From a virus: a stretch of 40,433 bases of DNA. The DNA is taken from the UHGV virus genome UHGV-0010553. One strand, written 5' to 3'. The position numbers and the translations under genes are program-made. Positions 1 through 40,433 of this stretch are shown piece by piece (positions within the stretch are counted from its first letter, which is position 1; each line of letters starts with the position of its first letter). The notes beneath the pieces are model-generated. The model searched no databases. It saw only the letters and a list, made by a program, of their open reading frames with translations, and was not told where the DNA came from.

Positions 1-234
1 GACCTTAGCGTTGCCATAGACCTTAGCGTCGTCATAGACCCAAGCGTCGCCACAGACCTTAGCGTTGCCATAGACCTCGGCGTTGCCATAGACCTCGGCG
101 TCGCCATAGACCTCGGCGTTGCCATAGACCTTAGCGTTGCCATAGACCTTAGCGTTGCCATAGACCTCGGCGTCGCCATAGACCTTAGCGTTGCCATAGA
201 CCTTAGCGTTGCCATAGACCCAAGCGTCGCCAGA
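1..234. repeat. 13 tandem copies of an 18-bp unit (consensus gaccttagcgttgccata). They are coding, giving hexapeptide repeats on the minus strand. The same array is present at 40245..40433.
   Basis: Direct reading: 18-nt periodicity with point variants (ctcggcgtc, ccaagcgtcgccaca). Bases 1-54 are identical to 40380-40433. Confidence 0.9.
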
Positions 235-378
235 GAGATTGGATTCTTTCTCAATATATCCACCTAAATTGCCCTTAGACACTCTTCGCGATTCGATGTC
301 GCAAGTTGCCTCGATTCTAAATAGCCTGCGCCCTAAAAATTCTATTGATAAATCTTCTCTTAATTTAAAATTACTCAT
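1..378 (-). CDS. Hexapeptide-repeat (beta-helix-like) protein, N-terminal part. Start codon at 376-378 (AGGAGG RBS, TAATG overlap with the upstream stop). It runs off the window start and continues, if the molecule is circular, into 40433..40002.
   Basis: Minus-strand translation gives MSNFKLREDLSIEFLGRRLFRIEATCDIESRRVSKGNLGGYIEKESNLSGDAWVYGNAKVYGNAKVYGDAEV... The repeats are V-Y-G-[ND]-A-[KEW], encoded by the 18-bp tandem repeat. The ORF-track frame MATLRS is the wrong frame. Confidence 0.55.
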   Translation of the reverse strand, partial: MSNFKLREDLSIEFLGRRLFRIEATCDIESRRVSKGNLGGYIEKESNLSGDAWVYGNAKVYGNAKVYGDAEVYGNAKVYGNAKVYGNAEVYGDAEVYGNAEVYGNAKVCGDAWVYDDAKVYGNAKV

Positions 379-734
379 TATTCCTCCTCGTGTCTGTAAA
401 CACCATCAACTATTTTGTATTTTCTTTTTTTGAGTTCTTTGAATTTTCTTTGAACGCAGTCCAGAAGAAAAAAATATTCGAAAACAGAATCTTTTATATT
501 TTCAAGAAACGACTCCAATTTTTGAAGTCCGAGATTTATATCAAATCTCATCAAACCAACAATAGCGATAAATACATCGGCTTCTTCCTCTAAAAAACGT
601 CCCAAATCTCCATCGCTTGCCGTTTCTGAAAATTCTGAAAGTTCTTCTTCTACTTTCTTCCATTGCATTTCCAAAGTGTTTTCAGGAAGTGCTGTGATAT
701 TCCATTCTATGATTTCTTGATATAAATTTTTCAT
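378..734 (-). CDS. MazG-like nucleoside triphosphate pyrophosphohydrolase (putative). The ORF extends to 770, but an AGGAGG RBS favours the start at 734 (MKNLYQ).
   Basis: Motifs WKKVEEELSEFSE and EEEADVFIAIVGLM resemble the MazG EExxE / EExxD helices. TAAGGAGG lies 6 nt upstream of the ATG at 734. Confidence 0.45.
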   Translation of the reverse strand: MKNLYQEIIEWNITALPENTLEMQWKKVEEELSEFSETASDGDLGRFLEEEADVFIAIVGLMRFDINLGLQKLESFLENIKDSVFEYFFLLDCVQRKFKELKKRKYKIVDGVYRHEEE

Positions 735-755
735 TTTGTCCTCCTTACGAATCCA

Positions 756-784
756 ATAATACTTTACCAAATATATATTGTCAA
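756..784 (-). promoter_or_regulatory. Sigma-70-like early promoter, TTGACA-N17-TATTAT, reading leftwards into the MazG-like gene. One of four related copies.
   Basis: Minus strand reads TTGACAatatatatttggtaaagTATTAT, followed by an AGGAGG RBS. Confidence 0.5.
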
Positions 785-787
785 CAA

Positions 788-1084
788 TTATTTTAAATAT
801 TTTTTCAAGGTCTTTATATCGGCGTATTTACTAAGATCCGGGTGATTTCCATTAGCAAAGATTCTGTTGCTTACTTCCATTATTCTATCAGCAGAAACTC
901 CAGCATATTCGCAGACGATTCTTAAATCCGATTCGTGTGCTCCACACAGATATTCAATAGCCCGCTCCTTGTCTAGTTTAGAATTTTTGCTTTGGCTGCG
1001 CAGAAACAAAGCATCTTGAACCGCTCTACATAAAACGGCTCTATATAAGTTTTGAACAGCTCGTCCTTGAATTTCAGTTGTCAT
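788..1084 (-). CDS. Hypothetical protein (98 aa)
   Basis: ORF with an AGGAGG RBS, immediately downstream of the methyltransferase stop. Confidence 0.5.
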   Translation of the reverse strand: MTTEIQGRAVQNLYRAVLCRAVQDALFLRSQSKNSKLDKERAIEYLCGAHESDLRIVCEYAGVSADRIMEVSNRIFANGNHPDLSKYADIKTLKKYLK

Positions 1085-1094
1085 AGTTTCCTCC

Positions 1095-1769
1095 TTAAAA
1101 TAATGTTAATTGTTTTTTACAGTCTTCAAGTCTTTCAATACTAAAGTTAAACCACTTTTCGCTCTTTTCAACGGCTATGCATTCTCTCTTTAGCTTATGG
1201 CAAGCCACCATAACCGTTCCACTTCCGCTAAAGCAATCTAAAACCGTGTCGCCCTCATTGGTTAGGTTTACAATGATTCTCTCAATGTCTTTTAGATTCT
1301 TCTCGTTTGGGTGAGCTGTTTCTTTTTCGTTTCCGGTTATAAAATAGGGAACCTTGTCCGCATACCGTTTTGAGCATTCGATTCTTCTATCGGTTAAGTG
1401 CATAAGATATTCATTGCTTAGCCAAGTGTTATTTGTCATCGGCATTGGATTCTTCTTGCACAAGGGCAAAACAAAGTAGTTATAGCCTTTTTTCTCCGCA
1501 TATTGCAGGAACGGCAAAATATCTCTTTTGCCGCCAAACTGACAAACATTAGGATAAACACACTTTGAAACGAGTAAATCTAAAAAGTCCTCTGTGAACC
1601 AATTAGCATCGAGGCTTGTCCATTCTGCCATTTCCTTGTAAATTTCACGCTTTCCGGCTAATCCCCGACCGTGCGCCTCTTGTCTATACGGAGGGTCGTT
1701 TAATACAAGGTTTACAGAATGGTCAGGAATATCTTTTAAAACCTCTAGACAATTTCCGTTAATGATCAT
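1095..1769 (-). CDS. DNA methyltransferase, N6-adenine/N4-cytosine type, beta class (DPPY before FSGSG)
   Basis: VNLVLNDPPY, then ...LDCFSGSGTVMVA near the C-terminus. The C-terminus KKQLTLF is shared with the paralogue at 38639..39346. Confidence 0.85.
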   Translation of the reverse strand: MIINGNCLEVLKDIPDHSVNLVLNDPPYRQEAHGRGLAGKREIYKEMAEWTSLDANWFTEDFLDLLVSKCVYPNVCQFGGKRDILPFLQYAEKKGYNYFVLPLCKKNPMPMTNNTWLSNEYLMHLTDRRIECSKRYADKVPYFITGNEKETAHPNEKNLKDIERIIVNLTNEGDTVLDCFSGSGTVMVACHKLKRECIAVEKSEKWFNFSIERLEDCKKQLTLF

Positions 1770-3010
1770 TTTCTTTCCTCTTCAAACTTATAATTAGCCC
1801 CGTCAAAGAGTAAATCCACACGTCCAATCCAGCCACGCCGATTTTTTGAAACGATGAATTGAGCTCTACCTTTAACTCGTTCCATTTCTATTTCCCAATC
1901 AATATGTTGTTTTGAGTCCTTGTTGTCTGGTTCTTTATCCTTCAGGTGATATTCAGGGCGATAAATGAAGGCCACCTTGTCAGCGTCTTGCTCAATACTT
2001 CCTGAATCTCTTAAATCAGCCATATTAGGGGCTTTCAAATCTCGTCCCTCTAATGCTCTGTTTAACTGGCACAAGCAAACAACAGGAATATCAAGCTGCC
2101 TTGCTAACACTTTCAGTCTGGCTGTGATGTAGGATAGTTCCTCGTATCTGCTTTTGAACTTTAAAGAACTTTTGAGAATGCTTAAATGGTCTACAAAGAC
2201 AATCTCGTATTTATTTTGCTTTGCTTTGAAGAATATATCCTCGAGTGTCATACCAGCTTTATCGTATACGTCTAGTTTAAGTCTTTCCTTGATAGCATTG
2301 CTCACCTTGATAATCTTTTCAAAATCCTCAGGCGACATATCGGAATAATCGTTAATCTTGGTTATGGACTTGTTCAGCCGTTCAAACATTTCTATTTTTG
2401 ACATTTCAAGAGAGCAGAATAAAACCTTGTGTCCATCTTTGGCTATGTTATAAGCCATATTCATTGCAAGGGTTGTTTTACCCCCACCCGGTCTTGCTCC
2501 GATAACTATCAACTCTGATTTTCTAAATCCTTCAATCCGAGAATCCAAATAATAAAATCCAGTTTTAAGGTTTCTTGTGTCAGGTTCTTTCCTATACCGT
2601 TTTTCAACGCTTGCAAGATATTCTTGAACGACATCGACATTTTCTTCTTCAAGATACTGGAGAGCTTTAACCGAATCGAGTTCAGCGGACATCTGGTCAA
2701 TATCATCTAACGATAGTATCTCTTTTGCTCGACGTGTTTTATGGGCTTCAAGAATATACATACCATATCCATCAATTACGCTTTTGTTTACGATTTTTAA
2801 TATTTCAGAGATTTTCAAAAGCTCGACAAAATCGATTTTAGTTTTTTTATGCAAAAGTGGGATATTGAAGTTTACAAGCTCAACCATCGCGGAGTAAATC
2901 GTTCTGCATTTTTCATCTTCGAGATATTCAGGTTTTATCTTTCCGACTACTCTGTCAAGAAGCTCAGGTTTTGTAAGTAAGCAGGATATGAAAGCATACT
3001 CTTCAGGCAT
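1766..3010 (-). CDS. DnaB-like replicative helicase
   Basis: Walker A GARPGGGKTTLAMNMA, a DnaB-type N-domain, a RecA-like C-domain, 414 aa. Confidence 0.85.
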   Translation of the reverse strand: MPEEYAFISCLLTKPELLDRVVGKIKPEYLEDEKCRTIYSAMVELVNFNIPLLHKKTKIDFVELLKISEILKIVNKSVIDGYGMYILEAHKTRRAKEILSLDDIDQMSAELDSVKALQYLEEENVDVVQEYLASVEKRYRKEPDTRNLKTGFYYLDSRIEGFRKSELIVIGARPGGGKTTLAMNMAYNIAKDGHKVLFCSLEMSKIEMFERLNKSITKINDYSDMSPEDFEKIIKVSNAIKERLKLDVYDKAGMTLEDIFFKAKQNKYEIVFVDHLSILKSSLKFKSRYEELSYITARLKVLARQLDIPVVCLCQLNRALEGRDLKAPNMADLRDSGSIEQDADKVAFIYRPEYHLKDKEPDNKDSKQHIDWEIEMERVKGRAQFIVSKNRRGWIGRVDLLFDGANYKFEEERK

Positions 3011-3012
3011 CT

Positions 3013-3771
3013 TTAGAAATCCGTTTTAAATGGGTTATCTCTTGTGTATTCAGTGTTGAATCTGTCATCGTTAAGCCAAGCTGCGCAGCCTTTTGCATAT
3101 CCTCTACGAACTTCATCAGAGTATGCGTATTCTTTCACTGCCTCTAGCAGGCGTTCTTCTGTGCAGCGATTCTCTTTTAAGACTCGGCAATAGGATGTGT
3201 ATGCTTTGTCTTTACTCCCTATCCTCTGCTTAGGATAATTTTTCCAAAAAGTTTCAAAGTTTTCAGTAAACTTTCTTTTTTCTTTTATAGTTTCTTTTTT
3301 ATTTATATTATTTATATATATATTATTATCTAATGGTGGTATAATTTTTTGACCACCCCGGTCAAATTTTTTGACCACCGGTAAAGTTGACCGATATTCA
3401 CAAAACAAAACATTATTTATCGTTTTTTCGATTTTCTCAATATAACCTTTTTCACACAATTTGCTTAATAAGGTTAAGGCTGTCTGCTTAGAAACACTCA
3501 ACCACTCGCAGATATATCTTGAACTTCCTGAAAAGGTGCTTTCGCCGTCTTGGCTGAAACCGTAAATCAACGCATAGCACAAAAGCTCGTTGCCTGATAA
3601 GCCTAATTCGGTTACCATCCAACCTTGAACTTGAATAAAATTTTGACTTGAAACCATTTCTGTAACTCTTAAAAGGTGGGATAGAACGGATAACCGTTTT
3701 TTTGCGCGGAAAATAGAACAGTCTAAACTATCCCATATAAAGAGTTTTGTCCTATTTTTTGTTCTGCGCAC
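3013..3771 (-). CDS. Replication initiator / replisome organiser (lambda O- or DnaD-like). The annotated start is GTG; the true start may lie internally at MVSSQ or MVTELG.
   Basis: N-terminal HTH (LSGNELLCYALIYGF...SRYICEWLSVSKQTALTLL). The C-terminus resembles a conserved phage replication C-terminal domain. Iterons lie inside the gene. Confidence 0.6.
   Translation of the reverse strand: MRRTKNRTKLFIWDSLDCSIFRAKKRLSVLSHLLRVTEMVSSQNFIQVQGWMVTELGLSGNELLCYALIYGFSQDGESTFSGSSRYICEWLSVSKQTALTLLSKLCEKGYIEKIEKTINNVLFCEYRSTLPVVKKFDRGGQKIIPPLDNNIYINNINKKETIKEKRKFTENFETFWKNYPKQRIGSKDKAYTSYCRVLKENRCTEERLLEAVKEYAYSDEVRRGYAKGCAAWLNDDRFNTEYTRDNPFKTDF
3290..3400. repeat. Candidate replication origin: an AT-rich tract followed by clustered iteron-like elements (GGTGGT, GACCACC, GGTCAA, TTGACCACC, TTGACC) inside the initiator gene
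   Basis: Plus strand reads ...tttatattatttatatatatattattatctaatGGTGGTataattttttGACCACCccGGTCAAattttttGACCACCGGtaaagtTGACCgat. Confidence 0.5.
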
Positions 3772-3812
3772 TTATGATAATAACATCTAAAATCTTAATA
3801 TCAAGTTAATAT

Positions 3813-3846
3813 TGACAAATTGTTTAATTTGTGGATATATAATTAC
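3813..3846 (+). promoter_or_regulatory. Promoter-like TTGACA-N18-TATATAAT on the plus strand, convergent with the minus-strand early ORFs
   Basis: ttgacaaattgtttaatttgtggatatataat; no plus-strand gene follows for ~750 nt. Confidence 0.35.
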
Positions 3847-3882
3847 ATATCCTCCTTAGGGCTTCTTTCGGGAAGTCCTTTT

Positions 3883-4173
3883 TTATTTTGCGCAGATAGC
3901 TGTTGTTTCCATAACTGCTCTAGAGATGGGGTCGCCGTTAAAAGCACCAACAACAAGATAGCTATAATTTCCACTTTGGAAGATTCCTTTAAGGTCTTCC
4001 CATTGAGAATAAGTAAGTTTCTTATTAAGGCTTCTGGCGACACACTCACACTCGGTTTTCTCTGCTTGGCATACGTGCATTACTTCGAAATAAATCCGAT
4101 TCGCATATCTGTAAATACCATCGGCAAACAAGAAGATACAAAAAGCACCGGCTAAAATTTTCACATATTTCAT
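3883..4173 (-). CDS. Secreted or membrane-anchored hypothetical protein (signal peptide MKYVKILAGAFCIFLFADG)
   Basis: GGGAG RBS before MKYV; hydrophobic N-terminus. Confidence 0.45.
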   Translation of the reverse strand: MKYVKILAGAFCIFLFADGIYRYANRIYFEVMHVCQAEKTECECVARSLNKKLTYSQWEDLKGIFQSGNYSYLVVGAFNGDPISRAVMETTAICAK

Positions 4174-4376
4174 TTTAATAACTCCCATTGTAAAGCGATT
4201 GTTATAAGTTGTTTTAATTCATTTTGAGCTGAAAAGAAAGATTTATCTTTGCTCTTTCTCTGGCTCAAGTAGGCTTGGAGTTCTCCGATTCGGCAATAAT
4301 CCACAGGGCAAGTGTGATATTTTCCATTAAACCAAATATCCCCTTTATTGCACTCCATCTTGTTCGTCTTTATCAT
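4170..4376 (-). CDS. Hypothetical Cys-containing small protein (68 aa)
   Basis: ORF in the minus early operon; start overlaps the upstream small ORF. Confidence 0.4.
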   Translation of the reverse strand: MIKTNKMECNKGDIWFNGKYHTCPVDYCRIGELQAYLSQRKSKDKSFFSAQNELKQLITIALQWELLK

Positions 4377-4485
4377 ATTTTCCCTCCAAGATATTGGAAA
4401 CTAATTTTAAGAATATTTCCGTTGTTCCTGACTTGATAGAAGAAACCATCAAGTCCCAAAGTTCAGCTTTTCTTTCAGTTGTCAT
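4345..4485 (-). CDS. Small hypothetical protein (46 aa, MTTERKAELWDLM...). Not in the ORF track because it is under 60 aa.
   Basis: Strong RBS gaaaggagaaataaaATG; first gene after the divergent promoter region. Confidence 0.35.
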   Translation of the reverse strand: MTTERKAELWDLMVSSIKSGTTEIFLKLVSNILEGKYDKDEQDGVQ

Positions 4486-4612
4486 TTTATTTCTCCTTTC
4501 ATCGTTAGGCTATAAGATAAAATATATATTGTCAACATATATTTTTAATTATTTTTTTACAAACTGAATAAATAAAAATATTTACAAAAATTCAAAAGGT
4601 TGTCTAATATAT
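4486..4612. promoter_or_regulatory. Divergent promoter region. TTGACA (complement of 4530-4535) reads leftwards. Two plus-strand TTTACA-N17/18-TAnnAT candidates read rightwards.
   Basis: tatattgtcaacatatat motif is shared with 770-790 and 35320-35340. Plus strand: TTTACAaactgaataaataaaaaTATTTA and TTTACAaaaattcaaaaggttgtcTAATAT. Confidence 0.45.
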
Positions 4613-4854
4613 TCAGAGGTGCAGATTTGAAACAGCTTGTTTTATTTGATGAAATGTTGCCTGAGGAAATAAAGAAACAAGTAATATCCGAGTTTCCACG
4701 AATAGATGGCGAAGATTATGAAGAGTGGCTTGAAGTGATTCAAGTTGAGTTTCAATATCGAATGAAAGAAGCTCAGAAGAATAAACCCAAGCCGGATTAC
4801 AGCAATCAAAATGTAAAGTTCAAAGACGTGAACCTCAGAGGATTTGCAAAATAA
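4600..4854 (+). CDS. Hypothetical protein. Start uncertain: a TTG at 4598 overlaps the -10 element, and the true start is probably the ATG near 4654.
   Basis: Open frame only; no clear RBS. Confidence 0.3.
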   Translation: MSNIFRGADLKQLVLFDEMLPEEIKKQVISEFPRIDGEDYEEWLEVIQVEFQYRMKEAQKNKPKPDYSNQNVKFKDVNLRGFAK

Positions 4855-4889
4855 AAATATTCTGTTACTCTAAAGGCAAGGAGAATGTT

Positions 4890-5291
4890 ATGGAAAAACT
4901 TTTAAGTATGTTATATGCCCTGCGCTTTGGCGTTTCTGATGTGCATTATTACGTCAAGGGAGATGACTTTTGGGGCGACCATAAATTCGCAGATGATTTA
5001 CGTTCCGATATAATGGAATGGATTGACCAGATAAACGAGGTTTGTTTCCTTGGCAGTCAAAAAGAAACTCCGTATTCAAAAGATATTATAACCGATTCTC
5101 TTCAATATATCCCCGTAAAAACTCAAGATAGCGAACTTCTTTTTAGAAACGTTCGTGATTTAATTTTTGATATTTTATCACACATCGAATCTTTGTTACC
5201 TGACTCTACAGCCGGAGAGGCAAACCTCGTAGGTGGAATCGCTCAAGAGCTTCAACAGAGATACGGCTTACTCTGGAGAAGAACTAGATGA
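4890..5291 (+). CDS. Ferritin/Dps-like four-helix-bundle protein (putative)
   Basis: LLSMLYALRFGVSDVHYYVKGDDFWGDHKFADDL resembles the Dps helix A/B signature (HW.VKG..F..LH..fee). RBS GGCAAGGAG. Confidence 0.35.
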   Translation: MEKLLSMLYALRFGVSDVHYYVKGDDFWGDHKFADDLRSDIMEWIDQINEVCFLGSQKETPYSKDIITDSLQYIPVKTQDSELLFRNVRDLIFDILSHIESLLPDSTAGEANLVGGIAQELQQRYGLLWRRTR

Positions 5292-5713
5292 ATAAAATTT
5301 TCGACTTAGACAAGATATGGGCTTATTGCTGTTCAGCGATAATGGGGTTTCTTATGCCCATCGGGCATTTGTTTCTGTGGCTGCTTATCTTTGTCTTAGT
5401 CGATATGATAACCGGAGTGTTGGCGAGTCTTATGGAGGGAAAACATATGACTAGTCATAAACTCCAGAAGACGGTTACTAAGTTTCTTCTTTACTCGACC
5501 TCTGTATTTCTGCTTGAGGGAATCGACCACTATATGATTACATTTGCTGATTTGGGATTAGCTAAAATGGGCTGCACAATTATATGCGGGATAGAGTTTT
5601 ATTCCAACTTAGAGAACTGTTATCGGATAACCGGTAATAGAGTTTTTAAGGTTTTGACACGTTTCACATTGAAAAAGATTGAAGATACAACAGGTGTGAA
5701 AATAGAGGATTAA
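5288..5713 (+). CDS. Holin, phiLC3 / holin-4 family
   Basis: MNKIFDLDKIWAYCCSAIMGFLMPIG...LVDMITGVLAS...LYSTSVFLLEGID...SNLEN. Transmembrane segments and the conserved DMITG are present. Confidence 0.75.
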   Translation: MNKIFDLDKIWAYCCSAIMGFLMPIGHLFLWLLIFVLVDMITGVLASLMEGKHMTSHKLQKTVTKFLLYSTSVFLLEGIDHYMITFADLGLAKMGCTIICGIEFYSNLENCYRITGNRVFKVLTRFTLKKIEDTTGVKIED

Positions 5714-5768
5714 CAAGTTTGTAGGCCGAGTAATGATAATATGAAAAGCACTTTTAGGGATATTGTTA

Positions 5769-6185
5769 ATGATTGATGTTAGCTTGATAAAAGAATCGGA
5801 GGGGTTTGCAGAACACGCTTATAAATGTCCTGCCGGAAAAATCACAATCGGCTATGGAAGCACCTTTTATCAAGACGGAACTCCTGTAAAAATGGGCGAC
5901 ACAATCACACCAGAAAAGGCAGAGGAACTTCTGCATTGGTATTGCGACACACAGATAAAATATCCCGAGGGATTAAATGACAACCAAAAATCAGCCGTTT
6001 GCAGTCTGGTGTATAACATTGGAGTGGGAGCTTTTGAGCGTTCACAACTTAAAAAAGCCATTGAAGCAAGGAACGAAAAGCGGATCCGTGAAGAATGGAC
6101 TTGGTATAAAGCAAATGGAAAGGTTTTACTTGGACTAGTAAAGAGAAGACAAAAGGAACTTAACTTATTTTTTAAGGAGGACTAA
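5769..6185 (+). CDS. Endolysin, GH24 lysozyme (T4 E / lambda R-like)
   Basis: IKESEGFAEHAYKCPAGKITIGYGST catalytic Glu/Asp/Thr region. Confidence 0.85.
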   Translation: MIDVSLIKESEGFAEHAYKCPAGKITIGYGSTFYQDGTPVKMGDTITPEKAEELLHWYCDTQIKYPEGLNDNQKSAVCSLVYNIGVGAFERSQLKKAIEARNEKRIREEWTWYKANGKVLLGLVKRRQKELNLFFKED

Positions 6186-6187
6186 AA

Positions 6188-6306
6188 ATGTGTTTACCTT
6201 GTTTCGTATTTGGACTTGTTTGTGGTGGATTGGCTTTTGGAGTGTTCTTTTGCCAACATCGCGATAAGAATGGTAGATTTCTTGCTAAACGTTGGTGGCA
6301 ACTATG
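6188..6306 (+). CDS. Small single-TM membrane protein (39 aa), possibly lysis-associated. Not in the ORF track.
   Basis: MCLPCFVFGLVCGGLAFGVFFCQHRDKNGRFLAKRWWQL. Start is 3 nt after the lysozyme stop; ATGA overlap with the next gene. Confidence 0.4.
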
Positions 6307-6543
6307 AACTTTTATAAGCTATACATAGGGGATTATGAACCTAAAGGGGGTATGTGTGCTGCCCCTAAAATGATTCTCCCTAGTGTAAATTGGCACGGAC
6401 TGTTCCGCCAAATATCTGAAGGTTTAGCTTTAGTTAAGTACGGTTTGGATTTGTATATACGTAAACCTAATGGTGAAGTGTTTGCTTGGCATCGTGATTT
6501 GAGTAAATACGAACGCAAGCAGGTTGAGGAGATTCTAAAATGA
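6303..6543 (+). CDS. Hypothetical protein (80 aa)
   Basis: ORF with a translationally coupled start. Confidence 0.4.
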
Positions 6544-7085
6544 TTGCACTTATTTCAAGTTTTTTATGGCGAGTGCGCGGTGGTCTCCGGTTTTGGGGAC
6601 ATAAAGCACCACTAAATAAAATTTGGTACGCTGTTTTTGTTGGCGTTCTTTGCTATTTGAAAGGCAAAGGCGTTGAAATATCTGTTAATGCTGCAATCGC
6701 AACTTATGTAGCTTATCAGCTTAACTCTTGGGGGGCGTACATAGGCAGATTATGTACAGGATTAGCCGTAGACCCCGAAAAAACTCGTGAAAATCCATTA
6801 GTTGATGAAGTTATATTACCGATACATATCACTTTAAAAGGGACGAAATATTATCTATGGCAATACCCTCGTTTGTATGGTTTTGTAGGAACAACCATCA
6901 CTGGATTTATGGTAACTTACCTTATCAGTTTGGGTATGGGGGAATTTTGGTATGGATTCGTTGGGGGCGCTATGGGCCTCTGCTATTGGTTTGGAACTTT
7001 ATTTAACAAGTTAAGGGAAGACGGCAAAAATGGTTGGGGTTATGGTGAATGGATTTTCGGTTTATGGTTAGGAATGTGGCTATGA
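6540..7085 (+). CDS. Multi-pass membrane protein, unknown function
   Basis: Four or five hydrophobic segments (AVFVGVLCYL, VGTTITGFMVTYLISLGMG, GGAMGLCYWFGTLF, IFGLWLGMWL). Confidence 0.5.
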   Translation: MIALISSFLWRVRGGLRFWGHKAPLNKIWYAVFVGVLCYLKGKGVEISVNAAIATYVAYQLNSWGAYIGRLCTGLAVDPEKTRENPLVDEVILPIHITLKGTKYYLWQYPRLYGFVGTTITGFMVTYLISLGMGEFWYGFVGGAMGLCYWFGTLFNKLREDGKNGWGYGEWIFGLWLGMWL

Positions 7086-7360
7086 AATATTTGATAATTA
7101 TAATAGCTCTCCTAGCCGTTTGGTGTGTTTATCAAAACCAAACCATAGAGGATTTGAAAAGCTCAAACGATAGACTAGAATCTGAAAAAGCAGAACTTAA
7201 TTTGATTATTGAAAGGGCTAAAAATGCTGAGGTGGAAGCCAATAAAAGAATTGCAGAGTTGCGAAAGAGTATGCAAGAAGATTTATCTTGTCTTGATTGG
7301 TCTAGGACTCCTGTCTGTGATGGTGTTATTGTCAGGCTGCGTAAAAACAGTATACATTGA
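7082..7360 (+). CDS. i-spanin (Rz-like): N-terminal TM plus a periplasmic coiled coil
   Basis: MKYLIIIIALLAVWCVYQ, then the coiled coil EDLKSSNDRLESEKAELNLIIERAKNAE... Confidence 0.6.
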   Translation: MKYLIIIIALLAVWCVYQNQTIEDLKSSNDRLESEKAELNLIIERAKNAEVEANKRIAELRKSMQEDLSCLDWSRTPVCDGVIVRLRKNSIH

Positions 7361-7442
7361 GCCTGTTAAGCCTGATTGTGCTGAATCTATTGTTACTAAC
7401 GGAGATTTGGTCGAATGCTTAATACGCTATCAAGAGATGTAA
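7209..7442 (+). CDS. o-spanin (Rz1-like lipoprotein). It starts inside the Rz gene in the +1 frame and extends past it.
   Basis: Signal peptide with lipobox LLSGC, then a short Pro-containing mature part, CVKTVYIEPVKPDCAES.... Confidence 0.55.
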   Translation: MKGLKMLRWKPIKELQSCERVCKKIYLVLIGLGLLSVMVLLSGCVKTVYIEPVKPDCAESIVTNGDLVECLIRYQEM

Positions 7443-7444
7443 AA

Positions 7445-7476
7445 CAAGCCCTTGCGAAAAAAACAAGGGCTCAAAA
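7445..7476. terminator. GC hairpin AGCCCTTG-cgaaaaaaa-CAAGGGCT. A U-tract follows on the minus-strand reading. Candidate bidirectional terminator after the lysis cassette.
   Basis: 8-bp perfect stem; the plus strand lacks a T-run, the minus strand has UUUUAC. Confidence 0.35.
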
Positions 7477-7532
7477 AGGACAATCCATTGATTAAGAACA
7501 AGACAATTATACTACAAAGGGATTGATTGTCA

Positions 7533-7961
7533 ATGAGAATATTTACAGATTCAAGTTTCCACGAAAAAGAAAAGGTAGCAGGCGTAGGGTTGGTAGTCTG
7601 CAAAGGTGAACGCAGAGATTTAATATCCAATTATGTCAGATGTGAGTCAAATAATGAGGGCGAGTTATACGCAGTATATCTCGCCTGCATTTTATCTGGT
7701 GGCGAAAAGTGCGAGATTATAACAGATTCGCAAGTCGCTATCCAATACATAACCAAAGGCGTTGCAGATAAGCCAAGAACAAGAGAGCAATATATCAGAC
7801 ATAAGCGTTGCGAATATTGGTCTTACAAAATACGCATATTCAAAAACATTTCTTTTACCAAGGTCAAAGCCCATACCGGATATTATCAGAAAAATAGTAT
7901 TCACAACACAATGTCGGATATATTGGCCAAAGACGGATTAAGTAAATATCTATCTCGGTAA
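7533..7961 (+). CDS. rnhA: RNase H (type 1)
   Basis: FTDSS...AGVGLV...NNEGELYAVYLAC...IITDSQ...KVKAHTG...NTMSDILAK fit the DEDD catalytic core of RNase HI. Confidence 0.65.
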   Translation: MRIFTDSSFHEKEKVAGVGLVVCKGERRDLISNYVRCESNNEGELYAVYLACILSGGEKCEIITDSQVAIQYITKGVADKPRTREQYIRHKRCEYWSYKIRIFKNISFTKVKAHTGYYQKNSIHNTMSDILAKDGLSKYLSR

Positions 7962-7967
7962 ACTCTC

Positions 7968-8142
7968 TACTTTTTCTTAAAGCTAATTTCAAATATCTGA
8001 CCTTGGACGGCAATCTCAGTTTTTACTTCACGGTCTTTGTACTTGAGAAGATTAGCGCAGATACAAGCAAGAAAATCTGAAATATAAAAATTTTCTTCAT
8101 CCATTAATTTATATAATTTGTTCCAAGATTCTTCTTTACTCA
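7968..8142 (-). CDS. Small hypothetical protein (58 aa, MSKEESWNKLYKLMDEENFY...)
   Basis: ATGAGTAA stop-start overlap with the upstream gene. Confidence 0.3.
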
Positions 8143-8540
8143 TTTTTCAAACTCTTTATTTTTTCTAAAAACTCTCTACTTTTTATGACAGGCTGTTTTT
8201 TATTCCAAAACAAAGAGCAATGGCAATGTCCAAGATAAATAACATCTGCAATACATCTTGCTGAGCCACAAAATCTCTCTGGATTATCAGCATCACAAGG
8301 GCATCGGTGTATATCACCATCTTTGAATAGCATAATCTTTGCCCTGGCTATCTTTTCAAAATTACGGACTTCAAAATCAAATTTACGCTCCATTGTCGCG
8401 GCTTTAGATTCGATTTTCTTCTTCTGTGAGTTGTAAGTATATTTACAATCCCCCGCGCAACAGGTTTCCCTTTGGTCGTTAGTTGTAAACTCTTTTCCAC
8501 AAATTAGACACTTCTTTTTTAGCATATTATACCCTTTCAT
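8136..8540 (-). CDS. Cys-rich zinc-binding protein (CxxC...CC..C; HRCPCD...FCGSARC...GHCHC)
   Basis: Multiple Cys/His clusters; no confident family assignment. Confidence 0.4.
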   Translation of the reverse strand: MKGYNMLKKKCLICGKEFTTNDQRETCCAGDCKYTYNSQKKKIESKAATMERKFDFEVRNFEKIARAKIMLFKDGDIHRCPCDADNPERFCGSARCIADVIYLGHCHCSLFWNKKQPVIKSREFLEKIKSLKNE

Positions 8541-8956
8541 TTAGATATTAGCGCAAAACTTCTAAGAAAGCGAACATTGTTAATCTTTGTTGCTGCTTCT
8601 TTCCTGTCCTGATCATATCGGAATCCTGTGCGCTCATAGGCGCTGAGCTTAATTAAATCAGGTTGTTCTCCGTGCTTAAACTCTCTATTTTCCGCCACCT
8701 TAGCAGAGATTTTATCCGCAATTAAAAGCTCTTCGGGGCGCATCCTCGCAAGATGGTGCAGCCCAGTTGTGTGGTCGATATTGATAGGCTTACAGAAGGT
8801 ATTTACCGAATAACCTAAATTTTTGCAAACTTGGCAATATATTTTTTTTGCTCTGACGGCGTCCCGTGTTCGCCCCCGGTATCCTATACCTAGAGATGTC
8901 TCAACAATATCTTTTATTTTGCCACATTCTTTAAGATTTATTTGAGTCTTATTCAT
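8537..8956 (-). CDS. DNA-binding protein with a DnaA C-terminal domain-like HTH
   Basis: GRTRDAVRAKKIYCQVCKNLGYSVNTFCKPINIDHTTGLHHLARM matches the DnaA domain IV pattern (R.R.....Q..MYL...T..S...IG..F..DHTTV.HA). Confidence 0.45.
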   Translation of the reverse strand: MNKTQINLKECGKIKDIVETSLGIGYRGRTRDAVRAKKIYCQVCKNLGYSVNTFCKPINIDHTTGLHHLARMRPEELLIADKISAKVAENREFKHGEQPDLIKLSAYERTGFRYDQDRKEAATKINNVRFLRSFALISK

Positions 8957-9108
8957 TGCCGGAATCCTTTATTTTTTCTAGAAGTTCATCACAAGAGTTA
9001 TAAAAATCTTGTATGCTTTTATCCATTTCATCAAAAACAGTCGTTTTTTAACCTCTCAGAAGTTTTTTTGTTGTTTGGTGTAGGGCTTATTATAAAAATT
9101 TGATTCCC

Positions 9109-9360
9109 CTACTCAGCGGTTAAATTTTCCGCCCTACCGCTGATGTCTTCAGTAAAGATTAGTTTAAAGTTTCTCATATCGTCGGAAACGTCAACTGCTT
9201 CGAGTTCGCTTAAGTTCTCTATTTTTTTAACAACACCTTCAAAGACTCGCAAGATTCCGTTTTGCTCGTCTGTCAAAAAATAGGCTCTTTTTTTGACACC
9301 CTTTTGAGCTTGGCGGCTTTGATAGTCCGCTATTGCTCTTTTAGTGCTTTCGTAATACAT
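9109..9360 (-). CDS. Hypothetical protein (83 aa)
   Basis: ORF in the minus early operon. Confidence 0.4.
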   Translation of the reverse strand: MYYESTKRAIADYQSRQAQKGVKKRAYFLTDEQNGILRVFEGVVKKIENLSELEAVDVSDDMRNFKLIFTEDISGRAENLTAE

Positions 9361-9389
9361 TGTTTTTAACCCCTTAAATCTCTATTTTT

Positions 9390-9719
9390 TTATTCCATAT
9401 CTTGAACGAGTTTCGCTAAAAGACTAGTTATCTTGTTATTTTCGGCAAAAAGCGAGTAATAAGACTCTAAATCCTGCCCGCCATTTGCCAAATCTTCGGC
9501 GATTTCTTCAAGCGCATCGATTCTGGCTTGGTCTTCGTTGTATTCTGTTTCTTTGCCATAGCAAGCAAAGCCGACTCCGTTGTTATAGTATCCACAATCA
9601 ACCACCTGTGGATTGTAGTCTTCGGGCTTTTCTTCAATAAGCTGTTCGGCTCGTTTTTGCGCCAAATCTTCAACAGCTTTTTTAAATTCGCCATAAAAAT
9701 CGATTAAGTTCTCAATCAT
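9390..9719 (-). CDS. Hypothetical acidic protein (109 aa)
   Basis: ORF; RBS present. Confidence 0.4.
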   Translation of the reverse strand: MIENLIDFYGEFKKAVEDLAQKRAEQLIEEKPEDYNPQVVDCGYYNNGVGFACYGKETEYNEDQARIDALEEIAEDLANGGQDLESYYSLFAENNKITSLLAKLVQDME

Positions 9720-9720
9720 T

Positions 9721-9906
9721 TTAAAAACTCCCTACTTTTTTATAAATGTCTAAAAGTTCGGCGGCGTGGTGAATGTTCGCAATATTTTGTCCGCAACGGT
9801 CAAGCCCCTGCGCTGCCTCTTTTAAGTTGTAGTCTGTGATTAAAAAACCTAAAGTTAAGATAAAGCTGTAAGCAAAAGCAAGCCAAAATGATTTTGATTT
9901 AAGCAT
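9721..9906 (-). CDS. Small membrane or secreted protein (61 aa, hydrophobic N-terminus)
   Basis: SFWLAFAYSFILTLGFLI hydrophobic segment. Confidence 0.4.
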   Translation of the reverse strand: MLKSKSFWLAFAYSFILTLGFLITDYNLKEAAQGLDRCGQNIANIHHAAELLDIYKKVGSF

Positions 9907-9907
9907 T

Positions 9908-10149
9908 TGAGAATCCTTTATTTTTCGTTTAAAATTTCGTTTATTCTTTTAAGTCCAACAGTGCCGCGCTTTGCCTCGTCTAAAATTTTTAAAGCGACTT
10001 CTTCGGTCGGGCACTCAAAGGCTTTCAGGCAACCCGTATAAATGTGGTAATTATCATCTGTTCCAAACTTTGAATCCGGCTGCTATTTTGTCGACAAGTT
10101 CAAGCGTGTATGTCGTGCCAAATCCGTTATCTAGTTCAATTGTTTTCAT
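9908..10149 (-). pseudogene. Interrupted ORF. A 31-codon frame (MKTIELDNGFGTTYTLELVDKIAAGFKVWNR*) with a GAGGT RBS is followed, in the adjacent frame, by a further 47 in-frame codons that have no start codon.
   Basis: Direct translation of the complement of 10149..9908. The frame switch is at ...GTTTGGAACAGATGATAATTAC.... Confidence 0.3.
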
Positions 10150-10179
10150 TTTTTAACCTCCAAAATTAAAAGTTGGCTA

Positions 10180-10440
10180 TCAATCCTTAGTTTCTAAAAT
10201 TGTCGCCCATATTCCTTTGCGCAACATATACTTGTTAGTTGGCAACATTTCCAAAGTTTGGGCATCAAACGACATTTGACAATTGCCCTCAACCGGCCAG
10301 CCCGTAACTTTGTTAATGTTAAAGCGAACAACTAAACGGTTGTTTATTTTTTTAACAGGCAAATCAAAAACACCAAAACTTTGCTTTTCGATGTCGCGTC
10401 CCAATTTCGCCGACACAAACTTGTACATTTCAATCTTCAT
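10180..10440 (-). CDS. Hypothetical protein (86 aa)
   Basis: First gene downstream of the 10496-10524 promoter. Confidence 0.45.
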   Translation of the reverse strand: MKIEMYKFVSAKLGRDIEKQSFGVFDLPVKKINNRLVVRFNINKVTGWPVEGNCQMSFDAQTLEMLPTNKYMLRKGIWATILETKD

Positions 10441-10495
10441 TTCGATTCCTTTCTGATTTTAAGGGCTTGGGCTTTCCTTCCCTCTTTATAGTTTC

Positions 10496-10524
10496 AATAT
10501 AACATAATTTTGTTATAGTGTCAA
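10496..10524 (-). promoter_or_regulatory. Early promoter TTGACA-N17-TATATT, overlapped by the palindrome TATAACA-N6-TGTTATA (10498-10517), a candidate operator
   Basis: Minus strand reads TTGACActataacaaaattatgtTATATT. The inverted repeat is read directly. Confidence 0.5.
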
Positions 10525-10615
10525 CATAAAAAATCAAAAAAAATGCACATTTTAAGAAAAAATATTGATTTTTTTTGTGGATTTGTTAAAATTTATTTAA
10601 AATCAGGGGGTTAAA

Positions 10616-11332
10616 ATGATCGTTGACCTAAAAAAAACACAGCGAATCGAAAAAAAAGAGTATGACCGTCACGGACGGCCGATTCTGAATCCGATTGTCT
10701 TGAACGAGAAGCGTCGAATCGAATCGATTTCGCCGGCAAACCGAACGACAAAGGACAAAATGCGACTGAACAAAATCAAACGTGACGGCGACCACTGCCG
10801 CGCCCAAAACAAGTTCAAGCTCTGCTCGAACAACCCCGAACCCATTGTCGAACTTGAAGATTTGAACAATGCCGCCGAACTTAAAACCGAGGCGCAGGCT
10901 CATCAAGTCATCAATTCAATATATTCCGGCAAGCTGCCGATTGAAGCCATGAATGAAGCGGGCATTTCGCCCAAGTCTTTTTACAGATTTTTAAGAAGAG
11001 GAGAAAACACGGTCCTGCGTTCTGAGTTTTTAAACGCGCGCGAGGTCTTCGCCGAGTACTGCTTGTTCAAACGGCAGCTTCTGGAGGAGCAACTACTCCG
11101 CGGCGTTATAGACAGCTCGACCTATACGACCCTGGCGGCTGATTATAAGTATTTGGCCGCAAAGTTCCACCCCGCGGCATACGGCGACAAACTGAAGCTC
11201 GAAACCGACGTGAAGCACACCGCCCGGTTGGAGGTCTCGCAAACCCGGGTGAAGGCCTTAAATGCGCTTTTATCGGGCAATTTATTGGAAAATCAAACAG
11301 TTACAGCAGATTATGAAGTCTTAGACGGCTAA
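10616..11332 (+). CDS. Terminase small subunit (putative). Its G+C content is markedly higher than the flanking DNA.
   Basis: Position immediately upstream of TerL; HTH-like segment PIEAMNEAGISPKSFYRFLRRGEN. Visibly GC-rich codons, e.g. ccgcggcgttatagacagctcgacctatacgaccctggcggc. Confidence 0.45.
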   Translation: MIVDLKKTQRIEKKEYDRHGRPILNPIVLNEKRRIESISPANRTTKDKMRLNKIKRDGDHCRAQNKFKLCSNNPEPIVELEDLNNAAELKTEAQAHQVINSIYSGKLPIEAMNEAGISPKSFYRFLRRGENTVLRSEFLNAREVFAEYCLFKRQLLEEQLLRGVIDSSTYTTLAADYKYLAAKFHPAAYGDKLKLETDVKHTARLEVSQTRVKALNALLSGNLLENQTVTADYEVLDG

Positions 11333-11334
11333 TT

Positions 11335-11362
11335 TTGTCGCACAACCCGCATTGTGTATAAT
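11335..11362 (+). promoter_or_regulatory. Promoter-like TTGTCG-N16-TATAAT, just after terS
   Basis: ttgtcgcacaacccgcattgtgtataat. Confidence 0.35.
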
Positions 11363-11679
11363 AGCCAAAATAAATTGACAAAACGGATTTTATTGTTTTT
11401 CAACAACTTAAGCAATTTTGGCTTTGTATCGGCTCGGAAAATTTTGATACTAAAATTTGTATAAAAATTGATTTGGACAAAACAAGGGGCGGCGATTCCG
11501 GGAAAAAGCATTCTTTTTTTAGGGTTTTGCTTAATCTCTCTATGACAAATAAAAAATCCCCTATATACTCCCCCTATAACCCCACCCGTCAAGTTTAGGG
11601 AAAGGGTGGTAGAGGTGGTTAGAGAGCGGTATAAAGTTTTTGGAAGGTATGCCCCGAAATTTAGGAAAAGGGACTGAGT

Positions 11680-13143
11680 ATGAACGATAAAATAATAGAG
11701 GCCTTTTTAGCAGACCCTTTGAATGGTCGAATGGCGTTGAGTGCCAGTTTAGGGAACTTTATTAAGTTCTTTCACTGGTATATCTATCATCAAGAGTTTA
11801 TATTCAAAGACTTTCACAAGATGATAGTTAGGAAGTTAGAGGATATAGCGTTTGACAGGGCAGAGAAGAAGAACCTAGTAATCAATATTGCACCACGCTT
11901 CGGAAAGAGTTCGATAATGAAATACTTTTGCGCTTGGAGCTATTTATTAAATCCGGCCAGCAACTGTATTTATACATCGTATTCAGACGATTTGGTAAAC
12001 AACTTTTCAAAGGATATTAGGGATATTATCGAATCTGACGCCTTCAAAACACTGTCAGGGGTTGCATTAAACAAGACAAGGACAAGTTCTGACTATTGGG
12101 CTACAACTTCTGGGGGGGGGTTTAGAGCTGCGCCGCTCGGAGGTAGCCTCACCGGGTTTGGAAGCGGTTGTTCTGGTGATGAATTTGGCGGTTGCACTTT
12201 AATTGACGACCCGTTGAAGGCGTCAAATATCAAATCACAAACGGAAATACAAAACAGTATTGATTATTACCTTAACACTCTGAAAAGCAGGTGTAACAAC
12301 CAAGCAAAGACACCCATAATCCTGATTATGCAAAGATTGGATTTAAACGATTTGACGGGTTACGTCCTCGAAAATGAAAAAGAAGATTGGGATTTGGTGA
12401 AGATTCCTGCTTTAGATGAAGAAACAGGAGTCGCTTTATGGGAAGAGAAGTTTCCGGCTAAAGAATTGTTGAAGTTGAAAGAGCAAGCTCCGCACGTCTA
12501 TTGGGGGCAATATCAGCAAGAACCGATTGTTATAGGCGGTTCGGTGATTAAAACAGAATGGTTTAGGTTTTATAGTAAAACAGAGCCTTATCAGTATCAA
12601 TTATCTTATTTCACAGCTGATACCGCTCAGAAGAAAGGGGAGGCTAACGACTTTACAGTTCTCCAGTTCTGGGCAAAGACTTTTGATAACCGTTTACATT
12701 TGATTGACCAAGTTAGAGGAAAGTTTGACGCTCCGGAGTTAAGAGAGCAGATTCTTCTGTTTTGGAATAAATGGAGAGGTTTTTCTTGTCCGCCTTATGG
12801 GTTCTATATTGAGGATAAATCATCAGGTATCGGAGCTATCCAGGAATTGAAGAAAAGCCATCCGATTCCGATTATCCCCATTTCACGAAACAGATATAAG
12901 GACGATGGCTTGTGGAAAAGTCAAGACAAGTTCTCAAGAGTGATGACGGCAGTTCCCTATCTTGCTAATGGATGGGTCTATTTGCCAAATTCTGAAAAGG
13001 ATGATATAAGTTCAAGTATATTAGCGGAGTGTGCCGCTTTTAAGGCTGATTTAACGGCAAAACACGATGACCAAGTGGATTGTTTGACAGATGCCATAGA
13101 CATAGCCTTTGGAGCGACAGGATTAAGCTCAATCTTTATTTGA
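11680..13143 (+). CDS. Terminase large subunit
   Basis: Walker A VINIAPRFGKSS, Walker B GCTLIDDPLK, a C-terminal RNase H-like nuclease region, 487 aa. Confidence 0.85.
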   Translation: MNDKIIEAFLADPLNGRMALSASLGNFIKFFHWYIYHQEFIFKDFHKMIVRKLEDIAFDRAEKKNLVINIAPRFGKSSIMKYFCAWSYLLNPASNCIYTSYSDDLVNNFSKDIRDIIESDAFKTLSGVALNKTRTSSDYWATTSGGGFRAAPLGGSLTGFGSGCSGDEFGGCTLIDDPLKASNIKSQTEIQNSIDYYLNTLKSRCNNQAKTPIILIMQRLDLNDLTGYVLENEKEDWDLVKIPALDEETGVALWEEKFPAKELLKLKEQAPHVYWGQYQQEPIVIGGSVIKTEWFRFYSKTEPYQYQLSYFTADTAQKKGEANDFTVLQFWAKTFDNRLHLIDQVRGKFDAPELREQILLFWNKWRGFSCPPYGFYIEDKSSGIGAIQELKKSHPIPIIPISRNRYKDDGLWKSQDKFSRVMTAVPYLANGWVYLPNSEKDDISSSILAECAAFKADLTAKHDDQVDCLTDAIDIAFGATGLSSIFI

Positions 13144-13151
13144 GGGGTAGT

Positions 13152-14684
13152 ATGAAAGCAAAGAAAAACAGTTTAGCGGACTTGACGGGTTCGGTTGAAA
13201 ATTGGGGTTTGGCGGCTAATCCGTTCTCTCCTCAAAACTCACGTCTTGATACAATGTTCATAAATACCCGATGGAGTTTGATTTCAAACTATCGCTCTAT
13301 CTTGTCGGAGGCTTATGCGGAATATGGTATTGTTCAGACTCTTGTTGACCAGCCTGTTGCTGATGCTTTTTCTACCGGTTTTAATATTATCTCTGATGAG
13401 CTTGATGATAAACAGAAACGGGTTCTTAATACGTTCATTGAAAGAAACCGAATCGTTCAAGAAATCCAAAAGGCCTGTAACTGGGCAAGATTGTTCGGGG
13501 GTGGCGGACTGGTTATTATGGTAGACCAGAATCCGTCCTCTGAATTAAACTGGAAAGAGATTGGAGAGGATTCCAAACTGGAGTTCAAAGCTGCTGATAT
13601 GTGGGAACTCTATAAAGACCAAACCAACATTTGGAATCCGTGGGAAGATGACCGTCAAGAGTTGATGTATAACTATTATGGGGTTAGATTGAATAGAACC
13701 CGTGTGTTGCCGATTTCTGGTAAAGAAGCTCCTTCGTTTATTCGTCCTCGTTTGAGAGGGTGGGGTATGTCCGAACTTGAAAGGGTTGTCCGCTCGATTA
13801 ACTCTTACTTGAAGAATCAGGACTTGATTTTTGAACTCCTTGACGAGGCAAAGATTGATGTTTACCAGATGAACGGTTTTAATACGGCTATGCTTACTCC
13901 GACCGGAACTAAGACGGCTGAGAAACGTATTCAGATGGCAAACTCTCTCAAGTCCTATCTCAATGCCTTGATTCTTGATACAAACGATAAATACGAGCAG
14001 AAACAGCTGTCGTTTAACGGTTTGAGCGAGATTTTGAACCAAATCAGACAAGGTGTCGCCGCTGATCTTAAAATGCCTATGACCAAGTTATTCGGCGTTT
14101 CTGCGGCTGGATTTAACTCTGGTGAAGACGATATTGAGAACTATAACTCAATGATTGAATCCGAAGTCAGAAGTAAAGTTAAGTTTATTGTTATTCAGGT
14201 TCTTGAGCTATGTTGCCAGAAGCTCTTTGGTTTTGTTCCCAAGGATTTGATGATTGAATTTAAATCTTTAAGGGTTCTGTCGGCTGAGCAGGAAGAAAAT
14301 ATGAAAAACAGCCAGTTTAACAGACTGATTCAGGCGTATGCCAATGGTTTAATCAGTCCTGATAAGTTTATGGTTGCCTGCAACAATCTGAATCTTCTGG
14401 GTGTTACATATACTCAAGATGATATTATGGCTGAATCTGCAACCGGAACAGACAGTATTGGGTTTGAAAAACCGGAAAAAAGGGGCTTTTTAGGTAGAAT
14501 CTTTGGGAAGAAGAACCCTGAACAAGGAAACAAACCGGAATTAGCCAGTGAAGAAGGAAAAGTTAAGGAAGTAGATGTAACTTCTAACAGGTTTACACGT
14601 GCTGACAGAGAAAAAAAACCTCTACCTGACCAAACTTATCCGTATAAAGGAAAACGCAAGACAAGATACATCGAAGCTGGTTGA
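13152..14684 (+). CDS. Portal protein
   Basis: Size (~510 aa) and position after TerL. GAGGGG RBS at the internal ATG (MKAKKNS); the ORF track's upstream extension overlaps terL. Confidence 0.7.
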   Translation: MKAKKNSLADLTGSVENWGLAANPFSPQNSRLDTMFINTRWSLISNYRSILSEAYAEYGIVQTLVDQPVADAFSTGFNIISDELDDKQKRVLNTFIERNRIVQEIQKACNWARLFGGGGLVIMVDQNPSSELNWKEIGEDSKLEFKAADMWELYKDQTNIWNPWEDDRQELMYNYYGVRLNRTRVLPISGKEAPSFIRPRLRGWGMSELERVVRSINSYLKNQDLIFELLDEAKIDVYQMNGFNTAMLTPTGTKTAEKRIQMANSLKSYLNALILDTNDKYEQKQLSFNGLSEILNQIRQGVAADLKMPMTKLFGVSAAGFNSGEDDIENYNSMIESEVRSKVKFIVIQVLELCCQKLFGFVPKDLMIEFKSLRVLSAEQEENMKNSQFNRLIQAYANGLISPDKFMVACNNLNLLGVTYTQDDIMAESATGTDSIGFEKPEKRGFLGRIFGKKNPEQGNKPELASEEGKVKEVDVTSNRFTRADREKKPLPDQTYPYKGKRKTRYIEAG

Positions 14685-14731
14685 TTTGACATTTATTAAC
14701 ACTTGCAATACTCTGATTGTAGAGGAAAAAG

Positions 14732-15733
14732 ATGAATATTTTTAAAAATGAAAAGAGATTTCCGAAAAGATACTATGCTCGTCATATCAAAGAGGGGCTG
14801 GTTCACTATCTCGAAAATGGGCAAGATAATCTTTATTTGGTAACTAACGATGCTCTCAAAAAGATGAATGCGTCTTTTGAAGGTAAACCTCTTTATATTC
14901 GGCACGTTGATAAGGCTGAACCGGATACAGGCGTTGGTTACGTTGTCAAAAGTTTTTATAACGAGTTTGATGGGGCTTGGTGGGCTGAAATTATGGCTAA
15001 TGATGAGGCCCAGAGCTACATTGAAAAGGGTTGGGCAGTATCTAATGCTTATCTCCCAACCGAGTTAGGGTCTGGTGGTTCTTACCACGATATTTCTTAT
15101 TCGAAAGAGATTAAGAACGGCGTGTATAATCATTTGGCTCTAGTTGATAATCCTCGGTATGAGGAGGCTGTAATTATGACACCGGAAGAGTTCAAAAACT
15201 ATAACGATGGCAGAAAGCAGGAATTGGAACAACTTAAAAATTCTAAGGAGAAAGATATGCTTTCAAAAGAAGAAATGGATTCTTTGGTTGAATCCTTGCA
15301 TAATTCTCTCGCCGAAACCATTAAGGAAACAGTTAAAAACGCTGTTTGTGAAAAAATGGAAGAGGACAAGAAAAATGCCGAGGAAGAAGACCACAGAGAA
15401 TTGATTCGTGAGATTGCCGCTATTGCCGCTAAGGACGAGGGCGATTTCGAAGGCGGTATGGAAGAAAAAATCCGCACCATCATTGGTTTGGCTGAAAAAC
15501 TCGGTTATACCAAAGATGAGAAGAAAAAAGATGACAATCCGGCTTCTAAAGGCGATGAAGAGGCTTCGCACGAAAGAGAAGGTGAGATCATCAATGAGGA
15601 AGAAGAAAAGAAAAACAATAAAGGTTTCTTTTCGGCTCTCAAAAATGCTAAAGCCAAGATTGAAGAAAAATACATCCCCACTATGGCTTCGGGTTTGGCT
15701 CTCGGCAATAAACGCTATGGCTCTAGTAAATAG
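14732..15733 (+). CDS. Prohead protease / scaffold-like protein (XkdF/DUF2213-like) with an acidic Lys/Glu-rich C-terminal tail
   Basis: Sits between portal and capsid. Conserved-looking N-domain (GKPLYIRHVD...HLALVDNPRYEEA). The C-terminus is EEKKN/DEKKKDD low-complexity sequence typical of scaffolds. Confidence 0.45.
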   Translation: MNIFKNEKRFPKRYYARHIKEGLVHYLENGQDNLYLVTNDALKKMNASFEGKPLYIRHVDKAEPDTGVGYVVKSFYNEFDGAWWAEIMANDEAQSYIEKGWAVSNAYLPTELGSGGSYHDISYSKEIKNGVYNHLALVDNPRYEEAVIMTPEEFKNYNDGRKQELEQLKNSKEKDMLSKEEMDSLVESLHNSLAETIKETVKNAVCEKMEEDKKNAEEEDHRELIREIAAIAAKDEGDFEGGMEEKIRTIIGLAEKLGYTKDEKKKDDNPASKGDEEASHEREGEIINEEEEKKNNKGFFSALKNAKAKIEEKYIPTMASGLALGNKRYGSSK

Positions 15734-15743
15734 GAGAGAATAA

Positions 15744-16226
15744 ATGGAAAACACTTTTGCTTATCAAATGAATGCGTTTGCTCCTACCAGCGAAATTAAA
15801 GGACGCTTGGATTTGGACGTAAACCTGAACAACTTTGCCGGTGTTGTAGACACTACTCAAGCGTCTGCTCTGTTGCCGGGCGACCCTGTCGTTATCGTTA
15901 CGACTTCTACTGGTTTGCCCCACTTTGCTAAGGCTGCTGTTGGCGGTTTGGTATTCGGTTATGTTAAGTGGTCTGCTAAAAAGGCCTCTTACAAAGCCGG
16001 TGATGCTGTTGAAGTTGCTTGCGGTGGCGATGTAATGTATATGGAAGCCAACGCCGCTACTGACGCGGGTGCTGCTGTAAACATTGCTGATTTGGCTAAT
16101 GTCCGCATTGCCGCTGCTGCTGCTGGTAAATCTGTAATTGGTTACACAATGGAAAAGGCTGGTGCTCAGGGCGATTTGGTTCGTGTCCTCATCGGTGCTC
16201 CTGTTGTTTTGACCGCTAACGCATAA
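15744..16226 (+). CDS. Head decoration or minor capsid protein (putative)
   Basis: Ala/Gly-rich 160-aa protein immediately upstream of the major capsid gene. Confidence 0.35.
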   Translation: MENTFAYQMNAFAPTSEIKGRLDLDVNLNNFAGVVDTTQASALLPGDPVVIVTTSTGLPHFAKAAVGGLVFGYVKWSAKKASYKAGDAVEVACGGDVMYMEANAATDAGAAVNIADLANVRIAAAAAGKSVIGYTMEKAGAQGDLVRVLIGAPVVLTANA

Positions 16227-16238
16227 GGAGAAAAGAAA

Positions 16239-17267
16239 ATGGCTTTAATTATGAATGCACACGGCGAAAAAGTCGCAGCTGAGAGCCTTTTGAACGATGC
16301 TGAATTGTCTGAAGCTGAAATGCTCAGCAACGCTGTTTCTCAGAAGGGTTACAATATTGATGTGACGACTTTGACTGCCGTTCTGAAAACTGTCGCAGAA
16401 CAGAAGTTTTATGAAATCCCGTTTGCCGATTATGTTCCGGTTCGTGTTGGTGAAGGAACGGCTTGGGCTTCTAACATCACCGCTTTCCGTAGCTTCGCTA
16501 CTGGTGGTGATTTCGAGAAGGGCTATATCGACCAGGGTAACAGCGTTCGCTTGTCTACTACTGACGCAGCTGTTGACGCTTTGACTGTTCCGGTTAAAAC
16601 TTGGGCTAAAGAATTATCTTGGTCTTTGCCGGAGATTGCCGAAGCTTCTCGCACTGGTGTTTGGGATATTGTCCAAGCTAAAGAACGTTCTCGGAAATTG
16701 AACTGGGATTTGGGCTTGCAAAAGACTGTATTTTTGGGCTCTAAAGACGGTGTTCTTGAGGGTGCTTTGAATATGTCTGGTGTAACGACCAACACTGCTT
16801 TGATTACAGCTCCATTATCCACAATGACGACTGAACAGCTGAATACTTTTGCTGCTAAAGTTTTGGATGCTTATCAGGCAAACAACAACTACACTGCTTA
16901 TCCTGACTTCTTGTGGGTTCCGCAGTCTGACTACAACGGATTGGCTACTTATACATCGCAGTTTACTCTTAAATCTCGTAAATCCATCTTGGAAGAGGCT
17001 ATTGCTTCCATTACTGGTAAAGAGTTTAAGATTCTGCCGTTGGCTTATGCTATTGCTACTCGTTCTGACGGTAAACTTACTAAAGACCGTTATGTTCTGG
17101 GTCGCTATGACGAGCAGACAGTTCGTTTCGATATTCCGGTTGATTATACTGCTACTGTCGGCAACTCTATTGAAGGCTTCACCTTCCGCAACGTTGCTTA
17201 TGGTCAGCACTCTGGCGTATTGAGTCTGCGTCCTCAAGAGTTCTTCTATATGGATAACAACAACTAA
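16239..17267 (+). CDS. Major capsid protein
   Basis: 342 aa, strong RBS, position after scaffold/decoration and before the connectors. High codon adaptation (many gct/ggt/act codons). Confidence 0.65.
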   Translation: MALIMNAHGEKVAAESLLNDAELSEAEMLSNAVSQKGYNIDVTTLTAVLKTVAEQKFYEIPFADYVPVRVGEGTAWASNITAFRSFATGGDFEKGYIDQGNSVRLSTTDAAVDALTVPVKTWAKELSWSLPEIAEASRTGVWDIVQAKERSRKLNWDLGLQKTVFLGSKDGVLEGALNMSGVTTNTALITAPLSTMTTEQLNTFAAKVLDAYQANNNYTAYPDFLWVPQSDYNGLATYTSQFTLKSRKSILEEAIASITGKEFKILPLAYAIATRSDGKLTKDRYVLGRYDEQTVRFDIPVDYTATVGNSIEGFTFRNVAYGQHSGVLSLRPQEFFYMDNNN

Positions 17268-17278
17268 GGAGATTTGAT

Positions 17279-17560
17279 ATGAGAATCAAGAACGAATCTA
17301 AACGGATATATCAGTTTAATGGGGGACAGATTCTTCCGGGGCGTGTCGTTGATATTGAGAACGAGCAGTTAGCAGAAGCTCTTATCAAAGGCTATCCGAA
17401 TGAATTGGTCGCTCTTGACAATATCAAAGCCGAAGTTATTAAAGATGAACTTAAGGAAGAAGCCAAGAAATTAGGCATCAAGGGGTTTGCTCTTATGAAA
17501 CGTGACGTTCTAGAAAAGAAGGTCGCGGAAGCTAAAGAGTACCTTGAGAATCAAGAATAG
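17279..17560 (+). CDS. Small protein with a Rho-N-like motif (KKLGIKGFALMKRDVLEKKV)
   Basis: ORF with an AGGAG RBS. Confidence 0.4.
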   Translation: MRIKNESKRIYQFNGGQILPGRVVDIENEQLAEALIKGYPNELVALDNIKAEVIKDELKEEAKKLGIKGFALMKRDVLEKKVAEAKEYLENQE

Positions 17561-17576
17561 AGAAAAGGGGGATGTT

Positions 17577-18134
17577 ATGGGTATAAAGGATTTAACGATA
17601 GACGACTTCAAAGAGTTGTTTGCTCGTAACTTCCCCTATCTTCCTGTATGGGTTGAAGATAAGGCGTATTTCACTGGAGATGTGGTATACGCCGACCCAA
17701 ACTTTTATGAGAGTCTGGTAGATAACAACACTCAGCCGGTTGCCGATACCGAATCGTGGAAAGTCATTAATCTTTCGCTTTCCGATTATGTTCAGGATTC
17801 GGACATTGAAAGAGCGTGGGCAGAAGCATTAACTACATATAACGAGGCTTTAGGCGGAGAGGATTATAAAGTTATTTTCCTTTATCTGGTTGCTTTTTAT
17901 CTTTCGTATGATTTGCAACTCACCTCAGCCGGTGCGTATGGCCAAGTTAGTTTCCCCGCTACTTCTGTTACTGTCGGAAGTGTGTCGGAGTCTTATTATG
18001 TGCCAGAGGTTTATGTAAATGACCCGATTTTAAGTTTTTACACCCGGAACGGATTTGGGTTGAAATACTTGAATATGGTCTATCCGAGAATGGTTGGAAA
18101 TACGAGGGTTGTTGCAGGATGGAGTTTACCATAG
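17577..18134 (+). CDS. Head-tail connector / adaptor candidate
   Basis: Position; RBS aaaagggggatgttATG. The ORF track's upstream extension lacks an RBS. Confidence 0.35.
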   Translation: MGIKDLTIDDFKELFARNFPYLPVWVEDKAYFTGDVVYADPNFYESLVDNNTQPVADTESWKVINLSLSDYVQDSDIERAWAEALTTYNEALGGEDYKVIFLYLVAFYLSYDLQLTSAGAYGQVSFPATSVTVGSVSESYYVPEVYVNDPILSFYTRNGFGLKYLNMVYPRMVGNTRVVAGWSLP

Positions 18135-18568
18135 ACATATCCCCCCTTTACAGGGGGCTTGAAGCTCCGAAAGATAGGACGGGTCGTGTCGGTATTTTAA
18201 CGGATTCTCCAAACAAAAAAACAACCAACGCTGTTATTGCCGCGGCAAACGAAAGAGAATATGGTTGGGTTACCGGATTAGGAACATTTGTTCCGCCAAG
18301 GTCAACAATCAGACTTCCTCTTTCAGTCCGTGAGGACGAGATTAAAAAAGCTGCGGCTGATAATATAACCGAGCTTGATAATTTGGATGGCGCAATAAAC
18401 GCAATGGGTCAAGCCTGTTTAGACGCTATTCACGATGCGTTTAAGACAGGCGGTTATGGTCAATGGCCAAAGAACGCCCCATCAACTATTGAGAAAAAAG
18501 GCAGAAACGAACCGATGGTTGATGATGGTATTTTGGAAAACGCTTATAGTTACGAGGTGGACGAATGA
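18119..18568 (+). CDS. Head-tail joining protein candidate (HK97 gp10-like)
   Basis: Position and size. Confidence 0.3.
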   Translation: MEFTIDISPLYRGLEAPKDRTGRVGILTDSPNKKTTNAVIAAANEREYGWVTGLGTFVPPRSTIRLPLSVREDEIKKAAADNITELDNLDGAINAMGQACLDAIHDAFKTGGYGQWPKNAPSTIEKKGRNEPMVDDGILENAYSYEVDE

Positions 18569-18915
18569 TGAATCTTCCAAGACCGCAGCTGGGTATAAAT
18601 ATGTGGTCGCAAAGCTCAAGAGCAAAAGTTATCCGCCAAACCGTTGACGAATACGGCAATGTAACTGACGAGGTAAGTTTCTTTAATTTTGACGGTGTTA
18701 TTCAGCCTCTCAGACCTGAGGAGATTAAACTCAAAGATGAGGGACAATGGTCTTGGGATTGGTATTGGTTTCACACCAAACAGAATGTAGACCTCAAGAC
18801 GAATGACCGCGTTGTTTATCGTAATGTTGAATATAAGATTATGTCCGTAAAGGATTATTCCGATTACGGACATATCGAATATCATTGTATTAAGGATTGG
18901 CAAAATGCAGGTTGA
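18565..18915 (+). CDS. Head closure / head-tail joining protein candidate
   Basis: C-terminal RVVYRNVEYKIMSVKDYSDYGHIEYHC is typical of head-tail joining proteins. ATGATG coupling. Confidence 0.4.
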   Translation: MMNLPRPQLGINMWSQSSRAKVIRQTVDEYGNVTDEVSFFNFDGVIQPLRPEEIKLKDEGQWSWDWYWFHTKQNVDLKTNDRVVYRNVEYKIMSVKDYSDYGHIEYHCIKDWQNAG

Positions 18916-19411
18916 GGAAAATATCGTTAAAATTATTCGGACTGAATTAGGACTTAAACAGTCTAATATTTGGATTCAAGCGCAAAACCGCAAAATTCCG
19001 CCACAGAGCGATGAATTGTATTGCATAGTAGGCGTGGTTAGCTTTAGACCGATTTCCTCTAAGAGCTACTTTGAAAACGAGCAGGAAAAGCAAATTGTTT
19101 ATGGTCGTGCCGATGTCCAAATAGATTTAATGAGTCGTTCAAACGAGGCTCGCAACAGACGGCACGAAGTATTGATGGCTCTAAACTCTTTTTATTCTCA
19201 AAATGTTCAAGACGAGGAATGTTTTAGAATCTTTGAATTGCCAACGATGTTCACAAACACATCAGGCTTGCAAGGCGGTTCGGATATAAACAGGTTCACT
19301 TTGATAATTCCGACAATGGTTTCCGAAACAAAGACCAAAAGCACTAATTATTACGATACTTTCCGTGCAACAGTAAAGACTGAGGAAGCCGATTTGAATA
19401 TTTTAGAATAA
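18905..19411 (+). CDS. Tail completion or sheath-terminator candidate
   Basis: Position immediately upstream of the sheath. Confidence 0.3.
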   Translation: MQVEENIVKIIRTELGLKQSNIWIQAQNRKIPPQSDELYCIVGVVSFRPISSKSYFENEQEKQIVYGRADVQIDLMSRSNEARNRRHEVLMALNSFYSQNVQDEECFRIFELPTMFTNTSGLQGGSDINRFTLIIPTMVSETKTKSTNYYDTFRATVKTEEADLNILE

Positions 19412-19453
19412 AGAATTATTATATCTATGTAAACTAACTTTAGGAGTAACAAA

Positions 19454-20914
19454 ATGAGCGAACTCTCAATTTCAAATGTTATTCGTGTTACCGTGCAGGG
19501 AGTGCAAAGAGGAATTAGCGTTAAGAATATTAACGAAGTCGCTTTGTTTACTCCTGAACAGCCGAATAGCGTTGCTCCGTATCTTATCTGCATTGACCCT
19601 TCTGATGTGGTTAAGGCTTACGGAACAGATTCCCTTACTGCAAAAATGGCTCAGAATATCTTTGCTCAGAACGCTAATCTGAATACGGGCAAAGGTTATC
19701 TGGTCGTTATCCCGATGAAGAACGCCGTTAGCGCAAAAGCCGCCTCTTTCAAGACTGTGGCTATTGACTTGTCTAAACTGAAAGAAGTTGAAGACGGTTC
19801 TTTGAAAATCACGACTGCAGGCGTTGCTTATGATTTGTCGGGTTTGAACTTTACTAACTGCGCCAACTTAAACGATGTCGCAACTGTTATCTCTAACCAG
19901 ATTACGGCTTGCAATATCACTGTTGACGGAACTTCTTTGGTGTTCGGTGCGCAGACCCTCGGCACTACTTCTTCTATCGTTCTTTCAAATGGAACGGGCG
20001 GAACTGATGTTTCTGGCGAGAATTATCTGAACGTTGCCGATGGAACGACTACAAACGGAACTACGTCTTCTGGTGAAAAACTTGAAGAGGCTATCGAAAG
20101 AACTAAGGACCAAGTAAGATATACTGGTATTCTTACGGCTCTGTATATGGAAGATTCAGCTGTTGAATCCGCGAGTGCTGCTGTCAATACCGGAGATTTC
20201 ATTTGGGTTAACGTTTGGTATTCGGCCAGCGATATTTCTGGTATGTGCAAAACCATTAAAGAGGCTAGCCAACAGCAGACACGTTGTTTGGTTTATACTG
20301 GTGGGTTTGAAAAAGCTAAATTGATGATGGCGGCTTATGCTGGTCGTGCTTTCTCTGTAAACTTTAGCGGTTCTCAGACATCTCAGACAATGAATCTCAA
20401 GACTTTGGTAAATGTAACTCCTGATGCGGGCATTGACCAGACTTCTTATACCAGTGCTAAAGAATACGGTGTTGACCTTTATGTTTCTTATGAAGGCGAC
20501 CCTGCGGTTCTTTCAAGTGGTGGAAACGGATATTTTGACACCGTTTACGAGAATATGGCTCTCAAATTCGCTATGCAGGCTGGGCTTTACAACGTCCTCA
20601 AGACTGTTGGCACAAAAGTTCCTCAGACTGAATCCGGTATGTCCGCTCTTACCAATGGTATGGCTCAAGTATTTATTCAGTTCGTCCGCAACGGCGTTCT
20701 CGCACCGGGTAAATGGAACTCTTCTCAGACTTTTGGTGACCCAGAAACTTTCCGCCAGAATATCTCTAATCAGGGGTGGTATATTTATCATACTCCGATT
20801 GCTGGGCAGGCTCAGAGTGAGAGAGAACAGAGAATTGCGCCCGTTATTCAGGGTGCTGGTAAACGCGCAGGGGCAATTCACGAAGCCGATGTGTTAATTT
20901 TGATTGAGGAGTAA
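19454..20914 (+). CDS. Contractile tail sheath protein
   Basis: 486 aa, directly upstream of the tube gene; strong AGGAG RBS. Confidence 0.75.
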   Translation: MSELSISNVIRVTVQGVQRGISVKNINEVALFTPEQPNSVAPYLICIDPSDVVKAYGTDSLTAKMAQNIFAQNANLNTGKGYLVVIPMKNAVSAKAASFKTVAIDLSKLKEVEDGSLKITTAGVAYDLSGLNFTNCANLNDVATVISNQITACNITVDGTSLVFGAQTLGTTSSIVLSNGTGGTDVSGENYLNVADGTTTNGTTSSGEKLEEAIERTKDQVRYTGILTALYMEDSAVESASAAVNTGDFIWVNVWYSASDISGMCKTIKEASQQQTRCLVYTGGFEKAKLMMAAYAGRAFSVNFSGSQTSQTMNLKTLVNVTPDAGIDQTSYTSAKEYGVDLYVSYEGDPAVLSSGGNGYFDTVYENMALKFAMQAGLYNVLKTVGTKVPQTESGMSALTNGMAQVFIQFVRNGVLAPGKWNSSQTFGDPETFRQNISNQGWYIYHTPIAGQAQSEREQRIAPVIQGAGKRAGAIHEADVLILIEE

Positions 20915-20918
20915 GACA

Positions 20919-21377
20919 ATGGCAGAATCTTATAGACTTACGGGCGATGATACTTTCATCATCTGGGATAGAACCATTACAGACCTCGCCGATGGAGATG
21001 TCATTAATGTTGTTGCTGATAACAACATTGCGTCTTCTGTCGTTGGTAAAGGTGGAAACATCATCATTGCCAAAGATGAGCAAGGAAAGAAATGCACCGT
21101 TACTCTGAGATTGTTGAAAGGGTCTTCTGATGACGCTTTCATTAATGCTTACTACAAAACATACGAGGCTGATTCTGCTTTGTTTGTTTTGGGTAATGGC
21201 TCTTTCGCTAAACGCTTGGGCGATGGAACAGGTAACGTTGTGTTTGATACCCGTTATCTGAAAGCTATCCACTTTACAAAACCGCCTTATGATGCTACAT
21301 TAAACGTAAACGGTGCAACTGAACAAGCTGTAACTGTTTACACGATGCAAGCAATCATAGAGAGGACACTTGGATAA
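20919..21377 (+). CDS. Tail tube protein
   Basis: ~150 aa after the sheath; GAGGAG RBS before MAESYRL. Confidence 0.7.
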   Translation: MAESYRLTGDDTFIIWDRTITDLADGDVINVVADNNIASSVVGKGGNIIIAKDEQGKKCTVTLRLLKGSSDDAFINAYYKTYEADSALFVLGNGSFAKRLGDGTGNVVFDTRYLKAIHFTKPPYDATLNVNGATEQAVTVYTMQAIIERTLG

Positions 21378-21769
21378 TGGAATTTGTAACAGAAGAAAAC
21401 AAAGCAAAGGTTATCATTAACGCTGCGCCTTTACAGGACGCGTTTAGACTCAAAGCCGTCATTCAGAAGGCTCTTTTGAATAACGGCATTAAAATTGAGG
21501 ATATTAAAGAGAATGATATTTTTAATATTCTTATGGCTCTTGACTCCTCTGAGGAAGTATTTAACGCAATGTTCGATTGCCTTAAAAAATCCTCTTACAA
21601 CGGAATCAAAATAACAAAAGAAACTTTTGAGCCTGAGGAAACAAGGGGCGACCTTTACGAAGTTTTCTTCTATTGCTTAAAGGTAAATATCTACCCTTTT
21701 TTGAGAAGCCTCTGTTCTCGGTTCGGAATCCAATTCGGGGCGAGTGCAGAGCTCCCGAAACAGTTATAA
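21377..21769 (+). CDS. Tail assembly chaperone (G-like), short product
   Basis: Position between tube and tape measure; overlapping -1-frame ORF downstream. Confidence 0.6.
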   Translation: MEFVTEENKAKVIINAAPLQDAFRLKAVIQKALLNNGIKIEDIKENDIFNILMALDSSEEVFNAMFDCLKKSSYNGIKITKETFEPEETRGDLYEVFFYCLKVNIYPFLRSLCSRFGIQFGASAELPKQL

Positions 21770-21939
21770 AAGACGAATTACGTTTTTTATGCGTGAGGGT
21801 TGCAAAACTTGGTTATTATGGGGGCGACCCTGACAAAGTCAGAGAAGCCCCTGTAACTACAATCTTGGATATTCTTTGTTATGAATCTTTTGAGAGTGAT
21901 TTCCAAGAAACGTTAAGGAATTTGAACAGTGCTGAATGA
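21377..21939 (+). CDS. Tail assembly chaperone, long product made by a -1 programmed frameshift at T TTT TTG (21697-21703), ending at 21939 (GT-like)
   Basis: ORF 21673..21939 is in the -1 frame relative to 21377..21769 and has no ATG start. The slippery heptamer cct-ttt-ttg lies in the overlap. Confidence 0.5.
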
Positions 21940-23419
21940 CGTATACGCCAGATTTGGTATAAAAGTAGACAAGGGGAGCTTTTCGGCGGCAGAAGGTGCT
22001 GTTAAAAAGCTAACCGAGGCTGTCAAAGTCATTCAGAACGCTACTAAAGTAGCCACTTCAGAAACAAAAGCTAATATAGCGGCAATCAAAGAGCAGATTG
22101 CCAGTTCAAAACTTGCTGAACAGCAAACTAAAGCTGAAACTTCAGAAATAAGAAGACAGACGGCAGAATTTAATCTCAATACCAAAATGCAGAGAGAGAA
22201 CGAACGCCAAGAGCGTCAGAGCCTCAAACAGAGGTCTGAATCTTGGAATAGCTTCGCACGCTCTGCCAGAAACGCTATTTTGGGCATTACAGCGGGTTTA
22301 TACGGTTTAACTAGACTGACTAGGGGGACACGTGAAACATCGCTTGAATACCGAGATTTTGCCCGCCAAACAGGGCTTTCTATCTCAAGGTTACAGTCTT
22401 ATCAGGCTGCGGCTGCAGAAACAGGTTCTAGATTAACTTCTAGTCAAGTAACTCAAGACATAACTTCCCTTCAGCAGAAGCTGGTTGATGTCGAGTTTGG
22501 ACAAGGCAACGTCTTCCCGTATAAGATGTTAGGTATCTCTGCGGCTACTAAAGACGCTATGGCTGTTATTGAGGGATTAAGAAACTCAATACGTGGCTTA
22601 GATGACACAAGAGCACTTAATTTAATCAGGAGGATTGGGTTAAGTGATGACTGGTTGCACCTATTAAGACAATCAAGAGAAGAATTTGAAAAGATTCAGA
22701 AAGTTATGCTCTCAAGAGAGCAGCTTTCGAACACAACGACTTTGGCAATGAACTTCCGTAGATTTGCCTTTGCCGTGTCTAATTTAAAAGACCAGTTTGT
22801 AGCTTTTATAAGTAATAATTTCAGTATCTTTATCAGAAACCTTAAAGATATGGCTATGGATTTGTCGGCTTTCCTTAAGGATATGTATAACTCTCCTGAG
22901 GCGTTTAGACGCTTTGCGGCTGGTATTGCTGTTATTGTTACTGCTTTATCCCCACTGACAGCGGCTTTGGCTGCGGCATATCTTATTTTAGAGGATATGT
23001 ATGTTGCCTCAAAAGGTGGAATATCCTTGTTTAATTGGGATATGGACGCTTGGGATATTTTTATTAAAACTCTTAAAACTGTCGCTGATTTGCTTACAAC
23101 GATATTTAATTTGATGGTAGGACTTGGTAAAGCCCCATCAAATTGGGAAAAATCATTTACAGCCGCTTTTACCGGACGTAAGTCTAATGAGGGGATGAGT
23201 TGGAGTGAGATTTTATTTAATCCAGGGTCGTGGGTTCAAACCCTAGAAGATGCAATGACTCGTGGTTTACAAAAAAGGAATCCTCTTGGATTAGGAAATA
23301 CCAACAATATTACCGTCAATGTCCGCACACCTGAGGAAGGCGGAAGATTTGTAACCGAATATGTGGGCAATCAGCAATCTGAAATGAATACAACATTTGC
23401 GGAGTCAGCGTCAAGATGA
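21936..23419 (+). CDS. Tape measure protein
   Basis: Coiled-coil N-terminal half and hydrophobic segments (AAGIAVIVTALSPLTAALAAAYLIL). ATGA overlap with the end of the chaperone. Confidence 0.7.
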
Positions 23420-24210
23420 GTGATTTACAGACATTATTAAACGCAGGTAAGAACTTAAAAGATTATATTTCAGACACGATTAGTTCTTACTTCATTAAAC
23501 CGGCTGACGATACAGGAATTGGTGGAATTAAACTTGATATTATCGGTGAGCAGAAACTTGATATAAGTTCTGATGTTTCTGACCATTATGTCGAGTCTAA
23601 CGTAGCTTATCAAGACCAAATCTCGCAAAAGCCCATTGTCTATACAATTCAGGGTGAAGTTGGTGAGTTGGTTTACTATGAAAAAGATTCAGTTCAAACT
23701 CAAGTCGGATATGTGGCGGAAAAATTAGGAAAGATAGCCTCTTTTGCGCCTAGCGTGAGCAGAAGATTTTATCAAGTAAGCGATAAAGCTCTAAAAATCG
23801 CTGGTATGGTAGATTCTGCTGATAACCTTATTACACGCCTTAATAAGTTGAAGCTTACTGAAAATAAACAGCAACAAGCATATCTGGCATTGATTGCTTT
23901 GAGAAACGCGCGTAGTCCGATTGACGTAACGACACCTTGGACTGACTTAAAGAATTATGTCATTACAAATATCTCTTTGACACAACCTGATAGAACAAAA
24001 GATAAATCATATATCACGATTACACTCAAAGAGTTCAGAACAACCGATTTGGCGACTGTTCCCTTTAATTCAAAGAATTACCAAGGGAGATTAGGCTACC
24101 AAAAAGCACAAACTGTTGAGCAAGGGCAGACAACGGGCATAAGAGTGTCTACCTTGGCTAATATTGTAGACCCTGAGTCCGTTGCTAAGCAAATAGGGGG
24201 CAATAAATGA
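23416..24210 (+). CDS. Tail/baseplate-associated protein
   Basis: Position after the tape measure. Confidence 0.3.
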   Translation: MSDLQTLLNAGKNLKDYISDTISSYFIKPADDTGIGGIKLDIIGEQKLDISSDVSDHYVESNVAYQDQISQKPIVYTIQGEVGELVYYEKDSVQTQVGYVAEKLGKIASFAPSVSRRFYQVSDKALKIAGMVDSADNLITRLNKLKLTENKQQQAYLALIALRNARSPIDVTTPWTDLKNYVITNISLTQPDRTKDKSYITITLKEFRTTDLATVPFNSKNYQGRLGYQKAQTVEQGQTTGIRVSTLANIVDPESVAKQIGGNK

Positions 24211-24554
24211 AAGTATTAACTACCCTCAATTCTAACGCAAGACAAAGTCTTTATTTCATTACAGACGAGAAACAAAGACTTAAATTTACGTTTTATTTCC
24301 TTCCGACACAAGACGGTTGGTTTTATGATGTTGAATCCGAAGGATTTAATCTTTACGGACAGCGTTTGTGTTGCCACCCGAATCTGTTAAATAAATACAG
24401 CCGAATTATTGATTGGGGGCTTAACGTTTCCACAACAGACGGATTAGACCCTTATCAGATTGCGGATTTCACAAGTGGCTATTGTTATGTGTCAATCTTG
24501 GATAAAGAAGAAGTCCAACAAGTCGAGGATTATCTGAATGGGCAAACTCAATAG
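24207..24554 (+). CDS. Small tail/baseplate protein
   Basis: Position; AGGGGG RBS. Confidence 0.3.
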   Translation: MKVLTTLNSNARQSLYFITDEKQRLKFTFYFLPTQDGWFYDVESEGFNLYGQRLCCHPNLLNKYSRIIDWGLNVSTTDGLDPYQIADFTSGYCYVSILDKEEVQQVEDYLNGQTQ

Positions 24555-25446
24555 GATATATCGTCTTACGGTTCAACTCCAAGACGAGCAAGGAAAAAAT
24601 ATAAATCAGGCTCTTGAGATTCAAAATCCGTTTACAGTTAAGTTTTCGGTTGATAGATCTATCTATGCCGGATTGAACTCTTTAGATATAGATATTTACA
24701 ATCTATCCCCTAAAAACAGAAACCTTTTGTTTCAAGACGTTTATGGGGATAGAGATGGTAATTATAGAAACGTTATCTTAGAGTCCGGCTACCAAGGGCA
24801 AGGAATGTCCGTTATCTTTAACGGTAACGTTTGGTCTGCTTATTCCAAGAGAAACGGTGTGGACGTTATAACGCATATTTACGCCATTGATGGGCTTTCC
24901 ACTCAATCAGGAATGATAAATACTACCTTAAAGAGCGGAACAACCGCTCAAGAGGTTATCCAAGCTGCGGCAGGGCAACTAAAAGACCTAAAAACTGGCA
25001 CAATGAATATTCCTGACCACACATTTGATCGTCCTGTTGTCCTTGCCGGAAACGCCTATAAGATATTAAAAACTTATTCTGATGATAATGTATTTGTGGA
25101 TATGAAGACAATTCATATTATGAAACCGAATGACGCTATTGAGGGGGTTATTCCTCTTATCACAGATAGTTCAGGACTTTTAGCGACTCCTGAAAGGCAG
25201 GACGCAACATTAACTATCAGAATGATATTTGAACCACGTCTTCAAATCGGGCAGCTGATTCAAGTAAAATCAGAGATTGCGCCTCAATTTGACGGTGTGT
25301 ATAAAATATATGGTATAAAACATAACGGAACAATCAGCGATGCCGTTGCGGAGAATTGCACAACAACAATTCAACTCCAAGTCGGCTCACAAGTATTCGG
25401 GAGGTTCAATGTCCTTAAAGCCGAACAGCAACAAATCTCTAAGTAA
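24538..25446 (+). CDS. Baseplate hub protein (P2 gpD / Mu gp44-like)
   Basis: N-terminal YRLTVQLQDEQGKNINQALEIQNPFTVKFSVDRSIYAGLNSLDIDIYN resembles the GPD family start (RLTV..G.DIT...L.D..G.E.D.L.I.L.N). Confidence 0.5.
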   Translation: MGKLNRIYRLTVQLQDEQGKNINQALEIQNPFTVKFSVDRSIYAGLNSLDIDIYNLSPKNRNLLFQDVYGDRDGNYRNVILESGYQGQGMSVIFNGNVWSAYSKRNGVDVITHIYAIDGLSTQSGMINTTLKSGTTAQEVIQAAAGQLKDLKTGTMNIPDHTFDRPVVLAGNAYKILKTYSDDNVFVDMKTIHIMKPNDAIEGVIPLITDSSGLLATPERQDATLTIRMIFEPRLQIGQLIQVKSEIAPQFDGVYKIYGIKHNGTISDAVAENCTTTIQLQVGSQVFGRFNVLKAEQQQISK

Positions 25447-26071
25447 CGTATTAGACGAGTCTTTTAGTGTCTTTTCTCGGTTCTTCCATTGCGTGAAAAT
25501 CGGGGAAATTCAGTCATTTGATAAACAAAATCAAACTGTTTCCGTAAAGATTCTCTATAAAGGGATTAACGATTATAATCTTCAAGAAAGAGAATTGGTC
25601 GATTTTCCAGTTTTAGAGCAAGTTCCCGTAGTCGTTTTGGGCGGTGGTGGAACTTATATCTCATACCCTATCAAAAAGGGCGATGATTGCGTTCTCTTGT
25701 TTAACGATTACGAACTAGACGGTTGGTGGTCTTCTGGTGAGGCTAGACCTTCTGAATTTCCTCGTAGACACGATTTGTCGGACGCTATCGCTATTGTCGG
25801 GCTTAATTCTCTTGTTTCCTTAATAAAAGATTATTCGGATTTTCTGAAAATTCATTATTCCGATTCGTCAAATATCACCGTTGGAAACACAATAGAAATA
25901 ACCAACCAGACAATCAATCTTAATGGCAATTCTAATGTTTCAGGAAATGAAACAGTTTCAGGAACAGTAACAGGAGAGGTTCACTCAACACACGGTGCAA
26001 GTGGTAGCTTCTCAAATGCTGCAGGACAAACACTTACCATTGTTGACGGTGTTATAACGTCTATATCATAA
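25409..26071 (+). CDS. Baseplate spike protein gpV-like (OB-fold plus C-terminal beta-helix tip)
   Basis: PVLEQVPVVVLGGGGTYISYPIKKGDDCVLLFNDYELDGWW is a gpV OB-fold signature. The C-terminus is repetitive: ITVGNTIEITNQTINLNGNSNVSGNETVSGTVTGEV. GGGAGG RBS at MSLKPN. Confidence 0.6.
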   Translation: MSLKPNSNKSLSNVLDESFSVFSRFFHCVKIGEIQSFDKQNQTVSVKILYKGINDYNLQERELVDFPVLEQVPVVVLGGGGTYISYPIKKGDDCVLLFNDYELDGWWSSGEARPSEFPRRHDLSDAIAIVGLNSLVSLIKDYSDFLKIHYSDSSNITVGNTIEITNQTINLNGNSNVSGNETVSGTVTGEVHSTHGASGSFSNAAGQTLTIVDGVITSIS

Positions 26072-26073
26072 AA

Positions 26074-26116
26074 AAAGACCGCCTCCATTCCACGACGAAT
26101 TTTAGCGGCCTTTAGT
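26074..26116 (+). terminator. Weak hairpin AAAGACCGCC...GGCGGCCTTT followed by TAGTT
   Basis: 10-bp stem with one mismatch and a long loop. Confidence 0.25.
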
Positions 26117-26177
26117 TCACCTCTCAACTACGAAAGTATTTTTAATATACAAGATTTATCCCAAAAGTCAAGAACTA

Positions 26178-26203
26178 AAAACGAACCTTTAATTTACCGA
26201 ATG
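26178..26203 (+). other. Recombination crossover site S1 (aaaacgAACCTTTAATTTACCgaatg), forward orientation
   Basis: One of six copies of the 15-bp core AACCTTTAATTT(G/A)CC. Confidence 0.6.
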
Positions 26204-26502
26204 CTTCTGGTAGGTCTGTCTTTCAATCCGCAGATAAAACACTAGGGAATGGTGGCGCAGGTGCATTGCCGAATATTACGGGTAAATTTGCGGTAGGTAA
26301 TACTCAATCACCCCCTATTGACCCCATAGGTCAAGGAGCATTCGAAGACCATGGTATATCAGGTGGGACTGTGGGGTCTGCCTTTACGCCAGCAGGTACA
26401 TATTATGACTTTGACGCCTCGCGGTCAAACAGCTTATATCGAAGTGATACTGATATAGTGATACCTGCTAGTATTTTGGTTATGTTTGCCATAAAATATT
26501 AG
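26179..26502 (+). CDS. Promoterless tail-fibre C-terminal cassette A. It begins at crossover site S1 (KRTFNLPNASGRSV...) and ends ...FDASRSNSLYRSDTDIVIPASILVMFAIKY.
   Basis: The frame opens exactly at the site (stop-K-R-T-F-N-L-P-N). The C-terminal FDASRS...V.P....AIKY motif is shared with the other cassettes. Confidence 0.6.
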   Translation, partial: KRTFNLPNASGRSVFQSADKTLGNGGAGALPNITGKFAVGNTQSPPIDPIGQGAFEDHGISGGTVGSAFTPAGTYYDFDASRSNSLYRSDTDIVIPASILVMFAIKY

Positions 26503-26807
26503 AACTTAATACAGTAAGACACCTCAATATTGTCAGGTTGAACTTTCGCGCCGTCTTGGTAAGTTGAAGATGAACGAGAGGCGTCAAAAGCATAACCAAA
26601 CAATTTTTCTGCGTTACTTCCTGTACCCGCATAATCTCTACCAGTCGCAGCATCAACATAAAAAGCTCCCGTTGCTGATCTATCGTTTGATCTTAAAGTT
26701 GTATTACCTTTAATATTCGGCAAACTCTCGCTGTTATATGTGCCTGCTGTTCCGCCTTTTAGAAATCTTCCAACAAGGTTAGGCAAATTAAAGGTTGAAT
26801 TATAAGT
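26499..26807 (-). CDS. Tail-fibre C-terminal cassette B (TFNLPNLVGRFLKGG...YCIKF), convergent with cassette A; the stops overlap
   Basis: Starts at site S2; the LPNLVGRFLKGG segment parallels LPDLRGRF at the end of a tail-collar domain. Confidence 0.6.
   Translation of the reverse strand, partial: TYNSTFNLPNLVGRFLKGGTAGTYNSESLPNIKGNTTLRSNDRSATGAFYVDAATGRDYAGTGSNAEKLFGYAFDASRSSSTYQDGAKVQPDNIEVSYCIKF
26778..26801 (-). other. Crossover site S2 (reverse orientation)
   Basis: ggcaaattaaaggtt on the plus strand at 26782-26796. Confidence 0.6.
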
Positions 26808-26868
26808 TTACTTTTCAATAAAATGGATTTAGTATTATTCTGTTAACGTTAACGAAAGGTATTTTAAT

Positions 26869-27288
26869 ATGCTTGCATATCAATATAATGAAGATTCTAA
26901 GAAGTTTACAAACGAGATTACTTGCCAGAAAGACCCGTTAGAATCTGAAATGGCAGGTAAAGACATCTGGTTACTACCTGCTAATTCCACTTGGGAAAAA
27001 CCTTTAGAGCCTAAAGAGGGCTTTGAAGTTAAGTTTTTAGAGGGCAAGTGGCAGTATGAGGCTATCCCTGAACCTGAACCCGAGCCAGAGCCCGAACCGA
27101 CTGAAAAAGAAAAGATTGAGCGTGAAATTTGGAATCTCAAGGGCGAACTTAGCTCTACAGATTATAAGGCTATCAAATACGCCGAGGGTTGGATTAGTGA
27201 AGAAGAATACGCCCCTATTAAGGCAGAACGCCAAGCCTTGAGAGATAAGATTAACGAATTGGAAGAAAAGTTAAAAACGCTTGAATAA
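26869..27288 (+). CDS. Tail-fibre-associated protein (XkdW-like, putative fibre assembly/chaperone) with an (EP)n linker
   Basis: YNEDSKKF...DIWLLPANSTWEKPLEP...EPEPEPEPEPEP...; GAAAGG RBS. Confidence 0.4.
   Translation: MLAYQYNEDSKKFTNEITCQKDPLESEMAGKDIWLLPANSTWEKPLEPKEGFEVKFLEGKWQYEAIPEPEPEPEPEPTEKEKIEREIWNLKGELSSTDYKAIKYAEGWISEEEYAPIKAERQALRDKINELEEKLKTLE
27061..27096 (+). repeat. Simple (GAACCN)n / (Glu-Pro)n repeat
   Basis: cctgaacctgaacccgagccagagcccgaaccg. Confidence 0.8.
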
Positions 27289-27888
27289 ATGAACTATGCC
27301 TATCTAAGAATTAGCACCGTTGCACAAGACGAACAGAACCAACGCCAAGGCGTTGATTTGAAGGCAAAACAGCTCAATTTACAGATAGACAAATACATAA
27401 TTGACAAGGTTTCAGGATCTACATCTCCAAAAGTCCGAAATCTCGGTAAACTAATAAAGTGGCTAAAAACCGGTGACGTTGTGATTGTTTCAGAACTATC
27501 TAGGCTTAGCCGCTCTCTTTTTGACTTGTTTAATATTTTTCAAGCTATCCTTGCTAAAGGAATAAAACTCATCACTGTTAAAGAGAACTTTGTTGTTGAC
27601 GATTCTATCCAATCCAAGGCAATGATATTTGCATTTGGGCTAAGCGCAGAGATTGAAAAGAATCTTATCCGTGAGCGGACAAAGGAAGCATTAGAAAGAA
27701 AAAAGGCTCTGGGTGTACGCCTAGGGCGCCCACAAGGGGCAAAAACAAAAATCCATAAACTAGAACGCTATAAACAAAATATCGCTCTATGGCTTAAAAA
27801 AGGCGTTTCTAGACATAAAATAGCAAAGCGGTGTAAAGTATGCGATAAAACGTTAAGACGGTATATAAAAGCAAATAACCTCGGATAA
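27289..27888 (+). CDS. Serine recombinase, DNA invertase (Gin/Hin/Cin/Min-like)
   Basis: YLRISTVAQ (catalytic Ser), ELSRLSRS, ERTKEAL, and a C-terminal HTH RHKIAKRCKVCDKTLRRYIK. 199 aa, Hin/Gin size; sits among tail-fibre cassettes. Confidence 0.8.
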   Translation: MNYAYLRISTVAQDEQNQRQGVDLKAKQLNLQIDKYIIDKVSGSTSPKVRNLGKLIKWLKTGDVVIVSELSRLSRSLFDLFNIFQAILAKGIKLITVKENFVVDDSIQSKAMIFAFGLSAEIEKNLIRERTKEALERKKALGVRLGRPQGAKTKIHKLERYKQNIALWLKKGVSRHKIAKRCKVCDKTLRRYIKANNLG

Positions 27889-27997
27889 ACATTTTTTTTG
27901 CGCATTTTAGCCCATTTAGTGCCACTTTATGAGATTTTTTCTCAAAATAAGCCCTTAAAACGTCTAATTGTGGCAGATTCGCCATAATTAAAACATT

Positions 27998-28023
27998 TTA
28001 ACGAACCTTTAATTTGCCTAATG
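27998..28023 (+). other. Crossover site S3 (forward)
   Basis: ttttaacgAACCTTTAATTTGCCtaatgg. Confidence 0.6.
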
Positions 28024-28337
28024 GCTATTGGAGACTCACCGATGAGTTAGATGCAAGCACTGCAGTTACGAAATATGTCAACAATGAAACCTTTACGGAC
28101 GATGGATGGGCGGCGATTTCGGCTAAAGGAACTGATAGAGGAACTCCCACATATACTTGGAATGGACAATCGATTACCGGCTTTGCCAACGGAGCAAGTT
28201 ATTTGCAAATCCCCAATATATTGTCATTATCGCACCAGGCTGGTGATTCTTTTGCTGTTAATGGTGATGGCTCATATAGAGGATATATTGGAATGGCTTA
28301 TAAAAACCCTCGACAACTTTATTGCATAAAGTATTAG
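28002..28337 (+). CDS. Tail-fibre C-terminal cassette E (RTFNLPNGYWRLTDELD...LYCIKY). Near-identical inverted copy of cassette G.
   Basis: The frame opens at S3. Its 107-aa sequence is identical to ORF 31959..32282 except one residue (E/K). Confidence 0.6.
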   Translation, partial: RTFNLPNGYWRLTDELDASTAVTKYVNNETFTDDGWAAISAKGTDRGTPTYTWNGQSITGFANGASYLQIPNILSLSHQAGDSFAVNGDGSYRGYIGMAYKNPRQLYCIKY

Positions 28338-29434
28338 TATTTTATCGCATACTTAATACAAGTATCTTCCTCACTGATAATTCCTGACGTTTGCGAATCC
28401 GTGCTTATGCCCCAAACTCCGGTATTCGCCACAAATAATGAGGTGTTACCTAATACTCTATTGGTTGAAAATTGAAAGTAACCCCCCATACCAGAAGTCG
28501 CATTATTGCCGGGATAGCGAGTTTCTTTGGCATTTAAAACATTTAACCCTAAGCCGTTACCATCGCCAATAACGTTTCTCGTTAAGAACTGCCTATTCGG
28601 CAAATTAAAGGTTGATTTATCGTTCCCACTGTTTCTGGTATAAGTTGCGCCTGCCGAATCTGTGAATCCGGTGTCTGTGATTGTGGCAATAGTAGCGGTT
28701 ATTGAAGCTCCATCCGAACCATAGATAGCATCTCCAACTTCTGGAGTTGCTTTGTTAATAAAATAGTCAACACCTGATGAAGTGTATGCATAGATACCAG
28801 ATGAATAGATACCGCCGATAACGGCAAACAGGGCAGAATAAGTTGTTCTTGATACAGCTGAACCATCACAAATAAGGTAGCCTGCAGGAGCGGTTGAGGT
28901 AGACCAAGCGATGATTGCTCCGGTAGGATTACCTGCGGATTGTGTGGCGTTGTAAACCGCAGCAGATGACGGGTATTTTGTAGTTGAATCAGTCAGGTCT
29001 TGCTCCATATTAGCCAAGGTCTGAAGTCCTTGTGTAGTGTTGTAAACCAAATCCCAGTTATTGGCTGTAGTCGGAGCAATACCTGCTGTTTCATCAACTT
29101 TGCATTTATAGAGAGCGTAGTCAGAATCAGTGATAACTTTAACAACTGCGCCTTTATAATAAGTAGTTCCAGAATCATACTCAGGAATACCCTCTTGCAT
29201 AAGATAGGCAATCTGGCTTGTCTGCATATATTGAAGCCCTTGAAATTCCTCAAGAGGAGGTAGCTTTTCAGAAGAAATAGTTGCTGAGTTCCAACCTGTT
29301 TTATAAGCGTCCAAGGACTGAATTTGAGCAATATCATTTGATACAGTTCCAGTTCCTGCTTGTAAAGAGCCAAACACACCGTTATTGGTTGCATTTTCAG
29401 CAAATACTTTTTGAGTTTTTCTTGCAAGTTTCAT
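28334..29434 (-). CDS. Tail fibre protein, currently assembled. It has a constant N-terminal part with a phage tail-collar domain (29434..28614) fused at site S4 to a variable C-terminal cassette (28613..28334).
   Basis: AIIAWSTSTAPAGYLICDGSAVSRTTYSALFAVIGGIY...KSTFNLPNRQFL is a tail-collar signature; the TFNLPN is encoded by crossover site S4. C-terminus is CIKYAIKY. AGGAGAG RBS. Confidence 0.75.
   Translation of the reverse strand: MKLARKTQKVFAENATNNGVFGSLQAGTGTVSNDIAQIQSLDAYKTGWNSATISSEKLPPLEEFQGLQYMQTSQIAYLMQEGIPEYDSGTTYYKGAVVKVITDSDYALYKCKVDETAGIAPTTANNWDLVYNTTQGLQTLANMEQDLTDSTTKYPSSAAVYNATQSAGNPTGAIIAWSTSTAPAGYLICDGSAVSRTTYSALFAVIGGIYSSGIYAYTSSGVDYFINKATPEVGDAIYGSDGASITATIATITDTGFTDSAGATYTRNSGNDKSTFNLPNRQFLTRNVIGDGNGLGLNVLNAKETRYPGNNATSGMGGYFQFSTNRVLGNTSLFVANTGVWGISTDSQTSGIISEEDTCIKYAIKY
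28595..28617 (-). other. Crossover site S4 (reverse). It lies inside the expressed tail-fibre gene, at the collar TFNLPN motif.
   Basis: ggcaaattaaaggtt at 28599-28613. Confidence 0.6.
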
Positions 29435-29436
29435 AG

Positions 29437-30054
29437 CTACTCTCCTATTACTTCAATAATCTTATGATAGTTTAATGTTTCTCCGACTTTTTCGGGATTA
29501 TCATACGTCCTAAATCCCGTTTTGTAAAATGCGTATTGATTGTCGTATGTAACGAACCCGAATATTGGAGAATTTTGAACAATAACGTATCTAACGCCTA
29601 CTCCCATAGGGCGAGGTAGACAATCCTTCTGAATAGCCGCTATAACTACACGAGAAGCCCCTTCAGGAATAAAAAAGGTAAGTTCCATACCACCATTGGA
29701 TTCCGCCCTCACAGTTCGCCCAAAGAAGCTATATAATGCCGTGTCAATATCATAATGCGAACAGTTACTTGTGTTGGCAATACATTTAAACTTTAACAGA
29801 GTTCTAAACTCGTCATCTGTCAGTTCGATAATCTCGCCTTTAGTTCCGATATAGTATCTGTCAGTTCCGACATATTTAGCAAGAATATCTAATTGTTTAC
29901 CGACAGCGGTTTCAAGAGAAAATCCATCCCTGACAGCAAAAATCAAATCAACCGGAAACTGACTACCAATAGCCTTTATGGTTTCTTTTGCTTTGGGTTT
30001 ATCTCTATACTGTATAATTAAGAGTTCGGATAAATATTGTGCATAATCAAACAA
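29437..30054 (-). CDS. Baseplate protein gpI-like (P2 I / XkdU-like). TTG start immediately after the J stop.
   Basis: Position between gpJ and the fibre; ~200 aa. Confidence 0.4.
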   Translation of the reverse strand: MFDYAQYLSELLIIQYRDKPKAKETIKAIGSQFPVDLIFAVRDGFSLETAVGKQLDILAKYVGTDRYYIGTKGEIIELTDDEFRTLLKFKCIANTSNCSHYDIDTALYSFFGRTVRAESNGGMELTFFIPEGASRVVIAAIQKDCLPRPMGVGVRYVIVQNSPIFGFVTYDNQYAFYKTGFRTYDNPEKVGETLNYHKIIEVIGE

Positions 30055-31251
30055 TTATACCCCCCCCTGAACAGTTATATCAACCGTGGACAGGACAAAT
30101 TTCGTTGCAATAACAGGTGAAAGATACTCAACCCAATCTGTGCCGTTACTAGAGATTAAAACATTTAGAGCTAGACCTTCTCCACCATTAGCGTCAATAG
30201 CCGCTTGAGCGGTTGCTGTAAGAGAGGCTGTATCTGCATATCCACCAATCATAAAAGAAGTGTTATCGATGATATACTGCGAGATAGCGTCTGTATCAAA
30301 AGTAATGTCTGTTTTCAAAGACTTAATTGTAAATCTCATTTGAATATTTTGAGTTGTCGGTTCGCTCCACTTAGCAATAAACTGTTGGTTTGACGGAGTT
30401 GTAATAGTATATGAAATATCGCCTTTCATATCACAACCATAAGATTTTTTAACATATAAAGCGTTTGCAATATCTTTTGACGCTCCACCCTCTACAATAA
30501 GCCAAATACAATGAGGTGGGATACCCTTTGAATCGGTAACGCTAGAGTAGTTTTCATAAAGCGCACCATCCGTAACGCCGTTTAGTTGGAGGACATAAGC
30601 TAAAAGGCCGTTAAGGTATCCCGAAGAACCGATTGAAACAGATTGTCTGCGTCTGATTTTAAGAGAGGTATCTGTTTCTTCATTCTCTCCTAAAGTCAGT
30701 TGCGCACCAGTATTTATAACCGAAACCACGCCCAAAACAATAGTAACAGGAGTTGTGATAGTTTCAGGGATAACTTCCACCCTTCCAAGCTGTTGGGCGC
30801 GGAATAAAACACTATGCGTTCCAGCTGTCAGTGTTTGAGAGTTTACGAGAATAAACTGAGTTCCTGCGTTATCTTGAATCGTGTAACCAGTAGCGTCAAC
30901 ATCGTTATAATTTGCGTCTAGTCCTTGTAAAGATACTGTTCTGTCTACTGTTATTGAAATGTCTACCGTTGTGAAAGTTCCGCCTTTACGGAATACGTTA
31001 TTGATAGCACATCTCTCGTCAAGGAGTCTTCCTGAACAGTTATCGGGGTCAAAAGAATTATATAGTTGAACCAAGAGTTCTCTAATATCCGTCTGTCCCT
31101 GAGCAAAAATATTGATAGCCTGTCCATCAGGCGAGTTCTGCTCGACAGAAATATCATCTCCATATACAGTCTTAAAAGAAGTTGTCAAATCATCGACAAG
31201 CTCTGTATTTGTTGAAACCTGTAAACCGTTTGCGCTTAATGAATCGGTCAT
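30055..31251 (-). CDS. Baseplate J-like protein (P2 gpJ / Mu gp47 family)
   Basis: 398 aa, located between the gpW-like and gpI-like genes; GAGGT RBS. Confidence 0.55.
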   Translation of the reverse strand: MTDSLSANGLQVSTNTELVDDLTTSFKTVYGDDISVEQNSPDGQAINIFAQGQTDIRELLVQLYNSFDPDNCSGRLLDERCAINNVFRKGGTFTTVDISITVDRTVSLQGLDANYNDVDATGYTIQDNAGTQFILVNSQTLTAGTHSVLFRAQQLGRVEVIPETITTPVTIVLGVVSVINTGAQLTLGENEETDTSLKIRRRQSVSIGSSGYLNGLLAYVLQLNGVTDGALYENYSSVTDSKGIPPHCIWLIVEGGASKDIANALYVKKSYGCDMKGDISYTITTPSNQQFIAKWSEPTTQNIQMRFTIKSLKTDITFDTDAISQYIIDNTSFMIGGYADTASLTATAQAAIDANGGEGLALNVLISSNGTDWVEYLSPVIATKFVLSTVDITVQGGV

Positions 31252-31589
31252 ATCTTTACCTCAATAGTTTCATTGTAAATCGTCTTTAATCTTGCTGCGC
31301 AAGTATATACTCTACCAGCCATAGAGCTTTCAAAGAACGTAAGCTCAGTAACGCCTTCTTCTGTGGATATAATTCTTTTTATGGCGGAATCTGCGTCATC
31401 TTTTGAAACCTTAGAACCTAAGATATTCTTCCAGTCAACGCCCTTTTCCATATCAAAAAAGCAATCTCTATACCACGATAGGATTTTTGTCTTAATCGAA
31501 TAAGCAATAGCTAAAGCATCTGAGGAATAATCCTGCTTACCTTTTCCGAACAACCAATCGTGATTACTATCCAAAGCTCTAAATCTCAT
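31248..31589 (-). CDS. Baseplate wedge protein gpW / gp25-like
   Basis: 113 aa, upstream of J; typical gene order W-J-I-fibre. Confidence 0.45.
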   Translation of the reverse strand: MRFRALDSNHDWLFGKGKQDYSSDALAIAYSIKTKILSWYRDCFFDMEKGVDWKNILGSKVSKDDADSAIKRIISTEEGVTELTFFESSMAGRVYTCAARLKTIYNETIEVKI

Positions 31590-31606
31590 TTAACACCTCT
31601 ACAAGC

Positions 31607-31635
31607 ATAATATAAGACTTGATTAAAAAAATCAA
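31607..31635 (-). promoter_or_regulatory. Promoter TTGATT-N17-TATTAT reading into gpW-J-I-fibre. It lies inside the putatively invertible S4-S5 segment.
   Basis: Minus strand reads TTGATTtttttaatcaagtcttaTATTAT. Confidence 0.4.
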
Positions 31636-31649
31636 ATCATATGGAATTT

Positions 31650-31675
31650 AAAACGAACCTTTAATTTGCCTAATG
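31650..31675 (+). other. Crossover site S5 (forward)
   Basis: aaaacgAACCTTTAATTTGCCtaatg. Confidence 0.6.
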
Positions 31676-31962
31676 CTTCTGGCAAATCTCTTTATCAGAA
31701 CGACACTCTAGACATAGGTCAAGGAACACTTGGCGCTGTGCCGAATATTAGAGGAAGTGTTGAAATTAATACCGGTACACATACTTTTAATGGCGCATTT
31801 TATAGCACAAATGTTTCATATAGTCGCAGTGTATCATCTTCGACCCATACTACTGACGTTGCGTTAGGATTTGACGCCTCTAAATCTTCTTCCGTTTATA
31901 CGGACGACATAACTCGCGTAATCCCTGCAGCCATTCATATTGTTTTTGCGATAAAATACTAA
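31651..31962 (+). CDS. Tail-fibre C-terminal cassette F (KRTFNLPNASGKSLYQ...FDASKSSSVYTDDITRVIPAAIHIVFAIKY), homologous to cassette A
   Basis: Frame opens at S5; shares the N-terminal LPNASG and C-terminal motifs with cassette A. Confidence 0.6.
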   Translation, partial: KRTFNLPNASGKSLYQNDTLDIGQGTLGAVPNIRGSVEINTGTHTFNGAFYSTNVSYSRSVSSSTHTTDVALGFDASKSSSVYTDDITRVIPAAIHIVFAIKY

Positions 31963-32297
31963 TACTTTATGCAATAAAGTTGTCGAGGGTTTTTATAAGC
32001 CATTCCAATATATCCTCTATATGAGCCATCACCATTAACAGCAAAAGAATCACCAGCCTGGTGCGATAATGACAATATATTGGGGATTTGCAAATAACTT
32101 GCTCCGTTGGCAAAGCCGGTAATCGATTGTCCATTCCAAGTATATGTGGGAGTTCCTCTATCAGTTCCTTTAGCCGAAATCGCCGCCCATCCATCGTCCG
32201 TAAAGGTTTCATTGTTGACATATTTCGTAACTGCAGTGCTTGCATCTAACTTATCGGTGAGTCTCCAATAGCCATTAGGCAAATTAAAGGTTCGTTT
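31959..32297 (-). CDS. Tail-fibre C-terminal cassette G (inverted near-identical copy of E)
   Basis: Protein identical to cassette E except one residue; starts at S6. Confidence 0.6.
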   Translation of the reverse strand, partial: KRTFNLPNGYWRLTDKLDASTAVTKYVNNETFTDDGWAAISAKGTDRGTPTYTWNGQSITGFANGASYLQIPNILSLSHQAGDSFAVNGDGSYRGYIGMAYKNPRQLYCIKY

Positions 32298-32298
32298 T
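32273..32298 (-). other. Crossover site S6 (reverse)
   Basis: ggcaaattaaaggttcgtttt at 32278-32298. Confidence 0.6.
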
Positions 32299-32310
32299 TA
32301 GTTCTGCAAT

Positions 32311-32339
32311 TTGACAATTAAATTTAGTTTTCGTATTTT
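32311..32339 (+). promoter_or_regulatory. Promoter-like TTGACA-N17-TATTTT upstream of 32361
   Basis: ttgacaattaaatttagttttcgtatttt, then an AAAAAGGAG RBS. Confidence 0.35.
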
Positions 32340-32360
32340 ATCCTAAAAAGGAGTATAAAG

Positions 32361-32579
32361 ATGAGAGTTGGTAGCCAAATATTGATTGATAGAACGACAA
32401 CGGCAAGTGCTGCTTATGTCGGTGTTTCCGCTAGTGGAACAAAAGAAGGCGATCCCAACTGGTCTATCGAAAAAATAACCTATGATGAAGATGGAAAACC
32501 TATCTCTATTCAATGGGCAGAGGGAACTGATGAAGAAGTCCTCGTTTGGGATAACCGTGTAACATACAAGTATAAATAA
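32361..32579 (+). CDS. Small hypothetical protein (72 aa)
   Basis: Strong RBS. Confidence 0.45.
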   Translation: MRVGSQILIDRTTTASAAYVGVSASGTKEGDPNWSIEKITYDEDGKPISIQWAEGTDEEVLVWDNRVTYKYK

Positions 32580-33535
32580 TGATAACCGCTATTGACTTAA
32601 AGACTGGGAAGCCCTTACTCCTTGATATTGCCAAAGAAGAAATAACTCCCACCCTTGGCTCGCACTCCACATTAACAGACAGAACTATTGCCGACCAACA
32701 CCCTATTGGGTCTATTACTGGTTTGGAAACCCGTCTTTCAACTAATGAAGAAGACATCGCTACCCTTAAAAACGACAGGGACGATTTAGGCGACCAAGTC
32801 CACTCAATTCAAGCTGACGTAAACTCACTTAAAGATACTTCTGTTACTCTTACCGGAGAGCAGACGTTGTCTAATAAATCATTTAAAGATTCCCTGAAAG
32901 CAGTTGGAGATGAAACAATAGGAGAAACTTTTGAGGTTTCATTCCTTGCCGGAACTGCGCAGCTTGCAACAAACAATGGGTTAGATATTCTTTCGGAAAC
33001 TAACTTTTTAACCAATCCTCAAACAGAGGCAACGACTGATTGGGATTCTCTTGCTCCATCAGAATTGCCTAGCAAAAGTCAAGTTGCTCAGGCTATTTCA
33101 GAGGTTACAGGCTCTCACTTTGACAAGTGGGTTGCGATGGGAGCTCCAGAAGCTCTTACTCTTACGGAAACCCTGCAAAAGGTATATATCCCCGCGACAA
33201 CAAGATTTCCGAATATTCCGCCTGCAACATTTGAGCTTACAGAAGACGGGACAGGTATCACATTCAAAAAAGCCGGTTTAATTCATCTTAAGAGAAACGT
33301 ATCCCTTAGTGGAGCTAATCAGGTAAACCTTTATTATGAGGCTCGTATTAACGACCAACAGCTTGCACCTTTGCAGACACAAGCTGTTAGTGTTTCTGAA
33401 AACACGATGTCGTTTAGTATTGAATTTTATTGGCAAGTAACAGCTAATCAGACAATATCTATTTGGGCTAACTGCTTAACTGGAACAGCTCCCTTAAACT
33501 ATAAGGGAGTCTGCACAATGGTTGAATATCTATAA
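32579..33535 (+). CDS. Second fibre-like or receptor-binding protein candidate (coiled-coil N-terminus plus C-terminal beta-rich domain)
   Basis: LETRLSTNEEDIATLKNDRDDLGDQVHSIQADVNSLKD coiled coil, then a Ser/Thr-rich region. Confidence 0.35.
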   Translation: MITAIDLKTGKPLLLDIAKEEITPTLGSHSTLTDRTIADQHPIGSITGLETRLSTNEEDIATLKNDRDDLGDQVHSIQADVNSLKDTSVTLTGEQTLSNKSFKDSLKAVGDETIGETFEVSFLAGTAQLATNNGLDILSETNFLTNPQTEATTDWDSLAPSELPSKSQVAQAISEVTGSHFDKWVAMGAPEALTLTETLQKVYIPATTRFPNIPPATFELTEDGTGITFKKAGLIHLKRNVSLSGANQVNLYYEARINDQQLAPLQTQAVSVSENTMSFSIEFYWQVTANQTISIWANCLTGTAPLNYKGVCTMVEYL

Positions 33536-33796
33536 TTCGCCAATTTTAATAAGCAGATCCAAATTATTGATAATATATCCTCTTGCTCGTCTGTCCTGAC
33601 TTGCTTTATTGCGAACGTTTTTAATCATTCCGACACGAGAGAGAGCGTTTGTTATCTTGCGAACTGATGATTCTGATAGTTTAAATCTTTCAACAATCTC
33701 TTTGAAAGACACTTGTTCGTTTTTATAAATAAACTCCAAGATGTCTTCTGCGTGTTTATATGAAAGTGCTAGGAATAATTTTTGCCGCCTCGTCAT
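33530..33796 (-). CDS. Winged-helix transcriptional regulator (MarR/ArsR-like)
   Basis: VSFKEIVERFKLSESSVRKITNALSRVGMIKN. Confidence 0.5.
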   Translation of the reverse strand: MTRRQKLFLALSYKHAEDILEFIYKNEQVSFKEIVERFKLSESSVRKITNALSRVGMIKNVRNKASQDRRARGYIINNLDLLIKIGEL

Positions 33797-34130
33797 TTTT
33801 TTGCTCCAATTTTAAGTAACATTTTTTTAACCATTCGTCTTCTGTTAATCCGTTCTCTAATAGATGATCCTTTAAATTTTTTTGTGCCTTTTCTTGGAGA
33901 TATTTTGCCCTAAACGGGTTTTGTATCTCTATGTCTAATAATCCTGCGTGGTGTCTTTGATGTTCATCAAAAGTCAAAGGAATGATATTTAACAAATCCC
34001 ATCTCAAAAGCCTTATCGACCTATGGTAAAAATGGTGTCCACATTCTGCAGGAAAGCAAGAAACATAACTCCTTTGTTTGCTTGCCCACTCTTGAACCAT
34101 TCTATCCATTTTGAGTTCAATTTGTTTCAT
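33756..34130 (-). CDS. His/Cys-motif protein, DUF968/HNH-like (putative nuclease)
   Basis: CFPAECGHHFYHRS...IPLTFDEHQRHH. Confidence 0.35.
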   Translation of the reverse strand: MKQIELKMDRMVQEWASKQRSYVSCFPAECGHHFYHRSIRLLRWDLLNIIPLTFDEHQRHHAGLLDIEIQNPFRAKYLQEKAQKNLKDHLLENGLTEDEWLKKCYLKLEQKNDEAAKIIPSTFI

Positions 34131-34620
34131 ACCACCCCTTTGACATATCTTTCAATGCGTTTTCAAACTTCTTTCCGACTTTACTTGTAGATACTCCCGC
34201 CTCGCACATGTCATTTATGAGCTGATTCAGGGCTTGTGTGGCGTTTTCTCTGTTTGCCTCGCCCCAACTATGCTCTTTTAAGACTCTCCCCCTCAGGAGC
34301 TCAATAACAGCCTTCCTTTGCTCTTCTTTTAACGGAAGAACTTTAATTGCTTTCCAAACACACTCCTTTGTCCAGTCGTCAAGTTCAGAGATATACATTA
34401 TCTCAACAAGACTAGCAATCCATTTGTAGTGCCAACGCAAATCATTATAGGTAAGAAAACTAGAGCAACCGGAATCCCAAAAGATTCTCAAAAGTCCGTG
34501 GAAAGCCTTATTCTGTTTGTTGGTTTTATACTTTTTCTCGTCCACTACTTCTATAAAACCATAATCAGAATCAATCTCAATTCCGGTTAGCTCTTTTATT
34601 TTCTCTTTGCTGTAACGCAT
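34117..34620 (-). CDS. NinB/Orf-like recombination mediator (putative)
   Basis: NKQNKAFHGLLRIFWDSGCSSF...LRWHYKWIASL parallels the NinB QN(R/K)..W..L...W core; adjacent to the ERF annealase. Confidence 0.35.
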   Translation of the reverse strand: MRYSKEKIKELTGIEIDSDYGFIEVVDEKKYKTNKQNKAFHGLLRIFWDSGCSSFLTYNDLRWHYKWIASLVEIMYISELDDWTKECVWKAIKVLPLKEEQRKAVIELLRGRVLKEHSWGEANRENATQALNQLINDMCEAGVSTSKVGKKFENALKDMSKGWYETN

Positions 34621-35288
34621 TATTGATCTTCTACAATAGTTTTAACAATTTCAGAACAACCCCAATAAACATCGGCTACATTTTCTCCATTAAGAAGAAG
34701 TTTACGGTTTCCTGAGAATTTAGTTAAGTTTTTGTATTCCTCGCTGTCTTGAGCAAACTTTTCTTTCCACTGATACCACAAAGCACTGACAGATTTAGGA
34801 TTTTGAGCGTTTGCAATAGCTTTTACAAAATCAGCGAACGTTTCAAGTTTAGGTGCATTCTTTTTGCCTTTAGCACTTCCGGCTACTCCATCATCGTCTT
34901 CTGTTTTGATATGCAACAGCGCATAAATAGAATAACGGCGCATATATGTTTCAGCACTGCCAACCGCCTGAGGGTCTATATCATCAACATATAGAGGCAT
35001 ATCGCATTCAATAATCTGTCCTGATTTATGAATCAGTTGACTGTGCAAAACAAAAGCCGGTGTCTCAATCTCAAGCGGCTCTTTGCCGTGTATTGAGCGT
35101 TTAAATACTCCATCTGTCTTCTTTACGTTCTGAATCAGAATAAAGTTGTTTTCGTGGATTTTAGGCAATACCTCTTCCAAGAGGGGGGTAAGTTCAACAT
35201 ACTTATACCCGTAACCCTCTTTGGCTTTTGTCATATTGTCAATGCTTGTGATTAACTTTTGATAATCGTTAAAAAATGTTTCTTCCAT
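34620..35288 (-). CDS. ERF-family single-strand annealing protein
   Basis: AVGSAETYMRRYSIYALLHIKTEDDDGVAGSA matches the ERF signature (GSA.TYARRY.L..L.GI..EDDDG). AGGAGG RBS at MEETFF; the ORF track's upstream extension is unsupported. Confidence 0.7.
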   Translation of the reverse strand: MEETFFNDYQKLITSIDNMTKAKEGYGYKYVELTPLLEEVLPKIHENNFILIQNVKKTDGVFKRSIHGKEPLEIETPAFVLHSQLIHKSGQIIECDMPLYVDDIDPQAVGSAETYMRRYSIYALLHIKTEDDDGVAGSAKGKKNAPKLETFADFVKAIANAQNPKSVSALWYQWKEKFAQDSEEYKNLTKFSGNRKLLLNGENVADVYWGCSEIVKTIVEDQ

Positions 35289-35311
35289 AGTAGTTCCTCC
35301 TAACATCAATA

Positions 35312-35340
35312 AATATACCTTATATTATATATGTTGTCAA
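35312..35340 (-). promoter_or_regulatory. Early promoter TTGACA-N17-TATATT reading into the erf operon
   Basis: Minus strand reads TTGACAacatatataatataaggTATATT. Confidence 0.5.
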
Positions 35341-35699
35341 TAATTATTTTTGTATATTTTCTTTTTCTTTTCAGACTCTATAAAGGCTATTTTAGGGTAT
35401 AACATAAGCATTAAGCGTTTCTTGATTTTATAAACATCTGTTTGGAATCCTTTTGTGTCTTGCGCAACATAGCAATCAAGCCGCTTGTCAAAGTAAAAGA
35501 AGTCTGCAAAATACGACACTCTTCGCAGGGTTTCAACATTGGTTTTTATTGTTGGTATCAGCTGAAACTCTTTTTGTCTTTCAAGTTCAGTTATCTCTCC
35601 TGCTTTTTGAAGAAGTTTAAGCTGACACCATTCCTGATATTCTTTTTTAGAATCGAATAATCCGTCAGGAGTGTTGATTTTCTTGTTTCCGTATTTCAT
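35337..35699 (-). CDS. Phage protein of DUF1064-like type (possible nuclease)
   Basis: YGNKKINTPDGLFDSKKEYQEW...YFADFFYF...DTKGFQTDVYKIK pattern. Confidence 0.3.
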   Translation of the reverse strand: MKYGNKKINTPDGLFDSKKEYQEWCQLKLLQKAGEITELERQKEFQLIPTIKTNVETLRRVSYFADFFYFDKRLDCYVAQDTKGFQTDVYKIKKRLMLMLYPKIAFIESEKKKKIYKNNY

Positions 35700-35829
35700 A
35701 TAAATACCCCCAATTTAACATAACCCAATCGTAATGCTTTGGACTTACTTTTAACAATACACCTAGCACTTCTTTTAGCTCGGATTTAAGAGCTTCATTT
35801 TCTCCGTATACTTCCTCAAGTTCTGTCAT
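35665..35829 (-). CDS. Small hypothetical protein (54 aa, MTELEEVYGENEALKSELKEV...)
   Basis: GAGGTG RBS; not in the ORF track. Confidence 0.3.
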   Translation of the reverse strand: MTELEEVYGENEALKSELKEVLGVLLKVSPKHYDWVMLNWGYLYEIRKQENQHS

Positions 35830-35830
35830 A

Positions 35831-36649
35831 TTACACCTCAAATAAATCTTGTTGCCCGAAATTCTGCTTTTTGCCTAGAATAAAATCACAAATCCAGTTT
35901 CTAGCATAATCAGGAGAAATCATAGAACGTCCCTTTGAACATAAACCCGCTTTTTTTCCTCTCTCTGCGTCCCATACTCTTTTTGCTTTTTTGTCATTTT
36001 GGTAGCTCTCCCCATAGGTCGGTTCGCAACCAAAGAACCAATATCCTGTTGGCTTTTTAAAACAATCTCCTCGCAATAACCTATTCCTATCATATACGGA
36101 CGGTGCAGACAAAAAATTATTCTTCAGGTAATGCATAGAATCGTCATACGGATTCTCTATCACGATACGCAATTTGTTCTTCATACAAACCCCGACAAGC
36201 ATATACAGCAGCTCAAAAAAGCGTTGCCTTAGTCTTGACTGCTCTAAAATCTTGTTAAACTTCTGTGCGACTGTTAATCCTTTGTAGTTATGATTTTCTA
36301 AAGTATAATAACAAGGATTCACGCTGCCTGTGAAATAGATACACGGAAAGAAAGCAATAATTAAATCACTAGGCTTTATGTTATCAAATATACTTGGTTT
36401 TGAATTGTAACCCTTTTCAATTTCAGAAAATAAGTCAATAACATTGTCAGTTTGTCCAAAATCGTTTTGAGTATCATAATCTTCTGCCTGATAGCCAAGT
36501 TTTATAAACTCATTCTTAAAAGTTCCTGATTGTTCAAAATAATCATACGGACTATATGAATCAGGAAAAATTTCACCTGTTATTAAAAGAACATAATAAG
36601 CACCAGCAGGTAATTGCCCTTTTTTCCATTGTGTGGTTAAATCTGTCAT
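35831..36649 (-). CDS. Hypothetical 272-aa protein with FPC / ENP motifs faintly reminiscent of C5-cytosine methyltransferase motifs IV and VI. Unassigned.
   Basis: DLIIAFFPCIYFTGS and RIVIENPYDD; no motif I seen. Confidence 0.3.
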   Translation of the reverse strand: MTDLTTQWKKGQLPAGAYYVLLITGEIFPDSYSPYDYFEQSGTFKNEFIKLGYQAEDYDTQNDFGQTDNVIDLFSEIEKGYNSKPSIFDNIKPSDLIIAFFPCIYFTGSVNPCYYTLENHNYKGLTVAQKFNKILEQSRLRQRFFELLYMLVGVCMKNKLRIVIENPYDDSMHYLKNNFLSAPSVYDRNRLLRGDCFKKPTGYWFFGCEPTYGESYQNDKKAKRVWDAERGKKAGLCSKGRSMISPDYARNWICDFILGKKQNFGQQDLFEV

Positions 36650-36984
36650 TTTATGCGCGCTCCTAATTCAATATCAAAAACAGGTTCGTCAATATGTAAA
36701 TCGGTATTCTTGCCGTCTACAACTACAATTTCTTTGACTTCAAAGGTCATGCGTTCGGGGTTTTTCCTATAAGCCTTTTGAAATTCAACAAAGTCAAAGC
36801 CTATGAATGTATTTCCCAAACGTGTAATTTCTTTTATTGGCGAATAATCGTAAAATTGTGCGGGCAAGACGTGTAAACGAGATAGCCAAAATTTATTTGT
36901 TTTCCGGTATTCGTGCGACTTTCGGCCGGATTTGATTTCTTCAAACCAATGGTCGGTTAAGACTAATTTTAATGTGTTTGTCAT
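36646..36984 (-). CDS. ASCH-domain protein
   Basis: LKLVLTDHWFEEIKSGRKSHEYR N-terminus typical of ASCH/PUA-like beta-barrels. Confidence 0.45.
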   Translation of the reverse strand: MTNTLKLVLTDHWFEEIKSGRKSHEYRKTNKFWLSRLHVLPAQFYDYSPIKEITRLGNTFIGFDFVEFQKAYRKNPERMTFEVKEIVVVDGKNTDLHIDEPVFDIELGARIK

Positions 36985-37211
36985 TTCAATACCTCGTCTA
37001 TTCTATTTGATAACTCGTCCATTCTCTCTGCCATTACTGTAAAGTCTTTTGGGTTTTCTTCGTTAAAGAACTCTTTACAGCTTTCAAGCACCTCTTTAAG
37101 GCGTATATTTTCCGTTTCAAGCTCAAGTTCCTTGTCTGTTTTATAGCCTGCTTTGCCGCAGTCTATGTTATTAAGTCCACAAACGGGGCAGATAAAGTTA
37201 CTCATCACCAC
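36981..37211 (-). CDS. Small zinc-ribbon protein (CPVCG...C)
   Basis: FICPVCGLNNIDCGKAG. Confidence 0.4.
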   Translation of the reverse strand: MVMSNFICPVCGLNNIDCGKAGYKTDKELELETENIRLKEVLESCKEFFNEENPKDFTVMAERMDELSNRIDEVLK

Positions 37212-37413
37212 ACCTCATTAAGCTCTTAGTCCAGTCTTTGGCTGGTTCAATATCTTTGACGGGATAACAGCTTAGCTTTGACACCTTAAAATCTGCAAAC
37301 CATATAGTTTCATCAGATTGAGGCATACACTCAAACCACCACCAAGCTCCGTTCTTATCCATAGCTACCCATCCGTTTTTCAAAAGAGGCAAAAGCTGTT
37401 CAATCTTAATCAT
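37198..37413 (-). CDS. Hypothetical Trp-rich protein (71 aa)
   Basis: ORF in the operon. Confidence 0.35.
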   Translation of the reverse strand: MIKIEQLLPLLKNGWVAMDKNGAWWWFECMPQSDETIWFADFKVSKLSCYPVKDIEPAKDWTKSLMRCGDE

Positions 37414-37759
37414 TTAATAATTCCTTGTTCTCGTGAATATTTCCAATTATTTCGCAAGAAACGACATCCAAATCATATCTTTTTATTTCGTGTCCATAAA
37501 TTGAGCAATCATTGCCCATAAGTCCCCACTCCATTGTCGGAATACTGTAAAAAACAATCCAGTAATCATTTGAATATTCGACAATATCTCCCTCATAAAT
37601 TAACTTGCCGTTCTTATCCTTAAGTCCGGTGCATTGCTCCAGAACGCAAACAGTATCATCATAAGTGCAGACTTCATTATTCGTGAAAGATAAACCGTTG
37701 CGATATTTTTTATGTTTTTCATCCCACGTTCTAAATCTAAACCTATCATTCATTTCCAA
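37406..37759 (-). CDS. YopX-family protein
   Basis: GLKDKNGKLIYEGDIVEY core motif. Confidence 0.55.
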   Translation of the reverse strand: MEMNDRFRFRTWDEKHKKYRNGLSFTNNEVCTYDDTVCVLEQCTGLKDKNGKLIYEGDIVEYSNDYWIVFYSIPTMEWGLMGNDCSIYGHEIKRYDLDVVSCEIIGNIHENKELLND

Positions 37760-38166
37760 AGCTCCTTTTCATCAGTTATCAACTTGACTTCATTAACTCG
37801 CAGAGGGCGGCAGTGTTCCCACCATATGTCGGAGTAGGACTTAAAACTTTCGTTAGTGCCGTTATTATTAGCATATACATCCAACTCATCAATTGAATAG
37901 CGATATAGGGAATCAGGCTCTGCATCGCCATCCCAAAACTTGCAAAGATACCCCTCTTTAATAACCTTGTCCCAATCAATCTCTGTCTCGACTATTTCAA
38001 AATCGTTTCGCGCAAGTAAATCTATACCGACAGATACTGTTCTGCCGTTGTCGCAATATTCAAGGCAACCATTGACTAGTTTTGCCTCACGACTTGGACA
38101 GCTGTCAATTCTGATTCTTTTACCCGACATCAAAGCCTCAATTATTTCTTTATCCGTTAGTTTCAT
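37750..38166 (-). CDS. Hypothetical protein. The N-terminus resembles DUF2829 (LTDKEIIEALMSGKRIRI).
   Basis: Weak motif-level resemblance only. Confidence 0.3.
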   Translation of the reverse strand: MKLTDKEIIEALMSGKRIRIDSCPSREAKLVNGCLEYCDNGRTVSVGIDLLARNDFEIVETEIDWDKVIKEGYLCKFWDGDAEPDSLYRYSIDELDVYANNNGTNESFKSYSDIWWEHCRPLRVNEVKLITDEKELWK

Positions 38167-38627
38167 TGTTTTGCTCCCTTAAAATAAACAATCCAAATGG
38201 TTTTGTCCCGTTTGTTAAAAAGCAATGGCTCTTTCCCAAAAAGTTTTATCATATCCGATGCTTTCGTATCGGTTTCATTCCACTTAAACAACAAGGTGCC
38301 GTTTTCACGCAAAACACGCCAACACTCCGCAAATCCTTGTTTAAGTTCAAGTTTCCAATCTCCAGATAATTTTCCATATTTTTGAGCCAACCAACTTTTA
38401 TCTCCAACTCTAAAGAGATGTGGGGGGTCAAATACGACAAGGGAAAATGTATTATCCATAAACGGCATATCAGTAAAATCTAGAAGCATATCAGGATTAA
38501 TTTCTAACTTCCGCCCGTCGCACAAAGTTGTTGATAGTTTACGCTTGTCGCAAAACAAAACATTTTCATTATTGCGATTATAGTAAAACATACGAGAGCC
38601 GCAGCAAGCATCTAAAATAGGTTTCAT
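38163..38627 (-). CDS. Small SAM-dependent (DNA) methyltransferase, gamma-like motif order (motif I ILDACCGSRMF, then VVFDPPH)
   Basis: DPPH variant of the DPP[YFW] catalytic motif; 154 aa. Confidence 0.5.
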   Translation of the reverse strand: MKPILDACCGSRMFYYNRNNENVLFCDKRKLSTTLCDGRKLEINPDMLLDFTDMPFMDNTFSLVVFDPPHLFRVGDKSWLAQKYGKLSGDWKLELKQGFAECWRVLRENGTLLFKWNETDTKASDMIKLFGKEPLLFNKRDKTIWIVYFKGAKQ

Positions 38628-38638
38628 TTGTTTTCTCC

Positions 38639-39346
38639 TTAAAATAATGTTAGTTGTTTTTTGTAATCCTCAAGCCGTTTGCAGCTTGAGCTGTAATATT
38701 CTGGATCTTTCTCTATACAGACAAAGCGCCGGTTTAAGCTGTGACAAGCTCTCGCGGTAACGCCGCTGCCGGAAAAACAATCAAGAACAATATCGTTTGG
38801 GTGTGATTTCAAAGCTATCAAATCAGAGATCAATTCCACAGGTTTTTCGGTTGGGTGGATGCGGTCAGCTGGAGCTGGATATTTGAATGATTTTAGCTTT
38901 TTACGCATTGGCAGGTCATTATTAAAAAAAGCTCCTTTTTCTTTTACATCTACAATAAATTCTAAATTTGAAACATATTTGTTGTTGCAAAGTGGAATTG
39001 GGTTTGGTTTATCCCATACTAACAAATTTACTGAATATCCGAGGTCTTCAAAGAATGACATCGTGCGGCTTATCTGAGCGGTGCTGCAAAAAATGAATAA
39101 GTTAACTTTTGAGCAAATTCTAATCCATTCTTTTGCAACTGTCTCAAAGTCAAAATCGTTGCAAATAAAATCTATATGCTTGTCCTTTATTAATTTGCGT
39201 TTGCCAAAATCACTGTTAGACTTTCCGCCTCGCAGATCTAAAATGTAAGGTGGGTCGGTCAAGACAAGGTCAACACACTTGTCCGGCAACTGCTTTAAAA
39301 TATCCAAGCAATCGGCATGAATGATTTTGTTAATAAATTGTTCCAT
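38639..39346 (-). CDS. DNA methyltransferase, N6A/N4C, beta class. Paralogue of 1095..1769.
   Basis: VDLVLTDPPY...HPTEKP...LDCFSGSGVTARA. C-terminal KKQLTLF and the 3' flanking DNA are conserved with the first methyltransferase. Confidence 0.85.
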   Translation of the reverse strand: MEQFINKIIHADCLDILKQLPDKCVDLVLTDPPYILDLRGGKSNSDFGKRKLIKDKHIDFICNDFDFETVAKEWIRICSKVNLFIFCSTAQISRTMSFFEDLGYSVNLLVWDKPNPIPLCNNKYVSNLEFIVDVKEKGAFFNNDLPMRKKLKSFKYPAPADRIHPTEKPVELISDLIALKSHPNDIVLDCFSGSGVTARACHSLNRRFVCIEKDPEYYSSSCKRLEDYKKQLTLF

Positions 39347-39354
39347 TTTCTACC

Positions 39355-39618
39355 TCACTCATACAAAGCCTTTATTATTGTCTGCATCTGGCGCGGGGTG
39401 CGGTTCTGCGCAAGTGTGTTGCTACAACAGCCACAATCAACAAGCCCATCATCGCGGCAATTAAGTTCGCCAACTGTTAGATAACTAAAGCCGTAGTTTA
39501 AATCAAAAAACAACTGATTTAATTTGCAAAACTCTCTACTCCACTCGACCAAATCTTCCCAAGTCATTTCAGGCTCAAAGGCTAGGTTGTCATTATAATC
39601 TGGTGCGTTGTTAGTCAT
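39355..39618 (-). CDS. Hypothetical Cys-containing protein (87 aa)
   Basis: GGGAGCAG RBS. Confidence 0.4.
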   Translation of the reverse strand: MTNNAPDYNDNLAFEPEMTWEDLVEWSREFCKLNQLFFDLNYGFSYLTVGELNCRDDGLVDCGCCSNTLAQNRTPRQMQTIIKALYE

Positions 39619-39619
39619 A

Positions 39620-40039
39620 TTATCTGCTCCCTGCTTCCAAAATAGGCAAACCGGCTTCTGTCGGGATATAAATAACCTTGTTTCCTTTGGTTTCTGTTTC
39701 GCTCAAATTGTTGATATAAAGGTAGCGCAAATAACCCTCGTTATTCTTAAGACTATCGCCGATTATTTTGTTGGCTTTGGCAACGCCCTCGGCTCTTGTA
39801 ATTTCTGCCTCGGCTAGAGATTTGGCGCTTTCTTTTTTGGCCTCGGCTTCCGCGATGGCAATTTTGCGATTGCTTTCCGCTTGTGCCAGTTCGGCCTCGC
39901 CGTTAAGTCTGCTCATATAGACATTATATTGCGGGAAACCGTATACGGCGCCGCAGATTAATATGATGAATAATAAAATAATAAATGTTATAGGTGTGTC
40001 GTCATTCATTTGTTTTCTCCAAATCTTTATCCTGCGCAT
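39620..40039 (-). CDS. Mini SPFH/band-7-like membrane protein: an N-terminal TM helix plus only the C-terminal Ala/Glu-rich helical region of HflK/C-prohibitin
   Basis: ITFIILLFIILICGAVYG, then AELAQAESNRKIAIAEAEAKKESAKSLAEAEITRAEGVAKANKIIGDSL...YLRYLYI...KVIYIP. Confidence 0.5.
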   Translation of the reverse strand: MRRIKIWRKQMNDDTPITFIILLFIILICGAVYGFPQYNVYMSRLNGEAELAQAESNRKIAIAEAEAKKESAKSLAEAEITRAEGVAKANKIIGDSLKNNEGYLRYLYINNLSETETKGNKVIYIPTEAGLPILEAGSR

Positions 40040-40433
40040 CGCAAATCTGTTTTAATATTGGTTTCCAAGTTTTCCACCATTCAACAGCTTTTTTACCATC
40101 CATTTTCTCAATTTCCGAATCTTTGAATTTGAACCAAGCTACTTTTGAATGATATTGGCAACCAATTTTTATGTGTAAGGGCGTTAAGGTTATATTATAT
40201 TTTTGATTGGCGATGTTTACTACACTGCGTTTGGTGTCGATAGCGTCGCCATAGACCTCGGCGTTGCCATAGACCTCGGCGTTGCCATAGACCTTAGCGT
40301 TGCCATAGACCTCGGCGTCGCCATAGACCTTAGCGTTGCCATAGACCTTAGCGTCGTCATAGACCCAAGCGTCGCCACAGACCTTAGCGTTGCCATAGAC
40401 CTTAGCGTCGTCATAGACCCAAGCGTCGCCACA
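40002..40433 (-). CDS. Hexapeptide-repeat protein, C-terminal part: repeats to 40245, then a ~80-aa non-repeat tail ending ...CDAQDKDLEKTNE*
   Basis: Hand translation of the repeat frame: ...VYGNAEVYGDAIDTKRSVVNIANQKYNITLTPLHIKIGCQYHSKVAWFKFKDSEIEKMDGKKAVEWWKTWKPILKQICDAQDKDLEKTNE. The ORF-track entry 40220..40432 is the wrong frame. Confidence 0.5.
   Translation of the reverse strand, partial: CGDAWVYDDAKVYGNAKVCGDAWVYDDAKVYGNAKVYGDAEVYGNAKVYGNAEVYGNAEVYGDAIDTKRSVVNIANQKYNITLTPLHIKIGCQYHSKVAWFKFKDSEIEKMDGKKAVEWWKTWKPILKQICDAQDKDLEKTNE
40245..40433. repeat. Same 18-bp tandem repeat array as at 1..234, 10.5 units
   Basis: Direct reading. Confidence 0.9.

Follow-up and report, generated by a model that had tools for sequence, protein, structure and literature searches.

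The tail-fibre region at 26178–32298 of the window (the whole 40,433-nt stretch of phage DNA analysed) raises the question of whether a short sequence repeated in both orientations, at the head of several partial fibre genes, serves a recombinase that exchanges the fibre tip. From the evidence assembled here, we consider it probable that the system is a programmed multiple-inversion switch altering the distal half of the fibre's collar-type receptor-binding domain. It is a genuine multi-inversion tail-fibre system of the p15B Min kind, and the host-range switch, though real, is not unprecedented; its unusual feature is that some switches would flip baseplate genes or the invertase gene too. 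A first-pass annotation of this DNA had proposed an invertase-driven, multi-site tip switch, and that proposal stands: the sites have polarity and share a frame, the invertase is intact, and relatives recombine at the sites.

Crossover sites

The window has exactly six copies of the 15-bp core AACCTTTAATTTRCC, and allowing two mismatches adds none; shuffled sequence gave 0.34 on average and never more than 2. Exact searching confirms the three forward and three reverse copies reported earlier, at the same positions, and their orientation alternates along the region (S1+ S2− S3+ S4− S5+ S6−).

26184..26198, plus strand: S1 (AACCTTTAATTTACC); non-coding flank U1 upstream, cassette A downstream
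26782..26796, minus strand: S2; upstream flank U2 on the chaperone-gene side
28004..28018, plus strand: S3; flank U3 follows the invertase gene
28599..28613, minus strand: S4; the sole site with a coding upstream side
31656..31670, plus strand: S5; flank U5 corresponds to the W upstream region
32278..32292, minus strand: S6; flank U6 resembles U1 (..AGAACTAAAAACG)

The same frame runs through all six sites (A ACC TTT AAT TTR CCN AAT, read as T F N L P N), the core falling on codons T-F-N-L-P of the fibre collar domain, and from each site it stays open for 92–110 codons before a stop is met. At S1, S2, S3, S5 and S6 an in-frame TAA stands 2, 4, 1, 10 and 2 codons upstream, respectively, with no ATG, GTG or TTG between it and the site, in line with the earlier description of start-less frames opening at the sites. 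S4 alone, as had also been claimed, is joined to upstream coding sequence: its frame continues the 274-aa constant part of a 366-aa fibre (28334..29434, minus strand). The TTG "starts" (MPN...) offered by the open-reading-frame lister were rejected, being the Leu codon within the site; this codon is TTA in S1 and CTG, GTG or ATT in relatives.

Within each family genome, core positions 1–10 are identical at nearly all sites, the exception being one L093 site that deviates at position 10, and positions 11 and 13 are variable. The 20-nt U2 flank is identical in L100 and L115. An A-rich, AAAACG-like stretch beside the core is retained even in the non-coding U flanks, which argues for constraint on the DNA and not on the protein alone. 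The site shows only weak dyad symmetry, scoring at best about 5 of 10 pairs; a site bound by a dimeric serine invertase would usually be more symmetric.

Constant fibre part and tip cassettes

28613..29434, minus strand: tail-fibre constant N-terminal part, 274 aa; holds the first half of the collar domain
26185..26502, plus strand: cassette A, silent, 105 aa, TFNLPN to ...FAIKY; FDASRS present
26499..26795, minus strand: cassette B, silent, 98 aa; FDASRS present, end CIKF
28005..28337, plus strand: cassette C, silent, 110 aa, end CIKY; duplicate of C′
28334..28612, minus strand: cassette D, tip now fused to the constant part, 92 aa
31657..31962, plus strand: cassette E, silent, 101 aa; FDASKS present, end AIKY
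31959..32291, minus strand: cassette C′, silent, 110 aa; one residue off cassette C
28000..28349, unstranded: left arm of a 350-nt inverted repeat, comprising S3 and cassette C (right arm 31947–32296)

The 366-aa fibre carries a Pfam Collar domain (PF07484; 4.3e-14, 52.6 bits, above the gathering score of 24). Positions 1–40 of the 57 in this profile match fibre residues 172–211, and the remainder lies at or beyond the TFNLP site; the constant part also matches PHROG tail-fibre families. The cassettes form three convergent pairs (A/B, C/D and E/C′) with overlapping stop codons in each (TTAG in A/B), and the five silent ones have open frames and conserved C-termini. Cassette A is 30–37% identical to expressed tips of relatives and cassette B 53.5% identical to the expressed L100 tip, and D-type ends (..SG(I/M)I..IKY) are expressed in relatives P0126 and P0130 too.

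Two earlier statements about the tips hold in part. A shared FDASRS...IK(Y/F) ending had been described; IK(Y/F) does close all six cassettes, but FDAS(R/K)S occurs in A, B and E only and is absent from C/C′ and D. Six alternative tips had likewise been counted. There are six cassettes, but the arms of the inverted repeat differ by one mismatch, at 28044 (an E/K change), so that the S3 and S6 cassettes encode the same tip and five are distinct.

Recombinase and invertible modules

26869..27288, plus strand: putative tail-fibre assembly chaperone, 139 aa; single copy outside the cassettes
27289..27888, plus strand: serine recombinase (DNA invertase), Mpi-like, 199 aa
29437–30054, minus strand: baseplate I (DUF2612/wedge)
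30055–31251, minus strand: baseplate J
31248–31589, minus strand: baseplate W (sheath-initiator/gp25-like)
31607..31635, minus strand: promoter-like TTGATT-17-TATTAT between S5 and W, a consensus match only, followed by AGAGGTG and ATG

The recombinase has the make-up of a small serine recombinase, with a catalytic domain bearing the nucleophilic Ser and a C-terminal helix-turn-helix: Pfam Resolvase matches residues 3–143 (6.6e-31), HTH_23 matches residues 159–195 below its cutoff, and the alignment to gamma-delta resolvase (YLRISTVAQ vs YARVSTSQQ) matches the catalytic residues Ser9 and Arg7. Its best NCBIfam match, over the full length, is the Mpi family (NF009949; 204.2 bits, 1.8e-60, short of the equivalog cutoff of 272 bits); it also matches phrog_125, DNA invertase, and its nearest phage match is the invertase of Bacteroides phage B124-14 (42.6%). 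The enzyme had been called a Gin/Hin-like serine recombinase, of which the serine type holds and the Gin/Hin likeness does not. Membership of the Hin/Gin/Cin/Pin/Min subfamily was rejected, as Mpi is the best family and Gin structures (E 9e-10 to 3e-9) are no closer than gamma-delta resolvase (1.7e-11); there was no Din-type model among the NCBIfam matches. The Din consensus site is a 26-bp dyad, TTC---AAACC NN GGTTT---GAA (PMC3241671); the window's sites keep only ..AACC of its left half, without the GGTTT right half, and were not accepted as Din/dix sites. Nor is this a strict shufflon (R64 Rci type, or Rin, with a tyrosine recombinase), the region's only recombinase being of the serine type.

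Between them, the six sites mark off the three pairs of cassettes as well as two internal modules, one of chaperone and invertase (S2 to S3) and one of baseplate I, J and W (29437..31589) with the fibre constant part (S4 to S5). The first-pass annotation had missed both that S4×S5 recombination would invert W-J-I with the constant part and that the invertase–chaperone pair is itself an invertible module. The chaperone matches phrog_105 (tail fiber assembly) weakly, and its homologues in relatives match PF16778 Phage_tail_APC. In a survey of programmed inversions, DUF2612, Mpi-family invertase and tail-fibre-assembly genes were enriched beside them (PMC9881135). Elements similar to the promoter-like sequence precede W in L118/L119, and such matches are no commoner in the window than in shuffled sequence. 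Ribosome-binding sites and −35/−10-like elements in the window suggest that the host is probably not one of the Bacteroidota.

Rearrangements among relatives

Recombination breakpoints in relatives fall at the 15-bp sites, and isomers at the junctions were seen in relatives only. L090 and L091 are 99.8% identical rightwards of a site and unrelated leftwards of it. In L118 and L119, whose flanks are about 99% identical, the chaperone–invertase module is inverted and bounded exactly by sites d and e, and the baseplate block is inverted between L093 and L095. At the protein level, P0127–P0130 share a constant part that is 98–100% identical, joined at TFN(L/I)P to four unrelated tips. The gene order of L118 is that of the window phage (J 83% and I 80% identical), without a long repeat. 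Site counts among relatives are 2, 4, 5 and at least 5; the two-site genomes (L095, L099, L100 and L114) have a layout of the Mu/P1 type, with no invertase within the DNA examined for L099 and L100. A 202-kb contig carries another five-site system built on this core.

Proposed mechanism

In the mechanism we propose, the 199-aa serine recombinase would pair two oppositely oriented sites among the six, cut and exchange strands inside the core's invariant stretch (positions 1–10, AACCTTTAAT), and leave the DNA between them inverted. Each site has two sides, the upstream one (U) and the one bearing the cassette (K); since all of them share a reading frame, every inversion would re-pair U and K, and the cassette reaching U4 would be expressed. 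Pairing of S4 with S3 would give tip C and flip 0.6 kb; S4×S1 would give tip A and flip the chaperone–invertase module. Because the baseplate genes and constant part form an internal module, the switch to tip E (S4×S5) would flip this 3-kb block, its own promoter-like element aboard. Tips B and C′ would take two steps each. Formally, 384 arrangements would be reachable, 64 per cassette. We infer that the window's recombinase acts on the six sites, that inversion is still ongoing in this phage and that the tips differ in receptor specificity; the exact crossover position within the core is likewise a prediction, and one shared chaperone may serve all tips, perhaps via their common IK(Y/F) C-terminus.

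More tentatively, the six sites could be seen as a means of genome isomerisation, the invertible segments being entire transcription units (baseplate W-J-I with the constant part, chaperone with invertase) that each have a promoter. Gene order, and perhaps invertase or baseplate expression, would then be linked to the choice of tip; crossover would split one collar domain at its most conserved motif, half-domain swaps would change specificity with one chaperone serving all, and this architecture would be common to a phage clade including L093 and L118–L121.

A working switch has to be weighed against a frozen relic of a once-active shufflon, its arrangement fixed and tip D always made. No alternative junction of this phage was found in the handful of its contigs from other assemblies, where L001, L003, L004 and L005 share its U|K pairs at identical junctions, and D was the sole isoform of its constant part in the protein database. 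The relative L095 looks locked, having a truncated invertase (residues 3–114 only) joined to the baseplate block. In the window phage, however, the invertase frame is full length with its catalytic residues present, the cores are intact at 6/6 sites, and the silent cassettes keep 98–110-codon open frames with conserved C-termini. Since unused cassettes would be expected to decay, we regard a relic as improbable.

It is very unlikely that general homologous recombination between paralogous cassettes, by host RecA or a phage ERF-type annealing protein, with the 350-nt repeat as one possible substrate, accounts for the system. The relatives' breakpoints lie at the 15-bp core and not within long homology, most site pairs share only 15–25 bp, too short for efficient homologous exchange, and a dedicated invertase is conserved beside the cassettes across the family. 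Such exchange may well operate alongside the site-specific process, flipping the block without a change of tip: the arms are near-perfect inverted copies, an ERF-family gene is present in the same genome (L002 gene list), the C copy beside the invertase in L001 bears the C′ variant base, as gene conversion or exchange would leave it, and P0127 and P0129 diverge only past a shared LPNITG stretch within the cassette.

Short-read assemblies break at the C repeat, MEGAHIT and SPAdes contigs from other samples ending there, and the 3.6-kb block between the arms is left unplaced in them, its orientation being backed by one assembly (L002, the only full-length scaffold, identical to the window). That the duplicated C and inverted baseplate block are an assembly chimera of population variants, with fewer true sites, is nonetheless scarcely credible: both 3′-3′ cassette junctions (C–D and E–C′) are seen in independent contigs and could not be created by site-specific inversion, so two C copies exist, and the same architecture was assembled without a long repeat in L118, L119 and L121 and is present in L093 as well.

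Comparison with known systems

The p15B Min multiple-inversion system was reportedly described by Sandmeier, Iida and Arber in 1990–92. To our knowledge, it long stood almost alone among serine-invertase multi-site switches. Its six mix sites are listed in Table 3 of PMC3241671. Like p15B, the window has six crossover sites inside a tail-fibre gene, a serine recombinase, a constant N-terminal part with alternative C-terminal parts, and overlapping invertible segments allowing many isomers. What makes it Min-like is the combination of more than two polar sites in the fibre gene with one constant part and promoterless, start-less cassettes in the same frame. The window's recombinase, in contrast, is non-Din and closest to Mpi, its site is unlike the 26-bp dix palindrome, and its cassettes are short (92–110 aa) and without chaperone genes of their own. 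In p15B all sites are clustered downstream of the constant part in one region of about 3.5 kb, whereas the window's cassette pairs flank the baseplate–fibre block and the invertase–chaperone pair, so that these modules would invert.

Mu Gin/G and P1 Cin/C share with the window convergent alternative fibre ends running from crossover sites and an adjacent serine invertase, but they have two sites and two states, an assembly gene (U/U′) for each variable part, and a different recombinase subfamily and site. Mu Gin and P1 Cin require a Fis enhancer. The Bacteroides fragilis enzyme Mpi is a master DNA invertase that flips promoters of surface-polysaccharide loci. It represents the closest curated recombinase family (NF009949) and is likewise one enzyme with many sites; the window's enzyme scores 204, below the cutoff of 272, and would invert coding segments.

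Two further switches come from phages of gut bacteria. Rin, a shufflon in Bifidobacterium prophages, is driven by a tyrosine recombinase at 11-bp sites (PMC6109161), and BV01-like Phocaeicola phages have a tail-fibre shufflon whose three cassettes lie within 1.7 kb (PMC13596623). Both resemble the present system in switching a receptor-binding C-terminus among several cassettes and in having short asymmetric repeats before each; they differ in having all cassettes grouped together beside the constant part, and neither inverts a block of structural genes.

Multi-site fibre switches allow one phage genome to hedge among host surface types. The window is Min logic in an uncultured tailed-phage clade, built from other parts: an Mpi-like recombinase, a non-palindromic site on the collar TFNLP, half-domain cassettes and a single chaperone. 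Its layout places essential baseplate genes and the recombinase gene within invertible DNA, and its compact, portable parts could be of use for engineered switchable receptor-binding proteins, if the recombinase is active. As loci of this kind break short-read assemblies, host-range diversity in gut viromes is probably under-counted; many homologous invertases lie on contigs of 1–5 kb, and the invertase marks the very end of several related viral contigs.

Crossover sites and tip cassettes

The 15-bp core AACCTTTAATTTRCC occurs exactly six times in the window, and still six times with up to two mismatches allowed, compared with a mean of 0.34 and a maximum of 2 matches in dinucleotide-preserving shuffles; the six positions and orientations proposed in the first-pass annotation are thereby confirmed. 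At every site, read in its own orientation, the frame is A ACC TTT AAT TTR CCN AAT (T-F-N-L-P-N), and it stays open for 92-110 codons. Five sites are preceded, at a distance of 1-10 codons, by an in-frame TAA, and the intervening codons include no possible start, while at S4 the open frame extends upstream into the 366-aa tail fibre (28334..29434, minus strand), in agreement with the proposal that start-less frames open at the sites and that S4 alone is joined to the constant part. Below, U denotes the upstream side of a site and K its cassette side.

Features of the proposed inversion region
26184, plus strand: site S1, core match
26782, minus strand: site S2, core match
28004, plus strand: site S3, core match
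28599, minus strand: site S4, core match
31656, plus strand: site S5, core match
32278, minus strand: site S6, core match
26184-26796, convergent: cassette pair S1 A> <B S2, stop codons overlapping
28004-28613, convergent: cassette pair S3 C> <D S4, stop codons overlapping
31656-32292, convergent: cassette pair S5 E> <C' S6, stop codons overlapping
S2-S3, bounded by U sides: module of the 139-aa gene and the recombinase
S4-S5, minus strand, bounded by U sides: module of the fibre constant part (274 aa) and baseplate genes I (DUF2612/wedge), J and W (sheath initiator)
26795-26824: sigma-70-like element before the 139-aa gene, consensus match
31635..31607: sigma-70-like element before W, TTGATT-17-TATTAT, then AGAGGTG-ATG, consensus match
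Before the gene at 32361: sigma-70-like element, TTGACA-17-TATTTT, consensus match

In all three pairs the stop codons overlap as TTAG/CTAA. An inverted repeat of 350 nt with one mismatch (28000-28349 / 31947-32296) holds the S3 and S6 cassettes, which are one tip in two copies, so that the six alternative tips first proposed stand as six cassettes encoding five distinct tips. Of the motif thought to be shared by the tips, the IK(Y/F) end is present in all six, and FDAS(R/K)S only in A, B and E. That the cassettes are independent small genes, each starting at a TTG within its site, was considered and rejected: S1 carries TTA at this position, relatives have codons that are not starts, and the frames are closed off immediately before the sites.

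Core positions 1-10 are identical within each genome at nearly all sites (position 10 of one site in the relative L093 is the exception), positions 11 and 13 are variable, and AAAACG is kept beside the core in the window's four non-coding U flanks. Together, the identity of positions 1-10 and the retained AAAACG indicate a constraint on the DNA itself, with crossover predicted within these positions. A dyad-symmetry scan of 36 family sites found weak symmetry at most, around core positions 3-4, which does not fix the crossover dinucleotide. An exact-site scan of IMG/VR returned 84 stretches, mostly single matches, about half of them without a long upstream frame and with an invertase nearby in 1 of 80; the 18-mer alone is thus not diagnostic of a switch.

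Several smaller features of the cassettes are recorded here. Cassette D ends in ...CIKYAIKY (28334-28360), the C-terminal motif twice, and its final 21 nt are also found at the end of cassette E, hinting at past exchange between cassette ends. Within cassette B, ACCTTTAATATTC (26704-26723) is the antisense of LPNIKG codons, runs in the direction opposite to S2, matches the site core of the L118 and L119 phages, AACCTTTAATATTCC, at 13 of 15 bases, and, together with the LPNITG codons of cassette A (26266-26285), makes up an inverted repeat of 20 nt; secondary crossover or homologous exchange could take place here. The related fibre proteins P0127 and P0129 part just after LPNITG.

Rearrangement at the sites in relatives

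The window phage itself provides no isomer, since the U|K pairs are the same in every one of its contigs, and a collection of 5.8 billion proteins held no other fibre isoform, the constant part being found only as the D isoform. Relatives, by comparison, have recombined at these sites. Two contigs from two metagenomes, L090 and L091, are 99.8% identical over 1.8 kb rightwards of a site, covering a cassette pair, chaperone and invertase, and unrelated leftwards of it: on this left side the fibre constant part is found in L090 (...GGGGACGGAAACAC|GACCTTTAATCTGCC), and a non-coding flank like U1/U6 of the window in L091 (GCAGAACGACAAACC|GACC...). The flanks of L118 and L119 are 98-99% identical, and the chaperone-invertase module is inverted between the two, the inverted stretch (L119 11275-12400) ending exactly at sites d and e. 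Four related fibres, P0127-P0130, share a constant part 98-100% identical as far as TFN(L/I)P and continue into four different tips, with 36-60% identity to one another or to silent cassettes of L118/L119. Finally, the baseplate-fibre block of L095 is in opposite orientation to that of L093 relative to the chaperone-invertase genes. The multi-site, invertase-driven tip switch put forward in the first-pass annotation is therefore supported by comparative evidence from relatives.

Among same-core relatives, two sites are found in L095, L099, L100 and L114, four in L093, which otherwise has the layout of the window, five in L118 and L119, and at least five on a 202-kb contig. The latter (IMGVR_UViG_3300045988_181983, 202,747 nt; L025/L039/L075) carries five core copies, four with at most one mismatch, as well as duplicated cassette starts, and its invertase is 57% identical to that of the window, placing the site-recombinase pair in very different genomes. 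In L095 the invertase is truncated at residue 114 and is joined (10323-10345) to the W-upstream flank at the weakly site-like AACATTTTCGACTGC; by comparison with L093 10336 and 14051-14063, the system may have been locked by illegitimate recombination at this junction. The close invertase variants P0121, P0122 and P0124 were considered as isomers of the window phage and rejected, as their backbones belong to other phages.

Proposed mechanism and assembly

In the best-supported account, the recombinase would pair two oppositely oriented sites and invert the intervening DNA, so that U and K sides are paired anew. S4xS3 would yield tip C, S4xS1 tip A with the chaperone-invertase module flipped, and S4xS5 tip E with W-J-I and the fibre constant part flipped, while tips B and C' would take two steps each; a simple model reaches 384 arrangements, 64 per cassette. 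We infer that the tips differ in receptor specificity, as they follow the conserved TF(N)LP motif of fibres of the collar type and serve relatives as expressed ends, and the shared IK(Y/F) end with a single chaperone gene outside the cassettes suggests that one chaperone would serve all tips.

General recombination at the 350-nt repeat could, in addition, flip the intervening block and leave the tip unchanged, and the genome does encode an ERF-type protein. Assemblies from other samples break at this repeat (L001 ends in cassette C; L003-L005 consist of just the 3.6-kb block), and the 40.6-kb scaffold L002, 100% identical over 19 kb, is the same sequence as the window and not independent. Nevertheless, the 3'-3' cassette joints C-D and E-C' are both seen in other-sample contigs, and because site-specific inversion cannot make such joints, cassette C is indeed present twice. 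One assembly gives the orientation of the block, which is corroborated by L118 (J 83%, I 80%, V 63% and invertase 66% identical); this relative lacks the long repeat and shows an identical order: pair, W J I H (H, the fibre), pair, <invertase <chaperone, site, <V. The base distinguishing C from C' (G/A, E/K; 28044) is A in the invertase-adjacent copy of L001 (10756), which could stem from S3xS6 exchange, from gene conversion or simply from a SNP.

Recombinase, fibre and comparison with known systems

The product of 27289..27888 is a 199-aa serine recombinase (Pfam Resolvase, 6.6e-31), as annotated, although the Gin/Hin-like assignment did not hold: the nearest family is Mpi (204 bits, under the cutoff of 272), and Gin is as distant as gamma-delta resolvase. 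Homologues at E <= 1e-20 number 2,548, and a single-protein query of species-representative bacterial genomes returned none. In several relatives the final codons of the invertase gene share sequence with one crossover site (L090 10583, L093 10582, L119 12382); in the window S3 lies 115 nt downstream of the invertase stop.

The Min system of p15B shares its logic with the window: there are six sites and a serine recombinase, and several ends belong to a single constant part. PMC3241671 lists the Din consensus along with the six mix sites of p15B. Membership of the Din group nevertheless fails, both on the Mpi-nearest recombinase (204 bits; cutoff 272) and on the absence of the dix palindrome from the window site. 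The system is also not of the tyrosine recombinase type of the Rci/Rin shufflon (PMC6109161), and is distinct from the shufflon with three cassettes in BV01-like phages (PMC13596623). A genome-wide survey (PMC9881135) reported an enrichment next to predicted programmed inversions for genes of DUF2612, Mpi-family invertase and tail-fibre assembly, so the general association was already known. We found no literature description of a multi-site layout with baseplate genes and invertase between sites; the predicted flipping of whole modules, the proposed swap of half a domain and the seemingly broad clade should be of note to phage biologists.

The fibre matches Pfam Collar (4.3e-14) and many PHROG tail-fibre families. 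Its AlphaFold2 model (366 aa, mean pLDDT 35) was unusable, and a PDB sequence search with a construct of constant part plus cassette B gave no significant match. The 139-aa gene, the putative chaperone, has a weak tail-fibre assembly match, and homologues in relatives match Phage_tail_APC.

The preceding structural genes lie on the plus strand up to a spike-like gene (25340-26071), and the S4-S5 module on the minus strand. Just past the spike-like gene, a GC-rich inverted repeat followed by a minus-strand run of seven T (26072-26130) resembles a terminator facing the cassette region. Sigma-70-like hexamers, consensus matches only, sit just inside each module; promoter and terminator scans showed no enrichment over shuffled sequence, and these elements are kept solely on account of their position.

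Genome and host

The window is a myovirus-type genome of about 40 kb (GC ~39%) with sheath, tube, baseplate and terminase genes, and catalogued phages include no near-identical DNA and no close relative. The source samples correspond to the assemblies ERZ27286996, ERZ27287106, ERZ28618570 and ERZ28618678. Aligned to MAGs, the fibre constant part gave distant matches only, in many phyla, pointing to no host. A Bacteroidota host is disfavoured by the Shine-Dalgarno-like sequences and the -35/-10-like elements, the Mpi-like recombinase notwithstanding. Both window ends carry 18-nt tandem arrays (1-236 and 40241-40431; 13 and 10.6 copies; unit GACCTTAGCGTTGCCATA), suggesting a genome that is permuted or, probably, circular and that was opened inside one such array. 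A similar 18-nt periodic array is found in L119 (5254-5516), and L118 starts within one (positions 1-55).

What the first reader, a model, noticed from the sequence alone, without database searches (positions are those of the whole stretch)
27998..32298. 350-bp near-perfect inverted repeat (cassette E versus cassette G) flanking the baseplate/fibre block
The cassettes at 28002..28337 (+) and 31959..32297 (-) encode proteins identical except for one residue (DELD versus DKLD). The flanking nucleotides, including crossover sites S3 and S6 and the gcataaagtattagtattttatcgc junction, are also identical. That is about 350 bp of inverted identity separated by 3.6 kb. It would allow RecA-dependent inversion of the whole block as well as invertase action. 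A recent duplicative inversion or gene conversion could have produced it. It also makes the locus quasi-symmetric.
Basis: seen in the sequence. Interest (0 to 1): 0.55.

Follow-up and report, generated by a model that had tools for sequence, protein, structure and literature searches.

The report
Duplicated tail-fibre tip cassette, inverted
The 350-bp inverted repeat is real: it is one alternative tail-fibre tip cassette, with its recombination site, present twice on either side of the baseplate-wedge and fibre genes of a 40-kb phage that switches fibre tips by DNA inversion. This is an unusual layout of a well-known kind of host-range switch.

Summary
Confirmed. Window 28000-28349 and 31947-32296 are reverse complements, 349 of 350 identical. 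The one difference (28044 G against 32252) changes Glu to Lys. This is the only long repeat in the window apart from a tandem array at its ends.

Each arm is one complete fibre-tip cassette. It runs from 4 nt before a 15-bp crossover core (AACCTTTAATTTGCC) to 12 nt past the stop codon. The window has exactly six such cores in alternating orientation. All six downstream cassettes read in frame with the fibre's constant part, and a small serine invertase lies in the locus.

So this is a Min-like multiple-inversion switch. Unusually, the constant part of the fibre and three baseplate-wedge genes themselves sit on an invertible segment with cassette pairs on both sides.

The repeat is not an assembly artefact. 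Other metagenome assemblies of the same phage break exactly at the inner ends of the arms, and one contig carries both inner junctions.

One sample carries the opposite allele next to the invertase flank, with no other difference in 11 kb, so the arms exchange sequence.

Related phages show inversions bounded by the cores, and one has an 86-90% identical pair in the same positions.

Recent duplication or gene conversion is inferred. Whether both orientations coexist needs reads.

The parts
28000..28349 (+). Left arm of the inverted repeat. It holds crossover site S3 (core 28004-28018), silent fibre-tip cassette E (in frame from the core, stop at 28335-28337) and 12 nt of the tail of cassette D. 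The SNP is at 28044 (G, Glu).
31947..32296 (-). Right arm of the inverted repeat. It holds crossover site S6 (core 32278-32292), silent fibre-tip cassette G (stop at 31959-31961) and 12 nt of the tail of cassette F. The SNP is at 32252 (Lys).
28334..29434 (-). Tail-fibre gene as currently assembled (366 aa). The constant part Hc is 29434->28614, site S4 has its core at 28599-28613, and cassette D is 28613->28334. It contains a phage tail collar domain.
29437..30054 (-). Baseplate wedge protein (DUF2612 / Phage_Wedge1, gpI-like), inside invertible segment d.
30055..31251 (-). Baseplate wedge protein, gpJ/gp6-like (phrog_6), inside invertible segment d.
31248..31589 (-). gp25-like wedge / sheath-initiator protein, the first gene of segment d. 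The 66-nt leader 31590-31655 carries a sigma-70-like motif (31635..31607).
31656..31962 (+). Site S5 (core 31656-31670) and silent cassette F. F is in frame with Hc and ends in AIKY.
26184..26502 (+). Site S1 (core 26184-26198) and silent cassette A, 112 nt downstream of the spike gene.
26499..26796 (-). Silent cassette B and site S2 (core 26782-26796).
26869..27288 (+). Tail-fibre assembly/chaperone-like protein (139 aa), on invertible segment b.
   Evidence: (the homologue hits PF16778)
27289..27888 (+). Small serine recombinase (199 aa; YLRISTVAQ catalytic motif, resolvase domain plus C-terminal HTH). It is the presumed invertase and lies on segment b.
25340..26071 (+). Baseplate spike, the last gene of the + strand late operon. 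In all relatives without an invertase, and in L014, the wedge gene W lies downstream of it on the same strand.
34620..35309 (-). ERF-family single-strand annealing protein. It is a phage-encoded route to homologous recombination between the arms (inference).

Best explanation
The repeat is a real two-copy inverted duplication of one alternative tail-fibre tip (receptor-binding) cassette together with its crossover site. It lies inside a six-site, serine-invertase-driven multiple-inversion locus of a ~40-kb contractile-tailed phage.

The locus reads: spike | S1 [A> <B] S2 | chaperone, invertase | S3 [E> <D] S4 | Hc-I-J-W (minus strand) | S5 [F> <G] S6. The sites alternate in orientation, so every segment can invert, alone or in odd-numbered groups. 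Any of the six cassettes can then be joined in frame to the fibre constant part Hc at the motif S-T-F-N-L-P-N.

E and G are the outermost cassettes of the two pairs that bracket the Hc/wedge segment. Their identity runs exactly from the crossover site to the tail-to-tail cassette junction. I therefore read the pair as a very recent cassette duplication, or a gene-conversion tract bounded by the two short conserved sequences every cassette shares: the site and the I-K-Y-stop end.

Consequences:
(i) Inversion of the whole c-d-e block can occur by the invertase at S3 x S6, or by homologous recombination anywhere in the 350 bp (host RecA or the phage's own ERF protein). The products differ only in which arm carries the SNP.
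(ii) That flip would put W-J-I-fibre back on the same strand as the late operon.
(iii) Short-read assemblies break at the arms.

Shown: the repeat, its boundaries, the six sites, the in-frame cassettes, the two copies on one molecule, an allele exchange between samples, and core-bounded inversions in relatives. Inferred: duplication or conversion as the origin, activity of the invertase in this particular phage, and homologous flipping.
For: Repeat and boundaries. Exactly six cores in the window, alternating in orientation, none elsewhere. All six cassettes are open and in frame with Hc and end in (A/C)IK(Y/F). Serine recombinase, chaperone-like gene, wedge and fibre annotations.

Two copies on one molecule. 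L009 (3,879 nt, another sample) equals window 28209-32087 and has 141 nt of arm at both ends. L011 ends at 28349 and L013 starts at 31947.

Arm exchange. L011 matches the window over 11,061 nt with one mismatch, the arm SNP, and its arm next to the invertase is 100% the window's G arm.

The sites are real crossover points. Between L015 and L019 (98-99% identical in the flanks and wedge block) the chaperone+invertase segment is inverted with end points in the cores, and a cassette pair is flipped.

Cassette duplicates recur. L015's outermost cassettes T1/T4 occupy the same positions as E/G and are 86-90% identical inverted repeats. L022 has a direct duplicate.

A model of the site logic gives 384 isomers with each cassette reachable; F and G are reachable only through an inversion that includes the wedge segment.
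Against: No alternative fusion of this phage's Hc (Hc-A, -B, -E, -F, -G) exists among 5.8 billion proteins; only Hc-D was found, on 4-5 contigs. The assemblies run through S1-S5 without a break. So switching in this phage is undemonstrated and may be rare.

The sites show no clear dyad symmetry, and the recombinase is only distantly related to Gin/Hin.

E/G has no homologue outside this phage, so its role as a receptor-binding tip rests on position, reading frame and the conserved C-terminal motif only.

Duplication and gene conversion cannot be told apart from one genome.

The allele in L011 could reflect homogenised arms in that sample rather than a reciprocal swap, because the other arm of that contig could not be retrieved.
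Confidence: 0.8

Rival explanations
1. Assembly artefact: a single cassette traversed twice by the assembler, or a chimera of two strains or isomers, so that no single molecule carries both arms.
For: The window and L012 are the same scaffold-level sequence, so the full arrangement is seen resolved only once. All other assemblies of this phage are broken at the repeat.
Against: L009 is one contig carrying D-tail|arm and F-tail|arm at its two ends. There is no crossover site at the tail-to-tail junction that could create those two contexts from one copy. W, J, I and the fibre occur only on the 3.6-kb piece, and that piece can be joined to the 36.5-kb piece only by passing the arm twice. The arms differ at one base. 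Four samples give the same break points.
Confidence: 0.04
2. The long arms are a selected, recombinase-independent switch. Homologous recombination (host RecA or phage ERF) between E and G flips the wedge/fibre operon, and both isomers coexist as a functional polymorphism, as described for IR-flanked segments in some cyanophages.
For: 350 bp is ample for homologous recombination (established knowledge). The phage encodes an ERF protein. Short-read assemblies fail to orient the interior. A precedent exists for IR-bounded isomers in phage stocks (10.64898/2026.02.14.705889).
Against: The arms begin exactly at crossover sites, so the invertase can already do the same flip. In half of the 384 isomers E and G become direct repeats, whose recombination would delete essential genes or the invertase; that argues against long-term selection for the repeat. 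L019 lacks such a pair and L015's pair has drifted to 86-90%. The swapped SNP lies 45 nt from the outer end, so it is more easily explained by exchange at the site than by a crossover spread evenly over 350 nt.
Confidence: 0.2
3. Continuing concerted evolution rather than a recent duplication. E and G are old paralogues kept identical by repeated gene conversion, perhaps started by abortive invertase cleavage when S3 and S6 are synapsed, with tracts running inward from the site.
For: Identity starts within 4 nt of the core and stops at the next conserved sequence. One sample has the other allele at the invertase-side arm with no other change in 11 kb, as expected if conversion is frequent.
Against: The homologous pair in L015 has diverged to 86-90%, so homogenisation is not a general property of the architecture. 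No other cassette pair in the window shows conversion tracts.
Confidence: 0.3

Closest known systems
Min multiple-inversion system of phage-plasmid p15B (as summarised in PMC6109161; primary reference Sandmeier, Iida and Arber 1992)
   Same: A small serine recombinase. Six crossover sites, from my own knowledge of p15B; the multiple inversions are as summarised in PMC6109161. Alternative C-terminal tail-fibre cassettes arranged as convergent pairs, each preceded by a site at the constant/variable junction. Many isomers.
   Different: In Min the constant part of the fibre gene lies outside the invertible region, on one side, with the invertase on the other. Here Hc and three wedge genes are themselves an invertible segment with cassette pairs on both sides, and the invertase+chaperone segment is invertible too. 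The recombinase is not a close Gin/Cin/Min relative and the sites lack the dyad symmetry of cix-type sites.
Gin/G segment of Mu, Cin/C segment of P1, and the two-site relative L014
   Same: Site-specific inversion swaps the fibre C-terminus. The invertase sits next to the segment. L014 carries a 94% identical invertase in exactly this simple two-site layout.
   Different: Those have two sites and two tips. The window has six sites, five distinct tips plus one duplicate, and a movable expression unit.
Rin shufflon of Bifidobacterium prophages (PMC6109161) and the gin tail-fibre shufflon of Enterobacter phage FR-phi (PMC12330518)
   Same: Multi-cassette receptor-binding-protein switching in phages, with short asymmetric repeats in front of each cassette.
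   Different: Rin uses a tyrosine recombinase. In both systems the constant part is fixed at one edge of the locus, and no near-identical cassette pair bracketing structural genes is described in the passages read.
Mpi, master DNA invertase of Bacteroides fragilis (NCBIfam NF009949)
   Same: It is the best-scoring curated family for the recombinase (204 bits, E = 2e-60).
   Different: The score is below the family cut-off (272). Mpi flips promoter segments of polysaccharide loci in a bacterial chromosome, not coding cassettes in a phage.
IR-flanked invertible genome segments of Anabaena cyanophages (10.64898/2026.02.14.705889)
   Same: Inverted repeats of a few hundred bp bracket a segment that can exist in two orientations. 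The orientation is ambiguous to assemblers.
   Different: Those repeats are 400-700 nt and flank ~30 kb, with no identified invertase. Here the arms are functional fibre cassettes that start at invertase sites.

Membership tests
Hin/Gin/Cin/Min-type serine DNA-invertase switches of tail-fibre genes | Small serine recombinase: N-terminal catalytic domain with the nucleophilic Ser, and a C-terminal HTH | tested here: met
   PF00239 E = 7e-31, HTH_23, YLRISTVAQ motif; phrog_125 'DNA invertase' E = 6e-42
Hin/Gin/Cin/Min-type serine DNA-invertase switches of tail-fibre genes | Recombinase closely related in sequence to Gin/Hin/Cin | tested here: not met
   Gin (4m6f) scores only E = 9e-10, no better than gamma-delta resolvase at 1.7e-11. 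The best curated family is Mpi-like.
Hin/Gin/Cin/Min-type serine DNA-invertase switches of tail-fibre genes | Crossover sites in inverted orientation at the junction of the constant and variable parts of the fibre gene, with every variable part in frame | tested here: met
   Six cores in alternating orientation; six in-frame fusions; the same holds in L015
Hin/Gin/Cin/Min-type serine DNA-invertase switches of tail-fibre genes | 26-bp crossover site made of two imperfectly symmetric half-sites around a 2-bp centre | tested here: not met
   The best centre gives only 45% complementarity over 12 positions across 11 sites. Conservation is a 15-bp asymmetric core plus an A-rich left flank.
Hin/Gin/Cin/Min-type serine DNA-invertase switches of tail-fibre genes | Recombinational enhancer bound by Fis, which imposes inversion over deletion | not testable with these tools
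   The host is unknown and no enhancer model is available
Hin/Gin/Cin/Min-type serine DNA-invertase switches of tail-fibre genes | Inversion actually occurs at the sites | tested here: inconclusive
   Shown by comparison in the sister lineage, where L015 and L019 differ by core-bounded inversions. For this phage there is only an arm-allele swap between samples and no alternative fibre fusions.
Mpi-family master DNA invertases (NF009949) | Score at or above the curated equivalog cut-off | tested here: not met
   204.2 bits against a cut-off of 272
Shufflons in the strict sense (R64 Rci type) / Rin | Tyrosine recombinase | tested here: not met
   The only recombinase in the locus is of the serine type
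Homology-driven IR isomerisation of phage genomes | Long, near-identical inverted repeats bracketing the segment | tested here: met
   350 nt, 99.7% identical
Homology-driven IR isomerisation of phage genomes | Both orientations coexist in one population, independent of a site-specific recombinase | not testable with these tools
   This needs reads or PCR. The assemblies only show that the orientation is unresolved.

The most novel reading that the evidence does not exclude
The wedge-plus-fibre operon (W-J-I-Hc, with a promoter-like leader of its own) is a self-contained invertible expression module that swings between banks of tip cassettes on both of its sides. This layout is not described for Min, Gin, Cin or Rin, where the constant part is fixed. 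The E/G pair would then be a snapshot of cassette birth. It also adds a recombinase-independent route for flipping. In isomers where the copies become direct repeats, it gives a route to deleting the invertase and locking the phage; the invertase-less fossil locus in L022 fits that outcome.
Probability: 0.35. Interest if true: 0.65.

Novelty: new variant of a known kind. Interest (0 to 1): 0.45.

Why it matters
Phage tail-fibre inversion switches are textbook systems, so the repeat itself is not a new principle. Three points are useful.

(1) Structural genes of the baseplate, not just the variable fibre ends, can sit on an invertible segment. In two phage lineages they sit opposite to the rest of the late operon. 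This raises a testable question: how are they transcribed in either orientation?

(2) A 99.7% identical cassette pair sits next to an 86-90% pair at the same positions in a sister phage. This gives a rare before-and-after view of how new receptor-binding cassettes arise, by duplication and then divergence.

(3) Practically, such repeats make the orientation of several kilobases of a phage genome arbitrary in short-read assemblies. They fragment viral contigs at a predictable place, which matters for virome catalogues and for predicting host range from a single consensus sequence.

Tried and rejected
1. megablast of the 9-kb locus against 50,697 phage records found nothing. Protein-level relatives there are distant, at most 37% identity.

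2. GTDB genomes gave no relative of the J protein. The 20-mer site found only two chance hits with no related genes, so the host stays unknown. Haemophilus/Neisseria uptake sequences and tRNAs are absent.

3. Exact junction and site patterns in IMG/VR and JGI metagenomes gave zero hits, so no alternative isomers could be fished out by DNA.

4. I looked for alternative Hc fusions among homologous proteins and found none for this phage. Same-Hc, different-tip proteins exist only in the sister lineage, and they come from different strains.

5. I tried to retrieve the second arm of the ERZ27286996 contig to decide between swap and conversion. The look-up collapses similar places, so it could not be reached.

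6. The sigma-70 promoter scan found 23 sites against 20.5 expected from shuffles. The promoter-like motif upstream of W is therefore only a positional observation, although a similar motif occurs in L015/L019.

7. A search for dyad symmetry in the sites was negative.

8. A search for remote homologues of cassette E found only itself and two weak repeat-protein hits.

9. A transposon-like reading of the repeat was rejected: the arms are coding cassettes and there is no transposase between them.

10. I tried to reconstruct the ancestral spike|W junction from collinear relatives and found no recognisable shared intergenic sequence.
Full report
**Observation.** The repeat exists as described. The repeat finder reports arms 28000-28358 and 31938-32296, 359 nt at 99%. 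The pairwise alignment and a self-BLAST of the whole window give the strict core: 28000-28349 against 32296-31947, with 349 of 350 identical, no gaps, and 3,597 nt between the arms. The one mismatch is 28044 G against 32252 (A in coding sense). It turns ...TDELD... into ...TDKLD.... Apart from an 18-nt tandem array at the two ends of the window, nothing else in the 40.4 kb repeats over more than 45 nt.

**What the arms are.** A 15-bp core, AACCTTTAATTT(G/A)CC, occurs exactly six times in the window. The positions are 26184+, 26796-, 28004+, 28613-, 31656+ and 32292-, strictly alternating in orientation.
- One core (S4) lies inside the 366-aa tail-fibre gene (28334-29434, minus strand; phage tail collar domain).
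- I joined the fibre's constant part (Hc, 29434->28614) to the sequence downstream of each core. This gives six open reading frames of 366-384 aa. All pass through S-T-F-N-L-P-N at the core and all end in (A/C)-I-K-(Y/F).
- The cassettes form three convergent pairs: A/B, E/D and F/G.
- A 199-aa serine recombinase (resolvase domain plus HTH; phrog 'DNA invertase', E = 6e-42) and a chaperone-like gene lie between the first and second pairs.

Each arm of the repeat is therefore one whole cassette unit. It starts 4 nt before the core, where the unrelated left flanks of S3 and S6 end. It stops 12 nt after the stop codon, in the A-I-K-Y codons that the opposing cassettes D and F happen to share.

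**The unusual part of the layout.**
- The late operon runs on the + strand through Dit, plug, hub and spike, ending at 26071. The next genes expected are the gp25-like W, the J-like and I-like wedge proteins and the fibre. These lie 5.5 kb away on the minus strand (31589->28334), between S4 and S5.
- All thirteen relatives without an invertase (L001-L008, L020-L024), and also the invertase-bearing L014, have spike, W, J, I and fibre collinear.
- So in this phage Hc and three wedge genes form an invertible segment (d) with cassette pairs on both sides. The invertase+chaperone segment (b) is also bracketed by inverted sites.
- A small model of the site logic gives 384 isomers, with each of the six cassettes fused to Hc in 64 of them.
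- If inversions containing d are forbidden, only A, B, D and E can be reached. F and G are usable only if the wedge block itself flips.
- A single inversion at S3 x S6, or equivalently a homologous crossover anywhere in the arms, would put W-J-I-fibre on the same strand as the late operon while keeping the Hc-D fusion.

**Is it an assembly artefact? No.** Exact-protein look-ups retrieved independent metagenome assemblies of the same phage.
- L009 (3,879 nt) equals window 28209-32087. It is the interior plus exactly 141 nt (one k-mer) of arm at each end.
- L010 is similar at one end.
- L011, the end of a 36.5-kb contig, stops at 28349.
- L013, the end of a 36.7-kb scaffold from another sample, starts at 31947.

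The break points are the inner ends of the arms, as expected for a true repeat longer than k. L009 carries both the D-tail|arm and F-tail|arm junctions on one molecule. No crossover site lies at those junctions that could generate them from a single copy. The essential wedge genes can be connected to the rest of the genome only by passing through the arm twice.

The only fully resolved copy, L012 (40,647 nt), is 100% identical to the window and wraps around its ends, so it is not independent. The orientation of the interior in the window is therefore supported by a single scaffold. In the sister lineage, however, the corresponding arms are diverged enough to be resolved, and there the wedge block is also opposite to the hub/spike operon in four assemblies.

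**Do the arms exchange?** L011 matches the window over 11,061 nt with one mismatch, and that mismatch is the arm SNP. In sample ERZ27286996 the arm next to the invertase is 100% the window's G arm. An independent mutation at exactly that base is very unlikely. The difference points to inversion with exchange at or near S3 x S6, or to gene conversion between the arms. I could not retrieve the other arm of that contig, so I cannot tell these apart.

**Are the cores real crossover sites?** Comparative evidence says yes.
- L015/L016/L017 (a 42,950-nt phage) and L019 (41,379 nt) carry five cores, AACCTTTAAT(A/G)TTCC, around a homologous W-J-I-fibre block. Their J protein is 84% identical to the window's and their invertase 66%.
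- Between L015 and L019 the flanks and the wedge block are 98-99% identical and collinear. The chaperone+invertase segment, however, is inverted, with end points inside the cores (L015 11275-12400 against L019 6829-5704). One cassette pair is also flipped or shuffled.
- Proteins P0003-P0006 share one constant part (96-100% identical) and diverge from the F-N-x-P motif onward.
- L014 carries a 94% identical invertase in a plain two-site, Gin-like arrangement after a collinear fibre gene. This suggests the complex loci grew from a simple one, and that the invertase/chaperone/site module moves between phage lineages.

**Origin of the near-identity.**
- In L015 the outermost cassettes (T1, T4) occupy the same positions and orientation as E and G. 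They are inverted repeats at 86-90% identity.
- L019 has no such pair. L022 has a direct duplicate of a cassette start.
- The E-type and T1-type cassettes are unrelated in sequence.

Cassette duplicates therefore arise repeatedly and then diverge, and E/G is the youngest stage seen. The tract is bounded by the only two short sequences that all cassettes share: the site and the quasi-palindromic I-K-Y-stop junction. That fits either a duplication or a conversion tract anchored on those sequences. This step is inference.

Long-term selection for the repeat seems unlikely. In half of the isomers E and G become direct repeats, and recombination between direct copies would delete either essential genes or the invertase segment.

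**Homologous flipping.** This is plausible: 350 bp of identity, plus an ERF-family annealing protein at 34620-35309. It is untested.

**Limits.**
- No alternative fusion of this phage's Hc is recorded among 5.8 billion proteins, and the assemblies pass S1-S5 without breaks. Switching in this phage may be infrequent.
- The recombinase is as close to gamma-delta resolvase as to Gin. Its best curated family is the Mpi-type master invertase, below that family's cut-off.
- The sites show no clear dyad symmetry.
- Cassette E/G has no homologue beyond itself.
- A sigma-70-like motif lies in the 66-nt leader between S5 and W (TTGATT-17-TATTAT). A better one sits at the same place in L015/L019 (TTGAAA-16-TATAAT). 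This would let the block be expressed in either orientation. However, promoter-like matches are not enriched in this AT-rich region, so this is only a lead.

**Comparison with known systems.**
- Multi-cassette fibre switching by serine invertases is known: Min of p15B, and the gin shufflon of FR-phi. Rin does the same with a tyrosine recombinase (PMC6109161, PMC12330518). Fibre genes are a major class of programmed inversion targets (PMC9881135). IR-bounded genome isomers in phages have also been reported.
- What differs here is that the constant part of the fibre and the wedge genes lie on an invertible segment between cassette banks. The recombinase is Mpi-like rather than Gin-like. One cassette is present as a near-perfect inverted duplicate.
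- I rate this a new variant of a known kind, of moderate interest.

Noticed in passing
window 1-236 and 40241-40433: Both ends of the window lie in an 18-nt tandem array (unit about GACCTTAGCGTTGCCATA). L012 runs across the junction, so the genome assembles as a circle cut inside this array. Contig lengths differ between assemblies (40,433 and 40,647), probably because of array length.
   Followed up: partly
L022 8600-14200: A related phage has six copies of the same core (AACCTTTAATTTGCC / ...ATACC) and a chaperone gene 88% identical to the window's. No invertase gene is present in the 17-kb locus. A cassette start is duplicated in direct orientation (8657 and 9812, 54 nt at 100%). It looks like a locked or fossil version of the switch.
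   Followed up: partly
L014 4947-5546, compared with window 27289-27888: The invertase is 94% identical between phages whose baseplate J proteins are only 38% identical. L015 has 84% J identity but 66% invertase identity. The invertase/chaperone/site module appears to be exchanged horizontally between lineages.
   Followed up: partly
L003 9100-9498; L020 5164-5655: The spike-W junction is a hotspot for insertions in relatives: an HTH-type gene in L003 and an HNH endonuclease in L020. This is the same junction that is split by crossover sites in the window and in L015.
   Followed up: no
L015 12400-12430 and 7771-7785: A 12-nt sequence, GTCAAACAAACC, follows the spike stop codon, and its reverse complement precedes the W leader. 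Each copy abuts a crossover core, and T5 carries a 17-nt remnant of the T2-type cassette. This may be a footprint of the event that separated spike from W.
   Followed up: no
window 27835-27850 and 28343-28358: 16 nt near the end of the invertase gene (AAGTATGCGATAAAA...) are the exact reverse complement of the cassette tail-to-tail junction. About 0.7 such matches are expected by chance in the window, so it may mean nothing.
   Followed up: no
L011 and L013 contig ends: The large contigs carry the whole 350-nt arm at their ends, not just a k-1 overlap, while the interior contigs overlap by exactly 141 nt. For a MEGAHIT-style contig (k141_17946) I could not explain why the outer arm boundary is not also a break point.
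   Followed up: no
window 32311-32339 and 32361-33535: Two + strand genes of unknown function (72 and 318 aa) follow S6, with a TTGACA-17-TATTTT motif just upstream. The C-terminal 68 residues of the 318-aa protein are 81% identical to a region downstream of the fibre gene in L002.
   Followed up: no

Follow-up and report, generated by a model that had tools for sequence, protein, structure and literature searches.

The placement of a crossover site in frame within a fibre gene is a classical principle, exemplified by the Gin, Cin, Min and Pin inversion systems. Members of the Din subfamily (Hin, Gin, Cin, Pin and Min) are approximately 60–70% identical to each other and are interchangeable. 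In phage Mu, the gix site (TTATCCAAAACCTCGGTTTACAGGAA) lies in gene S and encodes the peptide FIQNLGLQE at approximately residue 170 of 504, and the Min system of the plasmid/prophage p15B, work on which is attributed to Sandmeier et al. between 1990 and 1994, reportedly combines a serine invertase with six mix sites. A different enzyme class is used by Rin of Bifidobacterium prophages, a tyrosine recombinase with 11-bp rix sites and a TP901-1-like receptor-binding protein (PMC6109161, in which p15B Min is also cited). Gin/Pin-type prophages of E. coli carry the entire Collar domain in the variable part of the fibre (PMC4134206). Our literature search found no description of a crossover site inside the collar motif, a close case being a PilV-collar fusion that is targeted by inversions (PMC9881135).

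Here, we describe a locus in an uncultured virus genome (UHGV-0010553), a circular metagenome scaffold of 40,433 nt that was analysed over its entire length and is referred to below as the window. The locus is very probably a six-site DNA-inversion shufflon that alters the tip with which a T4 gp12-like (collar-type) fibre binds its receptor, and the last ~90–110 aa of the fibre are most likely swapped in frame by an adjacent DNA-flipping enzyme. It works like a Min-type shufflon, yet it departs from the Din family in two defining properties, namely the high mutual identity of the enzymes and the 26-bp imperfect-dyad site of the gix/hix/cix type. As in Min, a small serine recombinase is found together with six sites in both orientations, from which many isomers can arise, and a single constant 5′ part is continued in frame by alternative fibre 3′ ends; the locus thereby has the features of a multiple-inversion shufflon (at least three sites in both orientations, with cassettes in frame with one constant 5′ part). 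Unlike Min, however, the enzyme is 28% identical (over 179 aa) to Mu Gin, a Din-family relative of Min, the site bears no resemblance to the 26-bp Din consensus (taken from PMC4134206), sites enclose the constant part together with three baseplate genes, and no chaperone gene is located among the cassettes.

The comparison with Gin and Mu, and likewise with Cin/cix of P1 and Pin of e14, is close in that the site is embedded in fibre coding sequence, encodes a conserved peptide and permits in-frame inversion. An earlier note on this DNA had presented a crossover site within a conserved coding peptide as a neat solution; the idea is not new, since Mu gix, with its FIQNLGLQE peptide, precedes it. 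The Gin, Cin and Pin systems use two sites, whereas six are present here, and in the Gin type the junction falls in the N-terminal third of the fibre, such that inversion replaces ~335 aa along with a dedicated chaperone (U/U′); with the junction inside the collar, as here, only 92–110 aa are exchanged. With Rin, the locus shares multi-cassette variation of a receptor-binding protein and short asymmetric sites that precede C-terminal cassettes of 95–100 aa (PMC6109161), although the recombinase here is of the serine class and the fold of the receptor-binding protein differs. As in T4 gp12 and other PF07484 fibres, the Collar HMM is matched above threshold; unlike in those fibres, a 57-aa insertion is present within the collar of the window fibre. 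What is new here is the site, the lineage of the enzyme, the place in the fold at which the junction falls and the putative mobile expression segment described below. In-frame fibre switching by inversion is thus extended to an uncultured myophage clade, with a recombinase lineage and a site that are unrelated by sequence to those of the classical Gin, Cin and Min systems.

The recombinase (27289..27888, + strand; 199 aa) consists of a resolvase catalytic domain (PF00239, 6.6e-31, residues 3–143) and a C-terminal HTH, to which a weak HTH_23 match was obtained at residues 159–195, an arrangement that is shared with the Din enzymes of ~190 aa. It matches PHROG 125, annotated as ‘DNA invertase’, at 6e-42, and its PDB matches to the gamma-delta/Tn3 resolvases (1.7e-11 to 2.6e-10) equal or slightly exceed the one to Gin (8.9e-10). 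A homologue of tail-fibre assembly chaperones (26869..27288, +) is encoded directly upstream of the invertase; further out, a spike gene (25340–26071, +) and a 318-aa open reading frame (32579–33535, +) are found. Three baseplate genes, encoding DUF2612/Phage_Wedge1, J-like wedge and W-like sheath initiator proteins (29437..31589, −), share one site-bounded segment with the constant part of the fibre. Among cultured phages, the closest relatives are Bdellovibrio phage phi1422, through its J-like protein (37%), and Bacteroides phage B124-14, through its invertase (43%). In B124-14, the invertase lies among early genes and no collar sites were found, and the faecal contig MT836212 (44% identical) also contains no collar sites. 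Megablast of positions 25300–33600 against 50,697 phage records gave no match, and no relatives of the invertase were detected in 185,579 species genomes, in which the exact 18-mer occurred as 27 single scattered matches that we take as chance (~17 expected by our own estimate).

Six copies of ACCTTTAATTTGCC[G/T]AA, alternating in orientation, are present in the window, and the recombinase probably acts on these six sites. They were identified by scanning the whole window with the 17-mer ACCTTTAATTTGCCGAA while allowing up to three mismatches; each of the six matches contains at most one mismatch, against a chance expectation of 0.35 (the mean over dinucleotide-preserving shuffles, among which six matches were reached in 0 of 100). 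Five of the sites head silent cassettes: S1 (26185..26201, +; core ACCTTTAATTTACCGAA) heads cassette A, S2 (26779..26795, −) cassette B, S3 (28005..28021, +) cassette C, S5 (31657..31673, +) cassette E and S6 (32275..32291, −) cassette C′. On its left, S5 is flanked by the DNA that precedes the sheath-initiator/wedge gene. The remaining site, S4 (28596..28612, −), lies within the expressed fibre gene, where it encodes TFNLPN as residues 275–280. The core varies solely at position 12 (G/A, giving TTG or TTA for Leu) and position 15 (G/T, giving CCG or CCT for Pro), and since both differences are synonymous, any hybrid site still encodes TFNLPN.

The block that is invariant in all six copies measures 12 nt (A-ACCTTTAATTT) and lies within 18 nearly identical nucleotides; the 15-bp core of the earlier note should be revised to these lengths, although the double constraint that it ascribed to the core is visible. 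Polymorphisms of the core within individual genomes narrow the exchange point only to the invariant positions 1–2, 4–8, 11, 13–14 and 16–17, and strand exchange probably takes place within the invariant TTTAA. A scan of the sites for dyad symmetry revealed none (best dyad score 6–8/12). The comparison with gix that had been suggested gave similarity at chance level, with best ungapped matches of 12–14/26 against a shuffled mean of 12.7–13.0. The absence of both dyad symmetry and gix similarity is unusual for a dimer-binding serine invertase.

The fibre open reading frame that contains S4 (28334..29434, −) encodes 366 aa and reads K-S-T-F-N-L-P-N across the site, as originally claimed; the location given for this peptide was right, but its end coordinate of 28617 was one base short, the minus-strand span being 28595–28618. 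Residues 1–274 (28613..29434, −) make up the constant part, which includes the N-terminal part of the collar (residues 172–211) and the 57-aa insertion (residues 214–270), and cassette D (28334..28612, −; 92 aa) is the one fused to it at present. At all five other sites, TFNLPN is encoded in frame, as the earlier note stated, and the frames then remain open for 98–110 codons. A stop codon was said to lie just upstream of each silent site, and this is accurate for S1, S2, S3 and S6 (2, 4, 1 and 2 codons, respectively, to the nearest in-frame stop) but loose for S5 (10 codons). The assertion that any exchange would be in frame and scarless is supported by six sites that are all in frame with cassettes of 92–110 codons and by core differences that are synonymous.

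Cassette A (26185..26502, +; 105 aa) is of the LPNI.G...FDAS...IKY type, and cassette B (26499..26795, −; 98 aa) starts with LVGRFL, thereby completing the Collar profile. Cassettes C (28005..28337, +) and C′ (31959..32291, −), each of 110 aa and differing by one E/K substitution, form the arms of a 359-nt inverted repeat that is 99% complementary, with one SNP and different left flanks; cassette E (31657..31962, +) encodes 101 aa. The cassettes are arranged in convergent pairs that overlap by 4 bp at their stop codons, and all end in IK[YF]. Inspection of the cassettes by eye revealed no HxH metal-binding motif. With only one chaperone gene, located outside the cassettes, and a C-terminal IK[YF] that never varies, all tips may follow a common assembly route.

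The crossover site coincides with the tF.LPD motif of the collar, and the junction lies inside the Collar domain. The Pfam Collar profile (PF07484, 57 positions) matches the native fibre at residues 172–211 with 52.6 bits (cut-off 24), covering profile positions 1–40, whereas relatives match positions 1–56 of 57, with TFN[LI]P[ND] at approximately positions 46–51. Aligned relatives read uninterrupted through ...AVIGTTYGxGDGxTTFN[LI]P[ND]..., and in the window fibre ~57 extra residues intervene between AVIGG and TFNLPN; the native match is limited to positions 1–40 because this insertion splits the collar. When the insertion was removed in silico, the score rose to 68–78 bits and the match spanned the junction, reaching profile position 51 with cassette C or D, 55 with E and 57 with B. 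The last four to six profile positions (LVGRFL-type) come from the cassette where they are present, as in B and E. TFNLPN is therefore the collar motif, as the earlier note had it, but not the end of the domain: it forms the last strand, six positions before the end of the profile.

Predicted structures agree, if weakly, with a junction in the collar. AlphaFold2 (AF2) models of the window fibre (pLDDT 63, with values under 50 in the cassette) and of the related fibre P0005 (mean pLDDT 55, cassette at low confidence) both place T-F-N in a β-strand (residues 275–277 and 219–221, respectively) at the edge of the confidently folded collar, and in both models confidence falls just past the TFN motif and recovers at the C-terminal IKY strand. 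Structure prediction, proposed earlier as a check, thus located the TFN strand at the edge of the collar, but it modelled the cassettes poorly (the window fibre with D, and P0005), as is expected when a trimeric tip is predicted as a monomer. Foldseek returned no match at E ≤ 1e-3 for the window model; for the P0005 model (pLDDT 55), it returned the cyanophage A-1(L) fibre 8KEC (2e-5) and T4 gp12 (5IV5, 1.5e-4; 1OCY, 3.5e-4), all at an rmsd of ~15 Å or more. The papers on 9CUY and 8KEC describe the fibre N-termini alone or do not cover the collar-junction region.

Sequence comparisons support the view that the core is constrained on both the protein and the DNA side. On the protein side, the TFNLPN motif is conserved in collar fibres generally, as captured by the Pfam profile, and it is also present in L006, a relative without a visible shufflon. 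At the DNA level, all six copies encode T-F-N as ACC-TTT-AAT, for which the codon usage of the phage gives P = 0.067 per site (ACC accounts for 18% of its Thr codons). We compiled 30 distinct sites from nine genomes, of which the invariant positions can be written as A-AC.TTTAA...T.CC..A; in the 20 silent copies, the left side of which has no coding role, A at −1 and AAA at −7 to −5 are nevertheless kept.

In the mechanism that we propose, the 199-aa serine recombinase would recombine inverted pairs of sites. Each site would comprise a left half and a right half, the right half always belonging to a cassette and the left half being fibre constant region at a single site and stop-containing non-coding DNA at the remaining five, and inversion would swap the right halves. 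An inversion involving S4 would fuse residues 1–274 to another tip of 92–110 aa, leaving the frame and the residues at the joint unchanged; such joining would be scarless because the core encodes TFNLPN, the last collar strand. The exchanged cassettes would presumably change host range. The site order + − + − + − delimits three convergent cassette pairs and, between them, two gene-bearing segments, one with the chaperone and invertase genes and the other with the three baseplate genes and the fibre constant part, both of which would be able to flip and to exchange places. Since the orientations alternate, permitted inversions can cover only odd numbers of segments and leave the parity of positions intact, so that cassette pairs would always occupy positions 1, 3 and 5 and gene-bearing segments positions 2 and 4. 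By enumeration, 384 arrangements are reachable, 64 for each cassette as the one joined to the constant region; from the present state, A, C and E are one inversion away, and B and C′ two.

Relatives whose invertases are 62–68% identical carry two to five sites with the same peptide and a nearly identical core. The related fibres P0003–P0006 share a nearly identical constant region and have unrelated C-termini, the divergence beginning exactly at TFN[IL]P[DN]. Rearrangement is seen between contigs 3300012662_000028 (L016, L053) and 3300013383_000354 (L017), which are 99.4–99.8% identical: in L016/L053 the fibre carries cassette c1, which in L017 adjoins an unrelated flank that lies on the far side of the shufflon in the L016/L053 genome; the invertase-side site is joined to different cassettes in the two genomes; and homology breaks 6–7 bp before the core. 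Between L019 and L021 (90–95% identical), a block bounded by two sites is inverted. An apparent in-frame fusion of invertase and cassette in L019 was rejected, as tblastn shows a frameshift. For the phage of the window itself, no alternative isomer was found among the contigs, cassette D being present in four of four with this constant region, and samples differ by one SNP only, the C′ allele lying beside the invertase in L001.

This fixed association is what would be expected if the locus were a fossil, in which sites and cassettes are remnants and the constant region is in effect permanently joined to D. Such decay has precedents among relatives, since in L021, a close relative, the invertase is truncated and the arrangement frozen, and the invertase of L019 is frameshifted. 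In the window, however, the invertase gene has an undamaged reading frame that encodes both domains, each of the six cassettes has an open frame and the cores differ only synonymously, and assemblies of this phage from at least three other samples break at the shufflon locus, which together make a fossil improbable. A somewhat smaller chance still attaches to homologous recombination, in which an ERF-type recombinase or host RecA, and not the invertase, would act through repeats. An ERF gene is indeed present (34620–35309), and the C/C′ inverted repeat (359 nt, 99% identical) is long enough to invert positions 28350–31946. The other sites, though, share only ~18–30 nt, except that S1 and S5 are 81% identical over 54 nt; the breakpoints of relatives fall at the core even where flanks are unrelated; and a dedicated serine recombinase accompanies the sites in four of the four lineages in which the region is visible.

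The C/C′ repeat also bears on the assembly itself. Contigs L003–L005, from other samples, end inside or exactly at C/C′, such that the orientation of 28350–31946, the flip of which is equivalent to an S3 × S6 inversion, cannot be fixed with short reads, and assembly artefacts of this kind are on record for fibre regions that invert (PMC4134206). Given that the window is a metagenome scaffold, a short-read assembler that threaded mixed isomers could have produced the duplicated C and the minus-strand baseplate-fibre block. We consider this unlikely: two copies of C are required, since a convergent pair is never split by inversion and the two 3′ junctions (C–D and E–C′) both occur among independent samples; C and C′ differ by one SNP and in their left flanks; and the same architecture, with cassette pairs flanking the baseplate-fibre block on both sides, recurs in L010–L012 (three samples) and L019. 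An invertase-driven shufflon is the preferred reading.

For this shufflon, the point after T-F-N-L-P-N would provide a natural junction for swaps of ~100-aa tips on gp12-like fibres without a cassette-specific chaperone gene, which could be useful for engineering the host range of phages and tailocins. Two linked readings go further and are offered as tentative, somewhat doubtful extensions. According to one, a mobile expression site, the 3-kb baseplate-fibre segment would relocate between cassette banks with its own promoter and the structural operon would change strand during host-range switching, so that the ‘constant’ side of a shufflon could be mobile in the genome. According to the other, plug-and-play capture of cassettes, an acquired collar fragment would bring along a near-cognate site, since the crossover core is a widespread collar-fibre motif; L006 contains the same 18-mer, with no invertase in the 19.8 kb examined. 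The design with a mobile segment recurs in at least three lineages (the window, L010–L012 and L019), and in L006, L008 and L016 there is no upstream cassette pair, the spike gene and the baseplate-fibre genes being colinear.

A segment that can be inverted needs orientation-independent expression, and the baseplate-fibre segment may carry a promoter of its own. The 67-bp spacer between S5 and the first baseplate gene contains a candidate sigma-70-type promoter (31607..31635, −; TTGATT-17-TATTAT), identified as a consensus match only; since the promoter scan as a whole gave 21 matches, no enrichment over the 19.5 expected from shuffles, this assignment stays hypothetical. In the corresponding spacers of L010 and L019, promoter-like hexamers were noticed by eye.

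In the circular contig 3300012662_000028, from which two of the related phage loci (L053 and L016) are drawn, a crossover site, i.e., a copy of the short repeated sequence that encodes TFNLPN, forms the closure point (L053 10079-10176 / L016 10508-10607), and two differing cassette continuations follow the core there. This double continuation is a signature of mixed isomers in the assembly graph of the sample.

In the window, an inverted repeat of 359 nt (28000-28358 and 31938-32296; 99% complementary) comprises the duplicate fibre-tip cassettes C and C', which differ from each other by a single E/K change. Homologous inversion across this repeat could be promoted by an ERF-family single-strand annealing recombinase, the gene for which is located at 34620-35309 on the minus strand. 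The outermost two cassettes flanking the baseplate-fibre block (the baseplate genes and the constant part of the fibre) are likewise paralogues in the related locus L010, sharing both ends while differing in the middle.

The stop codon of the L010 invertase gene is a TAA lying within a site core (ACCTTTAAT, 12383-12400); the left flank of this site is similar to the fibre GNT coding flank, and a cassette remnant of only 13 codons follows it. In two other relatives, a frameshift in the L019 invertase (9992-10885) allows reading to run on into a cassette, and the L021 invertase (9992-10408) is cut off at approximately residue 114 by a deletion, the end of which coincides with the edge of a site. 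After this deletion, the baseplate-fibre block is colinear with the spike gene, and the L021 arrangement is apparently a "frozen" derivative. The relative L008 (10658-16160) has six sites, two of which bracket a segment carrying lysis genes (a lysozyme and others), and one of its silent cassettes duplicates the start of the expressed cassette; an invertase was absent from the 20 kb examined for this locus.

The fibre of the window contains a 57-residue insertion (aa 214-270; 28625-28795, minus strand) that interrupts the collar domain after its helix and ahead of the TFNLPN strand, is predicted by modelling to be beta-rich, and is not present in the closest relatives. In the N-terminal part of the protein, aa ~90-135 (29030-29165, minus strand) gave repeated local Foldseek matches over 46-53 columns, with rmsd mostly ~2-3 Å and all at E > 0.05; the structures matched were fibres from the Agrobacterium phages Milano and 7-7-1 as well as the chitin-binding module in chitinase B from Serratia. 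The chaperone homologue encoded directly upstream of the invertase gene (26869-27288, plus strand) includes an (EP)6 linker, EPEPEPEPEPEP.

An 18-bp tandem repeat, GACCTTAGCGTTGCCATA, occupies both ends of the window (1-236, 13.1 copies; 40241-40431, 10.6 copies); since the source contig is circular, these constitute a single array of ~24 copies, for which iterons or a repeat-containing gene are possible candidates.

Follow-up and report, generated by a model that had tools for sequence, protein, structure and literature searches.

The tail fibre locus and its six crossover sites

The window is the whole stretch that we analysed, 40,433 nucleotides of the virus genome UHGV-0010553. It contains a tail fibre locus with these genes:

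25409..26071, plus strand: spike/hub gene V, 220 aa (PF18352 spike N-terminal domain, 4e-25)
26869..27288, plus strand: tail-fibre assembly gene (tfa), the only one in the locus (phrog_105 tail fiber assembly, 1.4e-5)
27289..27888, plus strand: serine DNA invertase, 199 aa (PF00239, 6.6e-31; phrog_125 DNA invertase, 6e-42)
28334..29434, minus strand: tail fibre gene H, 366 aa (PF07484 Collar), with its constant region at 28614-29434
29437..30054, minus strand: I-like baseplate wedge gene (PF11041, 3e-22)
30055..31251, minus strand: J-like baseplate wedge gene (phrog_6, 1.7e-35)
31248..31589, minus strand: W, baseplate wedge / sheath initiator, gp25-like (phrog_120, 2.7e-22; PF10934 Sheath_initiator)
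32361..33535, plus strand: two late genes of 72 aa and 318 aa, the right-hand fixed flank

V is the final gene of the plus-strand late operon ahead of the shufflon. The block from W to the fibre is on the opposite strand from V and from all other structural genes. These profile matches bear out the original prediction, which placed V on the plus strand and W, J, I and the fibre on the minus strand. The homologue of tfa in a related contig (L014) matches PF16778 (Phage_tail_APC), and the exact H protein (P0001) is present in several samples.

We found six sites that match AACCTTTAATTTGCC in the window, while 0.19 are expected by chance and none of 100 shuffled sequences reached six. Three sites are on the plus strand and three are on the minus strand, at the fibre gene; a Min-type system likewise has at least three sites, in both orientations. 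Each copy coincides with TFNLP, a motif of a Collar-domain tail fibre, and is followed by a C-terminal cassette (about 100 codons) that is intact and in frame. The TFNLP frame is open through all six cassettes, and each ends in IK[YF]. (In the list below, each site has two halves: L would stay with the fixed flank and R would stay with the cassette. We infer the exact crossover point within each site.)

26172..26203, plus strand: crossover site S1 (core 26184-26198, one mismatch); L half on the V side
26185..26502, plus strand: cassette c1, silent, 105 aa from TFNLP (intact in-frame ORF, ends AIKY)
26499..26795, minus strand: cassette c2, silent, 98 aa, convergent with c1
26778..26808, minus strand: crossover site S2 (core 26782-26796); L half runs into tfa
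26795-26824: promoter-like element by S2 (sequence match)
27992..28023, plus strand: crossover site S3 (core 28004-28018)
28005..28337, plus strand: cassette c3, silent, 110 aa, near-identical duplicate of c6
28334..28612, minus strand: cassette c4, now fused to the fibre (ORF reading)
28595..28625, minus strand: crossover site S4 (core 28599-28613), within the fibre gene, on its TFNLP motif
31644..31675, plus strand: crossover site S5 (core 31656-31670); L half joined to the W-upstream region
31657..31962, plus strand: cassette c5, silent, 101 aa
31959..32291, minus strand: cassette c6, silent, 110 aa, duplicate of c3
32273..32304, minus strand: crossover site S6 (core 32278-32292); L half runs into the 72-aa and 318-aa genes
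32311-32339: promoter-like TTGACA-17-TATTTT near S6 (sequence match)

The tfa gene and the invertase are placed between two cassette pairs. When we simulated inversions, every cassette gave an intact in-frame fibre of 366-384 aa with the one constant region. (For example, S4 x S1 gives a 379-aa fibre that carries c1.) The repertoire at this locus is five distinct tips. In an alignment of four fibres, the constant region is near-identical and divergence is complete past TFN[IL]P.

The invertase is related to the Mpi family

PF00239 spans residues 3-143 of the 199-aa protein, as in small serine recombinases, and the predicted catalytic Ser9 lies within YLRIS and is invariant across six homologues. 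A match to HTH_23 over residues 159-195 scores 21.2 bits, which is under the Pfam cut-off of 24.6. Structure matches are to gamma-delta resolvase and Gin (1e-9 to 1e-11), and Gin (4m6f; 8.9e-10) is no better than gamma-delta resolvase (1.7e-11), so they do not place the protein closer to Gin or Hin. The best NCBIfam match is the Mpi-family NF009949 (1.8e-60), with a full-length alignment (1-197 of 203) that scores 204.2 bits against an equivalog cut-off of 272. Judging by these profiles, the invertase is related to the Mpi family, but it is no equivalog. The nearest phage homologues are from faecal contigs and Bacteroides phage B124-14 (about 43% identity).

The crossover sites also differ from those of the Hin/Gin/Cin/Pin group, which are 26 bp long with two imperfect 12-bp inverted half-sites and a 2-bp core. 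We found no hix/gix-like dyad in our sites: the best dyads scored 6-8 of 12, and their positions were not consistent. Strong asymmetry marks the sites, and a resemblance to TTATCAAAAACC is confined to the L half (7-8 of 12). The crossover site may resemble the Mpi inverted-repeat consensus, and this plays no part in our argument.

Three baseplate genes and the fibre constant region lie between two sites

S4 and S5 enclose a minus-strand block (28614-31589) of W, J, I and the constant region of the fibre (Hc). These two sites are perfect inverted copies of AACCTTTAATTTGCC. The original prediction that inverted sites bracket the block therefore stands, and the core mutations that it named as telling against flipping are in neither site. 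With the constant part of the fibre and three baseplate genes between two sites, the whole operon looks able to flip.

We propose the following mechanism. The R half of each site opens the reading frame (TFNLPN). R halves bound the cassette pairs (c1/c2, c3/c4 and c5/c6), and L halves bound three other modules: tfa-invertase, the W-J-I-Hc block, and the remaining genome. Because R-bounded and L-bounded modules alternate, the constant region and the three wedge genes would form an invertible module inside the locus, flanked by cassette banks on both sides. Crossing over between S4 and either S3 or S1 would change the fibre tip and would not turn the block. S4 x S5 would turn the 3.05-kb block and join the fibre to c5, and if S5 x S6 flipped first, S4 x S5 would join the fibre to c6. 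In the simulated inversions, S4 x S5 (that is, the block flip) was the sole path from c5 or c6 to the fibre. Overall, we think it probable that the locus is a six-site fibre shufflon run by the 199-aa invertase, with the block as an internal invertible module.

If the block flips, then how is it transcribed? The spacer between S5 and W is 62 nt long and contains one candidate:

31607..31635, minus strand: TTGATT-N17-TATTAT, promoter-like (9/12 consensus)

The element overlaps a palindrome, TTGATTTTTTTAATCAA. The original prediction held that the block carries this promoter of its own. The element is indeed present, but the match is weak and no better than chance: there are 21 comparable matches in 6.8 kb, compared to 19.5 expected in shuffled sequence, and 1 in the local 100 nt, compared to 0.4 expected. 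The relative L014 has an equivalent between the site and W, on W's strand, that is closer to consensus (TTGAAA-16-TATAAT, 11/12), and another relative (L030) also has a promoter-like element there on W's strand, so three lineages have one. In one orientation at least, the operon is severed from the late operon, so a promoter in the spacer most likely drives W-J-I-H, and the element may be that promoter.

Block orientation and natural isomers in relatives

The original prediction proposed comparing the orientation of the block relative to V across related genomes, and it does vary. V-W-J-I-H is collinear in all 10 of the relatives that lack the invertase, and the block is inverted in the invertase-bearing L014/L018 and L030.

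In lineage B (L014-L017, from at least three samples), J is 84% identical to that of the window and there are five sites. W-J-I-Hc lies between two cassette pairs, opposite V. L018 is 98-99% identical to L014 across the backbone, and its tfa-invertase module is flipped exactly at the L halves. The cassettes are mosaic between L014 and L018: the composition of the pairs differs and one cassette is itself a mosaic, so homologous exchange was also involved. (We considered whether L018 derives from L014 by inversions alone and rejected this; the one clean site-specific event is the flip of the tfa-invertase module.) In lineage D (L030), the order is V-tfa-invertase-cassette pair-Hc-I-J-W (inverted)-cassette pair-lysis genes. 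The block between two banks is thus found in three lineages. L032 is 93-95% identical to L030, and in L032 the 2.86-kb block is collinear with V and adjoins a truncated invertase.

Lineage E (L027, L028, L036 and L037) has TFNLP sites, cassette pairs and a tfa-invertase module like those of the window, and its invertase is 68% identical. Unlike the window, it has the classical layout: V-W-J-I-Hc is contiguous, W has no site upstream, and inversion is limited to the cassettes, tfa and the invertase. L036 and L037 are 99.7-99.9% identical and are different isomers, and the breakpoints between them fall within the sites. The two fibres are joined to different cassettes and have different tips. 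This invertase family is active in nature. Alternative isomers among the relatives are seen in L036/L037, L014/L018 and L030/L032.

In L026, the 3' end of the fibre gene adjoins the flank that is found beside W in L014 and the window, and homologues of the 72-aa and 318-aa genes come after the fibre cassettes. This arrangement is only suggestive of a flipped block, as the contig is just 1.85 kb and could equally have a classical two-site layout.

More distant relatives were sought as well. Megablast of the window's 24.5-33.6 kb region against 50,697 phage records gave no match, and two scans of GTDB genome contigs, one using J and one an invertase alignment, found no relatives. By protein search, the cultured relatives are only distant (J of Bdellovibrio phage phi1422, 37%; invertase of B124-14, 43%). 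The strong Shine-Dalgarno sequences of the genes argue against a Bacteroidota host.

Does the block flip in this phage?

We found no alternative S4 or S5 junctions: every assembly that covers S4 and S5 has Hc joined to c4 and c5 joined to W. Among 15 billion proteins, there was no fusion of Hc to c1, c2, c3 or c5, and the next-best match was 61% identical. Exact look-ups of W, the invertase, H, the 72-aa gene and the c3/c6 ORFs returned only the isomer in the window and contigs that are broken at a repeat (see below). Thus, of the original prediction that the block is a movable unit, the intact inverted sites, the recurrent layout and L032 are in favor, but the other isomer was not seen in this phage. 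Lineages B and D are also predominantly in the inverted orientation, and a fixed arrangement would account for this just as well.

Perhaps an invertase placed W-J-I-H opposite V in an ancestor and the order is now frozen. S5 and S6 would then merely bound a stored pair, which would contribute to the fibre via gene conversion or homologous recombination instead of through a flip of the block. The orientation is identical in the window, L014-L017, L018 and L030; the S4 and S5 junctions are identical across all samples of this phage; and the mosaicism of L014 and L018 shows that homologous exchange among cassettes does occur. We nevertheless find a frozen order doubtful, for several reasons. First, S4 and S5 match the core of the other sites perfectly. 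Second, the block is in the other orientation in L032. Third, the W-side cassettes are intact in three lineages, though they could be expressed only by flipping the block. Finally, modules that are bounded by L halves do invert naturally (L018 compared to L014).

A long inverted repeat, which was absent from the original prediction, also encloses the block:

28000..28349: left arm (350 nt), S3 and c3, one mismatch to the right arm
31947..32296: right arm (350 nt), c6 and S6, one mismatch to the left arm

Four other assemblies of this phage break at these arms, which leaves a block contig of 3.6-3.9 kb and a remainder of 36.5 kb. Only scaffold_479 spans both arms, so the orientation of the block relative to V rests on one scaffold, and because of the repeat, what assemblies leave ambiguous is the orientation of the larger S3-S6 segment. 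Could the scaffolder have chosen arbitrarily across the repeat, with the collinear S3 x S6 isomer as the dominant genome? The breaks exactly at the arms would fit this, as would their being spanned just once. But the one-base difference between the arms gives an assembler some anchor. Also, L014, L018 and L030 were assembled with the block inverted, and their inverted repeats around the block are short and diverged (at most 113 nt, 86-90% identity), so those orientations are reliable. We consider an assembly artefact quite unlikely, and S4 and S5 would flank the block regardless, so the architecture would stand. (At the arm mismatch, the invertase-side arm of L013 has the other allele. Its partner arm is missing from the comparison, so flipping cannot be inferred from this single mismatch.)

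The repeat also raises the prospect that host RecA or the phage's own ERF-family recombinase inverts 28350-31946 through the 350-bp arms, without the invertase. This would change the orientation of the operon and leave the fibre tip as it was. The arms are nearly perfect and the phage does encode such a recombinase. However, lineages B and D share the layout without long repeats, so the repeat does not define the architecture, and homologous recombination leaves the crossover sites exactly at both ends of the block unexplained. We think this explanation is unlikely.

We infer that site-specific flipping of the block takes place in this phage's own population. Caveats are that one scaffold resolves the orientation of the block, that the promoter match is at chance level in AT-rich DNA, and that L026 may be classical.

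Comparison to known inversion systems

Switching of fibre tips by DNA inversion is a textbook mechanism of host range. Min of plasmid/phage p15B forms many isomers from six crossover sites; its simpler relatives are Gin/G of Mu, Cin/C of P1 and Pin of e14. Like these, the locus in the window has a small serine invertase, short sites inside the fibre gene, and alternative C-terminal receptor-binding cassettes in convergent pairs. The expected outcome, host-range switching, is the same. To our knowledge, in Mu, P1, e14, p15B and every other characterised case, inversion moves only the tips and their chaperones, and the constant part of the fibre stays in place. In contrast, the window's constant region is between two sites, along with three baseplate genes and with cassette banks on both sides. 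A constant region outside the invertible DNA is not what we see in the window, L014, L018 or L030. The window's locus also has a single assembly-factor gene instead of one per cassette, and unlike Hin and Gin, its invertase scores best to Mpi and its sites lack a hix/gix-like dyad. The locus looks different from Gin/Cin/Min-type fibre switching in having an apparently mobile baseplate-fibre operon, and we found no description in the open-access literature of baseplate genes inside a fibre-switching invertible segment.

Other inversion systems are also informative. The H segment of Salmonella contains a promoter and the complete hin gene, and expression depends on the content of the segment. 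Hin works as an ON/OFF promoter switch between two sites, without coding cassettes, while the module in the window is an essential virion operon that is expected to be ON in both orientations. The R64 shufflon (pilV) is run by a tyrosine recombinase, Rci. Prophage shufflons are known as well, such as Rin of Bifidobacterium prophages (PMC6109161). In R64 and Rin, as in the window, inversion at multiple sites exchanges the C-termini that follow a constant N-terminal region, in an adhesin or a receptor-binding protein. We know of no case among them in which a structural operon is inverted; the constant region is fixed outside the shufflon. Mpi of Bacteroides fragilis is a serine master DNA invertase that acts on many sites and flips the promoters of chromosomal polysaccharide loci (PMC4747536). 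Mpi is the closest curated family to the window's invertase, but the window's system moves coding cassettes instead of promoters.

More broadly, these loci may be a conserved class of receptor-switching shufflon in at least three lineages of uncultivated myoviruses, with an Mpi-like invertase, asymmetric sites, and a self-promoted wedge/fibre operon that toggles between two cassette banks. We see the case for this class as evenly balanced. If the operon is such a flip-flop module, then the orientation of an essential virion operon would be a programmed variable.

Implications

The affinity of the invertase to Mpi rather than to Gin or Hin suggests that phages recruited serine invertases for host-range variation a second time, independently. 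Shufflon regions break metagenome assemblies, reference genomes may be mis-oriented there, and predicting host range from one assembled isomer understates the repertoire of tips. If the block does flip, then invertase systems can rearrange core structural operons with their function kept, essential structural operons can gain autonomous promoters, and cassette banks can flank an acceptor gene on both sides.

A module of three baseplate genes and the fibre constant region lies between crossover sites

A complete myovirus genome, ~40.6 kb long, makes up the window; it is cut within an 18-nt tandem array. (The array, ~24 copies in total, is split over the window's ends, at 1-236 and 40241-40431.) The genome is circularly closed, and the cut that made the contig falls in the minus-strand gene that contains this repeat. 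On the plus strand, ~10.6 kb to 26.07 kb is occupied by genes for the terminase, portal, capsid, sheath, a Dit-like protein, hub, and spike; the minus strand carries the genes for replication and recombination (DnaB, ERF, methylase). None of the cultured phages is close to the window phage, and no genome in GTDB has a relative of it.

The original prediction was that the baseplate genes W, J, and I and the fibre constant region, with their own promoter, form an invertible segment between inverted sites S4 and S5, opposite to the spike gene V. The gene identities and strands hold: V is on the plus strand, and W, J, I, and the fibre are all on the minus strand.

Main features of the region (coordinates, strand, feature; for sites, the start)
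25409-26071, +, V, spike protein (PF18352)
26184, +, crossover site S1
26782, -, crossover site S2
26795-26824, promoter-like element on the L flank from S2 to the fibre-assembly gene tfa
between cassette pairs 1 and 2, tfa and serine invertase (199 aa)
28004, +, crossover site S3
28334-29434, -, Collar-domain fibre
28599, -, crossover site S4
between cassette pairs 2 and 3, block Hc-I-J-W (Hc, constant region of the fibre gene)
29437-30054, -, I
30055-31251, -, J
31248-31589, -, W
31656, +, crossover site S5
32278, -, crossover site S6
32311-32339, promoter-like element on the L flank from S6 to the 72-aa gene

The sites share the 15-mer AACCTTTAATTTGCC, which has 6 copies in the window (the S1 copy with one mismatch) vs. 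0.19 expected. S4 lies within the fibre gene, over the TFNLP codons, and the start codon of W is 62 nt downstream of S5. After every site, there is an open cassette in the TFNLPN frame (c1-c6; 92-110 codons) whose C-terminus is IK[YF]. The six cassettes form three convergent pairs, with overlapping stop codons within each pair. The whole layout is V> S1 c1> <c2 S2 tfa> inv> S3 c3> <c4 S4 <Hc <I <J <W S5 c5> <c6 S6, then 72-aa> and 318-aa> genes.

When we compared the six sites, each had two halves: L, distal to the cassette, always remains on its fixed flank, while R (TTTAATTTGCC...) is carried by the cassette. Because L is tied to the fixed flank and R to the cassette, every recombination is an L-R joint. 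The region is thus a chain in which R-bounded cassette pairs alternate with L-bounded modules, namely tfa-invertase, W-J-I-Hc, and the remaining genome. (The fixed flanks of S1 and S6 are 88% alike over 40 nt, 26164-26203 vs. 32273-32312, and have a -35-like TTGAC(T/A) hexamer in common. This similarity suggests that the V-side site arose through duplication of the downstream flank.)

The TTGATT-N17-TATTAT hexamers are present upstream of W at the predicted position, 31607-31635. A W-strand promoter-like element lies in the 60-80-nt spacer from the site to W in 3/3 lineages: TTGATT-17-TATTAT in the window (9/12 consensus matches), TTGAAA-16-TATAAT in the lineage B locus L014 (11/12 matches; 0.2 expected locally), and TTTACA-17-TAGGAT in the lineage D locus L030. 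Across the 6.8-kb region, promoter-like matches are not commoner than in shuffles (21 vs. 19.5). In the window, the other two L flanks that lead into genes (S2 to tfa and S6 to the 72-aa gene) have promoter-like elements as well, a pattern that fits modules each with a putative promoter of their own. A possible operator is the palindrome TTGATTTTTTTAATCAA (31619-31635), which overlaps W's upstream -35-like hexamer.

The invertase is a small serine recombinase, with Ser9 within YLRIS. Among curated families, it scores best to the Mpi master invertase of Bacteroides (204 bits, under the 272-bit equivalog cut-off), not to Hin or Gin. We looked for hix-like dyad symmetry in the crossover sites, and it is absent. 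Judging from the sequence, the genes are preceded by strong Shine-Dalgarno motifs, which speaks against a host in the Bacteroidota.

Predicted inversion outcomes and assemblies of the window phage

Simulated inversions gave an intact fibre (366-384 aa) for each cassette. Turning the 3.05-kb block (S4 x S5) is the sole way to join c5 or c6 to Hc. Because S4 and S6 are in direct orientation, recombination between them would excise the block. Cassettes c3 and c6 and their sites form a 350-nt inverted duplication (28000-28349 and 31947-32296) with a single mismatch (28044 G vs. 32252), so there are five distinct tips.

According to exact-protein look-ups, the window phage is present in several further assemblies, with the block on its own contig of 3.6-3.9 kb and the remainder on a contig of 36.5-36.7 kb. 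The contig breaks coincide exactly with the arms of the 350-nt repeat, which is the cause of these broken assemblies. Only the source scaffold spans the repeat, so the orientation of the block relative to V rests on that single scaffold and might be arbitrary. The repeat could also be a substrate for homologous inversion, and flipping of this kind is another possible explanation. A third possibility is that the arrangement is fixed. The internal junctions c5-S5-W and Hc-S4-c4 are identical in every such contig, and the protein collection has no protein that joins this phage's fibre constant region to a different tip, so there is no direct evidence of a mixed population in the window phage.

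Relatives with the invertase

Lineage B (L014-L017; five sites; J 84% and invertase 66% identical to the window's) also has the W-J-I-Hc block flanked by two cassette pairs; the block runs opposite to V, and at least three samples yielded contigs with this layout. L018 has a backbone 98-99% identical to L014's, with the tfa-invertase module inverted and an exchange that coincides precisely with the L halves. Inversion of L-bounded, non-cassette modules is thereby shown to occur in nature. Four lineage B fibres have near-identical constant regions and diverge completely past TFN[IL]P. L018 has a mosaic first cassette (L014's cB at both ends and cA in the middle), so homologous recombination also exchanges cassettes. 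(Relative to lineage B fibres, the window's Collar domain has a ~60-aa insertion between AVIGGIYS and TFNLP, at 28614-28830 or residues ~212-280.)

In lineage D, L030 (invertase 62% and J 26% identical to the window's) has the order hub-V-tfa-inv, cassette pair, inverted Hc-I-J-W, cassette pair, lysis genes. Its invertase is in two frames (tblastn pieces 3-182 and 170-198; 10500-10590), and the ORF continues into the cassette; the cause is a frameshift or else an error in sequencing. L032, from the same metagenome and 93-95% identical, has a collinear 2.86-kb block. Its invertase is cut at residue 114 and fused to the L half upstream of W (10323-10410), and it lacks 866 nt, which correspond to the invertase 3' end and one cassette pair. 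L032 apparently derives from the collinear isomer by deletion and is now locked and invertase-dead. The inverted repeats around the block are short and imperfect in L014, L018, and L030, so their orientations are reliably assembled.

In both lineage B and lineage D, the stop codon of the invertase gene overlaps a crossover site (L014 12382-12396; L018 5713-5722; L030 10582). The TAA comes from the R half (TTTAAT), so the invertase's end is identical with any attached cassette.

Lineage E (L027, L028, L036, and L037; invertase 68% identical to the window's) is arranged in the classical way: V-W-J-I-Hc, pair, tfa-inv, pair. Despite 99.7-99.9% identity, L036 and L037 are different isomers, with breakpoints within the sites and different cassettes on their fibres. 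This pair is direct natural evidence of fibre-tip switching by the window's invertase family. One end of the L036 contig (11215-11254) repeats, as a fold-back copy, the L half found at the invertase end, and the IMG/VR contigs L027, L029, and L033-L035 terminate at or within the invertase gene; both observations fit a mixture of isomers in those samples. In the 1.85-kb contig L026, the fibre's 3' end adjoins the flank located on the W side in L014 and the window, but L026 is too short to exclude the classical layout.

Overall, the invertible module of fibre constant region and three baseplate genes is confirmed as an architecture, with the layout in three lineages and both orientations in one. 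It is likely that the module flips in the window phage at present.

Origin of the arrangement and comparison to classical systems

Hub-V-W-J-I-H is collinear on one strand in ten invertase-less loci (L001-L008, with J 52-80% identical, and the phages with proteins P0007 and P0008), so the window's arrangement is derived. W mostly abuts V in these relatives, and their V-W junction is a hot spot for insertions: L022 and L023 have an HNH endonuclease gene there (5164-5655), and L003 has an unexplained 740-nt gap (8924-9662).

In the open-access literature that we searched, we found no description of a layout like the window's. The window shares a common logic with Gin, Cin, Pin, and Min, but its enzyme is from another branch of the serine invertases. 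One fibre-assembly gene (26869-27288) serves all six cassettes, and the C-terminus I[KR][YF] is conserved throughout the cassettes of the window and its relatives; it may be the chaperone's handle. The window has a single chaperone for all tips, whereas Mu and P1 have one per tip, and the acceptor gene, which is fixed in the Gin, Cin, Pin, and Min systems, is movable.
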